A DNA stretch of 64,000 bases from positions 1 through 64,000 of the forward strand of contig CAWJBB010000046.1 in the NCBI GenBank assembly GCA_963840855.1, given 5' to 3'. How positions within the stretch are numbered: the stretch's first letter is position 1; each line of letters starts with the position of its first letter. Positions 1 through 64,000 of the stretch are shown here, piece by piece. The notes below the pieces were generated by a model. That model searched no databases, was not told the origin of the DNA, and worked only from the letters and a program-made list of their open reading frames with translations. Made by a program: the position numbers and the translations under genes. Source of the stretch: an uncultured delta proteobacterium (GTDB lineage: Bacteria; Desulfobacterota; Binatia; UBA9968).

Positions 1-883
1 CGCGCCGCTCGGGATAGTGCGGGATCATGAATTGCAGCCCGATGTGCACGACGCCGATTTCCATGAACTGCTGGAGTCTTTCAGCAACCTGTTCGACGCT
101 ACCCTTTAGATAGTCGGTTATCTGCGGTCCAGCGGTGGGAGTCAGCTCAACCGGAAGACAGCAGGCAAGTTCAACTTCGTCGGGGTTGCGGCCAGCTTTC
201 TTCGCCTCAGCGCGAACGTTGTCGAATCCAGCGGCTAAATCCTTGGGCGTGATTCGCACGAAGTAGGGGAACCAGGCGTCGCCGAAAATGCCGGCTCGCT
301 TCTGCGCGTATTTACCTTCGCCACCGACCCAGATGGGAATGCGCGGTTTTTGAAACGGCTTCGGATTGAAGGCGATGTCGTCGACGTTGTAATAGTTGCC
401 GTGAAAGGTGATGTGCTCGTCGGTCCAAAGGCGTTCAAGAAGAGTCAGCTGTTCGTCGGAGATCTTGCCGCGCTCTTTGAACGGGACATTCATGGCGGCG
501 AACTCTTCTTCCATCCAGCCGACGCCGACGCCCAAGATCAGTCGCCCGCTGGAGAGCTGGTCGGTGGTTGTGGCAATCCTGGCCCAGTGCAAAGGATGGC
601 GATAGGGCATAACCATGACACTCATGCCGAGCGCGATTTTTTCAGTGCAACCGGCGAGGAAAGCCAAACAAGTCATGGTATCGAAAAATGGCCGATCGGG
701 CGGCACGATGAAAGTCGCTTCCTTGCTATAGGGATAAACCGTGTCGATCTTCCACGGGTGCACCAAACGGTCGGCGGCCCATACGGAATCGTAGCCCAGC
801 GCTTCGGCCTGTTGGGCTGCCTCCATCAGCGTCCTTCTACTGGCGGCGCGGCCGGACACGGGAAGAAACACACCAAACTTCAT
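1..883 (-). CDS. LLM-class (probable F420-dependent) oxidoreductase, 3' end runs off the window
   Basis: Manual translation from ATG at 883: MKFGVFLPVSGRAASRRTLMEAAQQAEALGYDSVWAADR...GRLILGVGVGWMEEEF; absent from the ORF track because no stop lies inside the window. Confidence 0.85.
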   Translation of the reverse strand, partial: MKFGVFLPVSGRAASRRTLMEAAQQAEALGYDSVWAADRLVHPWKIDTVYPYSKEATFIVPPDRPFFDTMTCLAFLAGCTEKIALGMSVMVMPYRHPLHWARIATTTDQLSSGRLILGVGVGWMEEEFAAMNVPFKERGKISDEQLTLLERLWTDEHITFHGNYYNVDDIAFNPKPFQKPRIPIWVGGEGKYAQKRAGIFGDAWFPYFVRITPKDLAAGFDNVRAEAKKAGRNPDEVELACCLPVELTPTAGPQITDYLKGSVEQVAERLQQFMEIGVVHIGLQFMIPHYPERR

Positions 884-1000
884 TGGGAGCCTCCGAAACA
901 CCGTTGAAACGTAAAACGCAACTTTGATTTCGCATAGCATAAAGAAAGTTAAATCGCTATTTAACACGAGCGCCCTTTGGCGACCGATTACTTGCATGGT

Positions 1001-1030
1001 TTGACAGTTTCCGGGGCTGATTTGTATAAG
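1001..1030 (+). promoter_or_regulatory. sigma-70-type promoter of the grdE/grdB-like pair
   Basis: TTGACA (1001-1006), 18-nt spacer, TATAAG (1025-1030); ATG follows at 1039. Confidence 0.55.
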
Positions 1031-1038
1031 CTTTAACT

Positions 1039-2343
1039 ATGCGTTTGGAGCTGGCGGATTTTCCGGTTACTGAGTTGCGACTTGGGCGGGCGTTTTGCTA
1101 TCGCGCAGGCATTCTTGATATTGACGATGACGCACTGGCGGAACTGGTGCGCCGGGACCCTCGCATCGACGACGTTGGCTTCGCCATCGTCCAGCCGGGT
1201 GATCGAGTTCGGGTGACCGGTATCCGCGACATCGTCGAACCGAGAGTCAAGGTTTCCGGGCTGGGCCAAGTTTTCCCTGGCACTTTGAGCGCCGTCGAGC
1301 CAGTGGGCGGGGGTAGAACTCATCGTCTCTCCGGCATGGCCGTCGTGGCCACCGCGGCTTTCGAAGGATCGGCCCGCGCCGGTTTGGCGGTACAGCGCAG
1401 CGCGATCCTGGACATGTGGGGTTCGGGGGCCGAGTCGTCGCGTTTCAGCAAGTTGGCCGATTTGGTTTTGGTTATAAAATTGAAAGCCGGCTTGTCGGAT
1501 TGGGACGCCCATTGCGCGATCCAGTCGGCGGAATTTAGTGTAGCCAAGCGACTCGCGGAGGCTACCAATGGGTTGGCACCGGTAACCCTGGAATATTTCG
1601 ACAACAGCGCGGTGGCGCCAGACTTACCGAGGATCGCGCTCATTCAAGGTTGTTTAACGAATAGTCAAGGCACTCATACGAACTTGAGCTACTACGGCAT
1701 GACCGTCAGAGAATCTCTGGCGACTTTCATTCATCCAAACGAGCTGCTCGATGGCGCGCTATGCGTGGTTGCGACCCGCGCCGTCGGCTACTTTCCGATA
1801 ACGTGGGACTGGCAGAACCATCCGCTTTCGTTGGGGCTCTATCGCGAACATGGCAGGCGGTTGAATTTTGTCGGCGTGATTCTCGAACGCATCCAGTTCG
1901 ACACCTTCCACGGCAAGGAAGTCATCGCCCACAACACTGCCACACTTGCGAAACAACTAGGCGTCGACGGCGCCATTGTGGCCTGGACCGGCTCGGGCAA
2001 TGCTTTTGTCGATGTGATGTTGACGATCCAGGCCTGTGAAAAGCAGGGTATCCGCACGACCCTCGTGAGCTATGAGTTTGGCGGCAAAGACGGTGTCGAT
2101 TCACCGCTGCTTTACTTTGTGCCGGAAGCCGACGCTGCCGTGAGCACGGGCAGCCGCGACCGCTGGCTCGAGCTACCGGTGCCGGATCGCGTGGTCGGCC
2201 CCTATGATCAATTTTCGATTTTGAGCTATCCTGGCGCGCCCCTGGCTGACGCCAAGGGGAGGTTGACCCTGGATGCGCGCGACATGGTCATCGGCGGCGT
2301 CGATAACTGGGGCGGAGAGTCCTGGACGTGCGCGGAGTATTAA
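1039..2343 (+). CDS. glycine/sarcosine/betaine reductase component B proprotein-like subunit (GrdE/PrdA family)
   Basis: N-terminal MRLELADFPV, VRVTGIRDIVEPRVKV, IHPNELLDGA, QNHP, LGVDGAIV and EADAAVSTG motifs; adjacent to a GrdB-like gene. Confidence 0.8.
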   Translation: MRLELADFPVTELRLGRAFCYRAGILDIDDDALAELVRRDPRIDDVGFAIVQPGDRVRVTGIRDIVEPRVKVSGLGQVFPGTLSAVEPVGGGRTHRLSGMAVVATAAFEGSARAGLAVQRSAILDMWGSGAESSRFSKLADLVLVIKLKAGLSDWDAHCAIQSAEFSVAKRLAEATNGLAPVTLEYFDNSAVAPDLPRIALIQGCLTNSQGTHTNLSYYGMTVRESLATFIHPNELLDGALCVVATRAVGYFPITWDWQNHPLSLGLYREHGRRLNFVGVILERIQFDTFHGKEVIAHNTATLAKQLGVDGAIVAWTGSGNAFVDVMLTIQACEKQGIRTTLVSYEFGGKDGVDSPLLYFVPEADAAVSTGSRDRWLELPVPDRVVGPYDQFSILSYPGAPLADAKGRLTLDARDMVIGGVDNWGGESWTCAEY

Positions 2344-2430
2344 AGACGGCTTGAGTCTCGCGTGTAGAGTCTCGGATTAACTCGAGCTCCGAGACCGAAA
2401 CAGGGACCGTTGCTAAAGGAGTGACTGGCG

Positions 2431-3762
2431 ATGCTTAAAGTTATCCATGTTGTCAATCAGTTCTTTGCCGGCATCGGTGGAGAAGAACAGGCGGGGATTC
2501 CCGTGGCGGTGGGCGACGGCGCGGTGGGAGCGGCGCGGGGACTGCAGATTCAACTGGGCGGCGAAGCGCAGATCGTGTGCACGGTTTATTTTGGCGACAA
2601 TTATTTTCACGAGCGCAATGACGAGGCTATGAAAGCGGTGCTCGACGCCGTCCGCTCCAGCCATCCGCAGGTCTTGATCGCCGGCCCGGCGTTTAGCGCT
2701 GGGCGCTACGGCGTGAGCTGTATGGAGATCTGTCACGCGGTCGCAAGCGAGCTGGAGATTCCCAGCGTCACCGCTATGCACGAAGAAAATCCCGCCATCG
2801 GCGTTTACCGCGATCGCGCCAATTTAAATGTGTTTTGTCTGCCCACCGCGGAGACCGCCGCGGGAATGGCGGCTGCCTTGAAAGCGTTGGCGAAGTTCGC
2901 GCGCAGGCTTGCCGCGGGCGAGACTATCGGTCCAGCGAAGGAAGAGGGTTATATCCCGCGCGGCATTCGCCGCTTGGTAAAGACCGAACGGCCGGGTTAC
3001 CAGCGCGCCATCGACATGCTGCTCAAGAAGATCGCCAATGAACCGTTTGAGACGGAGATTCCCATGGAGACCTGGGATGACATTGCTCCGGCGGCGCCAT
3101 TGGACGATTTGCGCAAGCGGAAGATCGCTGTAGTCACCACCAGCGGCGTCGTGCCCTGGGGAAACCCGGACCGGTTTAAAACCTTCCGCAATACTTTCTG
3201 GCGCAAATACAACATCTCGGAAGTTAAAGAATTAGAGCCGGGAAAATGGGAAGCCGTGCACGGCGGCTACAACGTCGCTTACATGAACACAAATCCTCAC
3301 TATGGGGTGCCGTTGGATGCGCTGCGCTCGTTGGAAGCAGAGGGCAAAATCGGGCCGGGTAAACTGTATCCCGCCTACTACGTGATTCCCGGCAACCAGG
3401 GTTCGCCGGCGGTTATGCGCCGCATGGGCCAGGAGATCGCCGCCGATCTGAAGCAGGACGGTGTTGAGGGGGTGCTGTTCGTCGCCACCTGAGGGACATG
3501 CAGTCGCAGCGGCGCTGTGATGAGCAAAGAACTTGAGAAGGCAGGCCTCCCGGTGGCATTGGTGAGCGCGATGTTTCCAGTGGCACAGCAGGTGCGCGCC
3601 ACACGTATCGTCAAAGGCGTAAGCATACCTCACCCCTGCGGCGACCCCAGTTTGCCGCCGGAGCTGGACGCGGGTCTGCGCAAAGAAATCGTTCAGACTG
3701 CGCTGAAAGCGCTGGAAACAGACGTCAAAGAGCCGACGGTGTTTTCGCCGAACAGTGGGTAA
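2431..3762 (+). CDS. grdB: glycine/betaine/sarcosine/D-proline reductase family selenoprotein B, with UGA at 3490-3492 read as Sec
   Basis: VNQFFAGIGGEE, AGPAFSAGRYG and VHGGY motifs. ORFs 2431-3492 and 3517-3762 are in frame; readthrough gives VAT-U-GTCSRSGAVMSKELEKAGLPV...IPHPCGDP, the GrdB active-site region. Confidence 0.9.
3504..3520 (+). promoter_or_regulatory. bacterial SECIS hairpin
   Basis: TCGCAGC-GGC-GCTGTGA 17-nt stem-loop with a G-containing loop, 11 nt after the in-frame UGA. Confidence 0.7.
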
Positions 3763-3801
3763 AATTCATGCGACAATCGCCGGTTCTATTATGGTCACTG
3801 C

Positions 3802-4833
3802 TCAATCGCGCGCTTCTTCACGATATAATCCGAACGCCTTCAGGATCGGCTCATCGTGCATGGAGAAAAGAATCGCTTCTTCCGCTGACGAGGCGTTGGC
3901 GTGCTCGTGCCAGGACCACAGCGGTACGATGAAAGTATCGCCTCTCTGCCACTGGAACGGATGGCCGTTGATCATCGTCGTGCCGCCGCCGCGAAACGCA
4001 TGATAGATACTCGTGCTGGTGTGGCGATGGTCGCGGGTCTTTTCGCCGGCGCGCAGCATTTGGACTCTGCACGACATCGTCGGCAAGGTTGCGCCGCCCG
4101 TGGCCGGATTTACGAACTCAAGCGCCGCGCCGTCGAAGGGATCGCCCGACGCGCGTCCTAAACGTTGCAGCGCCGGGTAAGTTTCGCGCCAATGATAGTG
4201 GAGCAGGGGCGGTGCCTCGGACCTAAGGTTGCCGACCGGCCGGGTCATGCCGTAGAAGGTTGCCGGATCGACCCCTTCATTAACCGGCAATCGCCCTTGT
4301 TTGTAGGGATCGAAGGATATCACTTGCAGCGCCTGGACGAAGGGCACATCGAGGCCGTCGATCCACACCATGTTTTGATCCCCTTCATGAGCATGCTCAT
4401 GCCAGCACCCCTGCGGCGTGAGGATCAGATCGCCGGCTTCCATGACCATCTTCTGGCCGTCGACGTTGGTATAAGCGCCCTGGCCTTGCAGAATGAAGCG
4501 AAAGGCGCTCATCGTGTGACGATGCCCGGGCGCGACCTCGCCGGGCTGAATAAGTTGGAACGAGAGCAAGATTGTATGGCTGGTCATCTCGGTGTCGGCC
4601 ATGCCGGGATTGACCAGACGAATAACGCGCCGCTCGACGCTGCCGCTGGCAACGGAGATTTTTTCCTTGGCTTGCAGCAGGCTGTCGTAAATATCATGCC
4701 ATTTCCAAAGATGCGGCTTGACTCGCGTCTTTGGGTCCGACGGGCGCTCGGCGTGGTCCAGATTCCAAAGCCCGGAGACCCAGCGGGGGCGCAGTAGATC
4801 GTTCAGTTCTTGGATTTCTTTGGGCTGCTCCAT
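3802..4833 (-). CDS. gentisate 1,2-dioxygenase-like bicupin
   Basis: ERRVIRLVNPG, PGEVAPGHRHT, WHEH, WIDGLDVP, NPATGG and HRHTS motifs. Confidence 0.85.
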   Translation of the reverse strand: MEQPKEIQELNDLLRPRWVSGLWNLDHAERPSDPKTRVKPHLWKWHDIYDSLLQAKEKISVASGSVERRVIRLVNPGMADTEMTSHTILLSFQLIQPGEVAPGHRHTMSAFRFILQGQGAYTNVDGQKMVMEAGDLILTPQGCWHEHAHEGDQNMVWIDGLDVPFVQALQVISFDPYKQGRLPVNEGVDPATFYGMTRPVGNLRSEAPPLLHYHWRETYPALQRLGRASGDPFDGAALEFVNPATGGATLPTMSCRVQMLRAGEKTRDHRHTSTSIYHAFRGGGTTMINGHPFQWQRGDTFIVPLWSWHEHANASSAEEAILFSMHDEPILKAFGLYREEARD

Positions 4834-4849
4834 AATTTTCCTCTGAACT

Positions 4850-4971
4850 CGTTTAAATCGTTCAAGCCGTTCGAAACGTTCAAACCGTCGAGACCAGAGG
4901 TTCTCTTTGCTTTGTTCCGAACAACGATTTGAACGGCTTGAACGGAGCGAAGCAATTGGACGGTTTGAACG
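4850..4971. repeat. inverted pair of 9-nt-period tandem arrays (CGTTCAARC-like), REP-like
   Basis: cgtttaaat cgttcaagc cgttcgaaa cgttcaaac (4850-4885) and reverse-complement units atttgaacg gcttgaacg ... gtttgaacg (4927-4971). Confidence 0.7.
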
Positions 4972-4979
4972 GCGCTTCG

Positions 4980-5717
4980 CTACGCGAAGCGCCTATAGAC
5001 TCCATCGTAAAAATTGCCGATCATCTGCACGGCGATTTTACCGCAATATTCCAGCGGCCAGCCGGCACGCTCGTTGCCGTAGCCTTCTTGGAGCGCAACT
5101 TCGAGAATCGCCTGGTTGGTTCCGCCATGCTCTTCGTCGAGATCGGCTTCTTCGTGGACGCGAAAGTATTTCATGTCATCGTCGGTTACGCCGTACTTAG
5201 GCAAGCTCTGACGAAAATCGCGGGAGATAAAGCCAAAAATTTCTTCTTCCATGTGCACGGCAAAGCATTCCGCCAGCGGGATGTCGATCCACGAACGCAC
5301 GAAAAAGTCGACCAGGCCGCGGGCTTCGGGTATCAGCTCGCACTCAATCATTTCATCCGCTTTAACGCCTAACGCCTTGCCTAATATCGGCAACATGCGC
5401 GCGTGGCCGCCAATGGCTGGCGTGGTGAACTCTTCGCCGATTTTTTGCGCGATGCGGTTTTCAAGCTCCGGATGGCGTTTGAAGAAGCCGACAAACTGGT
5501 GATAGACAGTGGCCATTCCGGTATTCACTTCGAGCGCAAACGAATACCAGTTCTTGATCCAACCCTGAAGCCGGTCCCGTGACAGTGTGCCGGCGCGCAG
5601 ATCAGTGAAGAACGGCGAGGGTTTGATTTCCATTCGATAGGTGTCGAGAATGACTTTTCTGATCCCCTCGGACTTTTGTTTTGCTTCCTGCGCGGTCATT
5701 TTGATATGTTCGGCCAT
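4980..5717 (-). CDS. TenA/PqqC-like heme-oxygenase-like (HDO) iron-containing redox enzyme
   Basis: Start MAEHIKM; SPFFTDLRAGTLSRDRLQGWIKNWY, KIGEEF...GH and YFRVHEEADLDEEHG metal-ligand motifs. Confidence 0.7.
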   Translation of the reverse strand: MAEHIKMTAQEAKQKSEGIRKVILDTYRMEIKPSPFFTDLRAGTLSRDRLQGWIKNWYSFALEVNTGMATVYHQFVGFFKRHPELENRIAQKIGEEFTTPAIGGHARMLPILGKALGVKADEMIECELIPEARGLVDFFVRSWIDIPLAECFAVHMEEEIFGFISRDFRQSLPKYGVTDDDMKYFRVHEEADLDEEHGGTNQAILEVALQEGYGNERAGWPLEYCGKIAVQMIGNFYDGVYRRFA

Positions 5718-5758
5718 CGTTTGGTTCCTTCCCAACAAGTGATTGCTGATGATGCTGG

Positions 5759-5788
5759 ACGTTAGCGAAACCAGAACGGGGTTGTCAA
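5759..5788 (-). promoter_or_regulatory. candidate sigma-70 promoter for the HDO gene
   Basis: Minus strand TTGACA, 18 nt, TAACGT. Confidence 0.35.
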
Positions 5789-5809
5789 CGGGAACCGGCG
5801 AACACGAAG

Positions 5810-5970
5810 AAGAGGTTTCGCTCGCCGGGCGTGAGGCCGGCGACCTGACTGTTGGACGCATGTTGATCAATGCGTGCTGGCCGCTCACCTGGCGCGATCA
5901 GTTTCCGAATGTCTTTACCGCCGAGGAGCGTAAGCTCGTGAAGACCAAATACCGCGCCCGGTTCGAGAGG
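5810..5970 (+). pseudogene. C-terminal remnant of a UbiD-family decarboxylase
   Basis: REAGDLTVGRMLINACWPLTWRDQFPNV resembles SRAVIDATRPYEWKDTFPPV at the end of the UbiD at 37725; no N-terminal part present. Confidence 0.5.
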
Positions 5971-6299
5971 GGTGACGACGACTGTCTAGTGGAGCGGGTT
6001 ACTTGAATTAACATGGTTGTAACGGAGTGGCTGTAATGAAGCGTTGACAAAAACGAAGCCAGTAACATACAAGTTTCTGTAGATGGAACGCCATGGAGTC
6101 CAACAGCGCTCGGCGATGTCTGTGTGCAGCGCGGCGTGGTTGCGTCCTGCGAGGGATCAGAGTCCCGTCCAGCGCGCCGCTAGAGAGCGGATTGCCTGTC
6201 TTTGATCACTGCGAGAGTTGGCGCAATACTGTTCTCCACTCCACTGCCTTCAATCGTGCGGCCCGGACTGTCTGAGCAGCGTCCATCCTAGGGTGGTGT

Positions 6300-7868
6300 A
6301 TGCAGGAGAAGAAACGTCCTGGGCCGGTCGCCACGGCCTCGGTAGGCTTGCACCTGACGGATCAAAACCCGCCTCACAAACTGAATCCCGAATGTGTCGT
6401 CATTGTTTCGGACGACGAACGCAATCGTCTGCAATTCATCCGCCGTCTGATAGACAACTGCGAAATCCGCACGCAATGGGTCGAGGAATTTTCAGCAGCG
6501 GAGCAAATCGACGGCTCGGGTTGTTGTGGCATTGCTCTGGTCGCGTTAGGCGCAGGCGCGGCGCGTGGCGATCCTAGTTTGGATGTTATTCGCAGCTTGA
6601 ATCGGAAGGGATTCACGGTGATCAGTTACGGAGACGACATACCTTCTTGGTCCCTAAGCGCGCGATGCCGTGCTTTGATCGCCGGCTCTTCCTTGGTCAT
6701 CGATAGTGCCCAGGCGGAATTTGCGCAGCGACTGAGAAGTTTTCTGATCCAACACGTGCGTCTGCAAAGCGGCAGGCGGGCTGAAGAGGACAGAGTTAAG
6801 GCTACCATGAAGGAGTTAGGAGTCGTGGGCGAAAGCCCAGCCATGGTTGCCGTCTTCGGCCAAGTTATCCGGGTGAGCAGATTGAGCGATCTTCCGACGT
6901 TGATCACCGGCGAGAGCGGAACGGGAAAAGAACTCCTGGCTCGGGCGATCCATCAATTGAATCTCAAGGGGCGCAACGGTCCCTTTATCGCGGTGAATTG
7001 CGGCGCGATTAGCTCCGGTCTGGCGGAGAGCGAACTCTTCGGCCATCGTCGGGGTGCCTTTACGGGTGCGGATCGGGACCGTAAGGGTCTGATTCGGGCC
7101 GCCGAAGGTGGGGTTGTGTTTCTCGACGAAATCGGCGAGCTGGACGACACTCTACAGGTGAAGTTGTTACGAGTGTTGCAAGAGCGCCGAGTGCTCGGCG
7201 TGGGCGAAGATCAAGAGGTCCCGGTGAGCGTTCGAGTAATTGCCGCGACCAATCGAAATCTCAGCACAGCGGTGCAGCAGGGAAAATTTCGCGCCGATCT
7301 GTTTCATCGTCTGAACGTCTTATCGATCCATATCCCGTCGTTGCGCGAGAGACGCGCGGACGTTAGACCGCTGATCGAGCACTTGTTGGAGAAAAATCAG
7401 TCTTTGCATGCCGCCGGGTCTGTTTCGGCCGCTCCTGACTTTATCGAGGCGCTCACACGCATCGACCTGCCTGGCAACGTCAGACAGTTGGAGAATCTAG
7501 TGAGGCGAGCGCTGGTGAATAATGTTACGTCGACTCCCCTCAGTTTGACTGACCTGCCGGCTGAAGTCTGGCAACAGCTCGCCGGGCAAGAAGATCTTCA
7601 CGGGATTAGCTCAGAACAAAACGAAAGCGACGCTACTGGGAAGCCCACGCGCGAAGCGACGTCTCAAACTCTCTCGTCTGATCTAGTCAACCTGTTGGAC
7701 ACTCATAGGTGGAGTCTTGCGCAAACGCTGCGCTACTGCGAGAAGGTTTTGTTGGAAGCCGCGCTCCGCCGAAAACAAGGCAATCAGTCGCAAACCGCGC
7801 GGCTGCTTGGGCTTACACCCCGCAGTATCTACAGCAAGATGCGCAGGCATCATCTGAATAACGTCTAG
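6300..7868 (+). CDS. sigma-54-dependent enhancer-binding protein with degenerate N-terminal receiver-like domain
   Basis: GESGTGKE Walker [22 protein letters not shown] Walker [19 protein letters not shown] and C-terminal Fis-type HTH ([12 protein letters not shown]). Confidence 0.95.
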
Positions 7869-8203
7869 AACGCTGAGCATACCCATCTCCAGACCCGGAC
7901 CGGCCTAACCCGGCGTCATTTTGTAAAGGTGGGCCACTGGCACGTCGTTTTTCGAACCCTCCACAGCGTTCGCAAGCTGTTTGCGACCGAGCGCATCTCT
8001 ACGTCCAACTCGTTGCCGATTGCTCCAGGTGAAGAATCGGACGCAGGAGGAGATGCCGAGTGTGGCAATCTCTTTCCGGGTAGCGCCATCGGTTCCGGAA
8101 TGTTTCTTCCTTTTCCTCGATAGCCGATCCAGCATTCTTTCCACCGATTGTCTCAAGCTTTTGAATTCGCTTCGTTTTGCCCGGAGCAGACTGGCTTCGA
8201 TCA

Positions 8204-8218
8204 TGGCACGAGGCTTGC
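8204..8218 (+). promoter_or_regulatory. sigma-54 (-24/-12) promoter of the eCIS operon
   Basis: TGGCACGAGGCTTGC matches TGGCAC-N5-TTGC with exact GG-N10-GC spacing; lies between the bEBP and the first eCIS gene. Confidence 0.8.
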
Positions 8219-8230
8219 CGTGTGACGTCG

Positions 8231-8497
8231 ATGTCAGATGGGCAACCGATGTCTCGAGCTGCTAAACCGAGCGATAAGCAATTGAAGAATCAATGGGTGA
8301 GCTTCCGAATTCTTGACGTCTACATCCCTGACCCTCTGAAAATACTGATGGATCTGCACAGTGGTGACATCCTCCAAGGCAAAGTCATCGACTTGTCGGA
8401 CGACGGAACAGAGAAAGAAGCGTTCATGGTTGTTGAAGTAGAAGGAATCGAGCAGCCAGTCATCGTACCCGCGGGTCGTATTCTGGACTTGGTATGA
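8231..8497 (+). CDS. small hypothetical protein, first gene of the eCIS operon
   Basis: ORF immediately after the sigma-54 promoter (ATG at 8231 or 8249), protein-like beta-rich sequence. Confidence 0.55.
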   Translation: MSDGQPMSRAAKPSDKQLKNQWVSFRILDVYIPDPLKILMDLHSGDILQGKVIDLSDDGTEKEAFMVVEVEGIEQPVIVPAGRILDLV

Positions 8498-8544
8498 AGT
8501 GCCAACGCGTGCCGGCAAGGACTGTGGAAACAAAGGAGTAAGAG

Positions 8545-8793
8545 ATGACCTGCACGATTACCAACCGGTCTGGTAGACTTGTTTCGTTTCGCGGGAATGG
8601 CGGGCAGACATGGCACCTGGCGCCCTTCGATTCGATAGCAGTCATAGAGGTTGAAGTAACGAACAACCCGAAAATTCACAAACTTGAAGCGAACGGGGTG
8701 ATTGCCGTTCACCAAACGGAACAACTAGAGTCGGTTCGCCCAGAGTCTCAGCGAACCCGAACCACGCGATCAAGACAGGACAAGAAACGCTAA
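8545..8793 (+). CDS. small eCIS-associated hypothetical protein
   Basis: AAGGAG RBS; directly upstream of the sheath gene. Confidence 0.65.
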   Translation: MTCTITNRSGRLVSFRGNGGQTWHLAPFDSIAVIEVEVTNNPKIHKLEANGVIAVHQTEQLESVRPESQRTRTTRSRQDKKR

Positions 8794-8813
8794 CGGAGGA
8801 AAAGGAGCACGCT

Positions 8814-10754
8814 ATGGCGCAGCTGACGTATCCAGGTGTCTACGTTGAAGAGGTTCCCAGCGGGGTACGACCCATCGCTGCGGCAAGCACCTCCATCGCG
8901 GCGTTCATCGGTATGGCAGAAAGAGGCACCGTGGGCGAGGCGGTGAAGGTCTTTAATTTCACCGAATATCAAAACCGCTACGGAGGGTTCCTCCCGGGCT
9001 CTTTTCTGAGTCACGCCGTCTATCAATTTTTCAACAACGGTGGAACCCAGTGTTACATCGTGCGTGTTGCAGGTGCGAATGCCGCTACCGCCAATATCGT
9101 TCTGCGCGATCGGGCGGCAACGAACCCGCAGGCAAGCCTCACGATCTTCGCTAGCAGTCCAGGGGTATGGGGCAACCAGTTGGCTGTGGTGATCGCCAAT
9201 GGGACCAACGACTCGGTCAACGAGTTTAATCTGGCGGTGTTCCGGCAAGATGAGTTGACCCCTTTGGAGCGCTTCGACAACTTGAGTATGGTTCCAGGCG
9301 CCCAGAACTTCGTCGAGACCGCCACTGCATCCTCACGCTATATCCGGGTAACTATCAACGCCGCGAACACCAACGCACAAGCGGGAACCAGTCGCGGCGC
9401 GGCGGCGCCGCTGGCATTGGTGAACCCAAGGACCCGGTTCCGCATCAATATCAACGGTGACGGGTATCAAGAAGTTGACCTCCAGGCCGCCGTACCCAAT
9501 CCAGCGCCAGATCTAAACTCGGCGGCGAACCTCGCTACCGCCATCCAGGCGCAGGTACGTGCACTGACGAAACTCCGCACCTCGACCAATCAAAATGCCT
9601 TCGCGAATTTTCTCTGCCAGGTCAACAATGGGGTGCTACTCCTCACGTCAGGGATGGCGAGCGTCGCTTCGTCGGTCAAGGTCGCTCTTGCCGCCAATAC
9701 CAGCCAGGATGCCACCGGGCTGCTGCGTTTGGGGCTGCACAACGGCGGTATAGAAACTCTTGGCGCGACGGTCCTCCGTCCGCAGAATAATCCTCCCCGT
9801 ACCCCACCCGATAACTACTTTTTTGTCGGTGATAATAGCGCCCCTACCGCTGAGGTCGTTTCTGTCACAGCGGGATCGGAGGGGAGTGCGATCACCACCG
9901 ATCAGCCGTACATCGATGCGTTTTCCAAGTTGGATGACAAGGAAGATGTAAGCTTGATTACTGTTCCTGGGATTGGGTCGGCTGGACTGGTAGGCGCGGG
10001 GATGAACTACTGCGCCAATCGCTCGCTCAGTGATTGCTTCTTCATCGGTGACATGACTCAAACTGACGATACAGTCGAAGAAGCGAAAAATTTTCGCAAC
10101 GCGATTACTCCGAAAAACTCGTATGGCGCTATCTACGCGCCCTGGGTGCAGATGCTCGACCCCACCGGCCGCTCATCGACGCCCATCCTTGTTCCGCCTT
10201 CGGGGTTCGTGGCCGGGTTGTATGCCAAGACCGACGGGCAGCGTGGAGTATGGAAAGCGGCAGCGGGAACGAGCGCTGCACTGGGCGGCAGTGTCGGGTT
10301 GGCAGTCAACCTGACCGATACACAGCAGGGCAACCTGAACCCGTTGAACGTCAACGTCCTTCGGCAGTTTGCTGGATCAGGCATTGTATTGTGGGGTGCG
10401 CGCACAGTGACATCCGATCCGGCCTGGAACTACATTCCCGTGCGCCGCATGGCGATCTTCCTACGGGTCAGCATCTATCGCGGCATTCAGTGGGCCGTGT
10501 TTGAGCCAAACGACGAAGATCTGTGGTCGTCCCTCCGCCTCAATATCGGCTCGTTCATGATGAACTTATTCCGCCAGGGCGCGTTTCAGGGAGCCACGCC
10601 GGCGCAAGCCTTTTTTGTCAAGTGTGACAATGAAACCACCACACAGGCTGAGATCGATGCGGGAATCGTCAACGTGTTGGTCGGCTTTGCACCGCTGCGG
10701 CCGGCGGAATTCGTCGTGGTCAAGATCAGCCAGAAGGTCGGTCAGACTGCCTAG
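8814..10754 (+). CDS. contractile tail sheath protein (Afp2/3/4-like)
   Basis: YPGVYVEEVPSG, PPSGFVAG, RGVWKA, LWGART, YIPVRR, WAVFEPND and GFAPLRPAEFVV motifs. Confidence 0.95.
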   Translation: MAQLTYPGVYVEEVPSGVRPIAAASTSIAAFIGMAERGTVGEAVKVFNFTEYQNRYGGFLPGSFLSHAVYQFFNNGGTQCYIVRVAGANAATANIVLRDRAATNPQASLTIFASSPGVWGNQLAVVIANGTNDSVNEFNLAVFRQDELTPLERFDNLSMVPGAQNFVETATASSRYIRVTINAANTNAQAGTSRGAAAPLALVNPRTRFRININGDGYQEVDLQAAVPNPAPDLNSAANLATAIQAQVRALTKLRTSTNQNAFANFLCQVNNGVLLLTSGMASVASSVKVALAANTSQDATGLLRLGLHNGGIETLGATVLRPQNNPPRTPPDNYFFVGDNSAPTAEVVSVTAGSEGSAITTDQPYIDAFSKLDDKEDVSLITVPGIGSAGLVGAGMNYCANRSLSDCFFIGDMTQTDDTVEEAKNFRNAITPKNSYGAIYAPWVQMLDPTGRSSTPILVPPSGFVAGLYAKTDGQRGVWKAAAGTSAALGGSVGLAVNLTDTQQGNLNPLNVNVLRQFAGSGIVLWGARTVTSDPAWNYIPVRRMAIFLRVSIYRGIQWAVFEPNDEDLWSSLRLNIGSFMMNLFRQGAFQGATPAQAFFVKCDNETTTQAEIDAGIVNVLVGFAPLRPAEFVVVKISQKVGQTA

Positions 10755-10785
10755 ATCCCGCTATCTGACTCAGAGGAGGAGCCCC

Positions 10786-11286
10786 ATGGCACGATTCACA
10801 GTTAATTCCTATCGGTTCGATCCCTACCGTAACTTCAAGTTCAAGATCAAATGGGACAATCAGTACGTGGCGGGTCTGAACAAATGTAGCGCCTTGCACA
10901 AGACCACGGAAATGACCGAATGGCGCGAAGCGGGCGATCCCAGCACTAGCCGCAAGCTGCCCGGCAAGACCACGTACGAGGCGATTACCCTCGAAGCCGG
11001 TGTTACACACGATACGGCGTTCGAAGCCTGGGCGAATCTGGTGAACAACTTTCAAGGTGACGCGGCCATGTCGCTGCGCAATTTTCGCAAGGATATGACT
11101 ATCGATGTGTTCAACCTCGCCGGGCAAAAAGTGTTGTCCTACAACGTCTACCGCTGCTGGGTGTCAGACTATCAAGCGCTTCCAGAACTCGATGCAGCTG
11201 GCAATGCGGTGATGATTCAAACCATCAAGCTCGAAAATGAGGGCTGGGAACGCGACACAGCGGTGGTCGAACCAACCGAGAGATAA
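10786..11286 (+). CDS. tail tube protein (gp19/Afp1/5-like)
   Basis: RFDPYRNFKF, EWREAGD, RKLPGKT.YEAITLE.GVT and LPELDA motifs; GAGGAG RBS. Confidence 0.95.
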   Translation: MARFTVNSYRFDPYRNFKFKIKWDNQYVAGLNKCSALHKTTEMTEWREAGDPSTSRKLPGKTTYEAITLEAGVTHDTAFEAWANLVNNFQGDAAMSLRNFRKDMTIDVFNLAGQKVLSYNVYRCWVSDYQALPELDAAGNAVMIQTIKLENEGWERDTAVVEPTER

Positions 11287-11297
11287 AACAGGGATGG

Positions 11298-12212
11298 GTG
11301 AGTGAAGTGAGCACTCACGCAACTTTTCTTCTCCCAGGTGGTTATCGAGATCCCGGTGGAGAACTGCATCACGAGATAGAACTCGAACCGTTGAGTGGGC
11401 GTGAGGAGGAACTCCTTGCTGACTGCGAACCATCAACCAGAGCCACATTCTTGACGATGCTCCTCACCCGCTGTGTACACCGTATTGGACCAGTCAGCCC
11501 GATTTCGAGTGACATGGTTCGTAGCCTCCTGATTGCAGACCGTCACTATCTCTTACTCAAGCTACGGGAAGCAACTTTTGGAGATCACGTGCAAGCGACC
11601 GTCCAGTGCCCTTGGGAAGCGTGTCGGAAAAAAGTGGACATTGACTTTTCTCTTCATGATATCCCCGTGCGCGAGTCCGAAGAGAAAGGGCCGCTGTACA
11701 CGAGGGAACTCTCGCCAGAGGCAGCTTTCACTAACGAGCACGGAGAACCATACCGAGAGGTGGTGTTTCGGCTTCCCAACGGCGAGGATCAAGAAGCGAT
11801 TGCACATATGGTTGAAGAAAATGAGGCCAAGGCTCTCGCTTTGCTGCTGGCGCGGTGTATTTGCCGTCTTGGTTCCCTACAGGATCCCGGACCTGAGGTC
11901 ATCGATCGGTTGTCTTCACTCGCCCGCGCGGAAATTGAACGACACATGGAAGTGGCGGCGCCTCACGTCGACTTTACCCTGGCGGCGCGCTGCCCGGAGT
12001 GCGACCGTGAGTTTACCGTGCCTTTTGACTTGCAGGAGTTCTTTCTTGCCGAGTGTCAAACGAGTCGTGAGCTTCTCTATCGTGAGGTGCATTACCTTGC
12101 CTATCACTACCATTGGAGTGAACAAGAAATCCTGGCGCTGACTCGGGAAAAACGGCGGAAATATATCGCTATTCTCGCGGAAGAGCAGCGGAGAGTGAGC
12201 CATGCCATCTGA
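11298..12212 (+). CDS. eCIS baseplate/tail-assembly-chaperone-like protein with two internal repeats and C-terminal DUF6760-like segment
   Basis: LPGGY..., IADRHYLLLKLR.ATFG, two Cys pairs (CPWEAC, CPEC), YREVHYLAYHYHWSEQEIL. Confidence 0.7.
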   Translation: MSEVSTHATFLLPGGYRDPGGELHHEIELEPLSGREEELLADCEPSTRATFLTMLLTRCVHRIGPVSPISSDMVRSLLIADRHYLLLKLREATFGDHVQATVQCPWEACRKKVDIDFSLHDIPVRESEEKGPLYTRELSPEAAFTNEHGEPYREVVFRLPNGEDQEAIAHMVEENEAKALALLLARCICRLGSLQDPGPEVIDRLSSLARAEIERHMEVAAPHVDFTLAARCPECDREFTVPFDLQEFFLAECQTSRELLYREVHYLAYHYHWSEQEILALTREKRRKYIAILAEEQRRVSHAI

Positions 12213-13149
12213 GCCACTTCCTCCGCATAGTCAAAGCATCACCCGTCAGGGGCCTCCAGAGACGCTCCAGCACCCGCCCTCCAGGGGCGGCGTGAGGATG
12301 TTATTAGGGCTCCCGTTTAGTGGCAGCGGCGCCCTCTCCATGGTTGCCTCAACCGTGCCGGCAGGCCGAAATCGTTATGGCCAGTCGCCACTGCCAGCGC
12401 CCGAGGAGAGCACTGAGAGTTTCGCGGAAACACCAGCAGGTGAAGAAGTTATCGACGAGACGGATACACCGAGGAATTTCCCTCGGACGCCGTTACGCGA
12501 CGGCGCTCCGTTTTCACGAGCTATGCGGGAGAATGCTGCGGATGCGCGCTCAACTCTTACGGAACCGTCGGTAGAGGATCGTGAGCAGATACGCCTGGTC
12601 ATTCCTGGAGTCTCGACACACAGAACCGCTTTTCCGACTTTATCCCAGACCGTGGACATTCAGAGGAACAGCGTGGAGGGAGAACAGCGGGACACAATCC
12701 CGCCACAGGCCGCGCGGCTCAATGCTCCGGTCTCAATGACTCGTGCACGCGAGATGACAGGGTCGGACGTCGAGTTGCTGACCAGACTGGAACAACTCGT
12801 CACACAAGGTGTGAAGGCGCAGAAGAGTTCGGAGGCGCGCTCCAGATCGTCAGCGACGCTCTCACCTGGCCCTCTTGAGCCAATGAGCATGCAGAACGGA
12901 CAGCGAGGCGGTCAAGACCTGGCTCAGCGTTTCGAACAGCTGCAACGAACGGTGCGTGATTTAGCTGCGACCGTCTCGTCGCAGAGGGCGAGGAACCGAA
13001 ACGAAAGCCAAGCCCAGCGGAGCGAACCGAAGACGCCGCCACTGCAACGCACGGTGATCATTAAACATTCGGAGGCGTCGTCCACAGCACCACGGGCGTT
13101 TTGGGAACGCAGTCGACTCGGGCGTTTTTGTCTCAAAACCAGGCGATGA
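12202..13149 (+). CDS. hypothetical low-complexity/coiled-coil eCIS protein
   Basis: 315-aa ORF overlapping the upstream gene inside the operon. Confidence 0.6.
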   Translation: MPSEPLPPHSQSITRQGPPETLQHPPSRGGVRMLLGLPFSGSGALSMVASTVPAGRNRYGQSPLPAPEESTESFAETPAGEEVIDETDTPRNFPRTPLRDGAPFSRAMRENAADARSTLTEPSVEDREQIRLVIPGVSTHRTAFPTLSQTVDIQRNSVEGEQRDTIPPQAARLNAPVSMTRAREMTGSDVELLTRLEQLVTQGVKAQKSSEARSRSSATLSPGPLEPMSMQNGQRGGQDLAQRFEQLQRTVRDLAATVSSQRARNRNESQAQRSEPKTPPLQRTVIIKHSEASSTAPRAFWERSRLGRFCLKTRR

Positions 13150-13161
13150 AGGCACAACGGT

Positions 13162-14001
13162 ATGAGCGCCTCAACCGCTATAGGCATGGTGAGTGAATCT
13201 TTACGTAACCTCTTGTTGGAACCGATGAAGAAATTCACCCCGTCGGTGAAGGTAACAATTCTCGCGCCGGATGAGACCGGGGGTGACCCACCGAGGATAA
13301 ATTTGTTCCTGTATCGCATTCTAGAAAACTCCGCCCTCAAAAACCTCGATTGGCAAGTGAAACGAGGCGAGCCCTCGCGGATTGCGCCGCCGCCCTTGTC
13401 ATTAAATCTCTATTACGTCATGACGCCCTACGCACAAACCGTTTCAGAGACGGGGAACGCCACGAGCCATGCGATTCTCGGCGAGGCCATGCGGGTCTTT
13501 CATGAACATGCGGTCGTCCCCCAGAACGCGCTTGTTGAAGGCCTGCAAGACGCCGAGGAGCAGATCAAAATTATGCTGAATCCGTTGGACCCGGATGAAC
13601 TCGGCCGGGTGTGGACCACTTTTTCGCAGCCCTTTCGTCTCTCTGTGATGTACGAAGTTTCCGTTGTCCAGTTGGAGGTGAGCAGTGAACGACCCATGAG
13701 CAAACGAGTCCAGAGGATTGGTGTGCCGGATATCCGTGCGCCTTTTCGTCCACCCGTCGTGGAACGGCTGACCCCTCTCGGCGGTCCGCTGGGCACGCAA
13801 ATTACCGTAAGCGGTCAACATCTCGCGGGATGGCCCGCTTCTCTGAGCATCACCGGCCAAAAGATCATCGACGGCGCTGAACTCGATGGCGATACGATGA
13901 CGGCGACCATTCCCGCCGGGCTCGCTCCTGGGTTCCATGAAATCCAGGTGGACATCGCCCACCTACACCGACGCGTTTTCTTTTTTGAGGTGTCTGTATG
14001 A
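13162..14001 (+). CDS. DUF4255/Pvc16 (Afp16) tail terminator-like protein with C-terminal IPT/TIG-like domain
   Basis: AIGMVSESLRNLL, RINLFLY, PPLSLNLYY, WTTFSQPFRLSVMYEVSVV motifs. Confidence 0.9.
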   Translation: MSASTAIGMVSESLRNLLLEPMKKFTPSVKVTILAPDETGGDPPRINLFLYRILENSALKNLDWQVKRGEPSRIAPPPLSLNLYYVMTPYAQTVSETGNATSHAILGEAMRVFHEHAVVPQNALVEGLQDAEEQIKIMLNPLDPDELGRVWTTFSQPFRLSVMYEVSVVQLEVSSERPMSKRVQRIGVPDIRAPFRPPVVERLTPLGGPLGTQITVSGQHLAGWPASLSITGQKIIDGAELDGDTMTATIPAGLAPGFHEIQVDIAHLHRRVFFFEVSV

Positions 14002-16208
14002 TGTCAAAGCAAAAAGGACAACCGGCGCAGCACGCCTTTTATCAGGATAGCGTAGCGCACCTGGTCGATGAGCTTCGAAGACTGGATATGCTCATCCGGC
14101 GACACATTGCGACCGTCCGTCCGCAGCGACTGGCTGGGCAGGGCATGATGGCCTCCAAAGGGGTCTATATCACGCATGAAGAAGTGGATGCTCTACTGGA
14201 CCAAGAAAGCGCGGGTGACACCCACCCGCATGCGTTGGCCTCCGATCACCTTGACACCACTATTGCCGACAAAATCACCGCGAGCGCCAAAGAGGGAATT
14301 TTCCTGTCGCTGCCCTACGTAGCACAGCTCTTTTCGTTGTCTTCGTTCGAAGTGCAAACCCTCATCGTGTGTGTGGCTCCGGAACTGCGACGTAAGTACG
14401 ATACGCTCTATGCGTACCTCCAAGATGACATTACCCGCAAAAGGCCGAGTGTCGATTTAATCTTGGATCTCCTCTGCGCCTCCGAAGCCGAACGGTGGCG
14501 CGCCCGCACGGCGCTGTTCTCCGACCAGGCGCCGTTATTTCGCCACGGCATTCTCCATAGGGTAGAAGACCCCCGCAGTCCCGCCGGCTCGAGCGGTCTG
14601 GCGCAATTCTTACAGCTCGACCAGCGCATGCTTCACTATCTTTTGGAGAATGATGCAGTTAACCCACGTCTCGCCGGATACGCCACGCTACTGCTTCCTT
14701 CATTGACCCTTGAGCAGGTTCTGGTTGATCCGACGCTCAAAACCCGCTTGGTGAACTTATGCCAACGGTGGTTTTCTCAACCATCACCTGGACGGCAACC
14801 CTTCGTCTTTTATTTCCAGGGACCCCATGGCGTCGGCAAGCACGACCTGGCGATGGGTCTGTGTGCGCAGTGGGGCCGGCCCCTCCTGTACGTCGATATG
14901 CAACTCCTGCTTGCTCGTGAGCCGGAAGTAGCGGCGGCGTTGCGGTTGGTATTCCGTGAGGGACTCTTGTGGGACGCTGCGATCTATCTCAACGGTTGCG
15001 ATGCGCTATTGCAAGAAGACGTAAAGGCCAAAGCCTGGGTGAAAACGCTCGCGCGGATGGTGGACGAGTATGGTCAACTCACCTTTCTGGCGGGAGGACT
15101 CCCTTGGTCACTGCAGGGAGTTTTTGATCAGGACAGCTTCTGTGCCGTGGAACTGGCGATGCCCGACGTGTCTCTCCGAGAGACCGCGTGGCAGCGTGCG
15201 CTGCAACGTTTCCCCTTAAATGGTGCGCAATCCTGGGCCGGCGAACTGGCGAGTCAGTTTCGTTTGACGCCAGGGCAGATTCAGGAAGCCGCCGCCTGGG
15301 TCGTACAACAGCGGGCGATGGCGAGCGACGAAGCAGACGTGACACGCGCCGAGCTGTACGCCGCCTGTCGCAAACAATCGCACCACAAATTAGCGGAGCT
15401 GGCCGTCAAGATCGAACCGCACTACCAGTGGGACGACCTCGTGCTTCCCATCGACAAACGAGAGCAGCTTAGAAATCTCTGCAGCCAGGTTGCGCATCGC
15501 CACCGCGTCTTTGGTGACTGGGGGTTTGGGCGCAAGCTCGCCCATGGCCGCGGGATCAGCGCGCTCTTCTCGGGACCATCGGGCACGGGCAAGACCATGG
15601 CCGCCGAAGTCATCGCGCATGAGTTGCAGCTCGATCTGTACAAGATCGATCTCTCCGGCGTCGTCAATAAATATATTGGCGAGACCGAGAAGAACCTGGC
15701 CAAGATCTTCCACGAAGCCGAAGCGAGCAATGCCATCCTCTTCTTCGATGAAGCTGACGCGCTCTTTGGCAAACGCACGAAAATCTCCGACGCCCACGAC
15801 CGCTATGCCAACATTGAGACGAGTTATCTGCTGCAACGCGTGGAGGCGTATGAGGGCGTCGTGATTCTCGCCACCAACCTGCGCGAGAACATGGATGAGG
15901 CGTTTACCCGGCGAATCAAGTTTATCGTCGACTTCCCGTTCCCCGATGTCACAAGCCGTAAAGCAATCTGGCAGGTGCACTTCCCACGTGAGGCGCCGGT
16001 GAGCGATGACCTCGATTACGACTGGCTCGCCCAGCGGTTACAGATCACCGGCGGCAACATCAAGAACATTGTCCTCAACGCCGCATTTTTTGCCGCCGCT
16101 GACGGCGGGGTGATCGGGATGGAGCATATTCTGCGCGGCGCCCGAGGCGAGTTCGAGAAGATTGGCAAACTGTGGAACGACAAGGACTTTGTCCAACTAC
16201 AACGCTAA
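13998..16208 (+). CDS. eCIS AAA+ ATPase (Afp15/Pvc15-like)
   Basis: LYAYLQDD.TRKRPS, WDDLVLP, GPSGTGKT, KYIGETEKNL, FFDEADALFGKR and DAHDRYAN motifs. Confidence 0.95.
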   Translation: MMSKQKGQPAQHAFYQDSVAHLVDELRRLDMLIRRHIATVRPQRLAGQGMMASKGVYITHEEVDALLDQESAGDTHPHALASDHLDTTIADKITASAKEGIFLSLPYVAQLFSLSSFEVQTLIVCVAPELRRKYDTLYAYLQDDITRKRPSVDLILDLLCASEAERWRARTALFSDQAPLFRHGILHRVEDPRSPAGSSGLAQFLQLDQRMLHYLLENDAVNPRLAGYATLLLPSLTLEQVLVDPTLKTRLVNLCQRWFSQPSPGRQPFVFYFQGPHGVGKHDLAMGLCAQWGRPLLYVDMQLLLAREPEVAAALRLVFREGLLWDAAIYLNGCDALLQEDVKAKAWVKTLARMVDEYGQLTFLAGGLPWSLQGVFDQDSFCAVELAMPDVSLRETAWQRALQRFPLNGAQSWAGELASQFRLTPGQIQEAAAWVVQQRAMASDEADVTRAELYAACRKQSHHKLAELAVKIEPHYQWDDLVLPIDKREQLRNLCSQVAHRHRVFGDWGFGRKLAHGRGISALFSGPSGTGKTMAAEVIAHELQLDLYKIDLSGVVNKYIGETEKNLAKIFHEAEASNAILFFDEADALFGKRTKISDAHDRYANIETSYLLQRVEAYEGVVILATNLRENMDEAFTRRIKFIVDFPFPDVTSRKAIWQVHFPREAPVSDDLDYDWLAQRLQITGGNIKNIVLNAAFFAAADGGVIGMEHILRGARGEFEKIGKLWNDKDFVQLQR

Positions 16209-16246
16209 ACCGAACCACGGGACATTCGTACATGGCGCTTACTGTG

Positions 16247-16332
16247 AAATCCTCCCTATCCCTCCTTTTCCAAAGGAGGGGATCCAAAAGCTCCCTTTTG
16301 CAAAGGGGGCCGTGCGCAGCGCGGGGGGATTT
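16247..16332. repeat. REP-like palindromic element (AAATCCCCC ... CCCTTT-N-AAAGGGGG ... GGGGGATTT family)
   Basis: Terminal inverted repeats plus two internal hairpins; related copy at 27275-27354. Confidence 0.7.
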
Positions 16333-16377
16333 GTCAGGGACTGTGCTTATCTTTTGTGATCTGATTTAGGAAGCTCT

Positions 16378-19101
16378 ATGGGTACGACACGAGCCGCGAC
16401 AACACACGATAAACAAGGGAGCCCAACCTCGACCCGAGAGGCGCCTCAGGGTCGCACGTATGGGCGAAGACAGCTTGACAATGTTCCAGAATCGACTCCG
16501 CCGCTGGATCGGTACCTCGGCAATAGTTACGTGCAATCCTTGGCTGTCAGAGAGAGTAGACTACAGCAGGAATCATCCTTGCCACCGATTGTAAGTGAAG
16601 TCTTACACTCGTCGGGTCAGCCACTCGATCCCAACACTCGCACGTTTATGGAGTCTCGTTTTGACGCCGACTTCAGCCAAGTGCGGGTGCATAGTGATGG
16701 GCAAGCGGTAGCGTCGGCACGGGCGCTTCAGTCATCAGCCTACACCGTGGGGCGGGACATTATTTTTGGAGCAGGCCAGTTTGCGCCCCACGCAGCTCAA
16801 GGCCGCCGGTTGTTGGCGCATGAGTTAACGCATGTGGTGCAGCAGGGGCAGAGTGCGAGTACCCCCCACCACTTGATAAGTAGTCCGGCAGACACGGCGG
16901 AAGTGGAAGCTGGGCGCATTGCTAAGAGGATTCTGACCCCGTCGCCCAACCTGATTGCGGTGAAAGTTAGTGCACAGCGGACCGCAACCGTGCAGCGGCA
17001 AGCCAGTCCAGATGAGTTTACATTCCTGCGCAAGCCATCGCTCCCGTCCATTACAGCGCGGGTATCCAGTGGCGAAGACAAGGATGAATACCTCAAACAA
17101 CAGATTTCCTTATCTCTCAAACAGGGGCATTTTGATTTGAAAGCTCGGGCTCAACGAAGCGTCAGCGCAGGCGGCGACTTAAGACAGCTGTGGAGAACGA
17201 TAAATAGCTCACATGAGTTCGACTCACTTTTGAATCGTCTCATCTACACCCGTTATTTCCTCAAGTACTTCACTCAAGCTTGGGAGGATCGGGAACTCAG
17301 TGACGACGAGACAGCAGCCTGGCTTTTCCAAATTGAAAAAGCTTATCAAAGGCACGCGGAAGAAGAGGCACTCAAACCCGTCGACGAAGCCATCCTCAGA
17401 GAGAACGAACGAGCGAGGCAGGAATATCAGGAAAATGTGATCAAACAGGAAATCGCGAAGCTGCAGAAGCAGGAAGCCATTCGGAAATTCCCTGGTCACA
17501 TCGATCCAAGAAAATATCCGGGAGTGATCCCGCACGGTCTGGCCCTTTTGACGAATCCGACGGTGATGGCTGTGGTCAATATGTCGATTTACTTTGTCCC
17601 TGTCGTTGGTCAGGCGCGGGGAATCGTTGAGGCAATCGTCGGCTACAATTTACTTACTAGGGAGAAGCTGGGTCTCCTTGATCGGCTACTCGGTGCGCTT
17701 CCACTGGCTCCTCTAGCGCTGAAAGGCGGCAAAATCGTGATCCGCGGCGCGAGTCTCGTGGTGAATACCGCAACCGAAAAAGCAGCATTGATTCTGGCTA
17801 TCTCGAAAAGGGTCAGAAAGGAACCCGCAGAAATTTTGGCATTGCTAAGCAGGCTGGAAAAGCCCGCAGCCCGTATCGATACCATTCGCGAAGCAAGAGC
17901 CGCAATTGCGGCAGGTCGGAATCTCAGTGCGGCAGAGTTGAAGGTGCTGAAGGAAGTCGACGAGGCGTTGCAGGGCGGCAAGGCGATACCAAAGGCCAGC
18001 GCCGGATCTACCGCACCGCTAGCGCCAGTCGGACCTGCCGGCGCTGCGAAAGAATTCCCCATACCGCCTAAACCCGCAGCCCCAGCGCCCACTCCTGCGC
18101 CACCACCTCAGCCAGCGCCGCCACGGGGACAGCTTGCGAAGGATCCGGGCTCCGCTCCGCCCGAGCCGGTCATAGCTACTAATAAGGGTCGGTCCCCTAC
18201 GATACGGCCAGGCGGAAGCCAGGCCAAATACCGCCGGCCTCCCCCCGGGGGGTACAGAGTGCCGCCCCGCCGCGGCGAGCTGCGGACCGATCTTCCCAAG
18301 GGGGCCCGCAGGGGGGACCGCCGCGGCGCGACGCCAACCGGTCCTCCCAGGAGGAGGCGCGGCGGTGGGGGCGAAGGGGAAACTCCGCCTGACTTTGACG
18401 ACATACCGACTAGTATTCGACAGCGTCCAGGCGAGAAACCACAGACGCCACAGGAGACCGTCCAAGGCAAGATCGGGGAAGCACAAGCAGGGCGGCCAGT
18501 GTCACCACCGCGGCCAGCGCCACCATCGCCCGCCACGGTGCATCCCCGTCTCGTCCCCAGAAAGGTGCCAGTGCCACCATCGCCCGCCACGGTGCATCCC
18601 CGTCTCGTCCCCAGAAAGGTGCCAGTGCCACCACGGCAGCCAGGGCAACCACCGCCAGTGCCACCACGGCAGCCAGCGCAACCACCGCCAGTGCCACCAC
18701 GGCAGCCAGCGCAACCACCGCCAGTGCCACCACGGCAGCCAGCGCCAGCACCGACCGCCGTACCAGAACCGCGTGCAGCACTGCAAGGGAAACCAGACTG
18801 GAACAAACTTCCTGTACCCAAAGGTTACAGAAGACCTGATGGTACAATAGAAATAGATCGCTTTGGCCGGGAAGTCATACGGTGGGGAATGGGGACGGAA
18901 GAAGCGAAGAATCTTGTGGAGATGATGAATTCAGCAGGGAGAAGAAGCCGAGCGTACCTAAAAGACCTGAGGAGCAGGGGCGTGACGCCCGAGATGGCGC
19001 GAGCGTGGGCCAAGGAATACCAGGGTTTCGCTAACAATAATCCGAATCCGACTGCCCCATGGCGCGCAGAACTCCTGCGCCTGATTGCCGAGCGGCTCTA
19101 G
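16378..19101 (+). CDS. eCIS core DUF4157 protein / polymorphic toxin (DUF4157, PT-TG-like, Pro-rich linker, DUF4951-like C-terminal domain)
   Basis: GQPLD...FMESRF.ADFSQVRVH...AYTVGRDIIFG...LLAHELTHVVQQ; FVPVVGQARGIVEAIVGYNLLTREKL; C-terminal FGREVIRWG.G...GVTPEMARAW...NNPNPTAPWRAELL. Confidence 0.85.
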   Translation: MGTTRAATTHDKQGSPTSTREAPQGRTYGRRQLDNVPESTPPLDRYLGNSYVQSLAVRESRLQQESSLPPIVSEVLHSSGQPLDPNTRTFMESRFDADFSQVRVHSDGQAVASARALQSSAYTVGRDIIFGAGQFAPHAAQGRRLLAHELTHVVQQGQSASTPHHLISSPADTAEVEAGRIAKRILTPSPNLIAVKVSAQRTATVQRQASPDEFTFLRKPSLPSITARVSSGEDKDEYLKQQISLSLKQGHFDLKARAQRSVSAGGDLRQLWRTINSSHEFDSLLNRLIYTRYFLKYFTQAWEDRELSDDETAAWLFQIEKAYQRHAEEEALKPVDEAILRENERARQEYQENVIKQEIAKLQKQEAIRKFPGHIDPRKYPGVIPHGLALLTNPTVMAVVNMSIYFVPVVGQARGIVEAIVGYNLLTREKLGLLDRLLGALPLAPLALKGGKIVIRGASLVVNTATEKAALILAISKRVRKEPAEILALLSRLEKPAARIDTIREARAAIAAGRNLSAAELKVLKEVDEALQGGKAIPKASAGSTAPLAPVGPAGAAKEFPIPPKPAAPAPTPAPPPQPAPPRGQLAKDPGSAPPEPVIATNKGRSPTIRPGGSQAKYRRPPPGGYRVPPRRGELRTDLPKGARRGDRRGATPTGPPRRRRGGGGEGETPPDFDDIPTSIRQRPGEKPQTPQETVQGKIGEAQAGRPVSPPRPAPPSPATVHPRLVPRKVPVPPSPATVHPRLVPRKVPVPPRQPGQPPPVPPRQPAQPPPVPPRQPAQPPPVPPRQPAPAPTAVPEPRAALQGKPDWNKLPVPKGYRRPDGTIEIDRFGREVIRWGMGTEEAKNLVEMMNSAGRRSRAYLKDLRSRGVTPEMARAWAKEYQGFANNNPNPTAPWRAELLRLIAERL
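18519..18745 (+). repeat. in-frame tandem repeats: 2 x 54 bp and about 3.6 x 33 bp
   Basis: Exact 54-bp duplicate (18519-18572, 18573-18626; PPSPATVHPRLVPRKVPV) then 33-bp units from 18627 (PPRQPAQPPPV). Confidence 0.95.
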
Positions 19102-19188
19102 GCAGAAAAGGAAGGTGTTCTGTCTTGGCTTCAGGAACTTTTGCGACCGCGCAATTGATACCACAGTAGACGAACTAAGGAGCATACT

Positions 19189-19890
19189 ATGCCAGGCGGT
19201 CTTCGCAACCAACCCAAAGTGTTTCGCGGCGCGTTTGTGGAATACGGACTTAGCATTCCGCCGCTTGTGGTGGTGTTTCAATTTAACCCTGTGCAACTGT
19301 CGCGCGGCCGCACGCAAGAGTTCTCCATGACCGCCTCCACCCAGCGGTGGAACGACGGGTACGGTCTGACCCTGAGAGATTTTCACCAGGGCTTCAACGA
19401 TCTCTTAAAGTTGCGCGACGCCCAGTACGTCACCACGCATCCGGAATCCCTTGGTTTTGAAATTCTCCTGGATGCGACCGACAAATTGAACGAAGGCGAT
19501 CGTATCACCGAAGAGCTTGGCATTGCACCGCAACTGGCGACACTGGAACTGATGGCCCAGCCCAAAAAGGAAAGCATCTTTGGCGCCCTCGTTCAGCAGC
19601 TCCTGCCGCGTCGTTTCAGTTTCACAGGTACGGAAAAACCTCCGATGATCCTATTCGTCTGGGGGCGCAAGCGGATCCTCCCAGTGAATATCAACAGCCT
19701 AACGATCACCGAAACAGAGTTCCACACCAACCTTGAGCCGATCCGCGCGACAGTGGCGGTTGATCTCACGGTCATCGAGGGGCCGAATCCAGCTCATACG
19801 TACACCAAAACCCGGAAGGAACTCATGTCGGGGTTGCGCCTCGCCAATCTGAGGGCGACAGACGTCATGGACGTAGTTATCCCGCGCTGA
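19189..19890 (+). CDS. CIS tube-like / Afp7 N-terminal-type protein
   Basis: VVVFQFNP.QLSR, FEILLDATD, LFVWG.KRILPV.I.SLTITE.EF...L.PIRA.V. Confidence 0.85.
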   Translation: MPGGLRNQPKVFRGAFVEYGLSIPPLVVVFQFNPVQLSRGRTQEFSMTASTQRWNDGYGLTLRDFHQGFNDLLKLRDAQYVTTHPESLGFEILLDATDKLNEGDRITEELGIAPQLATLELMAQPKKESIFGALVQQLLPRRFSFTGTEKPPMILFVWGRKRILPVNINSLTITETEFHTNLEPIRATVAVDLTVIEGPNPAHTYTKTRKELMSGLRLANLRATDVMDVVIPR

Positions 19891-19895
19891 GGGCG

Positions 19896-20489
19896 GTGAA
19901 ATATATGTTTTCTCGTCTCTCTCGTTACCGTACGCTACCGGATATCATCACCACTGACGCCGAAGGGCGGACGTCGGTCTCCAAGACTTTACGTCCCCTG
20001 CCGCAGGCGCCGGGGACATTTCGTCACACCGTGGAAGATGCCGACCGTCTGGACCACTTGGCGTATAAGTACTACCGACAACCAACCAAATGGTGGCGGC
20101 TGAGTGACGCCAACCCGGAGTTTCTTTCGCCCCAGGCATTACTGGGCAAGGAGCCGATTGTCACAGATCGTTTTCCCTTGGAGTTCGACGGCGCCCAGCC
20201 TCCGTGGCCTGACTTGGTGCGGAATCTGACACAACATGTCGGCGTCGAACAAGTCAAAGTGGTGGAGGAGATAGATTACGCACTTGAGGAACGGATGATC
20301 GGGAGACGGAGAGTGACCCTCCACGTCGAGCGGTTCGAACGCGCGATCCTCGTGACCTACAACCAGTTGAACACGAGCGCCAGGGAGTTGGCGGGGATTA
20401 TTACTGCCTCGGGCTTTGCCATACGAGCGCCGGAAAGGCTCGGCCGCGTGGGTAAACAAATCATTATTCCACGTGACGTGACGGTGTAG
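19896..20489 (+). CDS. LysM/tail-X-like eCIS protein with internal insertion
   Basis: MFSRLSRY, HTVEDADRLDHLAYKYY.QPTKWWRLSDANP ... GKQIIIP. Confidence 0.8.
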   Translation: MKYMFSRLSRYRTLPDIITTDAEGRTSVSKTLRPLPQAPGTFRHTVEDADRLDHLAYKYYRQPTKWWRLSDANPEFLSPQALLGKEPIVTDRFPLEFDGAQPPWPDLVRNLTQHVGVEQVKVVEEIDYALEERMIGRRRVTLHVERFERAILVTYNQLNTSARELAGIITASGFAIRAPERLGRVGKQIIIPRDVTV

Positions 20490-20495
20490 ACAAGC

Positions 20496-21638
20496 ATGGC
20501 GTACGAATGCTTTACCCTGGAAACCGTGGATGGCGAGCTGGACGTTCCCAAGACGGACCTCGTGAGTCTTGAAGTCGAACTGGACAGCGAGTTGGCCAGC
20601 ATGTTCAGACTGCGTCTGGCGATCAGGCAACAGCGGGACGGTAGCTGGACGTATCTGGACGAGGAGCGATTCGGTCCCTGGATGCCCATGCGGATCACCG
20701 GGGGGTTCGATACCGGCACGGAGGAACTCCTGTCCGGCTACATTACCCATGTCAAACCGGATTTTTCGCGCAGCGGCGCGCAATGCAGTTTGGAAATCTG
20801 GGGTATGGACCAGAGCGTGCTGATGGACCGGGAGGAGCGGTTATACGCCTGGCCCAATGAGAGAGATAGCGCGATTGCGGCGAAGATCTTTAGGCAGCAC
20901 GGTTTGCTGCCTGTGGTGACGAATAGCGAGGCACAACACGATGACAAGATCTCCACCATCATCCAGCGCGAGACCGATATGCAGTTTCTTAAACGGCTCG
21001 CGCTGCGCAATGGCTTCGAGTGCTACGTCGAGGGCGGCATCGGATTCTTTCGCCCCCCGCGGGTTATCGCCGATCCCCAGCCTGTGCTGGCCGTGCACTT
21101 CGGCGACGACACCAACGTCAACGAATTCTCCCTCGAAGTGAATGCGCTGGCGCCGACCAACGTGACGATGTTTCAGGTGGACCGAACGAATAAAAAGCTT
21201 CTGGAGGAGACCGCAAGCGAGGGGCAACAAAAAGCTCTGGGGGCCGTCCGTGCCGCGGCTCTCTTGCCTCCTGCCATAACTCCCGGGCAGGTGTACGTGA
21301 GTATGAATGCCGCCACCGGCAAAACGGAAATGGATACCCTCTGTCAAGAGCTGTTTCACCAGGCGGAGTGGTTTGTGACGGCTGAGGGAGAGATCGACGG
21401 AAACCGGTATAACCACGTTCTCAAACCCCATGGCACAGTCACCATCAAAGGGGTGGGCGAGACCCACAGCGGCGTCTATTACGTCACGCATGTGACGCAT
21501 AACTTCACGCCAAAGGGCTATACCCAGTTCTTTCGAGCGAAACGCAACGCGCTCATGCCAACCGGTGCGGAGGACTTTACGGGGCTTGTCAGCAAGCCAA
21601 ACCCATTTTTGACTAGTAAGCCAAACCCGTTTTTGTAG
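20496..21638 (+). CDS. baseplate hub / phage late control D (gp27-like) protein
   Basis: QRETDMQFLKRLALRNGFE, IKGVG..HSGVYYVTHVTH.F. Confidence 0.9.
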   Translation: MAYECFTLETVDGELDVPKTDLVSLEVELDSELASMFRLRLAIRQQRDGSWTYLDEERFGPWMPMRITGGFDTGTEELLSGYITHVKPDFSRSGAQCSLEIWGMDQSVLMDREERLYAWPNERDSAIAAKIFRQHGLLPVVTNSEAQHDDKISTIIQRETDMQFLKRLALRNGFECYVEGGIGFFRPPRVIADPQPVLAVHFGDDTNVNEFSLEVNALAPTNVTMFQVDRTNKKLLEETASEGQQKALGAVRAAALLPPAITPGQVYVSMNAATGKTEMDTLCQELFHQAEWFVTAEGEIDGNRYNHVLKPHGTVTIKGVGETHSGVYYVTHVTHNFTPKGYTQFFRAKRNALMPTGAEDFTGLVSKPNPFLTSKPNPFL

Positions 21639-21647
21639 GAGGATAGA

Positions 21648-22262
21648 GTGGAGTTAGAAAAGGTCGTTGCCGACCTGCTGCAGAAGGTCGAACGACGATT
21701 CTACGGGAAGTATCGCGGCTTTGTCGTGAATACGGAAGACCCGAAACGTCTTGGCCGGGTCAGGCTTCAGGTACCCAGTGTGTTGGGTCGTGAGGTCGTC
21801 ACCGGCTGGGCGATGCCCTGTGTGCCCTATGGCGGCCAGAAGAATCAGGGCTTTCTCAGTATCCCCGAGGTTGGCGCCGGCGTCTGGGTGGAGTTCGAGG
21901 AAGGCGACCTGGAATTCCCCATTTGGGTGGGCACCTTCTGGAGTGAACCGGGTGGCGAGAGCGAGATCCCCGCGCTCAACGGCGCCGACGGCAAGGAACG
22001 CAAGAACGAGCAAAAACCACCAACCCGCAAGATCATCAAGACCCAAAAAGGGCATACCATCCAGTTTGAAGATGCGGATGGCGAGGAAATGGTCACGATC
22101 ATCCAACGTATCAACAAGGACCTCTGTAACGTTATTACACTGAAGAATGACGGGATCACTATCAGTTCGGCTGGCGATGTCACGATCACCGGCAAAAATG
22201 TCACCATTGAAGCACAAGGCAAACTGGCAGCAATCGGGAATCCGATTCATCTCAACCCCTAA
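21648..22262 (+). CDS. gp5/gpV baseplate spike (OB-fold) protein
   Basis: FYGKYRG.V....DP..LGRVR.QVP, GWAMPCVP, PEVGAGVWVEFE.GD..FPIW.G. Confidence 0.92.
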   Translation: MELEKVVADLLQKVERRFYGKYRGFVVNTEDPKRLGRVRLQVPSVLGREVVTGWAMPCVPYGGQKNQGFLSIPEVGAGVWVEFEEGDLEFPIWVGTFWSEPGGESEIPALNGADGKERKNEQKPPTRKIIKTQKGHTIQFEDADGEEMVTIIQRINKDLCNVITLKNDGITISSAGDVTITGKNVTIEAQGKLAAIGNPIHLNP

Positions 22263-22269
22263 AACAACA

Positions 22270-22735
22270 ATGGAAACCTTTTTTCCCACCGCTATCGGCT
22301 ACGAAGGGTTTTTCCTGGTTGGATTTCGCAAGACGGATAACGCGATCACCCAGCGTACGGGGACGGCTATCCTCAAGCGGACCTACGATGTGGATCCTGC
22401 GGCAGGTGTGTTGACACCGTCTCCGGACGCGTTGCCCATCTTTTTTCAAGACTCTGCGGATAACCTCGTCGAGAATAGCGATTTTGCCAGAGTCACCAAT
22501 GGGTCGCCGACCGCGTGGCAGAGGGAGTCCGCGACCATAGCCGTCGAACCAGGCCACGGCGTGTCTGGCAACGCCCTGAGGGTTACCGGGACCGCGAATG
22601 GCCGTGCCCTTCAGACCCTGACGTTTCGACGCGCCGTTAGGAGGGCGTCAGTTTGTTTTGAGCTTTTCGGCGAAATCCTTGCCCGCTGCCCCGGAAGACG
22701 GGTACCGTCGGTTGGTCGTAGAGGCATCACTGTAG
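22270..22735 (+). pseudogene. short DUF2169-like N-terminus fused to a CBM4/9-like segment, with a +1 frameshift at about 22625
   Basis: AILKRTYDV...LTPSPDALPIF.QD then NLVENSDF...W; removing one T in TTT (22624-22626) gives TLTFDAPLGGRQFVLSFSAK...RRLVVEASL* ending just before the next RBS. Confidence 0.55.
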
Positions 22736-22750
22736 AGGAGTGCACGAGAT

Positions 22751-23167
22751 ATGGCAAAACCAATCGCCCCAGCGAAGGGAGTCGCGTATGCGCTCCCAGA
22801 TGTTTGCAAAACACCTTCAGGGCCGGGAGCGGTGCCGATTCCGTATCCCAACGTGGCCCAGTTAAGCCAGGCGACTAGCATCACCAATGAGAGTGACAAG
22901 GAAATGCTTGTGGGACCAGGCGGCGACTATGTCCTGTTACTCGACGCACAAGTCACAAGTAGCAGCGGTGACGAGGCAGGTTCACTGGGCGGAGTGAAAA
23001 GTGGCGGCGTCAAAGGGAAATGTCGTATCGTGCAGGCCAGCCAGAGTGTGGTCTACGGGCCACAGGAGAAAGGGATCGTACACTTTCTCGACCGTACCCA
23101 ACACAATAACGAGAACGGCCAAGGCGTGGTGCTCAGTGCATTCCCTCGGGTGTTAGTGCGTGATTAA
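22751..23167 (+). CDS. DUF4150 PAAR-like (PIPY) spike-tip protein
   Basis: PDVCKTP...PIPYPN, SSGDEAG..GGVKSG, and TQHNNEN motifs. Confidence 0.9.
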   Translation: MAKPIAPAKGVAYALPDVCKTPSGPGAVPIPYPNVAQLSQATSITNESDKEMLVGPGGDYVLLLDAQVTSSSGDEAGSLGGVKSGGVKGKCRIVQASQSVVYGPQEKGIVHFLDRTQHNNENGQGVVLSAFPRVLVRD

Positions 23168-23168
23168 G

Positions 23169-23534
23169 ATGCCAGTGGCTCTGAACTTCGGATTTCCGTT
23201 TGCCGTGACCAAAGCCGGACGCATTAGCGCCAGCGGCGGCGATGACGCCATTCGCGGCAAGATGATTCAGGTGCTGTTTACGGCGCCCGGCGAGCGGGTC
23301 AATCTCCCCGAGTTTGGCTGCGGCCTCTTTAATCTCGTGTTCGAGCCGAATGACACCGTTTTAGCGGCAACCATGGAATTCACCGTTGGCCAGGCGCTCA
23401 GCCGGTGGTTGGCGGACGACATTATCGTTGATGGCGTCGATGTTGAGGCGGTGGAGGAAACCGTGACCATCGAGGTCGCATACACTAAACGAGAGGATCT
23501 CTCGCAACAAGCGGTACGGATTCATTTCCGCTAG
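23169..23534 (+). CDS. gp25/GPW baseplate protein (Afp9-like)
   Basis: FPF, LFTAPGERVNLPEFGCGL..LVFEPND. Confidence 0.92.
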   Translation: MPVALNFGFPFAVTKAGRISASGGDDAIRGKMIQVLFTAPGERVNLPEFGCGLFNLVFEPNDTVLAATMEFTVGQALSRWLADDIIVDGVDVEAVEETVTIEVAYTKREDLSQQAVRIHFR

Positions 23535-23551
23535 GCATGGGGAGGCGTGAG

Positions 23552-25108
23552 ATGGCGGAGTTAAAACCAGCGAACGGACGGATCGTCATAGACTACATGG
23601 CGCGTGACGCCGGGAGTTTCCTACAGTCCATGCGGGCGCTGATCCCGGAGAAGTTGCCCGAGTGGACCGATTACGAGTCGGAAGCCGACTTCGGCAACGT
23701 CTTGCTCGAACTCTTTGCGCACATGGGCGACATTCTCAGCTACTATCAGGATCGTGTCGCTAACGAGAGTTTCCTCGGCACTGCGCAAGAGCGCCGGAGC
23801 ATCATCCAGCATTTGCGCTTGATCGGCTATACGCTGTCCACCGCCGCGCCCGCGTCGACGACGTTGACGCTCAGCGTTCCTCCCGAAGTGACGGATGTCA
23901 CGATCCGTCGGGGGCATGCGTTCGCGAGTACAGGGCAGCGAGACAAGCCGAGTGTCCGATTCGAGTACACGCGAGAACAACTCCTAACCATCAACTTTGC
24001 CACGATTCCTGTCGATCCGGCGACCAACCGAAAGTTTTTCGTCGGCATTCCCGTCGAAGAAGGCCGGCTCATCAAAGAGGAGATCCTCGGGACCTCCCCG
24101 GGAACGCCAAACCAACGTTACAAGCTGACGCAAGCGAAGATGATCTTACGCTCGCTGGGACAGGGACAGAAGGTTAACCGCGACATTATTCTGACCACGG
24201 AACTCGGGCAGACAAAGGATGAATGGGTACTACGCGAGAGCTTGGCGTTCAGCCGCGAAGGGCAAAAGGACTTTACGATTGAGGTTGATGAAGACGATCG
24301 GGCCACCGTCATGTTCGGTGACGGCGTCTTGGGCGCGATTCCAGCAACCGGATCCATCATCAAGGTTTCTTATCGCGTCGGTGGTGGTCCTCAGGGGAAT
24401 GTCTTGCCCAACACGATTCAGACCATCATCGATGACTCAGAACTGGTGCTCCTCGGCGCTGAAGTCAGCAATCCGAGTCCTGCGACCGGCGGTGCAGAAC
24501 GCGAAAGCATTGAACACGCAGTGTCTCACGCGCCGCAGGTGTTTCGCTCACTCAAGCGCGCCGTCACTGCCCAGGATTACGAAGCCCTGGCGCTCGACTT
24601 CAAAGGCGTTGGCAAGGTGTTGGCCGAGGGAACGAGCTGGAATGTTGTAACGTTGTTTGTCGCGCCTGCCGGCGGAGGACACGTCAGCGATGTGCTGGAG
24701 GCAAACCTCCTCGCATATTTTGAAGACAAGCGTCCCATTTCCACGATCATTGAAATCGAAGACGTCGACTATGTGCCGATCTACGTGACTGCCCAAGTCG
24801 GCGTGAAAAGCTATTACAACCGCGATGATGTGAAGGAACAGGTACAACAAGCGGTGAGCAAACTGCTTGCCTTCGAGAACGTCGATTTTCAGCAGACCAT
24901 CTATCTCAGCAAATTTTATGAAGCCATCGAGGCGATCGATGGTGTCGAGTTTGTCAATATCCGCGAGTTTCGCCGTGAAGGCCAATCCCCTGACGTCGTC
25001 GAGGCGCTGGGGAAGATCGAGTTGGGTGCCCACGAGATTCCCACTGTACCTAGCGATGATCCAGCGTATGCCGCAGGTCTTCGGGTCGAGCTTGAGGAGG
25101 GCAGCTAA
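23552..25108 (+). CDS. baseplate J/gp47 protein (Afp11-like)
   Basis: IDYMARD, PEWTD..EADFG..LLELFA.MGDILSYYQDRVANESFL.TA, FGDG..G.IP, YRVGGG..GNV, RAVTAQDYE. Confidence 0.93.
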   Translation: MAELKPANGRIVIDYMARDAGSFLQSMRALIPEKLPEWTDYESEADFGNVLLELFAHMGDILSYYQDRVANESFLGTAQERRSIIQHLRLIGYTLSTAAPASTTLTLSVPPEVTDVTIRRGHAFASTGQRDKPSVRFEYTREQLLTINFATIPVDPATNRKFFVGIPVEEGRLIKEEILGTSPGTPNQRYKLTQAKMILRSLGQGQKVNRDIILTTELGQTKDEWVLRESLAFSREGQKDFTIEVDEDDRATVMFGDGVLGAIPATGSIIKVSYRVGGGPQGNVLPNTIQTIIDDSELVLLGAEVSNPSPATGGAERESIEHAVSHAPQVFRSLKRAVTAQDYEALALDFKGVGKVLAEGTSWNVVTLFVAPAGGGHVSDVLEANLLAYFEDKRPISTIIEIEDVDYVPIYVTAQVGVKSYYNRDDVKEQVQQAVSKLLAFENVDFQQTIYLSKFYEAIEAIDGVEFVNIREFRREGQSPDVVEALGKIELGAHEIPTVPSDDPAYAAGLRVELEEGS

Positions 25109-25110
25109 TA

Positions 25111-35046: not shown

Positions 35047-35538
35047 ATGAAAGCGCTGTCATCTTTTCCTGTTTCACTTACCGTCAACGGCAATCCCTGG
35101 TCCGGCGACGTGCCGGTGGAAGAAACGCTGCTGGAATTTCTGCGCCTGCGCCTGCGCCTTACCGGCACCAAGCGCTCTTGCGAATCGGAGGTCTGCGGCG
35201 CCTGCACGGTGTTGGTGGATAATCGTCCGGTGAGCTCGTGCAACTATCTAGTATTTGAAGCGCACGGAAAAGCGCTGCTAACCATCGAAGGCGTGGCGCA
35301 GGGCGACCAGCTTGATCCATTGCAAGAAGCGTTCGTGCGCAACATCGGCGCCCAATGCGGTTACTGTACGCCTGGGCAAATCATGGCGGCCAAGGCGCTC
35401 TTGATGGAGAATCCCGATCCCACCCGCGAGCAGATCGCCGAATGGCTCAGCGGCAACATCTGCCGCTGTGGCGCGTACGGCGCCATTGCGAAATCCATTC
35501 TTGAAGCGGCTGAAGCCTATCGACAACCAAAGGATTGA
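35047..35538 (+). CDS. (2Fe-2S) small subunit (CoxS-like)
   Basis: GTKRSCESEVCGACTV, QCGYCTPG, GNICRC. Confidence 0.95.
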   Translation: MKALSSFPVSLTVNGNPWSGDVPVEETLLEFLRLRLRLTGTKRSCESEVCGACTVLVDNRPVSSCNYLVFEAHGKALLTIEGVAQGDQLDPLQEAFVRNIGAQCGYCTPGQIMAAKALLMENPDPTREQIAEWLSGNICRCGAYGAIAKSILEAAEAYRQPKD

Positions 35539-35637
35539 TGCATGACAAGAGCGATTTCACTTTCGTACTGCCATAATTCGAAGTTTTCGCGGCTTGCGCA
35601 AATTTTCCACTGACCTGAACTCGAACACGGGGATTTA

Positions 35638-35848
35638 CTCGCGCTAAGGCGCAAAGTACGCCAAGTTCGGAGGGGAAAGATGAATAGTCTATCAAAAAAG
35701 TTTCACCGTTATCGTTCGACCTTCGCGACCTTGGCGTCTTTGCGCGAGATATTCCGAATTTCGGTTGCGGCCCTGCCGACAGCTCCTGCTCAGGGTGAAC
35801 GGTCAAGGCTCAAGCCGTTTGTGGTGAGGCTCTCGAACCATGAACGGC
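35638..35848. repeat. composite REP/MITE-like region between convergent genes
   Basis: ctcgcgctaaggcgcaaagtacgccaag ... cttggcgtctttgcgcgag inverted pair, followed by a gctcagggtgaacgg ... tcgaaccatgaacgg REP-like motif. Confidence 0.55.
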
Positions 35849-35945
35849 AAACGCTATGTAGCTGTTACAGCTCACTAGTAAGAGTAGGCGCTCATTCGAA
35901 AGATTGGAATTCTGCGAACGAGTGGGTGGTTACCTCGATGCGGAG

Positions 35946-37007
35946 TTATTGGCGCGGCGGCAGCGGCTCTCCCGCGGCGAGCGTTTTGAATAGCTCGATG
36001 ATATTGCGATCCCTGGGCACCCCCGCAATCGCGCTCTCCATGGCTTCGGGCGTCAAAGGCGAGGCCTCATCGCCGGTGAGCTTTTTAAACTCTTTGTGAA
36101 ACTCCGCATCCTTGAAAATCTTGCGCATGGCGTCCTGAAGAATCTGCACGCGCTCTTTCGGCGTGCCGGGCGGCAAAATGTAAGGCGATCCAGCGAGTCT
36201 GAATGCCCGGGACATGCCAAGAATTTTCCGGTCGGTTTCTGATTTGGCGAAGCTTTCCAGCTCCGGGAGTTGTTTGAACTGTGGATGCTTTTCGCCTTTG
36301 GGAATCTCGACGATGGCATGAAAGTCGACGCTCTTTTTTTCAATCCATTCGGGCGTGCGCTGAACGACGGTGTCGGCAAGATTCGCCCGCGCGTCGATCT
36401 CGCCACGGACCAGCGCCCCGTCTACTTCCGGTCCGCTATAGCCAGTGACAAAGCGCGGCTCCTTAAGTTCCAGCAGGTACGCAAAAAGGCGCCCGACCAT
36501 GTAGATGTCATGTCCAACGGACTGTGCGCCGACCCGCGCGCCTTTTGCGGATCTGAGCTTCTCCAACGTGTTCCATCCCGCTTCGCTGCGGGTCAAAAAG
36601 ACGTAATGCGTGGCGCTGTTTGGCGATCCCAGGTAGATGAATTTGTCGAGTTCATATTGCACGCCGGTCTCACCCAGAACCGCGTTGGCGACCAGACCGG
36701 CGCCGACGTTGCCGATGGTCAGGCCGTCGGGCTTGGCGGAGCGGAAAATATAATTGGCGGCCTTCCTGCCGCCGCCACCCGGCATATATTCGTTTATGAC
36801 CGTCGGCTCGCCGGGAATGTATTTCCTGAGGAAGTTGATCACCGCCCGAACCCGCATGTCGCCGGTTCCTCCCGGCTCGCGGGCCTGGACAATCGTGATC
36901 GTCTTTCCTTTATAGAACGGCTCCTGCGCGCGCGCGTTTGCCGGCACTAAACAAATCCCGAGCCCCGCGAAAACCAGCATTAAAGAATGAGTGATCATCG
37001 TAGTCAT
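35946..37007 (-). CDS. tripartite tricarboxylate transporter substrate-binding protein (TctC/Bug-like)
   Basis: Signal peptide, FYKGKTITI, PGGTGD, MPGGGG, AKPDGLTIG, PPGTPKERV. Confidence 0.88.
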   Translation of the reverse strand: MTTMITHSLMLVFAGLGICLVPANARAQEPFYKGKTITIVQAREPGGTGDMRVRAVINFLRKYIPGEPTVINEYMPGGGGRKAANYIFRSAKPDGLTIGNVGAGLVANAVLGETGVQYELDKFIYLGSPNSATHYVFLTRSEAGWNTLEKLRSAKGARVGAQSVGHDIYMVGRLFAYLLELKEPRFVTGYSGPEVDGALVRGEIDARANLADTVVQRTPEWIEKKSVDFHAIVEIPKGEKHPQFKQLPELESFAKSETDRKILGMSRAFRLAGSPYILPPGTPKERVQILQDAMRKIFKDAEFHKEFKKLTGDEASPLTPEAMESAIAGVPRDRNIIELFKTLAAGEPLPPRQ

Positions 37008-37026
37008 TGCTCAACGCACAATCGGT

Positions 37027-37503
37027 TCAGTCGCCGGATGGCGAAAGATCTTGATGCTTGAACGCCTCCGGGATGCGTGCGATGGTTTTTTTCTCTTCCA
37101 CGAGTAGATAAGGCAAACTGATGGAGTCCATGAGCCGAGTCAGGTAAAGGCCGTTCGATATATGGTGGGGCCGCGGATCGCCGAAGACTCCTCTCAGGGT
37201 GGTGAAGATAAACATTGGAATGTGATAGGTATAATTAATTTTAGTGAGCGCGTAGACGCAGGTCATGAGCCCGGAGGCGCCCATCAGAGCCATAGCGGGA
37301 ATTCCGCCGAAGTAAGCGCCGGAACAAAGGCCGATGGCGGACTCCTCGCGGTTGACCGGCACATGCTTAAAACGGTCGTCCTTCTCGACCGTGTGAATGA
37401 GGTCGGCGATCCAATCGTCGGGGAGGCTGGCAACCAACCTGATGCCGCTCCTGGCGAGTTGTTCGACGATGGCCGAGGTGGCTTCTTTTTGTTTCTCGCT
37501 CAC
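37027..37503 (-). CDS. TPP-binding decarboxylase alpha subunit-like (ComD/phosphonopyruvate decarboxylase N-domain), C-terminus probably damaged
   Basis: AGGAGG RBS plus GTG; VASLPD, VNREESAIGLCSGAYFGG, MGASG; a shifted frame reads KIFRHP near the end. Confidence 0.7.
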   Translation of the reverse strand: MSEKQKEATSAIVEQLARSGIRLVASLPDDWIADLIHTVEKDDRFKHVPVNREESAIGLCSGAYFGGIPAMALMGASGLMTCVYALTKINYTYHIPMFIFTTLRGVFGDPRPHHISNGLYLTRLMDSISLPYLLVEEKKTIARIPEAFKHQDLSPSGD

Positions 37504-37724
37504 GTCTGGGACCTCCTGCGGAAGGCAATAGCGCGGCGTGACAAAACCTGATAGCGACCCAAAACAATTTTGCCATAACACTGCGTCAGCCGGGATGTCA
37601 AGAAATCCATCGCCGAGACGCGCATCGCTCACTGCCGGTGCGTGTGCGAAAAGTGACGGCTTGAAGATTTTGAATCATTTGAACGAACCGATGAGCGAAG
37701 CAAAATCTTTCGGGGAGTCGTGAA

Positions 37725-39191
37725 ATGGAGCAAGACGGTCTCAGAAGTTGGCTGAAACAAGCAGACGAATTAGGCGAGCTCAGAACCATTGAGGGAGCCG
37801 ATTGGGATTTAGAGATTGGCGGCGTGACGGATATCCTGACCGAGCGCGGCAAGTCGCCGGCGGTGCTGTTCGATTCGATCAAGGGATTTCCGCGGGGGCA
37901 TCGCGTTCTGGTTAATTCCCTCGGCTCAACCAAGCGGCTCGGGCTTTGTCTCGGCATGCCGCAAAACCTGACTTCGATGGAGTTCGTCGCCGAGTGGCGG
38001 CGCCGGTCGAAGACTTTGAAGCAGACTCCGCCGACCTATGTGAAGGACGGGCCGGTGTTGGAAAATATTCAACGCGCTGAAAATGTAAACCTGTTAGCGT
38101 TCCCGACGCCGCGCTGGTTCGAGTTGGACGGCGGCAGATACATCGGCACCGGCAGCGTGAATATAACTCACGATCCCGAGGAAGGCTGGACCAATCTGGG
38201 CACCGCGCGGGTGATGATTCACGACGAGAACTCGGTTGGTTTTTATATCGCCCCCGGACGGCATGGCCGCATTCATCGCGACAAGGCATTCGCCCGCGGC
38301 GAACCGTTCAAAGTCGCCATTTCCTGCGGTCACGATCCTTTGATTTTTCTCGCCGGCGCCCTCGAAGTGCCCTATGGCGTCTGCGAGTATGATTTTATCG
38401 GCGGCATTCGGGATCAGCCGGTGGAGGTGCTCAAAGGAGAATTTACCGGACTGCCGATTCCTGCCACCGCGGAGCTCGTGCTCGAAGGCGAGTGCGTGCC
38501 GGGAATCGAGAAAATCGAGGGGCCCTTCGGCGAATGGACGGGATATTACGGCAGTTCGGCAAGGCCCGAGCCCATCGTAAAGATTCACAACGTCATGTAC
38601 CGCAACAATCCGATCATTCTCGGCTACACCCGCAAGTGGCGCGCGCCGCTCAAAGCCGCGCTGGTGTGGGATGACCTGGAAGCGGCCGGTGTCCCGGACG
38701 TGCGCGGCGTCTGGTATCACGAGGCGGCCGGCGCGGCGTATCTGTTTCTGGTGGTTTCCATCAAGCAGCGCTATCCGGGCCACGCCCGCCAAGCAGGGTT
38801 GATCGCCACGGAGTGCCACGCCGCGGCTTACTTGGGACGTTATACCGTGGTGGTTGACGACGATATCGACCCGACTAATCTGGACGAAGTTATGTGGGCG
38901 CTCTGTACTCGTTCGGATCCGGTCAAAGACATCGAGATTCTACGGCGCTGTTGGAGCGGCCCGCTCGATCCGATCATTCCCAAAGACGACAAAGGCTTTA
39001 ACTCCCGCGCGGTCATTGACGCCACGCGGCCCTATGAGTGGAAGGATACCTTTCCGCCGGTGTCGCGCTCCAGCCGGGAATTACGCGAACGGGTGTTGGG
39101 CAAGTGGGGCGACAAACTCTCTAGCGTGTTTTTTCTCTTCTCGAAGAAATTCGCATGGAGAAAGAAGGAGTCGACATGTCACTTCAGTTAA
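37725..39191 (+). CDS. UbiD-family (prFMN-dependent) decarboxylase
   Basis: PAVLFDSIKG, DGGRYIGT, EGPFGEWTGYY, VVVDDDIDP, RAVIDATRP. Confidence 0.93.
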   Translation: MEQDGLRSWLKQADELGELRTIEGADWDLEIGGVTDILTERGKSPAVLFDSIKGFPRGHRVLVNSLGSTKRLGLCLGMPQNLTSMEFVAEWRRRSKTLKQTPPTYVKDGPVLENIQRAENVNLLAFPTPRWFELDGGRYIGTGSVNITHDPEEGWTNLGTARVMIHDENSVGFYIAPGRHGRIHRDKAFARGEPFKVAISCGHDPLIFLAGALEVPYGVCEYDFIGGIRDQPVEVLKGEFTGLPIPATAELVLEGECVPGIEKIEGPFGEWTGYYGSSARPEPIVKIHNVMYRNNPIILGYTRKWRAPLKAALVWDDLEAAGVPDVRGVWYHEAAGAAYLFLVVSIKQRYPGHARQAGLIATECHAAAYLGRYTVVVDDDIDPTNLDEVMWALCTRSDPVKDIEILRRCWSGPLDPIIPKDDKGFNSRAVIDATRPYEWKDTFPPVSRSSRELRERVLGKWGDKLSSVFFLFSKKFAWRKKESTCHFS

Positions 39192-40138
39192 CCATCGCCT
39201 GCGGCGACTACGACCGTACCCACCCGTTGATCGACGGCGCGGTCAAGCCGGAAGGGATCGAGCTCAACTGGTTGGTCTTGCCGCATTTTGAAATTTGGAC
39301 GCGCATGCTGAATTACTACGACTTCGACCTATCCGAAATATCGCTTTCCTCTTACATCATCTCCCGAACCATTGGAAAGCCGCTGACGGCGATCCCGGTC
39401 TTTCCGGCGCGGGCATTTCGCCATTCTTATATTTTTATCAATACCAAGAGCGGCATCCGCGAGCCGAAGGATCTCATGGGCAAACGCGTCGGCCTGGCTG
39501 AGTTTCAGCAAACAGCCACCGTCTGGCTTCGCGGGACCCTGCAACATGAGTACGGCGTCAATCTCGACGATATCGAATGGTTCACCTGGGTGCCCAGGCA
39601 GCGCATGGAGATCGAACTGCCGAAACGCTACAAAGTCACGCACCTTGCGCCGGACCGAAAACCGGATCAGCTGCTTTTTGACGGCGAACTCGACGCGATC
39701 ATGATCCCCAGTCTCTTCCCGTCCCTGTTTAATCCGCCGCCGCATATCCGCCGGCTATTCGAAGACTCAGAAAAAGTTGAAGCCGCGTATTTCAAGAAGA
39801 CCGGAATATTTCCGATCATGCATTCCGTCGCGCTGCGCCAAGATGTTTGGGAAAAGCACCCGTGGATCGCGAGAAGCTTGTTCAAAGCATTCCAGCGCGC
39901 CAAGGAAGACGCCTACCTAAGATTACATGACTTGTCGCCCTATAAGCTCAGCCTGGCCTGGTTTCGCGGACCGGTCGAAGAGCAGGAGCGAATTCTTGGC
40001 GACGATCCATGGCCCTATGGTCTTGAAAATAACCGCCATGTCGTCGAAACGCTGATGACATATCTTTACGAGCAAGGGTTGGCGCAAAAGAAACTCACGA
40101 TGGAACAGCTTTTCGCGCCGAATACGTTCGATCTCTAA
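39176..40138 (+). CDS. 4,5-dihydroxyphthalate decarboxylase-like protein (solute-binding-protein fold)
   Basis: LTIACGDYDRT.PL.DG.V, EISLSSY, PVFPARAFRHS, TGIFPIMH, DPWPYG. Confidence 0.85.
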   Translation: MSLQLTIACGDYDRTHPLIDGAVKPEGIELNWLVLPHFEIWTRMLNYYDFDLSEISLSSYIISRTIGKPLTAIPVFPARAFRHSYIFINTKSGIREPKDLMGKRVGLAEFQQTATVWLRGTLQHEYGVNLDDIEWFTWVPRQRMEIELPKRYKVTHLAPDRKPDQLLFDGELDAIMIPSLFPSLFNPPPHIRRLFEDSEKVEAAYFKKTGIFPIMHSVALRQDVWEKHPWIARSLFKAFQRAKEDAYLRLHDLSPYKLSLAWFRGPVEEQERILGDDPWPYGLENNRHVVETLMTYLYEQGLAQKKLTMEQLFAPNTFDL

Positions 40139-40191
40139 GCCGTTAAAATCTTTCAAGCCGTTCAAAAACGCCAAAAGAGGAGGGTAGTTCG

Positions 40192-40584
40192 ATGGCAAAA
40201 ACAACGCTCAATCCAGAGGGACTCCCGGTGCCTCGTGGGAGTTATTCGCTGGTCAATATTGCCCAACCGGGCCGGATGGTATTTATCGCCGGCCAGACCG
40301 CTTCAGATACCGCGGGTAATGTGGTCGGTGTCGGCGATGCCCGGGCGCAGACGCGCTTTGTGCTCGGCAAGATCCAACGGGCCGTCGAAGCGGCCGGCGG
40401 GACGATGAACGACGTTGTCGCGATGAGTGTGTTCACGACCGACGTTCGCTATCATCGGGACATCAACGAAACGCGGCGCGAAGTTTTGGCGGGGAATTTT
40501 CCAACCAGCACAATGGTTCAAGTCGTCGCTTTGGCGCGGCCGGAATTGCTGCTGGAAATCAACGCAATTGCCGTTATAGCCTGA
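40192..40584 (+). CDS. RidA/YjgF family protein
   Basis: FIAGQTA, PTSTMVQVVALARPELLLEINAIAV. Confidence 0.9.
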   Translation: MAKTTLNPEGLPVPRGSYSLVNIAQPGRMVFIAGQTASDTAGNVVGVGDARAQTRFVLGKIQRAVEAAGGTMNDVVAMSVFTTDVRYHRDINETRREVLAGNFPTSTMVQVVALARPELLLEINAIAVIA

Positions 40585-40625
40585 CGGCTGCTGAGACGCC
40601 CGAGCGAGTCTAGCAGGCTGCGACT

Positions 40626-40680
40626 GGAGTGGTGGAGTGATGGGTTCGAGAACCAATACTCCGTTACTCCAACACTCCAT
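40626..40680. repeat. 8-nt-period inverted repeat element (TGGAGT.. / ..ACTCCA)
   Basis: tggagtggtggagtgatgg ... ccaatactccgttactccaacactcca; similar half copy at 49353-49372. Confidence 0.6.
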
Positions 40681-40825
40681 GTCGTTCACGCACATCCGAG
40701 ATCGTTTCGAGCGGTCTGCACACAGCGTTTTCACCTTCCTGTTGGTAATCGCAAACCGGCTGCTTGACAGGGAAAAAACTTGAGTGATAACGCTATAATA
40801 TTTGCAGCAAGTGTAGGAGGGAAGC

Positions 40826-41734
40826 ATGCTGGACAAAGTTGATCCTTTGAAAGGTCCGATCACCCGGCCGGTAGTTGTACGGCAAGAAGAAGGTGATGAG
40901 CAAGGCGCGACGCACCGAGGCGGCGGCAGGAGAAGCGAGATCTACGGCTTCTTTGACCCCGAGCACGGGATAAGAATGAGGGCGGGAATCACCACTTATA
41001 CGCCGGAGCGTTACAATCCGCGGCACCGCCACAGCGACGAGGCGGTGCGTTATTACTACCGCGGCGCCGAATGTTACGGCAGAGATGTCTTGGAGGAAGG
41101 CGACTGCGTGTACGTGCCGGAAGGCGTTTACTACGGCCCAACGCGCACCGCCGAGAAATGTGCGCAAAACGTGCGCATCTCGCTCCATTTCCCCGGTCCG
41201 TCGGGATTTCCAACGCCGGTGTGGTCGGAGGTCATGCAAGCGCAAAAAGAAATGCGCGAAAAGAAGGTAGGGCAGTTCGAGAAAGGGCTGTTCATTTGGC
41301 CGGATGGTAAAAAACAAGACGGATTCGAAGCGGTCCAGGAATACCTCGTCGGCCACAAGCTCAAGTATCCACAGCCGCGCTATCAAAATTACGTCATCAT
41401 GCGTCACGCCAACTATGCATGGGTGCCGTTGGAGGGAACGGCTGGCGTTTCCGTGAAGCATCTCGGCTATTTCAATGAAAGCGGCCCGAACATTAAACTG
41501 GTGCGCATGGAGCGCGGCGCCGAAACGCCCGGAGGCCAGGTTGGTTTTCAGCAGGTGCGTCTGGTTCTGGAAGGCGAAGTAAAGTACGACGGCGAAAATT
41601 ATCGACCGGTGTCCTGCATGTTCTTTCCTGCAGGCGCGCCATACTCGCCGGTTACCGCGGTCACCGAGACCACTCTGTTGGTCACTCAGCTTGGGATGCC
41701 GGGAAATTCTCCTCTGCCATTTTGCGTGCTGTGA
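40826..41734 (+). CDS. bicupin-like hypothetical protein
   Basis: PRHRH, YVPEGVYYGP motifs; GGAGG RBS. Confidence 0.7.
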   Translation: MLDKVDPLKGPITRPVVVRQEEGDEQGATHRGGGRRSEIYGFFDPEHGIRMRAGITTYTPERYNPRHRHSDEAVRYYYRGAECYGRDVLEEGDCVYVPEGVYYGPTRTAEKCAQNVRISLHFPGPSGFPTPVWSEVMQAQKEMREKKVGQFEKGLFIWPDGKKQDGFEAVQEYLVGHKLKYPQPRYQNYVIMRHANYAWVPLEGTAGVSVKHLGYFNESGPNIKLVRMERGAETPGGQVGFQQVRLVLEGEVKYDGENYRPVSCMFFPAGAPYSPVTAVTETTLLVTQLGMPGNSPLPFCVL

Positions 41735-41864
41735 AGGATTGGAGGGAGTACCAAATCTCAAACGCCGAGGCATTGACTTAGAACGGCCAATAGCGACCAT
41801 GATGTTTCGACCAAGAGAGTTCCGGATGTCGTATCAACGGCCCATAGGCCAAGAGGAGGGTGCA

Positions 41865-42944
41865 TTGAAAACGCGGTTGTACGGTTCCATCGTGTTGCTG
41901 GCGATGCTTTTTGGGTCCTCAGTATCGGCCCCATGCTTCGCCGCGACGGTCCAGGAAGTCATCAAGAAAGTATCGGCATTGCCGCCGGCACAACGGAAAA
42001 AAGCGCTTGAAGACGGCGCCCGCCAAGAAGGGCAATTTGTTTTCTATACATCGGTGAGCGTTCAGGATAACCCTCGGATAATGACTGCTTTTGAAAAGGC
42101 GTTTCCCTTCGTTAAGACCGAGGTTTATCGCGGCACGCCGAGAAGCGCGTTCCTCAAGGCGGCCACGGAGGCGAGGGCCGGGCGCTATGCAGTGGATATC
42201 GTCGGAACTGCGCCGGTCGAGATGTGGCAGTTGAAACAGGCCAAGTTGTCGACGGGCTACCTGTCTCCGGAACTGCAAGGGATGCCCAAAGGCTCTTTCG
42301 ATCCGGAAGGCTACTGGTCGGCCTTTGAAGTGACGCCGATCGTGGTTGCGTTTCAAACGAAGTTGCTCAAGAGCGCCGATTTCCCGAACAACTATCAGGA
42401 TCTGCTCAATCCAAAATATAAAGGGAAAATGAATCTCGGCACCGAGGAATACGATTGGTTCAGCGTGATGCTGGACGCTATGGGGCAGGATAAGGGTCTG
42501 GCTTATATGCGGGCATTGGCCAAACAAGATCTCCACTTGCCCGGACCGAGCAGCCGCATGCGGGTCCAACTCATGTTGGCCGGAGAGTCCGCTATCGCAT
42601 TGGCGGCGCGCGGACGGCGCGTGGTCGACTTCAAAGAACAGGGAGCGCCGATCGATTTCCGCATCTTCGAACCCTACGCGGGGGAGCCCAACTCGCTGGC
42701 GATCATGGCGCGGGCGCCCCATCCGCACGCGGCGATCCTTTTTACCGACTACCTATTGTCGCAGGAAGGGCAGGTCATGCTGGCGAACATTCCCCGGCTC
42801 AGCATCCGCAAAGGCGTCAAACAGAAGGGCCTGCTGCAAGACTTGTTCGCCAAGGAATTCAGCTTCGTAAATCCGGCTTCCTACGGCGCCAATACCAAAC
42901 AACTCATCGATCAATTCAATCAGATTTTCGGTATCCGGCCGTGA
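41865..42944 (+). CDS. ABC transporter extracellular solute-binding protein (Fe3+/thiamine/polyamine-like)
   Basis: Signal peptide, ARQEGQFVFYTS, DLLNPKYKGK, APHPHAAILFTDYLLSQEGQ. Confidence 0.88.
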   Translation: MKTRLYGSIVLLAMLFGSSVSAPCFAATVQEVIKKVSALPPAQRKKALEDGARQEGQFVFYTSVSVQDNPRIMTAFEKAFPFVKTEVYRGTPRSAFLKAATEARAGRYAVDIVGTAPVEMWQLKQAKLSTGYLSPELQGMPKGSFDPEGYWSAFEVTPIVVAFQTKLLKSADFPNNYQDLLNPKYKGKMNLGTEEYDWFSVMLDAMGQDKGLAYMRALAKQDLHLPGPSSRMRVQLMLAGESAIALAARGRRVVDFKEQGAPIDFRIFEPYAGEPNSLAIMARAPHPHAAILFTDYLLSQEGQVMLANIPRLSIRKGVKQKGLLQDLFAKEFSFVNPASYGANTKQLIDQFNQIFGIRP

Positions 42945-42972
42945 TCGGGAAAATGCCTTTGGAGGACGAAAT

Positions 42973-43653
42973 ATGCTCGTGGACATAAGCTATCCAGATC
43001 CGGTGCGGGTCGAACTGGACGCAAGTAAGACTTTGCTGATTATCGTCGATATGGAAAATTGCTCGGCGCACCCCAACGGGCCGCAGTACATGGGCGAGCC
43101 GGTAGAAAAGATAATTCCAAGAATCGCGCAGCTCAGAAACTATGTGCGTGCCCATGGAGGGCGCGTCCTTCACACCCAATCGGTGCGCCGACGCGATGCG
43201 TTGGAATTCACCTTGTTCCACAACGTCGTGCGCAAGCTGGAAGGAAGCTGGGACGCGGAATTTATCGACGCCTTGAAGCCCGCGGCGGATGAGCCGGTGG
43301 TTGTTAAGTACACGCACGACTGCTTCTATCAAACCGAGATGGAGCACTGGTTGAAACGGCTCGAAATCCGTCCCGGCGATGGTCGGGTGATCGTGACGGG
43401 GATCGCTTCCCGCGGCTGCGTTCAATGCGCGGTGACAGGGTTCAGCATTCGCGATTATTACGTTTACGTTCCCATGGATTGCACTGCGGCAAAGGACGAA
43501 ACCGAAACCCTGCTATCGTTTTCGCTCTACCGCGGCTTCGGCTACCGTTACAATGTCACGATGACGCAGTCGGAAATGATCACGCTAGCATCGACAGCTG
43601 CGACTGCTCACGAGCCAGCCGTCACAGGCGCGGTGCGGAGTTTGCAACCCTAG
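42973..43653 (+). CDS. isochorismatase/cysteine hydrolase family protein
   Basis: LLIIVDMEN, VVKYTHDCF, VTGIASRGCV. Confidence 0.88.
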   Translation: MLVDISYPDPVRVELDASKTLLIIVDMENCSAHPNGPQYMGEPVEKIIPRIAQLRNYVRAHGGRVLHTQSVRRRDALEFTLFHNVVRKLEGSWDAEFIDALKPAADEPVVVKYTHDCFYQTEMEHWLKRLEIRPGDGRVIVTGIASRGCVQCAVTGFSIRDYYVYVPMDCTAAKDETETLLSFSLYRGFGYRYNVTMTQSEMITLASTAATAHEPAVTGAVRSLQP

Positions 43654-43675
43654 GGCAGCGGACGACCGGGGAATC

Positions 43676-44716
43676 TTAATAGCCCCAACGTCGCGCCGCC
43701 ACGCTGACGCGGGCGAATTCGTCTTGCAGCTCCGGCCGCGCTCGCAGTTCCGCGAACGCCTCCTTCACTAAATCTTGCGCGGCCACGTCTTTGATGGGCG
43801 GAACGTCGTAATTCAGATCTCCAATCGCTTTCTCTTCGCGCAAAAGATCCTCGAAGCCGGTAGCGAGCCCATCGATGGGAAAGGGCATTGCCTCAAGGTG
43901 CTGAGGCGATTCTCCGGCGAACTTGATTTCTCGTTCTTCAGGATCCGGACTTGCGCAACGCAGCCTTCTCTCAAGATTGTGGAGGTACTCAAAATTCTTG
44001 GGCATGTCTCGCATGAACCAGTACGCCCGGATCATGGCTCTGAGAAACGCCTTCACCAATTCCGGCCTTTCTTCGAGGATTCGGCCGGTAGCAGCGATAA
44101 TGCGCTCGGGCCGGCCGTTGGGATACTGTTGCTGCAGCGTCACCAGGGCATGGCACCCCTCTTTTTTGAGCTCTTCAGCTTCCCAGACCGCCACCGGCGC
44201 GCAGTCGACCTTGCCTGAGCGCAATGCCTCGATATGGACCGGGTGATAGATTCCCCGAACGAACTCCACATCGCGGTTTGGGTCGAGGCCTGCCTTGTGC
44301 AGCCAGATCGTGATGCCCCAGTGGCGATTGCTGCCGAAATCGCTGATGCCGACCTTCTTACCCTTGAGATCCTGAAGCGACTTGATGTGCGGCGCGCTCA
44401 TCCACACGTGAATATGTTGGTTCCGCCAACCTGCAATTATATAGAGATCAGCACCCCTGGAGCGCTGGTAAAACACAGTCCGAGTTTGAACGTCGAGCGC
44501 GATATCAATTGATTTTTCCTTCATGGCTTGTGAGATTCCCAATTTTTCCAACCCAAACGGTACCATGGAATCCCGCGAGATCTCGTAAGCCGGGAAACCG
44601 TCGGCGCTTCTCAGTCCCTCATCGTGGAAGAAGTTCATCTCGTGCGCGGTCATGACCGGGACGAGGTGAAGCACATGATAACAAGTCGGCGCGATGCGTA
44701 ATTTTCCGTCTAACAT
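43676..44716 (-). CDS. NMT1/SsuA-like ABC substrate-binding protein
   Basis: IKSLQDLKGKKVGISDFGS, GLDPNRDVEFV, PELVKAFLRAMIRA. Confidence 0.8.
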   Translation of the reverse strand: MLDGKLRIAPTCYHVLHLVPVMTAHEMNFFHDEGLRSADGFPAYEISRDSMVPFGLEKLGISQAMKEKSIDIALDVQTRTVFYQRSRGADLYIIAGWRNQHIHVWMSAPHIKSLQDLKGKKVGISDFGSNRHWGITIWLHKAGLDPNRDVEFVRGIYHPVHIEALRSGKVDCAPVAVWEAEELKKEGCHALVTLQQQYPNGRPERIIAATGRILEERPELVKAFLRAMIRAYWFMRDMPKNFEYLHNLERRLRCASPDPEEREIKFAGESPQHLEAMPFPIDGLATGFEDLLREEKAIGDLNYDVPPIKDVAAQDLVKEAFAELRARPELQDEFARVSVAARRWGY

Positions 44717-44734
44717 ACGAGATTTCCTTCCGCG

Positions 44735-45958
44735 CTATCGCAGCCGTTTGGCGACAACCCTGAGCGCGCCGCTGTTGTTGCCGTAATGGGTCTTCAGATC
44801 GTTGGCAAAAGTGAATAGGTCGGCTTCTCTGGGCGCCGTGAATTCACAACCCGCGCCGATTCGGAAGAGATCCGTCTCCTCGTCATCCAACGCGCCAACG
44901 AGCTCGAACCAATTTGCCACGGGCAGGCGCCTCTCGTTTTCGAAGTGCTTGATCACTCCCTCTTTGTACCAAGGCAGCTGTTCGCTCGTCCATCCGTCCG
45001 CGCCGCAGCTGATGGTCGCGTCTTGCCACTTCTGGTTGTCGGGAACGTCGAAGCGGTAGGTGGCCCCTTTCTCCAAGCGGAGCCCCGACCAGTTATACCT
45101 GTCGGCTGCGCGGACCGGAAAGGTCGCGGCTTCGCCGATTGCCAGTTGCTTGCCCACTGCGGTCGGATGATAGAGATCCGTGGCATGCGCTGGACGGTGC
45201 GCGTTCCGCTGTATGTCCTTGTTATGAGAGATGCTTGCCAGAGGGTCACATTCGGCCGCCAGGAGGTTGATCTGCTCCGTCGTTACCGGCAAGCCGGAGA
45301 CCTGGGCCTGCTCCAACATCCAATGGAGCGCGATGTTGTTGCGCAGAAGATTTCCGTTACCGCCGCCGACGTCGCTGTGCACGCCCCGGAACCAGCGTTC
45401 CTCGATGCGAGGATTGGCGTTGCCGATATTGAGGCGAGTGGCGTGGAAGGTCTGGCGCCGCTCCTCAATCGCCATGGCGTGCGCGCAGCGCCGCACCGTG
45501 TCCGGTATGCGGTCGATCGTCCAGCCGAGGTTGACGTGCTGAAAATTGATGATGAGGTCGATGGGAATGCCGAAAGATCCGACGATGTCCCATAGCCCCA
45601 AAAAACGAATCTCCGGCGTTTCGGTGCTGCCGTTGGAAAGCTTCAAGCCTTGCATAGCCAGAATATTGGCGAAATGCGTCGCCAGAGCAGCGCCGCGGCT
45701 GAAGCCGACGATGTCGAAGACATGGTCACCGTTCTCCCAGTTCTTTCGTGCAGCATCGTACATTTCTTCGATACGCGAGCGACCGCCCGAGCCGAACACT
45801 CCTCCGAGGAGACGCCCGACCGTGCCGAAGCGGGTGCCGACGCCGCCGCGGTATTCCACTGGGCCTTCGTAAAGATCGCGGAACCGCACGACATTGGTTT
45901 CCTTTTCCGGTGCGTCTTCGTCTTCCTTCCAGGTTCCGTCGAATGCGTATAGCGCCAT
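44735..45958 (-). CDS. DUF2235 (Tle1-like) alpha/beta hydrolase with C-terminal beta-rich domain
   Basis: FDGTW, TNV, GVGT, GFSRGAA, FLGLWDIVGS, HAMAIEERR, WFRGVHSDVGGG. Confidence 0.88.
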   Translation of the reverse strand: MALYAFDGTWKEDEDAPEKETNVVRFRDLYEGPVEYRGGVGTRFGTVGRLLGGVFGSGGRSRIEEMYDAARKNWENGDHVFDIVGFSRGAALATHFANILAMQGLKLSNGSTETPEIRFLGLWDIVGSFGIPIDLIINFQHVNLGWTIDRIPDTVRRCAHAMAIEERRQTFHATRLNIGNANPRIEERWFRGVHSDVGGGNGNLLRNNIALHWMLEQAQVSGLPVTTEQINLLAAECDPLASISHNKDIQRNAHRPAHATDLYHPTAVGKQLAIGEAATFPVRAADRYNWSGLRLEKGATYRFDVPDNQKWQDATISCGADGWTSEQLPWYKEGVIKHFENERRLPVANWFELVGALDDEETDLFRIGAGCEFTAPREADLFTFANDLKTHYGNNSGALRVVAKRLR

Positions 45959-46108
45959 TGAGGTTCCCTCCTCTTCTGGGATTATGAAGCGACGCGGGCT
46001 GACTTCGGGCGAGTTCAGCGGTGCGCCTCAAGTGCCGCGGCCCCACAGACCGCAATAGCGCCTCAGGACGAAGGGCATTGCCGACTCGTAATTGGATCGC
46101 CACAGGCA

Positions 46109-46669
46109 TTAGGTTTCTCTGGCGCCCAATATTTTCAGTAACTCCAGCGCTTCACGGGCAGGCAGATAGCCGGGATCGATTTCTAGAGATTTTTTGAACT
46201 CTTCTCTGGCCTTCTCATACTGCTTTTTTTTGATATAGATCCTGCCCAGATTAAAATACGGAAACTGATAACAGCAATATCGCTTTGCGCGCTTGGCTTT
46301 CTCCAGGTAGGGAATCGCTTGATCTTCCTTGCCCTGCTCCATGAGATAAACGCCTATGTCATTGTAGGGGTTGCCATACTCGGGATCCGTGCGGATCGCT
46401 TTTTCGGCATACTCAATGGCGTGTTCGTAGACCCCCAAATGACCATAGGTCCAACCCAAAAAAGTGTACGCCTCCGCCGTGGGCCGAATCGCGAGGGACT
46501 TCATGTAGAATTGGATTGCCTCCGGATATAGACCGAGTTCGGTCAAGAGATAGCCCGCCGTGTAGAGTTCTTCGGCTTGTTTCGCCGGGTCGTCGGCCTG
46601 GGAAGCGCACAGGTTTTCTCGCGGCACGAAAGCAAGTAGTGCGAGAAGGCAAAGGGCGGGCTTTTTCAC
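46109..46669 (-). CDS. tetratricopeptide repeat protein
   Basis: Signal-like N-terminus; TPR repeats AEAYTFLGW, GNPYNDIG, PYFNLG. Confidence 0.85.
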   Translation of the reverse strand: MKKPALCLLALLAFVPRENLCASQADDPAKQAEELYTAGYLLTELGLYPEAIQFYMKSLAIRPTAEAYTFLGWTYGHLGVYEHAIEYAEKAIRTDPEYGNPYNDIGVYLMEQGKEDQAIPYLEKAKRAKRYCCYQFPYFNLGRIYIKKKQYEKAREEFKKSLEIDPGYLPAREALELLKILGARET

Positions 46670-46693
46670 GAAAGACCTTTATTTGAATCGCTC

Positions 46694-47815
46694 TCACTGG
46701 GGCCGGGCTTTGCCGGCCAGGGCGTCATCGATTATTTTTACCGCCGGCTTTACGTCCATGAATTCCGGGCCCTCGACAAAAAAGTACTTTCTCCCGGCTG
46801 TGCGCCGCTGCCCCGCGGGAACTTTATCCTTGGGTATGTCGATGCGGAGCGAATCACGGTCACCATGGCTTTCCTGATAGACGATCTGGCCCCGGCGCGA
46901 AAGAAACCAGTTGATAAAAACCTTGGCCGCGTTGGGATGGGGCGCCTTATTGACAACGGTGATGGCGCTGGCGCTTCCTCTCAGACGCGGCATCTCCTTA
47001 AGGTCATTGTGGTTGATGAAATCGACGGGAAGTCCCTGGGATTTGGCCTTGGTTGCAAATCCGTCTCGGCAAAACGTGCACAGAGCCACTTTTCCCACTC
47101 CCACCCAGTCGAGGGCCTGCTGGTGCTCCCGGCTGAGGACGACATCCATCTCGCCGAAAAGCCGCCGAATGAATTCCGCGCCCAACTCTGGATGATAATA
47201 GAGATAGCGCAGTTCGCTTGCGCCAAAGCCTGGATCGCGCGCGTCCAGGCTGACAATTTTCCCTTTCCACTTGGGATGAAAGAGATCCCAATACGACTTG
47301 AACTCGTCGGCCTTGGCGAGCTTCGTATTGTACGTGACCGTAAAACCCGAAACGCTCCCTTCATTGACAAAGATGTACCTGCGCTCGGACTCAATATAAA
47401 CGTGCTTCCCTTCCCACCAGAGCGAAGGATCCACGACTTCCGGAAGGACTAAGAGGGGAGCTAAGGGATCAAACAGCCTGTTCTGGTAAAATTCGTAAAG
47501 GGAAGTGGGACCGCCGAGATAAACGTCGGCGAGATACTTTCCCGCCCTGCGCTCGGAAAGAAGCCGGGGAGAGATCCGGGAACTATTGCCGTGAACGATC
47601 GTGGCTTTGATCTCAGTATGATCCTTCTGAAACTCGGTGAAGATCTGCGGATGGTATGGTCCCAGAGCAGCGTAGATGACGATCTGTCCTTCCTGCTTGG
47701 CCGCCTGGACCGTTTTCTCCCATTCCAGTTGCCAGGACGCTTTTTCGGCCGCGGCGGTTTTTTCCGTCCAGCCAACAAAGAGAGCAAGAGAAAGCGCGGC
47801 GAGGACGATGCACAT
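46694..47815 (-). CDS. ABC transporter extracellular solute-binding protein
   Basis: WEKTVQAAKQEGQI, DLFHPKWKGKI, APHPNAAKVFINWFLSRRGQ. Confidence 0.88.
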   Translation of the reverse strand: MCIVLAALSLALFVGWTEKTAAAEKASWQLEWEKTVQAAKQEGQIVIYAALGPYHPQIFTEFQKDHTEIKATIVHGNSSRISPRLLSERRAGKYLADVYLGGPTSLYEFYQNRLFDPLAPLLVLPEVVDPSLWWEGKHVYIESERRYIFVNEGSVSGFTVTYNTKLAKADEFKSYWDLFHPKWKGKIVSLDARDPGFGASELRYLYYHPELGAEFIRRLFGEMDVVLSREHQQALDWVGVGKVALCTFCRDGFATKAKSQGLPVDFINHNDLKEMPRLRGSASAITVVNKAPHPNAAKVFINWFLSRRGQIVYQESHGDRDSLRIDIPKDKVPAGQRRTAGRKYFFVEGPEFMDVKPAVKIIDDALAGKARPQ

Positions 47816-47850
47816 GGTTCTCTTCGTAGAACCTCCCTGGCCAGCACAAC

Positions 47851-49173
47851 TTACGCGAAAACGAGATTGCCTTCTTTGTCCCTAATCAGTCCTCTACCCC
47901 CGGTGGAAGAAGGCATATTCTCCGGGCCGATCTTGAGATCGCTGACCTTAACATGGCCATGGTAGGTGTCGACCTCAAGCATTTCTTTAACTTGACGTAA
48001 CACTCCTTTTGGGTCTTTGCCGTTAGCGACGTCTTCCATCGCTTTGTGCCAGATTCGCCGCATCATGATGACACCGCGATCGGAGGTGGCGAGATGTTCG
48101 AGCCGACGATCCGGGATTTCTCCCTGAGATTCTTGCAACACCAGATCTTCGAGCGCGGGGACGCCTTCCCAGGCGGAGTACCGGCGCTTGTCGTGCGCCT
48201 TTTTCTCAACCGTTCCTTGAAGGTTGGCCGGCAAACCAAACATCCAGGCGCCTCGATAATTTCCTTTGCGCCACAGATTGTAGCGTATGAGCTCGAAGTG
48301 CGTGTCGTCGATGATGCGAATCATGCCGCCGCCTTCCTGGCGTTCATCGGTGAAATCGGGCGGAAAGCCGGATCGTATACCGGAAAAACGCCAGTGAATC
48401 GGCATGGCGAGGCTCCAGGTGTTGACGAATTTGACGTTTGGGTCGCCGGTGTCGAGCACGGACACGGTCTTCATTCCGAAGTCCGTCTCCACATGTTCCA
48501 GCGGCAGCGGCGACCAGTTTTTGATGCTGCAATCGGTATATGGTTTGAGTTCTTGCGGTAACTCCCGAACCACCAGGCCATGGAGAATGACGGCGTGTCC
48601 CATATCGGCAAAATTTTCCATCCAGTTGAGATAGTTATAGTTGCGGAAATCGCCGTCGACGAGCTTTACTTCTCCGTCGGTGCGGGCGAGGACATCGATC
48701 TTGGGTAGGGGAGGTGGGTTATCTTTCTCCGGCCCCATATAGGTCCAGACGACTCCACCCCATTCTTCAACGGGATACCAGAGATGACGGATATTTTGTT
48801 TGAGCGTGCTGTCACAGGGCTCTAAAGGTGTGTCGATGCAGCGGCCTTTCACGTCGTATCTCCAGCCGTGGTAGGAGCACATGAGGCCGTCATCCCGCAC
48901 CTGGCCGTACTCTAACGACGCGAGCCGGTGCGAACAGTGAATGCCCAATAGTCCAGGCCGTCCCTTGCCGTCACGGAAGACCACTAAATCTTCGCACAAC
49001 ATCCGCACGGCAATGGGAATATCTTTGAGATTTTCCGATAGACAGACCGGGTGCCAGTAGCGGCGCAGCATTTCTCCCGCTCTGGTTCCCGGTCCGGTGC
49101 GCGGCAAATCGTCGAGCAATTTTTGCAATCCGCTGGGTGTTGACACTGGGCTTTTCAATTCGGTTACGGACAT
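47851..49173 (-). CDS. Rieske non-heme iron oxygenase alpha subunit (phthalate 4,5-dioxygenase-like)
   Basis: TGPGT.AGEMLRRYWHP, CSHR...CSYHGW, ENFADMGH...LH, QESQG, EHLATSDRG. Confidence 0.9.
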   Translation of the reverse strand: MSVTELKSPVSTPSGLQKLLDDLPRTGPGTRAGEMLRRYWHPVCLSENLKDIPIAVRMLCEDLVVFRDGKGRPGLLGIHCSHRLASLEYGQVRDDGLMCSYHGWRYDVKGRCIDTPLEPCDSTLKQNIRHLWYPVEEWGGVVWTYMGPEKDNPPPLPKIDVLARTDGEVKLVDGDFRNYNYLNWMENFADMGHAVILHGLVVRELPQELKPYTDCSIKNWSPLPLEHVETDFGMKTVSVLDTGDPNVKFVNTWSLAMPIHWRFSGIRSGFPPDFTDERQEGGGMIRIIDDTHFELIRYNLWRKGNYRGAWMFGLPANLQGTVEKKAHDKRRYSAWEGVPALEDLVLQESQGEIPDRRLEHLATSDRGVIMMRRIWHKAMEDVANGKDPKGVLRQVKEMLEVDTYHGHVKVSDLKIGPENMPSSTGGRGLIRDKEGNLVFA

Positions 49174-49393
49174 ATATTAGTCCTTTGTCCGGTTGTTTTG
49201 GTTTTTGCGAAAATCTAACGAACCTCTTGAGTGCCGTTTTCCCGGCGCGTGACACCGGTTGCCCAAGTATCACGTCATCTGTTATTCAAGATACCGGCTG
49301 CGGCTATACCAACCTAGTTAGCCGATGCCCATGTGCTTGTCAATTTTGAAACGCCAATACTCCGTCACTCCGTTCACGCTTTTGGAGGGTGTC

Positions 49394-49758
49394 ATGGCTA
49401 AACATGGTTTAAAGGCTTTCGACAGCGATATGCATGTCTATGACGCGGCCGATCTATACGACAAGTACATGAACCCCAAATGGTGGCCATCGCATTCCCA
49501 GAGGGCCAACGCAACGGCAAACATGGCCGGGTGAGAGTTCTCACACTGGCGGCATCTCAAAAGATCCGGACGAGCATCGTGAGCGATGTCATCAAATGCA
49601 TGGGCGACGATACAATTCGCATCGCTATCGACTATCCTGGTATCGACGCGCACTTTACTGATGCATTGGATGAGTTTCTCGAAACCGATGGACTTGACGA
49701 AGGCTTGGACGTCGCAGAATCGTCTGGGACAATTCCGCACCTATGCGGTTGCGATTGA
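49394..49758 (+). pseudogene. internally deleted amidohydrolase remnant
   Basis: MAKHGLKAFDSDMHV N-terminus joined, with frameshifts, to a C-terminal DVIKCMGDD...IDYP.ID segment. Confidence 0.7.
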
Positions 49759-49959
49759 ACGAAACTATTTGACCACAAAGTACGCGAGTGAGCTTATTCA
49801 AGGAGTGCAAGCCGCTCGAATCGTTCAAGCCGTCCGAGCCAATGGGTGGCGTTGATCACGTTGCACGACTGAACGATCTTGACGTTTGGTACATAGTTCG
49901 GCGCTGAAGCTGAACTCGTGGTGCGTCCCGCTGTTTTGCGCCCTTTGTCCGCTTAGATT

Positions 49960-50202
49960 CCGAAAACGAGCGACTATTTTCTCAAGCAATGCTTTATCTC
50001 CATGGATCCGGACGAGCAGCTTGTGAGCGATGTCATCAAACGCATCGGCGACGACAATATACTTATCTCTACGGACTATCCCCATATCGACGCCCATTTT
50101 CCTCATGCATTGGATGAGTTTTTCGAGATCGAGGGATTGAGCGCAAATAGCCGGCGGAAGATCCTGTGGGACAACTGCGCGCGCTTGTACGACGTCCTGT
50201 AG
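49960..50202 (+). pseudogene. C-terminal fragment of an amidohydrolase
   Basis: DPDEQLVSDVIKRIGDDNILISTDYPHID...RRKILWDNCARLY with no N-terminus. Confidence 0.75.
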
Positions 50203-50225
50203 GGGCAGGCATGCCGTGCCCCTAC
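50199..50225. repeat. GTAG-type REP hairpin
   Basis: gtaggggc-aggcatgccgt-gcccctac. Confidence 0.65.
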
Positions 50226-50241
50226 GTCGATGGAGGCATAA

Positions 50242-51495
50242 ATGCTGTTATCCGAAGAAGAACTAGAGCGGATGCAGACACGGTTTCCGTATCCGCGCTT
50301 TTCCCAGGCCGAGTACCGGCGGCGTTACGAAAACATCCGCAAGATGATGCGCGAGATGAACCTCGATTGCCTGCTGATCATCGGCGGGTCGGCGGCCTAT
50401 GGCCGGCTCTGGTTCAATCTCCGCTACGTCACCAACGTGATGGGGAAAGCGGAAATGGCGACTTATTGTCTCTTTCCGAAGGAGGGCGATCCGGCCGTGG
50501 TTACACGGCCGGGCCATTCGCTAGCCGGCGCCATGCTCGCCAGAACCGTCGTGCGCAATATTATCGTCGGCCAACCAAGCGTGCTGGATGCCATCGTCAA
50601 TGAGATCAAAGAGCGCGCTTACGACAACGGCAGAGTCGGTGTCGTCGAGTACGATCCCTACACGTCGATCCCGAAGAATCACTGGGATTTTTTTACCGCC
50701 AACCTACCCCGGGCCGAATTTGTTTTTGTCACGAAAGAGTTCATCGCCATGCGGCTACTAAAAAGCGCCGAGGAAATTCAATTCCTCGAACGCTCCGCCG
50801 AGCTCGGCGACGTTGGCATTCGCGCGATGCAAAATCGGGTCAAACCCGGCATGACCGAAAGCGAAGTGTTCGGCATCGTCCATGAAGCCGTCATGCGCGA
50901 GGGCGGCGAGATGGGCATGATCCAACTCGGTTCCTGTCCGATGCTCGACCCGGATATCAACGACCAGCGCCCCCGGCCCGTCGATCGGATCATCGGCGAC
51001 CGCGACCTCATCAACAACGAGTTGGGCATTTTCTACAACGGCTACGAAGCCCAGTGTGGCAAACCGGTCATGACCGGCGAGCCGACGGCGGAATACAAAG
51101 AGATGTTCGACCTCGCGATGGAAGGGTACAAGCGGCTCGTGCCGACGATGTACGCGGGTAAAAGCAGCGCCGAGTCCGCCGAAGCCATGAAATTTATTCA
51201 CGACACCGAGTATGAGTTTTACGGCGGTTTTCTGCAGGGCATGCTCGGCGCCAATCCGCGCCATGAGCCGCAGATCGGCTTCGACCGCGTTCAGAGCAGC
51301 GAAGATCGATTCCTCTATGGCCCCGACGGCCGCCTGGTCTATCAGGTCGGCCATGTTTTCACGTTGCAGATGCATATCGTCGATAGGAGCCATACCCGCG
51401 GCCTGTTTGTCGGCGATTTCTTCGCCATCGAAGAAAACGGCCCGCGCTGCTTGAACAAGTTTCCGCCGCAGATAGTCCGGACTGCCCGGCACTAA
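50242..51495 (+). CDS. M24 family (Xaa-Pro peptidase/creatinase-like) protein
   Basis: FSQAEYRRRY, NLRYVTN, MRLLKSAEEI, VKPGMTESE; metal ligands look atypical. Confidence 0.8.
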   Translation: MLLSEEELERMQTRFPYPRFSQAEYRRRYENIRKMMREMNLDCLLIIGGSAAYGRLWFNLRYVTNVMGKAEMATYCLFPKEGDPAVVTRPGHSLAGAMLARTVVRNIIVGQPSVLDAIVNEIKERAYDNGRVGVVEYDPYTSIPKNHWDFFTANLPRAEFVFVTKEFIAMRLLKSAEEIQFLERSAELGDVGIRAMQNRVKPGMTESEVFGIVHEAVMREGGEMGMIQLGSCPMLDPDINDQRPRPVDRIIGDRDLINNELGIFYNGYEAQCGKPVMTGEPTAEYKEMFDLAMEGYKRLVPTMYAGKSSAESAEAMKFIHDTEYEFYGGFLQGMLGANPRHEPQIGFDRVQSSEDRFLYGPDGRLVYQVGHVFTLQMHIVDRSHTRGLFVGDFFAIEENGPRCLNKFPPQIVRTARH

Positions 51496-51608
51496 ACTCA
51501 GATCACGTTATTTAAAGCGTTCCAGCCGTTCCCATCATTCAAGGCATCGAAGAACCTGGGATTCCGCGGCTTCAATAATCGGAAAAGCATCCGGCTTCGG
51601 CGTCCCGT

Positions 51609-51647
51609 GATTCGGTAAATTTGTAATAATTTGTAAGTATTTTGGAT
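51609..51647. promoter_or_regulatory. 10-bp-period direct repeats, candidate operator
   Basis: aatttgtaat aatttgtaag tattttggat directly upstream of the HTH-PBP regulator. Confidence 0.45.
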
Positions 51648-51679
51648 TTTTTCCACAACAATATGGTATGGCTAGAACC

Positions 51680-52595
51680 ATGGCGCAAACGATCCCGGAG
51701 TTAATGAACACCCGGCAGGTGGCCGGCTATCTGGGGATTAATGAGAAAAAAATTTATGCGTTGGCCAAGGCCGGCAAGATCCCTTGCACCCGGGTGACTG
51801 GCAAATGGACGTTTCCCGCGTAAGCTGATCGACGCGTGGATCGAACAGAGTGCCGTCCGGCCGGAGCGAGGTGAGATGCGGCCGGAGCCGCGGCCGCTTC
51901 TGCTCGCCGCGGGAAGCGACGATCCAAGCCTGTCGGTTTTGCGCGAGCTATTTGAACAACGGACAAAGCCCGCCTCCCTTTTCTTGAATACCGTCGGCAG
52001 CAGTGCGGGGCTTGCGGCGCTCCGTAATGGCGTTGCCGATTTCGCCACTGCCCATCTTTTTGATCCCAAAAGTGGTGAATACAATCTGCCATTCGTCAAG
52101 GATCTAGTCGGTGATAGAACGGTGGTCGTGCAGCTTTTTTACCGGCAACTGGGTCTCGTCGTGGCTCGGGGTAATCCGCTGAAGTTATGTGCGATCGGCG
52201 ATCTGGCGCGCCCCAAAGTGCGCTTGATCAATCGTCAAGCCGGTTCCGGCACGCGGCTCTACCTCGACCAGGCGCTGTCCCGCCTGAAAATCGACGCGCA
52301 CAATCTAAACGGTTACGAAACTTCTGTTTCGACGCACCTTGACGTGGCCATGAGGGTTCTGCGCGGCGAGGCCGATGCCGGGCTGGCGACCTTGGCGAGC
52401 GCACGCATGTTAGGGCTCGACTTTGTGCCGCTGACGCGCGAGCGCTTTGACGCGGTGATAGCCAGGGAGCGTTTCTTCTCGCCGGGGATACAGACGCTAT
52501 TGAGTATCGTCGGCTCCAGCGAATTTCGCTGTCGCCTCGCAGCAATGGGCGGGTACGACGGCGCGGAGTCCGGACGGATTATCTACACACGTTAG
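51680..52595 (+). CDS. excisionase-type HTH + molybdate/tungstate PBP-domain regulator, +1 frameshift at about 51816
   Basis: MAQTIPELMNTRQVAGYLGINEKKIYALAKAGKIPCTRVTGKWTF; removing one C gives PRKLIDAWIEQ in frame with the PBP part (GSSAGL, INRQAGSGTR, ADAGL). Confidence 0.8.
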
Positions 52596-52614
52596 ACAGC
52601 GGGTAAAGGAGGCT

Positions 52615-53472
52615 GTGATGCTAATGCAGGGACGGTCAATTGGCCTGTTCGTATTCTTGCTTGGATTGCTGCTCGGTGTCCCGAGCCGAAGCGCCGAGAC
52701 ACAAAGCCGCAACGTCATCCTGTCGACGACAACGAGCACGCAGGATTCCGGCTTGCTCGACCTGCTAGTGCCGGTGTTCGAAAAACAGAGCGGCTACAGC
52801 GTGAAGACGGTTTCCGTCGGCACCGGTCAGGCGCTGGCGCTGGCGGCCAAAGGCGATGCCGACGTGGCTCTGGTTCACGCCCCCAGCCTGGAAAAGAAAT
52901 ATGTCGCCGGCGGCCAACTGCAAAACCGTCGCCTGGTGATGTACAACGATTTCGTCATTATTGGGCCGAAAGACGATCCGGCCAAGATACGTACGGTCAA
53001 ATCCACGCTGGCGGCATTGAAAGCGATAGAGCAAGCCAAGGCCGCGTTTGTCTCCCGCGGCGATAACTCCGGGACCCATACTCTTGAAAAAGCCCTCTGG
53101 AAAGAGGCGGGTATCCAACCCATTGGCCCGTGGTACATCGAATCGGGGCAGGGCATGGGCGCGACTCTGAATATTGCGAACGAACGTAATGCTTACACGA
53201 TCACGGATCGCGGCACTTATCTGGCGCTGGGCAAGCGCGTGACTCTGCCGATTCTCGTTGAAGGGGATCGCGCATTGCTGAACATTTATTCCGTCATGGA
53301 AGTGAATCCCGCCAACGGGCCGCGCGTGAACGCCGCCGGGGGCAAGGCGTTCGCGGATTTTCTGGTGTCGCCGCAAGCGCAAAATTTGATCAAGAACTTC
53401 GGCGTCGAAAAGTTCGGCCAGCCATTGTTTGTGCCCGTTGCCCACAAGCGAGAAGAAGAATTGGGGGTATGA
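52615..53472 (+). CDS. tupA: tungstate ABC transporter substrate-binding protein
   Basis: STTTSTQDSGLL, GTGQAL, FVSRGDNSGTH, GQGMG. Confidence 0.92.
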   Translation: MMLMQGRSIGLFVFLLGLLLGVPSRSAETQSRNVILSTTTSTQDSGLLDLLVPVFEKQSGYSVKTVSVGTGQALALAAKGDADVALVHAPSLEKKYVAGGQLQNRRLVMYNDFVIIGPKDDPAKIRTVKSTLAALKAIEQAKAAFVSRGDNSGTHTLEKALWKEAGIQPIGPWYIESGQGMGATLNIANERNAYTITDRGTYLALGKRVTLPILVEGDRALLNIYSVMEVNPANGPRVNAAGGKAFADFLVSPQAQNLIKNFGVEKFGQPLFVPVAHKREEELGV

Positions 53473-53473
53473 C

Positions 53474-54187
53474 ATGGAGCTGATCTGGCAGGGCGCCGTC
53501 AAGGCTGCCGAGCTCGTCTTGGGTTTCGATGCCGAGGTGTGGTCTATCACCTGGCGCTCGCTACAGGTCTCCGGCTATGCGACGCTACTTTCGCTCTTGC
53601 TCGGTATTCCGTTCGGCATCGCTCTCGCGCTTGCGGGATTTCCCGGGCGCAGCGCGGCGGTTGCCTTGATCAATACCGGCATGGGCCTGCCGCCTGTGGT
53701 GGTGGGTCTGTTCGTGTCGATTTTCCTCTGGCGCAGCGGGCCTATCGGCTTCATGGAGTTGATTTACACACCCACTGCGATGGTCGTCGCCCAGGTGATC
53801 ATCGCTTTTCCCATCGTCGCCGGTTTAACGATGGCGAGTTTTCAAGCCCTCGATCCCAAGCTCGCCTTGCAATTGCTCGGCATCGGCGCATCGAAGACTC
53901 AGTTGCTGTGGTTGTTGTGCAAAGAGGCGAAGTTACCGATGCTGGCGGCGGTTATGGCCGGCTTTGGCGGGGTCATCTCGGAGGTCGGCGCCTCGATGAT
54001 GGTGGGCGGCAACATCCGCGGCCAGACCCGCGTTCTTACCACCGCCACGGTGCTGGAAACCGGCAAAGGCAACTTCGATATCGCCATCGCGCTGGGGTTG
54101 ATCCTGCTGGCGCTGACCTTCGCCATAAACTTTCTTCTCACCCGTATTCAGCAGCGGGAGCAACTGCGGTGGCCGCGACTCTCCTGA
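53474..54187 (+). CDS. tupB: tungstate ABC transporter permease
   Basis: NTGMGLPPVVVGL, ISEVGASMMVGGNI.GQTRVLTTA. Confidence 0.92.
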   Translation: MELIWQGAVKAAELVLGFDAEVWSITWRSLQVSGYATLLSLLLGIPFGIALALAGFPGRSAAVALINTGMGLPPVVVGLFVSIFLWRSGPIGFMELIYTPTAMVVAQVIIAFPIVAGLTMASFQALDPKLALQLLGIGASKTQLLWLLCKEAKLPMLAAVMAGFGGVISEVGASMMVGGNIRGQTRVLTTATVLETGKGNFDIAIALGLILLALTFAINFLLTRIQQREQLRWPRLS

Positions 54188-55248
54188 CACTGCGCGACGT
54201 ACTTGTCAGTTACGGCAACTTAGTCGCGTTGCAGATCGCGGCTCTCGATTTGCATCCCCGCGAAGTTCTGGCGATCATCGGGCCAAACGGCGGCGGTAAG
54301 TCGACCTTGCTGCGGGTGATGGGTTTGCTCCAGCGTCCCACCAGCGGCACGGTGCTGTTCCGCGGTGAGCATGCGTTTGATGGAAATTCGCTTGAACTCA
54401 GGCGGCGCATCGCCACGGTGTTTCAGGAGCCGCTGCTGGTCAACGCGACAGTTTACGAAAACGCCGCCCTCGGTATGAGGCTGCGCGGCGTTGCCAGCCG
54501 TGACATTGCGCGGCGTCTCGAGCCCTGGCTGGAGCGGCTGGGCATCGCTCACCTGCGGGGACAGTCTGCTCGCAGTTTGTCCGGCGGCGAAGCCCAACGC
54601 ACTAGCCTTGCCCGCGCTCTTGTGCTCGAACCTGAAATTCTGTTGCTCGACGAGCCTTTTGCCGCTCTGGACCCCACCAGCCGGGAAGCGTTGCTGCGGG
54701 ATTTTCAACCGATTATAAAAGACAGCGGAATAACCACGGTATTTGTCACCCACGATAGGAACGAGGCTTTCGGCCTCGCCGGCCGCGTCGGTGTTTTACA
54801 TCTTGGCCGCCTGGTGCAAATCGGCGCCCGCGAGGAGGTCTTTCGTCGACCTGTCAGCGAAGCCGTGGCCGAGATCGTCGGCGTTGAGAACCTTCTGCCC
54901 GGCGTGGTCGAAGACTGCGAAGAGGAATGGACTATTATCCGGGTCAATCAGAACAAGTTTAAGATGGCGGGAAGATTCACGCCCGGCGCAAAGGTCGTTG
55001 TTTGTCTCCGCCAGGAAGATGTCGTGCTCAGCCGAGGAAGCTGTGAAACGAGCAATTCAAACCGGCTCATGGGAAGAATTACCGGTATATCGACGGGCGT
55101 GATGCACCAGCGCATAACCATGGACTGCGGTGGCATCGAGGTCGTGGCGCTAGTAGATCGAAGGGTTGGCTTCGGGCTGGGACTTGCAGAAGGAGAAAAG
55201 GTTACGGCGACGTTCAGCTACAGCGCGGCACATCTCATCGTCGATTAA
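54169..55248 (+). CDS. tupC: tungstate ABC transporter ATP-binding protein with C-terminal TOBE region
   Basis: GPNGGGKST, LSGGEAQR, LLDEP, VTHD. Confidence 0.88.
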   Translation: MAATLLTLRDVLVSYGNLVALQIAALDLHPREVLAIIGPNGGGKSTLLRVMGLLQRPTSGTVLFRGEHAFDGNSLELRRRIATVFQEPLLVNATVYENAALGMRLRGVASRDIARRLEPWLERLGIAHLRGQSARSLSGGEAQRTSLARALVLEPEILLLDEPFAALDPTSREALLRDFQPIIKDSGITTVFVTHDRNEAFGLAGRVGVLHLGRLVQIGAREEVFRRPVSEAVAEIVGVENLLPGVVEDCEEEWTIIRVNQNKFKMAGRFTPGAKVVVCLRQEDVVLSRGSCETSNSNRLMGRITGISTGVMHQRITMDCGGIEVVALVDRRVGFGLGLAEGEKVTATFSYSAAHLIVD

Positions 55249-55412
55249 TGAGATTTCGACGTGGCTCAGGCATGCTTTGCGTCTTTGCGAGACACAGTTG
55301 TTTCAATCCTCTCTCATCCGAAATTCAATATGTTTGATAATTTTTAGTAGACAGCGGAGTCCGGGTTAGGTAATGATTTCGCGAGTATGCCTCAGTGAAA
55401 AAGGGGTAACCG

Positions 55413-55904
55413 ATGTCTGCTTTTGAATCCTACGCCGCGGTGGTGACCGACAAGCGGCAAATTGAAATGCGCAGCTTTCCAGTCCCGCAGGTATCGCCAG
55501 CGGACGCGATTTTGAAAGTGGAGTTGTGCGGTATTTGCGGCAGCGACTATCACTATTACACCGAAGGAGAGCACTGGCCTTATCAGTTGCCGCCGCAGAT
55601 TTTGGGCCACGAGGTTGTCGGACGCATTGAAAAGATCGGCCATGAAGCCGCAAGGAAATGGCGCGTTAAAGAAGGCGATCTGGTGATCGTCGAGTCTGCG
55701 ATTACCTGCGGGCGTTGCCGCTACTGCCAGACCGGCAATTCATCCTTATGCTCCACCAAACAAAGCTACGGCATGAGCGCGAGCATGAAGAATCCGCCGC
55801 ACCGCGCTGAATCCGTGGAGCGCCTGAATAGTGGGTGCGCATCGCAAAACCCATTGACGTTTTTTTCTCGCGCCGATGAGCGGACCCCGGCGAAACCTAC
55901 TTAG
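55413..55904 (+). pseudogene. truncated zinc-dependent alcohol dehydrogenase (GroES-like domain only)
   Basis: CGICGSD, ILGHE, CGRCRYC...C; homology ends at about 55800, no Rossmann domain. Confidence 0.75.
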
Positions 55905-56977
55905 CGGGACAAGCTGTGCACCGTCTGGCCGATGAGCTGCTTGGGATCTGCGCCTGGTCTAGGGCGTAGCTTCTGCACTCGGCCGTTAAAGACTTCGGCG
56001 ATGTAAAGGCTCCCCTCGTTGTCGACGCTTACTTGATGCGGTCCCCACATGCCGCCAGGGAGCGGCCCGAACGTACCCCAGGAACTAAGCAATTTGCCAT
56101 TGAGGTCATACTTGAGCATCTTTTGCGTAACTCCGTCGGAGACAATGACTTCTCCGTCTCTCGACATGACGACGTAGTAGGGCGAACGGATATTGTTCCA
56201 CTCGTCGACGTACTTGCCGTTCAAATCAAAGATCTGGATGCGCGAGTTGGAACGGTCCGACACATAGACGCGCTGGCGGTCCAGTCGATGGCGATGCTAT
56301 GCACCAGATTGAATTCGCCCGGACCTTTCCCAGGCTTGCCCCACTCGAAGAGAAACTTGCCCTCTTTGTCGTACTTCGCCACGCGGGTATTTACGTAGCC
56401 GTCGCTTACGTAAAAATCCCCATTGGGGAGGAATGCCACATCGGTGGGCCGATTGAATTGATTGGGCCGTGGCCGGGTTTCTTGAATTCGCCGAGCGTGA
56501 GCAGCACTTTCTTGCCATCCGGCGAGAACTTCAGGATCTGGTGCGCGCCATCGTCAACCAACCAGACGTTTTGCTCGCGGTCGTACGGGCTGATGTCACG
56601 CGGTGCGGCCTGACAAACTTGTCGTTGTGCTGTTCCCAAGAATCGACCAGCTTGCCATTGCGGTCGAGGATCAAAAGGCAATGCTCCCAGCGCGGCTTCG
56701 CTTGCGTCGCGACCCGCTTGGGAAGTCCTCCGCCGCCGATGGGCTCCTTTAGCACCTCCAGCTCGCCGCGCTGAAAGACGAAGACGCGGTCCGGGGTCTC
56801 GGCCCATACACCGGCAACCGAGCCCCAGCTCCAGCCGTCGTTGTGCAGCGGCTGTGGCCAGTTCGAAACAACTTCATAGGGGCCGGTTTCATCTTCGCCT
56901 CCTTTGTGGGGCGCCATGGCGGCGTAGGCCAGGCCGAAGATTAAAACCGCGACTAGACTCCATTTCACGATTAGCAT
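55901..56977 (-). pseudogene. NHL-repeat / PAL-like protein with three single-base frameshifts
   Basis: Four overlapping ORFs give consecutive segments (FVRPH; VWLVDDGAHQI; FNRPTDVAF...SDGY; GEFNLVH; SDRSNSRIQIFD); shifts near 56597, 56465 and 56283. Confidence 0.75.
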
Positions 56978-57266
56978 AGAGCCTCCTTGCGCTAGCGCAG
57001 CTTCGAGTTAAGGGTTCGTGGTGACGAATTGAGCCAATAGTTGTTACAAGGCCATCTTGCGTGTGACTTATAGCCCAGGGGCGGAAATTGTCCACATATC
57101 CGAAGAGCCTATCCACGGAATGGGCTGACGTGCGACAAGAGGTCCCGAGTCTACTGGTGGTGGTCTGGCGAAAACGCTAGACCCAGCCTTGGGAGTCTAG
57201 ACCACAACTTTTGGCGATGGACAGCCGGGCCGATGTCGGGTAATGGTTTGAAGAACGGAGGAATCT

Positions 57267-58358
57267 ATGTCAACGGCAAAAGTGAAAACCGATGTCATCG
57301 ACGCCGACGCGCATGTGGTTGAGAGTGAGCGGGTATGGGATTATCTCGACGCGGCCGAAGAGAAATTCCGCCCAACGCTCCTGGCTGAGCCGGATAACCC
57401 GGAGAGACAGTATTGGGTTCTCGATGGCGAGAATCTCGGCCCCAAGTTTCCTTCGCCCAACGAGAAAGAAGCTGAAGAGCATGTCAAAAGATTCGGCCGG
57501 GAGGTGGGAACTCCGGTGAAAGCCCGCGAGCTAAGCGACGTGACGCAGCGGCTCAAGCATTTGGACGAATTGGGGATCGACGTTCAAGTGCTTTACAATT
57601 CGCTCTGGCTCAGGCCCCTCACGCGCCGGCCGGACGTAGAGATCGCGCTCTGTTGGAGTTGGAACCGCTGGTTGGCGGATGTCTGGAAGCTGGGCGAGAA
57701 TCGTCTGCGCTGGACTTGCGTGGTGCCGGCGCTGACACCCGAGGAGGCTGTGCCGCAAATTCGTTTCGCCAAGGAACATGGCGCCGTTGGCGTGTGCATT
57801 CGGCCCTTCGAGCGGAATAAACTGATGACGGATCCTTTTTACTATCCGATCTACGACGAGGCGCAGCGCCTCGACATTCCAGTCACCGTCCATATTGCGA
57901 ACGGGAACCCCGAACTGTTCAAATTGATGACCAACGAATCCGGCGGCGGTTTCTCGACATTTCGAATCCCGACGGTCACCGCGTGCTACGCGCTGATCAT
58001 GAGCGAGATACCTCGAGTCTTCCCGAAGCTGCGCTGGGGTTTCATCGAGACATCGAGCCAGTGGGTACCCTGGGTGGTTCACGAGGCCGTGCGGCGGTCT
58101 TTAGGGAGCGAGCATCCGGTTTCCACCAATTGCTTTGGCGAGTACAACATTTACGTTTCCACTCAGACCGACGACGACTTTGAGTACATCATGTCCTACG
58201 CGGGCGAAGGGAATCTCGTCATCGGCACCGACTATGGCCACGGCGACACCTCCAGCGAGCTGAATGCGATTTCCAGGTTCAAAGCAATGGGAGGACTTAG
58301 CCCCGAGGTGAAAAGGAAGATTCTTTCCGACAACCCGAAAAGATTCTACGGCATTTGA
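57267..58358 (+). CDS. amidohydrolase_2 family protein
   Basis: IDADAHV, LDELGIDVQVLY, VTVH, GTDYGH.D, ILSDNPKRFY. Confidence 0.9.
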   Translation: MSTAKVKTDVIDADAHVVESERVWDYLDAAEEKFRPTLLAEPDNPERQYWVLDGENLGPKFPSPNEKEAEEHVKRFGREVGTPVKARELSDVTQRLKHLDELGIDVQVLYNSLWLRPLTRRPDVEIALCWSWNRWLADVWKLGENRLRWTCVVPALTPEEAVPQIRFAKEHGAVGVCIRPFERNKLMTDPFYYPIYDEAQRLDIPVTVHIANGNPELFKLMTNESGGGFSTFRIPTVTACYALIMSEIPRVFPKLRWGFIETSSQWVPWVVHEAVRRSLGSEHPVSTNCFGEYNIYVSTQTDDDFEYIMSYAGEGNLVIGTDYGHGDTSSELNAISRFKAMGGLSPEVKRKILSDNPKRFYGI

Positions 58359-58689
58359 ATCCTGGTATTTTGCCCAAAGGATTTTGCTCTTGTTGTTCGT
58401 GTTCATGATTTGTGTCCTACCGAAAGGTAGGGGTGCCGGCCCATCCTTCCGGCGCTCTATTCCGAAGACTTACAGGACGGGCAAATCATCAACAAACAAG
58501 TCACGATACGTAACCCGTTTGCGTCTCTGTAAGATTATTACGAAAGAGTACCTCCGATCGACCTGTTCGACTCCATCCAGTAAAAACATATTCGGTCGTT
58601 GCGGCTAAACCGTGGCTGCGGCACCGGGGAAAAGCTATATCAGGAGAAGTTCAAGCGCTGACCTAGAGAAGGGAGTGACGGGTTCATCT

Positions 58690-59115
58690 ATGACATCGTT
58701 TCCCGTTTCACCCAACAAAGAAAAACAACTCTCTGAGCGCATGCGAGCCCTGGATGTTCGAGAGCAGGATATCGAGGAGCAATTTGTGCGCTCGTCGGGC
58801 GCCGGCGGCCAGAACGTCAATAAAGTCTCGACCTGTGTGCTGCTCTATCACCGGCCATCGGGTATCCGGGTCAAGTGCCAAAAGGAGCGCTCCCAGGCGC
58901 TCAATCGTTTCCTGGCCCGAAGAATTCTGCTGGATAAAATCGAGGCCAAGGTTAGAGGCACCCAAACGGCGGAGGAACAAAGGGCCGCCAAGATTCGGCG
59001 CCAGAAGAGAAAGCGTTCCCGGCGCGCCAAGTCGCGGATGCTCGATGAAAAGCATCGCCAGGCCGAGAAGAAAATTCGCAGAGCCGCCGTGCGGCCTGAT
59101 CATTACGACGGCTGA
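58690..59115 (+). CDS. peptide chain release factor-like ribosome rescue protein (ArfB/RF-1 family)
   Basis: [17 protein letters not shown] motif, ERSQALNR, basic C-terminal tail. Confidence 0.88.
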
Positions 59116-59160
59116 ATTTAACTACGCACAGGGTTCATTCATCGCGCACAAAAATACAGA

Positions 59161-59979
59161 TCATTTCACGTCCGTTCTACGATAGCCTGGGTTAGGCCCA
59201 CCCTTCTGTGAAGACAAGTACTCGCCCACTTGACCCAGCGGATCAACCATCAGCCGTTGTCGCGCCCCGACGAGTTGGTCAAGGCTCATGGCCTGAGGCA
59301 GCGAGAGGTCCCGGCCCATCTGAACGGCGATCTTGGCGTTTGCCAAAGCCGCGGGATGGCGGGAGGCAATTTCCTGTGCCAGTTTTAGCGTCACAGTTTC
59401 CAGTTCCGCTTCCGCAACCGCCATCGAAACGAGACCGAGCCGGTCCGCCTCGGTGCCTGTGATGTTTTGCCCACCGAGTTGAATCAGAGCCGCCTTTTTC
59501 ATCGGCACACCGGCGTGAAAGAGAGTGCTCGTCGCCATTTGTCCGAAGCTGCCGCGCAGTATTTCCGGCATGCCGATCTGAGCGTTCGCAGCTGCAATGA
59601 CGAGATCATGTGAGTTCATCAGCGCGAGACCACCGCCGAGACAATAGCCGTGCACCTGGGCGATGGTTACTTTGGCGAAGTTGCGGATCGCTTCAAACAT
59701 CACGGCAGTTGGACTGAACTTATCCCAATCCGCCGGAGGTTCCTCGTTCTGCGCGCGCAAATAGTAGAGGTCCAGGCCCGAACAGTAAGAAGGCCCATTG
59801 CCTTTTGTGATAACCACATTGATCTCGCGATCGGCTCGGACCGCTTCCAGAGCGCTCATGACATCGTCAACGAGCTGTCCGTTCACCGCGTTTCGTTTTT
59901 CCGGCCGGTTGAAAATAATCCTGGCGACGCCAGTGCCGCTAATTTTTTCCAGAATTACCGTTGACAGTTGCTTTTCCAT
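59161..59979 (-). CDS. enoyl-CoA hydratase/crotonase family protein
   Basis: FNRPEKRNAV, YCSGLDL, VHGYCLGGG, GMPEI. Confidence 0.9.
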   Translation of the reverse strand: MEKQLSTVILEKISGTGVARIIFNRPEKRNAVNGQLVDDVMSALEAVRADREINVVITKGNGPSYCSGLDLYYLRAQNEEPPADWDKFSPTAVMFEAIRNFAKVTIAQVHGYCLGGGLALMNSHDLVIAAANAQIGMPEILRGSFGQMATSTLFHAGVPMKKAALIQLGGQNITGTEADRLGLVSMAVAEAELETVTLKLAQEIASRHPAALANAKIAVQMGRDLSLPQAMSLDQLVGARQRLMVDPLGQVGEYLSSQKGGPNPGYRRTDVK

Positions 59980-60029
59980 GACAGTTTCTCCTTTGTGTTG
60001 CTGGGTTGCGGCGCATCCCCCGCCTTTCT

Positions 60030-61373
60030 TTATCCCATGAGCAGGCGACAAGTAGGGCGGATATCCTCGACGGTTTCCAACCTCTCTAGAGAATCCAAAA
60101 TCTCCGGAAGCGCCTTTTCGTCGATCGCTCGCCGCGCGCAATCGACGAATTTTTCTCTTAACTCTTGCGCCGAAAGGGGATGCTCGGCGCCGCCCTTTGC
60201 GTGCTCAACGTGGCGCGAAAGAGTCTGTCCGCCTTTTAAGCGCATCGTCACTTTGGAAGGGCGGGCTCCCGTGGAACTTTCGGAAAGGCTGGAGTCAAGG
60301 TTCATATGAACCCGATCCGCGAATTCTAGAATATGGCGCTCGCGCACCGCGGCATCCGTGAACGCATCCAGAGAAACTTTGCCGTCGATCATCGCCCGCG
60401 CCAAGACATAACCCATGCAAAACTTTCCCTGGAGCCCCGTCTGGGGAATGCGAAAAACCAGCCGGCTGTAAGCGTGTTCGGCTACGCCAACGTCGATCGC
60501 TTCCACCATTTCTGGAGCGATCCCGTGGCTGGAGCGCATATCGAGCACTGCATCGATCGCGTTGTGAGCGAGCCCGCCGCAAGGATAGGGCTTGATCTTT
60601 ATGCCGTGGAGGAGGTCATTGCACTGACCGAGCTCCGCGAAAGGACTCAGATCCGGAGGCAGGGTAAGATAAGCGCCGAAGAAACCTGATTCCGATTCAA
60701 GGCCCTGTGGACTGGCGGTGAACCCTGCTTGAGCGAGCTTCGCCGCAGTTACGCCGTTCCTCGCTGCCAGGCCAGTATCCAATGGTTTGGACATCGTTCC
60801 ATAGTTGCAGACAATTCCACTCGCCATGGCAGCGGCAATTCCAAGGGCCATGCGCAGTTGATCAGCGTCCAGCCGCAGCAGCTTGGCGCAGGAAACCGTC
60901 GCGCCAAAGGTGCCCAGAGTTCCCGCGCTGTGCCATTTGCCCCGACCTTTTTCAGGTATCGACCTGGCGATTTTCGCCGTTACTTCGAAGCCTGCGACGT
61001 ATGCCGCCAGCAAATCGCGCCCGCGCGCCCCGAGGGATTCGCCCAGGGCCATGATCGCCGGGATCACGCCGGACGTGGGCTGGCCCAAATACAAACTATG
61101 ATCGAAATCCAGCGCGTGGGCAGCGGTCCCATTGACGAAGGCGGCTTGGAGCGCCGATGACTTGAATCCCTGGCCGTAAACGCTCGCCTCGGCGGCGGCT
61201 CCTTCCTGTCGGGCTATCTGCCCGCATATAGTCGCGCTCTTTTCTCTGCTCCCAGCAAGAGTGACTCCGATGCAGTCGACGAATGCGGTTTTAGCGACTG
61301 CCAAAGCTTCCTGCGGAAGTTGTTCGTACTGCAACTCCACCACATAGCGGGCTATTTTTTCCGTGAGTTCCAT
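60030..61373 (-). CDS. MmgE/PrpD family protein
   Basis: AAFVNGTAAHALDFD, GTMSKP, KPYPCG..AH, GKFC. Confidence 0.9.
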   Translation of the reverse strand: MELTEKIARYVVELQYEQLPQEALAVAKTAFVDCIGVTLAGSREKSATICGQIARQEGAAAEASVYGQGFKSSALQAAFVNGTAAHALDFDHSLYLGQPTSGVIPAIMALGESLGARGRDLLAAYVAGFEVTAKIARSIPEKGRGKWHSAGTLGTFGATVSCAKLLRLDADQLRMALGIAAAMASGIVCNYGTMSKPLDTGLAARNGVTAAKLAQAGFTASPQGLESESGFFGAYLTLPPDLSPFAELGQCNDLLHGIKIKPYPCGGLAHNAIDAVLDMRSSHGIAPEMVEAIDVGVAEHAYSRLVFRIPQTGLQGKFCMGYVLARAMIDGKVSLDAFTDAAVRERHILEFADRVHMNLDSSLSESSTGARPSKVTMRLKGGQTLSRHVEHAKGGAEHPLSAQELREKFVDCARRAIDEKALPEILDSLERLETVEDIRPTCRLLMG

Positions 61374-61544
61374 TGATTTCAAATCCTTCCGAAAGTTGTT
61401 GCCGACCCGACGGGTCTATATCGCCCGTCAGCCGCTGTCAAGCGCCATATAGATAACTTCTGCGGTTGACGTAAATGCCGTCCATCGGATACAAAGGGAG
61501 AAGATCGGTGCGATTATAATTGACAGAAGGGAGAATTGTCGATC

Positions 61545-61985
61545 ATGGAAACCAAACAACGCGGGATAAGGACTTTCAAGTGCGAGTTCAATGACCCGGA
61601 CTTCAAAGGCCTTCCCAAGAAAACCGAACGGCTGATTAGCAACAGCGATAGCAGCCTTTTGGGGCTAGGCATGCAAGTGGTCCTAGCCGGAGGCGAGACG
61701 AACCGCCACGCCCACACTGGCCAAGACGCGGCGTGGCTAGTCCTTGAAGGCCGCGCTCGGTTCTACGGTAAGACCGACGACGAGGTGTTCGAGATCGGTC
61801 CACAGGAAGGCCTCTTCATGCCGGACGGACAGGATTACTGGTTCGAGTCGGCGTCGGATCAACCGCTTAAGATCCTGCGCATGTCGGCGCGAGATCCCCG
61901 GGCCGAAGCCAAGCGGATGAACTACGAAGATCTGAAAGGCTGGCAAGGCCATCTCGGCGGCGAGCGCGTCACCGCGCGCAAGTAG
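61545..61985 (+). CDS. cupin domain protein
   Basis: GGETNRHAH.GQDAAWLVLEGRARFYG, YWFES. Confidence 0.8.
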   Translation: METKQRGIRTFKCEFNDPDFKGLPKKTERLISNSDSSLLGLGMQVVLAGGETNRHAHTGQDAAWLVLEGRARFYGKTDDEVFEIGPQEGLFMPDGQDYWFESASDQPLKILRMSARDPRAEAKRMNYEDLKGWQGHLGGERVTARK

Positions 61986-62013
61986 CAGTCCAGTCTTTAT
62001 TTAGGACGCAAAA

Positions 62014-62061
62014 GGGACAGGTTGATTGGTTCCGCTCGGGAGCTCGAAATCAGCCTGTCCC
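62014..62061. repeat. inverted repeat (REP-like or terminator)
   Basis: gggacaggttgatt ... aatcagcctgtccc. Confidence 0.55.
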
Positions 62062-62165
62062 CCGCCTTCGCACCGCGGACGGAAGACAATCGGGGCTGAA
62101 TCCGGAACATTTAAACCTTGAACTCGAAGTTACGGCAACTCTGCTAGTAATCGCCATAGCCTTTG

Positions 62166-63233
62166 ATGCGCTTCGGTCTTAACTTTTTCCCGTCGTTTCG
62201 TTTGCAGGACATGTCCACGGCCGAGTACTTCGCGCAGGCGCTTCGTCTCGCGGAACGGGGCGACGTATTGGGGTACGATTCGGTCAAGACCGTCGAGCAC
62301 TATTTTCATGATTATGGCGGCCATAGCCCCAACCCCATCGTTCTTCTATCAGCCATCGCGGCCAGGACGCGGCGTATCCGGCTCATCACCGGCGCGGTGA
62401 TCCCTGCCTTCAACAACCCGATCAAGCTCGCCGGCGAGTTGGCAATGCTGGATAACATCAGCAACGGCAGGCTCGACGCCGGCTTCGGGCGCGCGTTCAT
62501 TCCCAAGGAGTTCGATGTCTTCAACGTCAAGATGGACGAAAGCCGCGCGCGCTTTGAAGAGGGGATCGACGTTATTACCCGCCTCTGGACTGAAGAACGG
62601 CTCTCCTACGAAGGAAGATTTCATAGGTTTCAAGACGTTCGCCTCATGCCCCGGCCGGTGCAGCAGCCGCATCCGCCGATCTGGATCGCCGCGGTGGCGA
62701 CAAAAGAGTCTTTCATATGGGCAGGGCGACGCGGCTACCATATTATGATCGTCCCCTTCGCCAGTAATCTCGATCTCGTCCGCGATCTGGTGCAGAGTTA
62801 CCGCGACGCCTGGCGCGGCGCCGGCCATGCGCCGGGCGCCGAGCAGATTCAATCTTCGCTTCACTGTTACGTCGCTGAAACCCATCGGGAAGCCGTCGAG
62901 GGATTCAAGCGGCCGGTGGAGCGCTATGTCGAAGTCTTCAGTGAGGCGGTGCGCTCTTGGACGGGTAAAGCCTCAGGCCAATACGCCGGCTATGAGAAAC
63001 TCGTGGAGGCCATCGGCGCGCTTACCCCCGAGAAGATGATTGACAGCCACACGGCCCTCGTGGGGACACCGGAGGAGGTGATCGAGCAGGTGGAGTTCAA
63101 CCGAAACCTCATCGGCGAGCACGAACCGTCGATGCAGATCAACTTTGGTGGTATCAACGAGGGTGATGCGTTTCGGACCCTGGAGCTTTTCGCCTCCCGG
63201 GTAATGCCGCGCTATCGGAAAGAGGAAAATTAG
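62166..63233 (+). CDS. LLM-class flavin-dependent oxidoreductase
   Basis: MRFGLNFF, VEHYF, SPNP, LDNISNGRLDAGFGR, PRPVQQPHPPIWIA. Confidence 0.92.
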   Translation: MRFGLNFFPSFRLQDMSTAEYFAQALRLAERGDVLGYDSVKTVEHYFHDYGGHSPNPIVLLSAIAARTRRIRLITGAVIPAFNNPIKLAGELAMLDNISNGRLDAGFGRAFIPKEFDVFNVKMDESRARFEEGIDVITRLWTEERLSYEGRFHRFQDVRLMPRPVQQPHPPIWIAAVATKESFIWAGRRGYHIMIVPFASNLDLVRDLVQSYRDAWRGAGHAPGAEQIQSSLHCYVAETHREAVEGFKRPVERYVEVFSEAVRSWTGKASGQYAGYEKLVEAIGALTPEKMIDSHTALVGTPEEVIEQVEFNRNLIGEHEPSMQINFGGINEGDAFRTLELFASRVMPRYRKEEN

Positions 63234-63333
63234 CCGCGCCCGATTGCGGCGTGAACCCCGGTCGAGTTCACCAGTCGGCCGTTCAGGGTGGTTTATAGTT
63301 ATGATTTATCCTTGACGAAAGGAAAGCGAGCCG

Positions 63334-63801
63334 ATGCTGGTCAACCGTCGAACGCTGCGCATTGAATGGGGTCAATGCGATCCCGCGGGGATCGTGTTTT
63401 ATCCGCAATACCTCATTATCTTTGATAGTAGCACCGGATGGCTGTTCGAGCGCACCGGTTTAACGCCGCTCGCCATGCGGCGAAAATATGGCATCGTTGG
63501 TATGCCAATCGTCGAAGTGAGCGCCCGGTTCGTCAAACCATGCCGTTTCGACGATGAGATCGTTGTGGAGAGCGAGATCGGCGAATGGGGGCGAAGCAGC
63601 TTCACGGTGCGTCATCGACTGTTGAGAGACGGCGAGCTTGCGCTCGAAGGCGTCGAGAAGCGTGTTTGGGCAGGTCCGCGTCCCGAGCGAGCGGGCGAGA
63701 TCCAGGCTCAGGCTATTCCGGCGGAGATCGTCGCGAGCCTGTCCGATCCGACCGGCGCGACAACTATCGCACTTGACAAGACCACTGCCTCGGCAATTTG
63801 A
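63334..63801 (+). CDS. acyl-CoA thioesterase (4-hydroxybenzoyl-CoA thioesterase-like hotdog fold)
   Basis: IEWGQCDPAGIVFYPQY, F.KPCRFDD, WGRSSF. Confidence 0.9.
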   Translation: MLVNRRTLRIEWGQCDPAGIVFYPQYLIIFDSSTGWLFERTGLTPLAMRRKYGIVGMPIVEVSARFVKPCRFDDEIVVESEIGEWGRSSFTVRHRLLRDGELALEGVEKRVWAGPRPERAGEIQAQAIPAEIVASLSDPTGATTIALDKTTASAI

Positions 63802-63852
63802 GGCGCTCTTCGTATCGCTGAAGCGAAATGATTTTTCTGTTATGAGAGATAA

Positions 63853-64000
63853 ATGAAGATCGTCCAGGCGACGTTGTGGATCTATGCGGTGGCGTTACAA
63901 AAATCTTGGCAGTGCGTCGCGAAAAACTGGATCGTAAGCTTTGCGCCGTTGGCCTATGGCTTCATCATGTCGATGGCCGGTCTTCTGGCGCTGCCGTTGG
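63853..64000 (+). CDS. hypothetical membrane protein, partial
   Basis: Open frame MKIVQATLWIYAVALQKSWQCVAKNWIVSFAPLAYGFIMSMAGLLALPL runs off the window. Confidence 0.5.
   Translation, partial: MKIVQATLWIYAVALQKSWQCVAKNWIVSFAPLAYGFIMSMAGLLALPL

Follow-up and report, generated by a model that had tools for sequence, protein, structure and literature searches.

What the gene directly 3' of the Pvc15-like AAA+ ATPase gene of a complete eCIS operon encodes, and why no immunity gene follows it, are the questions raised by this locus. The window is the whole stretch of DNA that was analyzed, 64,000 nucleotides or 64 kb, and the gene is ORF 16378-19101 on its forward strand, encoding 907 aa. The first-pass annotation had read DUF4157, PT-TG, and DUF4951 domains from the letters of this ORF, and all 3 calls are borne out by scores over the Pfam curated cut-offs; its coordinates all lie within a few codons of those computed here (Table 1), and what it took for a Pro/Arg-rich linker of about 250 aa has a composition of 30% Pro, 16% Arg plus Lys, and 6% Asp plus Glu. 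The reading that we favor, and consider likely, is that the protein is a DUF4157-type eCIS cargo that would be loaded, delivered, and toxic by way of a DUF4951 warhead, and that it is produced free of an antidote.

Domain layout and operon setting

With its stop-to-stop frame of 913 aa, the ORF leaves the first ATG as the sole plausible start of the protein. The first 81 aa contain 21% hydrophobic residues, with mean Kyte-Doolittle values of -0.5 to -1.6, and on the simple scales used, TOP-IDP is 0.19-0.28 versus about 0.05-0.1 in the folded domains. The eCIS_core domain (PF13699, formerly DUF4157) includes the HExxH motif HELTH at aa 148-152 (nt 16819-16833), over which a Peptidase_M78 match at E = 0.082 was under its cut-off and was discarded. 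The most hydrophobic section of the protein is PT-TG, with 47% hydrophobic residues. DUF4951 scores 46.3 bits against a gathering score of 27.3, and 50.7 bits in a six-frame search of the genome. No family in Pfam or NCBIfam matches the middle region, and the NCBIfam search with the whole protein returned 0 families. A match to the Tox-REase-5 structure PDB ID: 7dym (E = 0.58) was the pairing of proline-rich stretches and was likewise discarded.

Table 1. Positions in the window of the sections of the 907-aa protein and of the neighboring features
Feature	Positions	Strand	Residues	Details
Pvc15-like AAA+ ATPase gene	13998..16208	+		presumed cargo loader; WHD PF22977 E = 2.3e-52, AAA PF00004 E = 6.6e-31
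N-terminal region	16378..16620	+	1-81	polar, few hydrophobic residues; candidate system-specific loading sequence
eCIS_core/DUF4157 domain	16621..16851	+	82-158	PF13699 E = 2.1e-31, 108.4 bits (cut-off 22)
Middle region	16852..17574	+	159-399	
PT-TG pre-toxin domain	17575..17745	+	400-456	PF14449 E = 1.3e-9, 38.3 bits (cut-off 23.5)
Ala-rich stretch	17746..18012	+	457-545	22% Ala; travels with PT-TG
Pro/Arg-rich linker	18013..18822	+	546-815	270 aa, tandem repeats
DUF4951 tip and stop codon	18823..19101	+	816-907	PF16309 at aa 823-905, E = 4.7e-12
Spacer	19102..19188	.		87 bp, stop of the 907-aa gene to the CIS_tube gene; no immunity ORF
CIS_tube gene	19189..19890	+		PF19266 E = 6.5e-10; baseplate and spike genes next

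The operon, in a cluster at 6300-29265, runs on one strand in the order, by Pfam, of sheath, tube, Pvc16_N, AAA ATPase, the 907-aa gene, CIS_tube, GPD, spike (Phage_base_V), Tox-PAAR-like, gp25, Baseplate_J, and P2_I, and it also encodes a DUF6519 fiber, DUF6519 being described as the fiber anchor eBAP5 (PMC12923769). Between 15900 and 19400 there are 0 promoter-like sites and 6 terminator-like sites versus 4.2 expected, none of them in the 2 spacers. A Pvc15-like ATPase gene also precedes the DUF4157-DUF4951 gene of a second eCIS locus, L019.

A polar N-terminus, DUF4157, a long linker, and a variable tip is the published layout of eCIS cargo, which is described as having an N-terminal DUF4157, a long linker, and a C-terminal toxin, in many cases without an immunity gene (PMC8213781); DUF4157 is borne by 51.5% of predicted eCIS toxins (PMC11297309). 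The EATs treated in those 2 papers, such as EAT11 and EAT14, share this order and the usual lack of an immunity gene with the 907-aa protein, but their tips are deaminases, transglutaminases, and the like where the protein has DUF4951. Cgo1 and Cgo2 of AlgoCIS in Algoriphagus machipongonensis have a predicted-disordered N-terminus, followed, as here, by DUF4157 and a differing C-terminal domain, and they too are encoded in an eCIS cluster with a Pvc15-like ATPase. They are reported to fill the tube lumen (PMC8894135), and a preprint gives the N-terminal region of the AlgoCIS cargo as required for loading and DUF4157 as dispensable (10.64898/2026.05.27.728243). By analogy, aa 1-81 may be the loading sequence. 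Compared with Cgo1 and Cgo2 through DUF4157 only, the 907-aa protein adds PT-TG, the proline-rich repeat linker, and the DUF4951 end, and its genome has no other DUF4157 gene, this one being situated between ATPase and baseplate genes. Set beside DUF4951 by description only, PT6 is a short C-terminal toxin fused to DUF4157, toxic only in the periplasm, with no immunity gene reported by Nachmias et al. (bioRxiv 10.1101/2021.10.19.465003); the pipeline of that preprint kept only clusters with no known-domain matches, a filter that DUF4951, as a Pfam family, would probably have failed.

The DUF4951 tip and the A3 partner family

In an alignment of 29 DUF4951 sequences (A1), W836, W877, and Y881 are invariant, and F829, G830, G839, G868, T870, R896, and L899 are present in at least 90%; the tip has a conserved patch made of F829 G830, W836, G839, G868, T870, W877, Y881, N890-A893, and R896. 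None of the invariant positions of the family is Asp, Glu, His, Cys, Ser, or Lys. Hence we would give a slight preference to a tip that binds or blocks a ligand or a protein, with catalysis almost as probable.

Structure prediction and a fold search of the tip, as the first-pass annotation had proposed, give it a fold, but one whose only relative is uncharacterized. The AlphaFold2 model has 5 helices with a pLDDT of 93.4. Foldseek against the PDB finds only 2MMB, with a probability of 1.00, a TM score of 0.65, and an E value of 6.6e-3 that is above the 0.001 line, the next match being at E > 1. Against 48,161 chains, VIA-align places 2MMB at Z = 11.8 with an rmsd of 3.5 Å over 93 residues, followed by generic helical matches at Z of at most 5.4, and by sequence the tip matches 2mmb_A at E = 1.6e-6. 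Beyond 2MMB, neither Foldseek nor VIA-align found fold relatives informative on function, and aa 815-907 had no usable match among the named clusters of the ESM Atlas. The 2MMB entry is the NMR structure of YP_001712342.1, an uncharacterized protein of Acinetobacter baumannii, which is in the same family and has the same fold as the tip and shares with it the motifs FG, W, GxT, W, Y, NPxNPTA, and R. Its subgroup, however, is made up of proteins that stand alone, are about 130-150 aa long, and bear a signal peptide or lipobox, unlike the tip of a 907-aa protein.

A full-text literature search for DUF4951 or PF16309 found no paper. In all 13 of the DUF4951 proteins found with at least 293 aa, the domain is at the extreme C-terminus, and the partners fused to it are eCIS_core in 5, PT-HINT in 2 (one of them under the Pfam cut-off), and RHS in 1; the placing of DUF4951 on polymorphic-toxin tips in the first-pass annotation is thereby supported for RHS, PT-HINT, and DUF4157 proteins alike. 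The RHS and PT-HINT toxins (loci L006, L011, L014, L027, L020, and L021) end in this domain too, its conserved patch included, and have a pre-toxin module 5' of it. Where the 907-aa protein has DUF4157 and PT-TG, they have RHS or HINT modules, and their surroundings contain no eCIS genes. The eCIS-type tips form a subgroup of their own, in which helices 2 and 3 are separated by about 10 additional residues and NPTA or NKTA replaces NPSA. The third is the stand-alone subgroup of 2MMB, which also includes P0144, P0146, P0150, P0153, P0154, and the proteins of loci L022 and L024.

Related loci were sought with 2 subsets of the DUF4951 alignment (A2 and A4). Directly 3' of DUF4951 in other loci is encoded a small all-beta protein with EPWG...YGW motifs, a family that we call A3. 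A profile of A3 matches in this position in all 13 genome loci and 7 of 12 metagenome loci, with scores over these 20 loci of 22.6-103 bits that are all at least 39 bits except in L027. None of the 20 tip ORFs contains eCIS_core by Pfam scan, and all 20 RHS, PT-HINT, and cassette loci have the A3 gene, which after RHS or PT-HINT genes is occasionally present in 2 copies. The stand-alone genes of L022 and L024 adjoin housekeeping genes and have no A3 partner, so the fold is not toxic by necessity. A3 members match nothing in Pfam (the best being FixG_C at E = 0.004, for 2 of 12 members), and there is no NCBIfam entry and no PDB sequence match. The fold search was uninformative, with a best Z of 5.0 to parts of aerolysin-type pore-forming toxins (lysenin and parasporin-2).

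The model of DUF4951 in complex with A3 supports the binding of the 2 proteins to each other. Its ipSAE is 0.78 versus 0.02 for the best control, a value that 116 of 157 solved complexes and 2 of 215 mismatched pairs attain, counts that are rough here, own alignments having been used. The runs share at least 94% of contacts with a partner pLDDT of at least 83, and the modeled interface joins FG, NPSA, and R of the toxin to EPWG and YGW of the partner. A3 members have no N-terminal hydrophobic stretch, and in these loci DUF4951 appears to need an antidote that lacks a signal peptide, an indication that its target is in the bacterial cytoplasm. What we put forward as new is A3 as a putative immunity family paired with DUF4951, the architecture of the 907-aa protein itself not being new. 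More tentatively, and with less than even confidence, DUF4951 and the EPWG/YGW protein could be an undescribed toxin-immunity pair of the bacterial cytoplasm that occurs in 3 guises, as tips of RHS and PT-HINT proteins, as cassettes in core operons, and as antidote-free eCIS cargo. The cassettes are free 2-gene units of DUF4951 and A3 inside rpoB-rpoC in Planctomycetota and inside atpA-atpG in Abditibacterium. RNA polymerase as the DUF4951 target was considered from the rpoB/rpoC cassettes (L010, L012, and L013), a proposal weakened by the atpA-atpG cassette of L009.

The missing antidote and the target

The 87-bp gap after the stop was noted in the first-pass annotation as free of an immunity ORF, and for the A3 family this now extends to a genome that is 94% complete. 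The A3 profile finds no match in the window, including the ORFs in and around the gap (best E = 4), and none in the genome (best E = 0.9). Among the eCIS loci with downstream DNA, namely the window, L017, and L019, A3 is found in 0 of 3, the window and L019 being syntenic kin. As the genome is a MAG, with 8% contamination, its unassembled part could still contain an immunity gene, and as the A3 profile is short and built from non-eCIS loci, a diverged or unrelated immunity protein would escape it. Polymorphic toxin systems, as Zhang et al. are said to have set out in 2012, combine a trafficking module, a pre-toxin module, a variable C-terminal toxin, and an adjacent immunity gene. In the 907-aa protein, the pre-toxin domain and the swapped tips are present and the immunity gene directly downstream is absent. 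DUF4157 toxins without immunity genes are a general feature of eCIS (Geller 2021, PMC8213781), noted as usual but left unexplained, so that the absence calls for none of the 3 targets offered in the first-pass annotation (eukaryotes, another compartment, or the producer).

The mechanism that we propose begins with the polar N-terminus, which would be the loading signal read by the ATPase, the largely unfolded protein then being fed into the tube lumen where its proline-rich linker would lie extended. On contraction, the protein would be ejected into a target cell. There the DUF4951 tip would fold and, by its patch of the FG loop, Trp/Tyr, NP[ST]A loop, and invariant Arg, act on a cytoplasmic target present in bacteria. 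Where DUF4951 is borne by RHS or PT-HINT proteins or by cassettes, the EPWG/YGW protein would block this patch by binding it directly. The eCIS producer might do without, either with the tip kept unfolded or sequestered before release, or by lysing to release the particles.

Also to be weighed is a toxin for eukaryotic cells only, in which the eCIS subgroup of DUF4951 has diverged to be harmless to bacteria and hence has no immunity gene. Its appeal is the absence of A3 from all 3 eCIS loci combined with the extra residues and altered NPSA loop that set the eCIS-type tips apart; a sister protein with the same N-terminus bears HopA1, a family named for a plant-pathogen effector, and the published eCIS toxins have anti-eukaryotic members (PMC8213781). 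The tip nevertheless keeps all of the patch residues that immunity covers in the model (F829, G830, N890-A893, and R896), which speaks for an activity shared with the DUF4951 forms that require immunity, and antibacterial eCIS toxins without immunity genes are published as well (PMC8213781). We consider the eukaryote-only toxin unlikely.

If a cargo toxin active on bacteria is the correct reading, the eCIS form would show that a self-toxic warhead can be made safely, kept unfolded by ATPase loading and the N-terminal modules, and how producers survive their own antibacterial eCIS toxins would become directly testable. DUF4157-tipped eCIS toxins are numerous and most of their tips are unannotated. 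The DUF4951 tip is a useful case. It would also bring a functional label for a DUF with a solved structure (2MMB), a small immunity family that is new and absent from Pfam, NCBIfam, and the PDB, and matched contexts, partnered in RHS, PT-HINT, and cassette loci and partnerless in eCIS, for asking if eCIS cargo stays inactive in its producer. The value is in what becomes testable, with no new mechanism.

Exchange of tips and integrity of the reading frame

A structural or assembly role in the particle would make the protein a "core" DUF4157 component, such as a lumen plug or an assembly factor, with DUF4951 as a protein-binding module. The gene is the one eCIS_core match in its genome, its place between ATPase and baseplate genes has no terminator around it, synteny is kept in L019, and DUF4157 counts among the core eCIS domains (PMC8213781), all of which would suit such a part, as would a DUF4951 family with no catalytic signature and with one subgroup adjoining housekeeping genes. 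Comparison of C-termini among the relatives, a check that the first-pass annotation had suggested, goes against it. The protein P0004 is 94-100% identical across DUF4157, the middle, and PT-TG with a tip only 27% identical, P0005-P0007 have PT-TG 73-75% identical and different C-termini, and P0008 has DUF4157 94% identical and ends in HopA1 (E = 2.9e-17). With closely related N-terminal parts carrying other tips (HopA1 or unassigned), the tips are swapped, and in a genome of the same genus (G002), the equivalent slot is filled by a tip-less DUF4157-only protein of 262 aa and thus can do without a tip. DUF4951 also holds the toxin position in RHS and PT-HINT proteins with a dedicated partner gene in every such locus (20/20), and AlgoCIS particles are reported to assemble without DUF4157 proteins, merely empty (PMC8894135). 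We regard a structural role as quite improbable, and return to the cargo toxin as the preferred reading.

The other sections are exchanged too. Over its full length, aa 1-81 is 57-64% identical to the N-termini of P0003, P0008, P0020, and P0021, which have other middles or tips. P0003 and P0004 share the middle region at 92-97% identity, P0005-P0007 keep it only in part, and the Ala-rich stretch stays with PT-TG in P0003-P0007. Conversely, P0122 has a tip that is 75% identical and an unrelated middle. The N-terminal 541 aa are matched in 2 of 40 other genomes, G002 and, by PT-TG only, the unpublished G015.

Within the linker are 2 near-perfect tandem repeats (97-98% matching), one of 54 bp in 2.2 copies at 18513-18633 and one of 33 bp in 4 copies at 18621-18753, of a kind prone to assembly error. 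P0002 in the protein collection is a frameshifted version of the 907-aa protein, the same to about aa 700 and then in another frame, from one G fewer in the GGGG run at 18473-18476. Among sequencing runs, none contained at least half of the sampled words, 2 RNA runs reaching 0.05-0.07. The check for variants drew on 4 sets of soil or metagenome contigs, which cover parts of 17900-18911 and none of 18912-19200 (tip and spacer), a gap that is counted here for decay or artifact. A decaying gene, or an assembly artifact in a repeat-rich region, with no functional tip, is nonetheless very improbable, with the frame open across linker and tip, a tip over its Pfam cut-off that folds at a pLDDT of 93, and tips 77-78% identical to it in L017 and L018, that of L017 ending an intact DUF4157 protein of 1134 aa. 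All 4 of the linker length variants in the independent soil-metagenome contigs (-3, -36, and -87 nt, and a net -48 nt) keep the frame.

The 907-aa protein and its operon

The gene is a single long ORF whose start codon is not in doubt, because the stop-to-stop frame has only 913 aa. Pfam places three domains in the protein, each above its curated cut-off (table). HELTH is found at aa 148-152, and aa 546-815 form a linker that is 30% Pro with a net basic charge, the DNA of which holds two near-perfect tandem repeats (54 bp × 2.2 and 33 bp × 4). NCBIfam has no family for the protein, and eCIS_core and DUF4951 have one match each in the genome, both in this gene. The first-pass annotation had read DUF4157, PT-TG and DUF4951-like domains, a Pro-rich linker and an 87-bp gap free of any immunity ORF, and that observation is correct as a whole on recomputation.

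The gene is seventh in a same-strand run of eCIS genes that makes up a complete eCIS. The DUF6519 protein of the run carries what PMC12923769 describes as the eBAP5 fibre-anchor domain, and four ORFs in the run are without significant matches in Pfam or NCBIfam. The genome, a MAG of 7.1 Mb in 93 contigs, is 94% complete with 8% contamination, and its rpoB shares ~89-91% identity with MAG proteins that bear the name Candidatus Binatia bacterium. There are no promoter-like sites in 15900-19400 and no terminator-like sites in the two spacers beside the gene. Just one sigma-54-promoter-like site occurs in the whole window, TGGCACGAGGCTTGCC with 1 mismatch (2.2 expected by chance window-wide). It falls within the 945 bp that separate a sigma-54 activator gene from the sheath gene, and the operon may be sigma-54-dependent.

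Geller et al. 2021 (PMC8213781) count DUF4157 among the eCIS core domains; it often opens multidomain proteins whose C-terminal toxin follows a very long linker. Danov et al. 2024 (PMC11297309) give 51.5% of predicted eCIS toxins as carrying it, and Xu et al. 2022 (PMC8894135) find the AlgoCIS tube lumen filled by the DUF4157 proteins Cgo1 and Cgo2. The predicted layout of the 907-aa protein is this published cargo layout, and is not new. According to a 2026 preprint (10.64898/2026.05.27.728243), Cgo1/Cgo2 loading requires a disordered N-terminal region, with DUF4157 dispensable. On simple composition scales, aa 1-81 of our protein, ahead of DUF4157, are polar with few hydrophobic residues. 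Over their full length they share 57-64% identity with the N-terminal regions of proteins whose middles or tips differ. Polarity and an N-terminus common to differing proteins fit a candidate system-specific loading sequence.

Positions of features in the window, the 907-aa protein and the compared loci
Feature	Position	Strand	Match or remark
Sigma-54 activator	6300-7868		Sigma54_activat, E = 4.9 × 10−63
Sigma-54-like site	8204-8219	+	
Sheath	start 8814	+	Pfam
Tube	start 10615	+	Pfam
T4_baseplate/DUF6760	start 11298	+	Pfam
Unannotated ORF	12202-13149	+	
Pvc16_N	start 13162	+	Pfam
WHD+AAA ATPase	start 13998	+	Pfam; directly upstream of 907-aa gene
907-aa gene	16378-19101	+	
eCIS_core (PF13699, formerly DUF4157)	aa 82-158		E = 2.1 × 10−31; 108.4 bits, cut-off 22
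PT-TG (PF14449)	aa 400-456		E = 1.3 × 10−9; 38.3 bits, cut-off 23.5
DUF4951 (PF16309)	aa 823-905		E = 4.7 × 10−12; 46.3 bits, cut-off 27.3
Linker	18013-18822		
CIS_tube	start 19189	+	Pfam; 87 bp after stop of 907-aa gene
197-aa ORF, GPD, spike (Phage_base_V), unannotated ORF, Tox-PAAR-like, gp25, Baseplate_J, P2_I, DUF6519 protein	in this order after CIS_tube	+	Pfam
Other ORFs without match	19896-20489, 22147-22878, 28633-29265		
Tandem A3 pairs	L020:2451-3055, L021:3265-3869, L023:370-972		
DUF4951 and A3 frames in L025	1971-2261 (tip), 1913-2605 (partner)		
rpoB-rpoC cassettes	L010:4929-5510, L012:387-976, L013:2903-3478		
atpA-atpG cassette	L009:4956-5580		
PT-TG protein and Gln_amidase gene	L017:203-2071		

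The DUF4951 tip and its replacement among homologs

Tip swapping, for which the first-pass annotation had proposed comparing C-termini, is shown by homologs with near-identical N-terminal parts and differing C-termini. P0004 is 94-100% identical through DUF4157, the middle and PT-TG and 34% in the linker, and ends in a short helical tail like the second half of DUF4951 only (27% over half of the domain; no Pfam hit). P0008 has 64% identity in the N-terminus and 94% in DUF4157; the rest is unrelated, with HopA1 as the C-terminus (PF17914, E = 2.9 × 10−17). P0005-P0007 keep PT-TG at 73-75% with different, unannotated C-termini, and P0122 carries a tip 75% identical to ours behind an unrelated middle. 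P0020 and P0021 have the N-terminus and DUF4157 in common with our protein, followed by another middle without PT-TG, a P0004-type linker and a DUF4951 tip. In G002, a genome of the same genus, a DUF4157-only protein of 262 aa occupies the slot behind the ATPase, and the two other DUF4157 proteins of that genome are without DUF4951. The N-terminal 541 aa as query match in 2 of 40 other genomes, G002 and G015 (PT-TG only; an unpublished genome on which the count partly rests). Half-length DUF4951-like helical segments, one at the P0004 C-terminus (aa 655-702) and one ahead of the full tip in P0122 (aa ~985-1040), may be remnants of earlier tip replacement.

A full phmmer scan of aa 800-907 against 1.84 billion representatives gives 39 matches at E = 10−3 or better, 37 of them with Pfam DUF4951 at the same threshold (5 below gathering score), and two (P0142, P0151) repeat proteins without a DUF4951 Pfam hit. 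The 13 proteins that are at least 293 aa long all have DUF4951 at the extreme C-terminus, with eCIS_core in five (P0021, P0122, P0123, P0133, P0145), PT-HINT in two (P0137, and below cut-off P0130) and RHS/YD-shell in one (P0139), bearing out the first-pass view that this domain tips polymorphic toxins. A separate subgroup of 129-144 aa carries a signal peptide or lipobox (P0144, P0146, P0150, P0153, P0154; 120-158 bits), and because this stand-alone exported group exists the fold is not toxic by necessity.

PDB ID: 2MMB from Acinetobacter baumannii (NMR, function not assigned) matches the tip at E = 1.6 × 10−6. Modeled with AF2 from an alignment of 29 sequences (pLDDT 93.4), the tip has five helices and matches 2MMB only (TM 0.65 in Foldseek; Z = 11.8 and rmsd 3.5 Å over 93 residues in VIA-align); the next VIA-align row, at Z = 5.4, is generic. 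In the same alignment W836, W877 and Y881 are invariant, F829, G830, G839, G868, T870, R896 and L899 are conserved in 90% or more, and no invariant position is acidic or holds His, Cys, Ser or Lys. Full-text literature searching found nothing naming "DUF4951" or "PF16309", and the papers with "2MMB" are unrelated by title. Overlap with a PT family of the Nachmias preprint (bioRxiv 10.1101/2021.10.19.465003) is unlikely because of the novelty filter against known domains that it describes. The functional placement of DUF4951 as a putative toxin tip is new.

A partner family downstream of DUF4951

Scanning a genome collection with polymorphic-toxin-type tips gives 13 DUF4951 loci in Chloroflexota, Bacteroidota, Planctomycetota, Acidobacteriota, Abditibacteriota and others, and a second scan adds metagenome loci. 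In 12 of the 13 the DUF4951 stop is immediately followed by a same-strand ORF of 73-113 aa. Aligned with one another, these ORFs form a single family, here A3, with invariant N15, E26, P27 and G29 (EPxG motif), then a (Y/H)GW motif, and without a hydrophobic N-terminus. The A3 profile, applied to every six-frame ORF from all loci and from the window, matches downstream of DUF4951 in 13/13 genome loci (83.7-103 bits) and in 7/12 metagenome loci (L020, L021, L023, L025-L028; 22.6-89 bits). Of the other five metagenome loci, L017 and L019 are eCIS loci; L018 is uninformative for a downstream gene, its contig breaking off 100 bp past the stop; and L022 and L024 belong to the signal-peptide subgroup, the former adjoining MlaA, SpoIIE, STAS and CN_hydrolase genes and the latter an OsmC gene. 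Pfam finds RHS repeats in the tip-bearing ORFs of L011, L014 and L027, PT-HINT in those of L020 and L021, and eCIS_core in none of those scanned from non-eCIS loci. The L006 tip-bearing ORF has a weak sub-cut-off RHS match, and its upstream ORF has SpvB and RHS repeats.

Several loci are short stand-alone tip-plus-partner cassettes. Those between rpoB and rpoC in three Planctomycetota MAGs and between atpA and atpG in an Abditibacterium MAG, each a DUF4951 of ~100 aa with an EPWG partner, are toxin-antidote-like pairs set within core operons; in L013 the DUF4951 frame is broken. Elsewhere, A3 occurs as a tandem pair after PT-HINT-type tips, and in L025 it overlaps the DUF4951 match closely in a different frame.

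A3 has no match in Pfam, NCBIfam or, by sequence, PDB, and is a new, previously unannotated partner family of DUF4951. Its AF2 model is seven-strand all-beta (pLDDT 85) with no informative fold match (best Z = 5.0). We modeled the tip of the RHS-type locus L006 (17-row alignment) with its downstream protein (12-row alignment), obtaining an ipSAE of 0.78 (three runs 0.80, 0.78, 0.76) against 0.02 for the best control. That score is reached by 116/157 solved complexes and 2/215 mismatched pairs, counts that are rough here with our own alignments used. The runs share at least 94% of contacts, with partner pLDDT at least 83. No comparable solved complex is known to us, and because A3 has no PDB sequence relative, a score owed to memorized structures is unlikely. 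The confident interface takes in FG (26-27), NPSA (79-82), R85 and the strand immediately preceding the domain on the toxin side (L006 tip numbering), and EPWG (26-31) and YGW (64-72) on the partner side, and so carries family-wide motifs of both proteins. The model supports binding between tip and A3 protein, and its natural reading is that A3 is an immunity protein covering the toxin's functional patch.

Contexts with and without the partner

The A3 profile, which is short and built from non-eCIS loci, has no match in the window (best E = 4), in L017 and L019, or in the 94% complete genome (best E = 0.9, inside a 340-aa ORF). A3 is present in 0/3 eCIS loci versus 20/20 others; the chance that the 3 empty loci are exactly the 3 eCIS loci is 1 in 1771, calculated by hand for loci that are non-independent, the window and L019 being kin. 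L019 has synteny like the window (ATPase, 1279-aa DUF4157...DUF4951 protein, 86 bp, CIS_tube, 194-aa ORF, GPD). In L017 the order is PT-TG protein, Gln_amidase toxin, 1134-aa DUF4157...DUF4951 protein, unrelated 87-aa ORF, Pvc16_N and sheath gene. With a separate 436-aa PT-TG protein and a Gln_amidase (papain-fold toxin 1) of 156 aa encoded immediately before the DUF4157...DUF4951 gene, this locus lines up several cargo or toxin genes one after another.

The first-pass interpretation, an eCIS-delivered toxin, is largely right, although its architecture and missing immunity gene are already known for eCIS toxins, many validated examples of which "puzzlingly" lack one (PMC8213781); the novelty lies in how cleanly contexts that have the partner separate from those that lack it. 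We consider it likely that the gene encodes a cargo toxin of the eCIS whose warhead is DUF4951. By analogy with the cited work, an N-terminal signal and the ATPase would load the protein, the linker would lie extended in the tube lumen, and the tip, also in view of an antidote without signal peptide, would act in the target cytoplasm. The ideas published in PMC8213781 would account for the lack of an antidote by sequestration or unfolding before release, or by producer lysis.

The main rival, considerably less probable, is that the tip has diverged and is aimed at eukaryotes only, hence no antidote; the window's tip keeps all residues of the patch covered in the complex model. A purely structural role is improbable given the swapped tips and the tip-less DUF4157 protein in the same slot of G002. 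Gene decay or an assembly artefact is very improbable, as the frame is open, the tip model folds well, and 4/4 length variants in independent contigs keep the frame.

Those variants come from soil-metagenome contigs, in which parts of the gene are present, and all lie in the linker (deletions of 3 nt at 18035, of 36 nt and of 87 nt, and one of 55 nt accompanied by a 7-nt insertion, net 48). Linker repeat copy number varies between populations with the frame kept. P0002 is an 823-aa version (4 member sequences, one 3483-bp contig) identical to our protein to ~aa 700. Beyond that point it follows the frame of ORF 18365-18850, equivalent to the loss of one G from the GGGG run at 18473-18476; either a sequencing error or a true frameshift allele may lie behind this.
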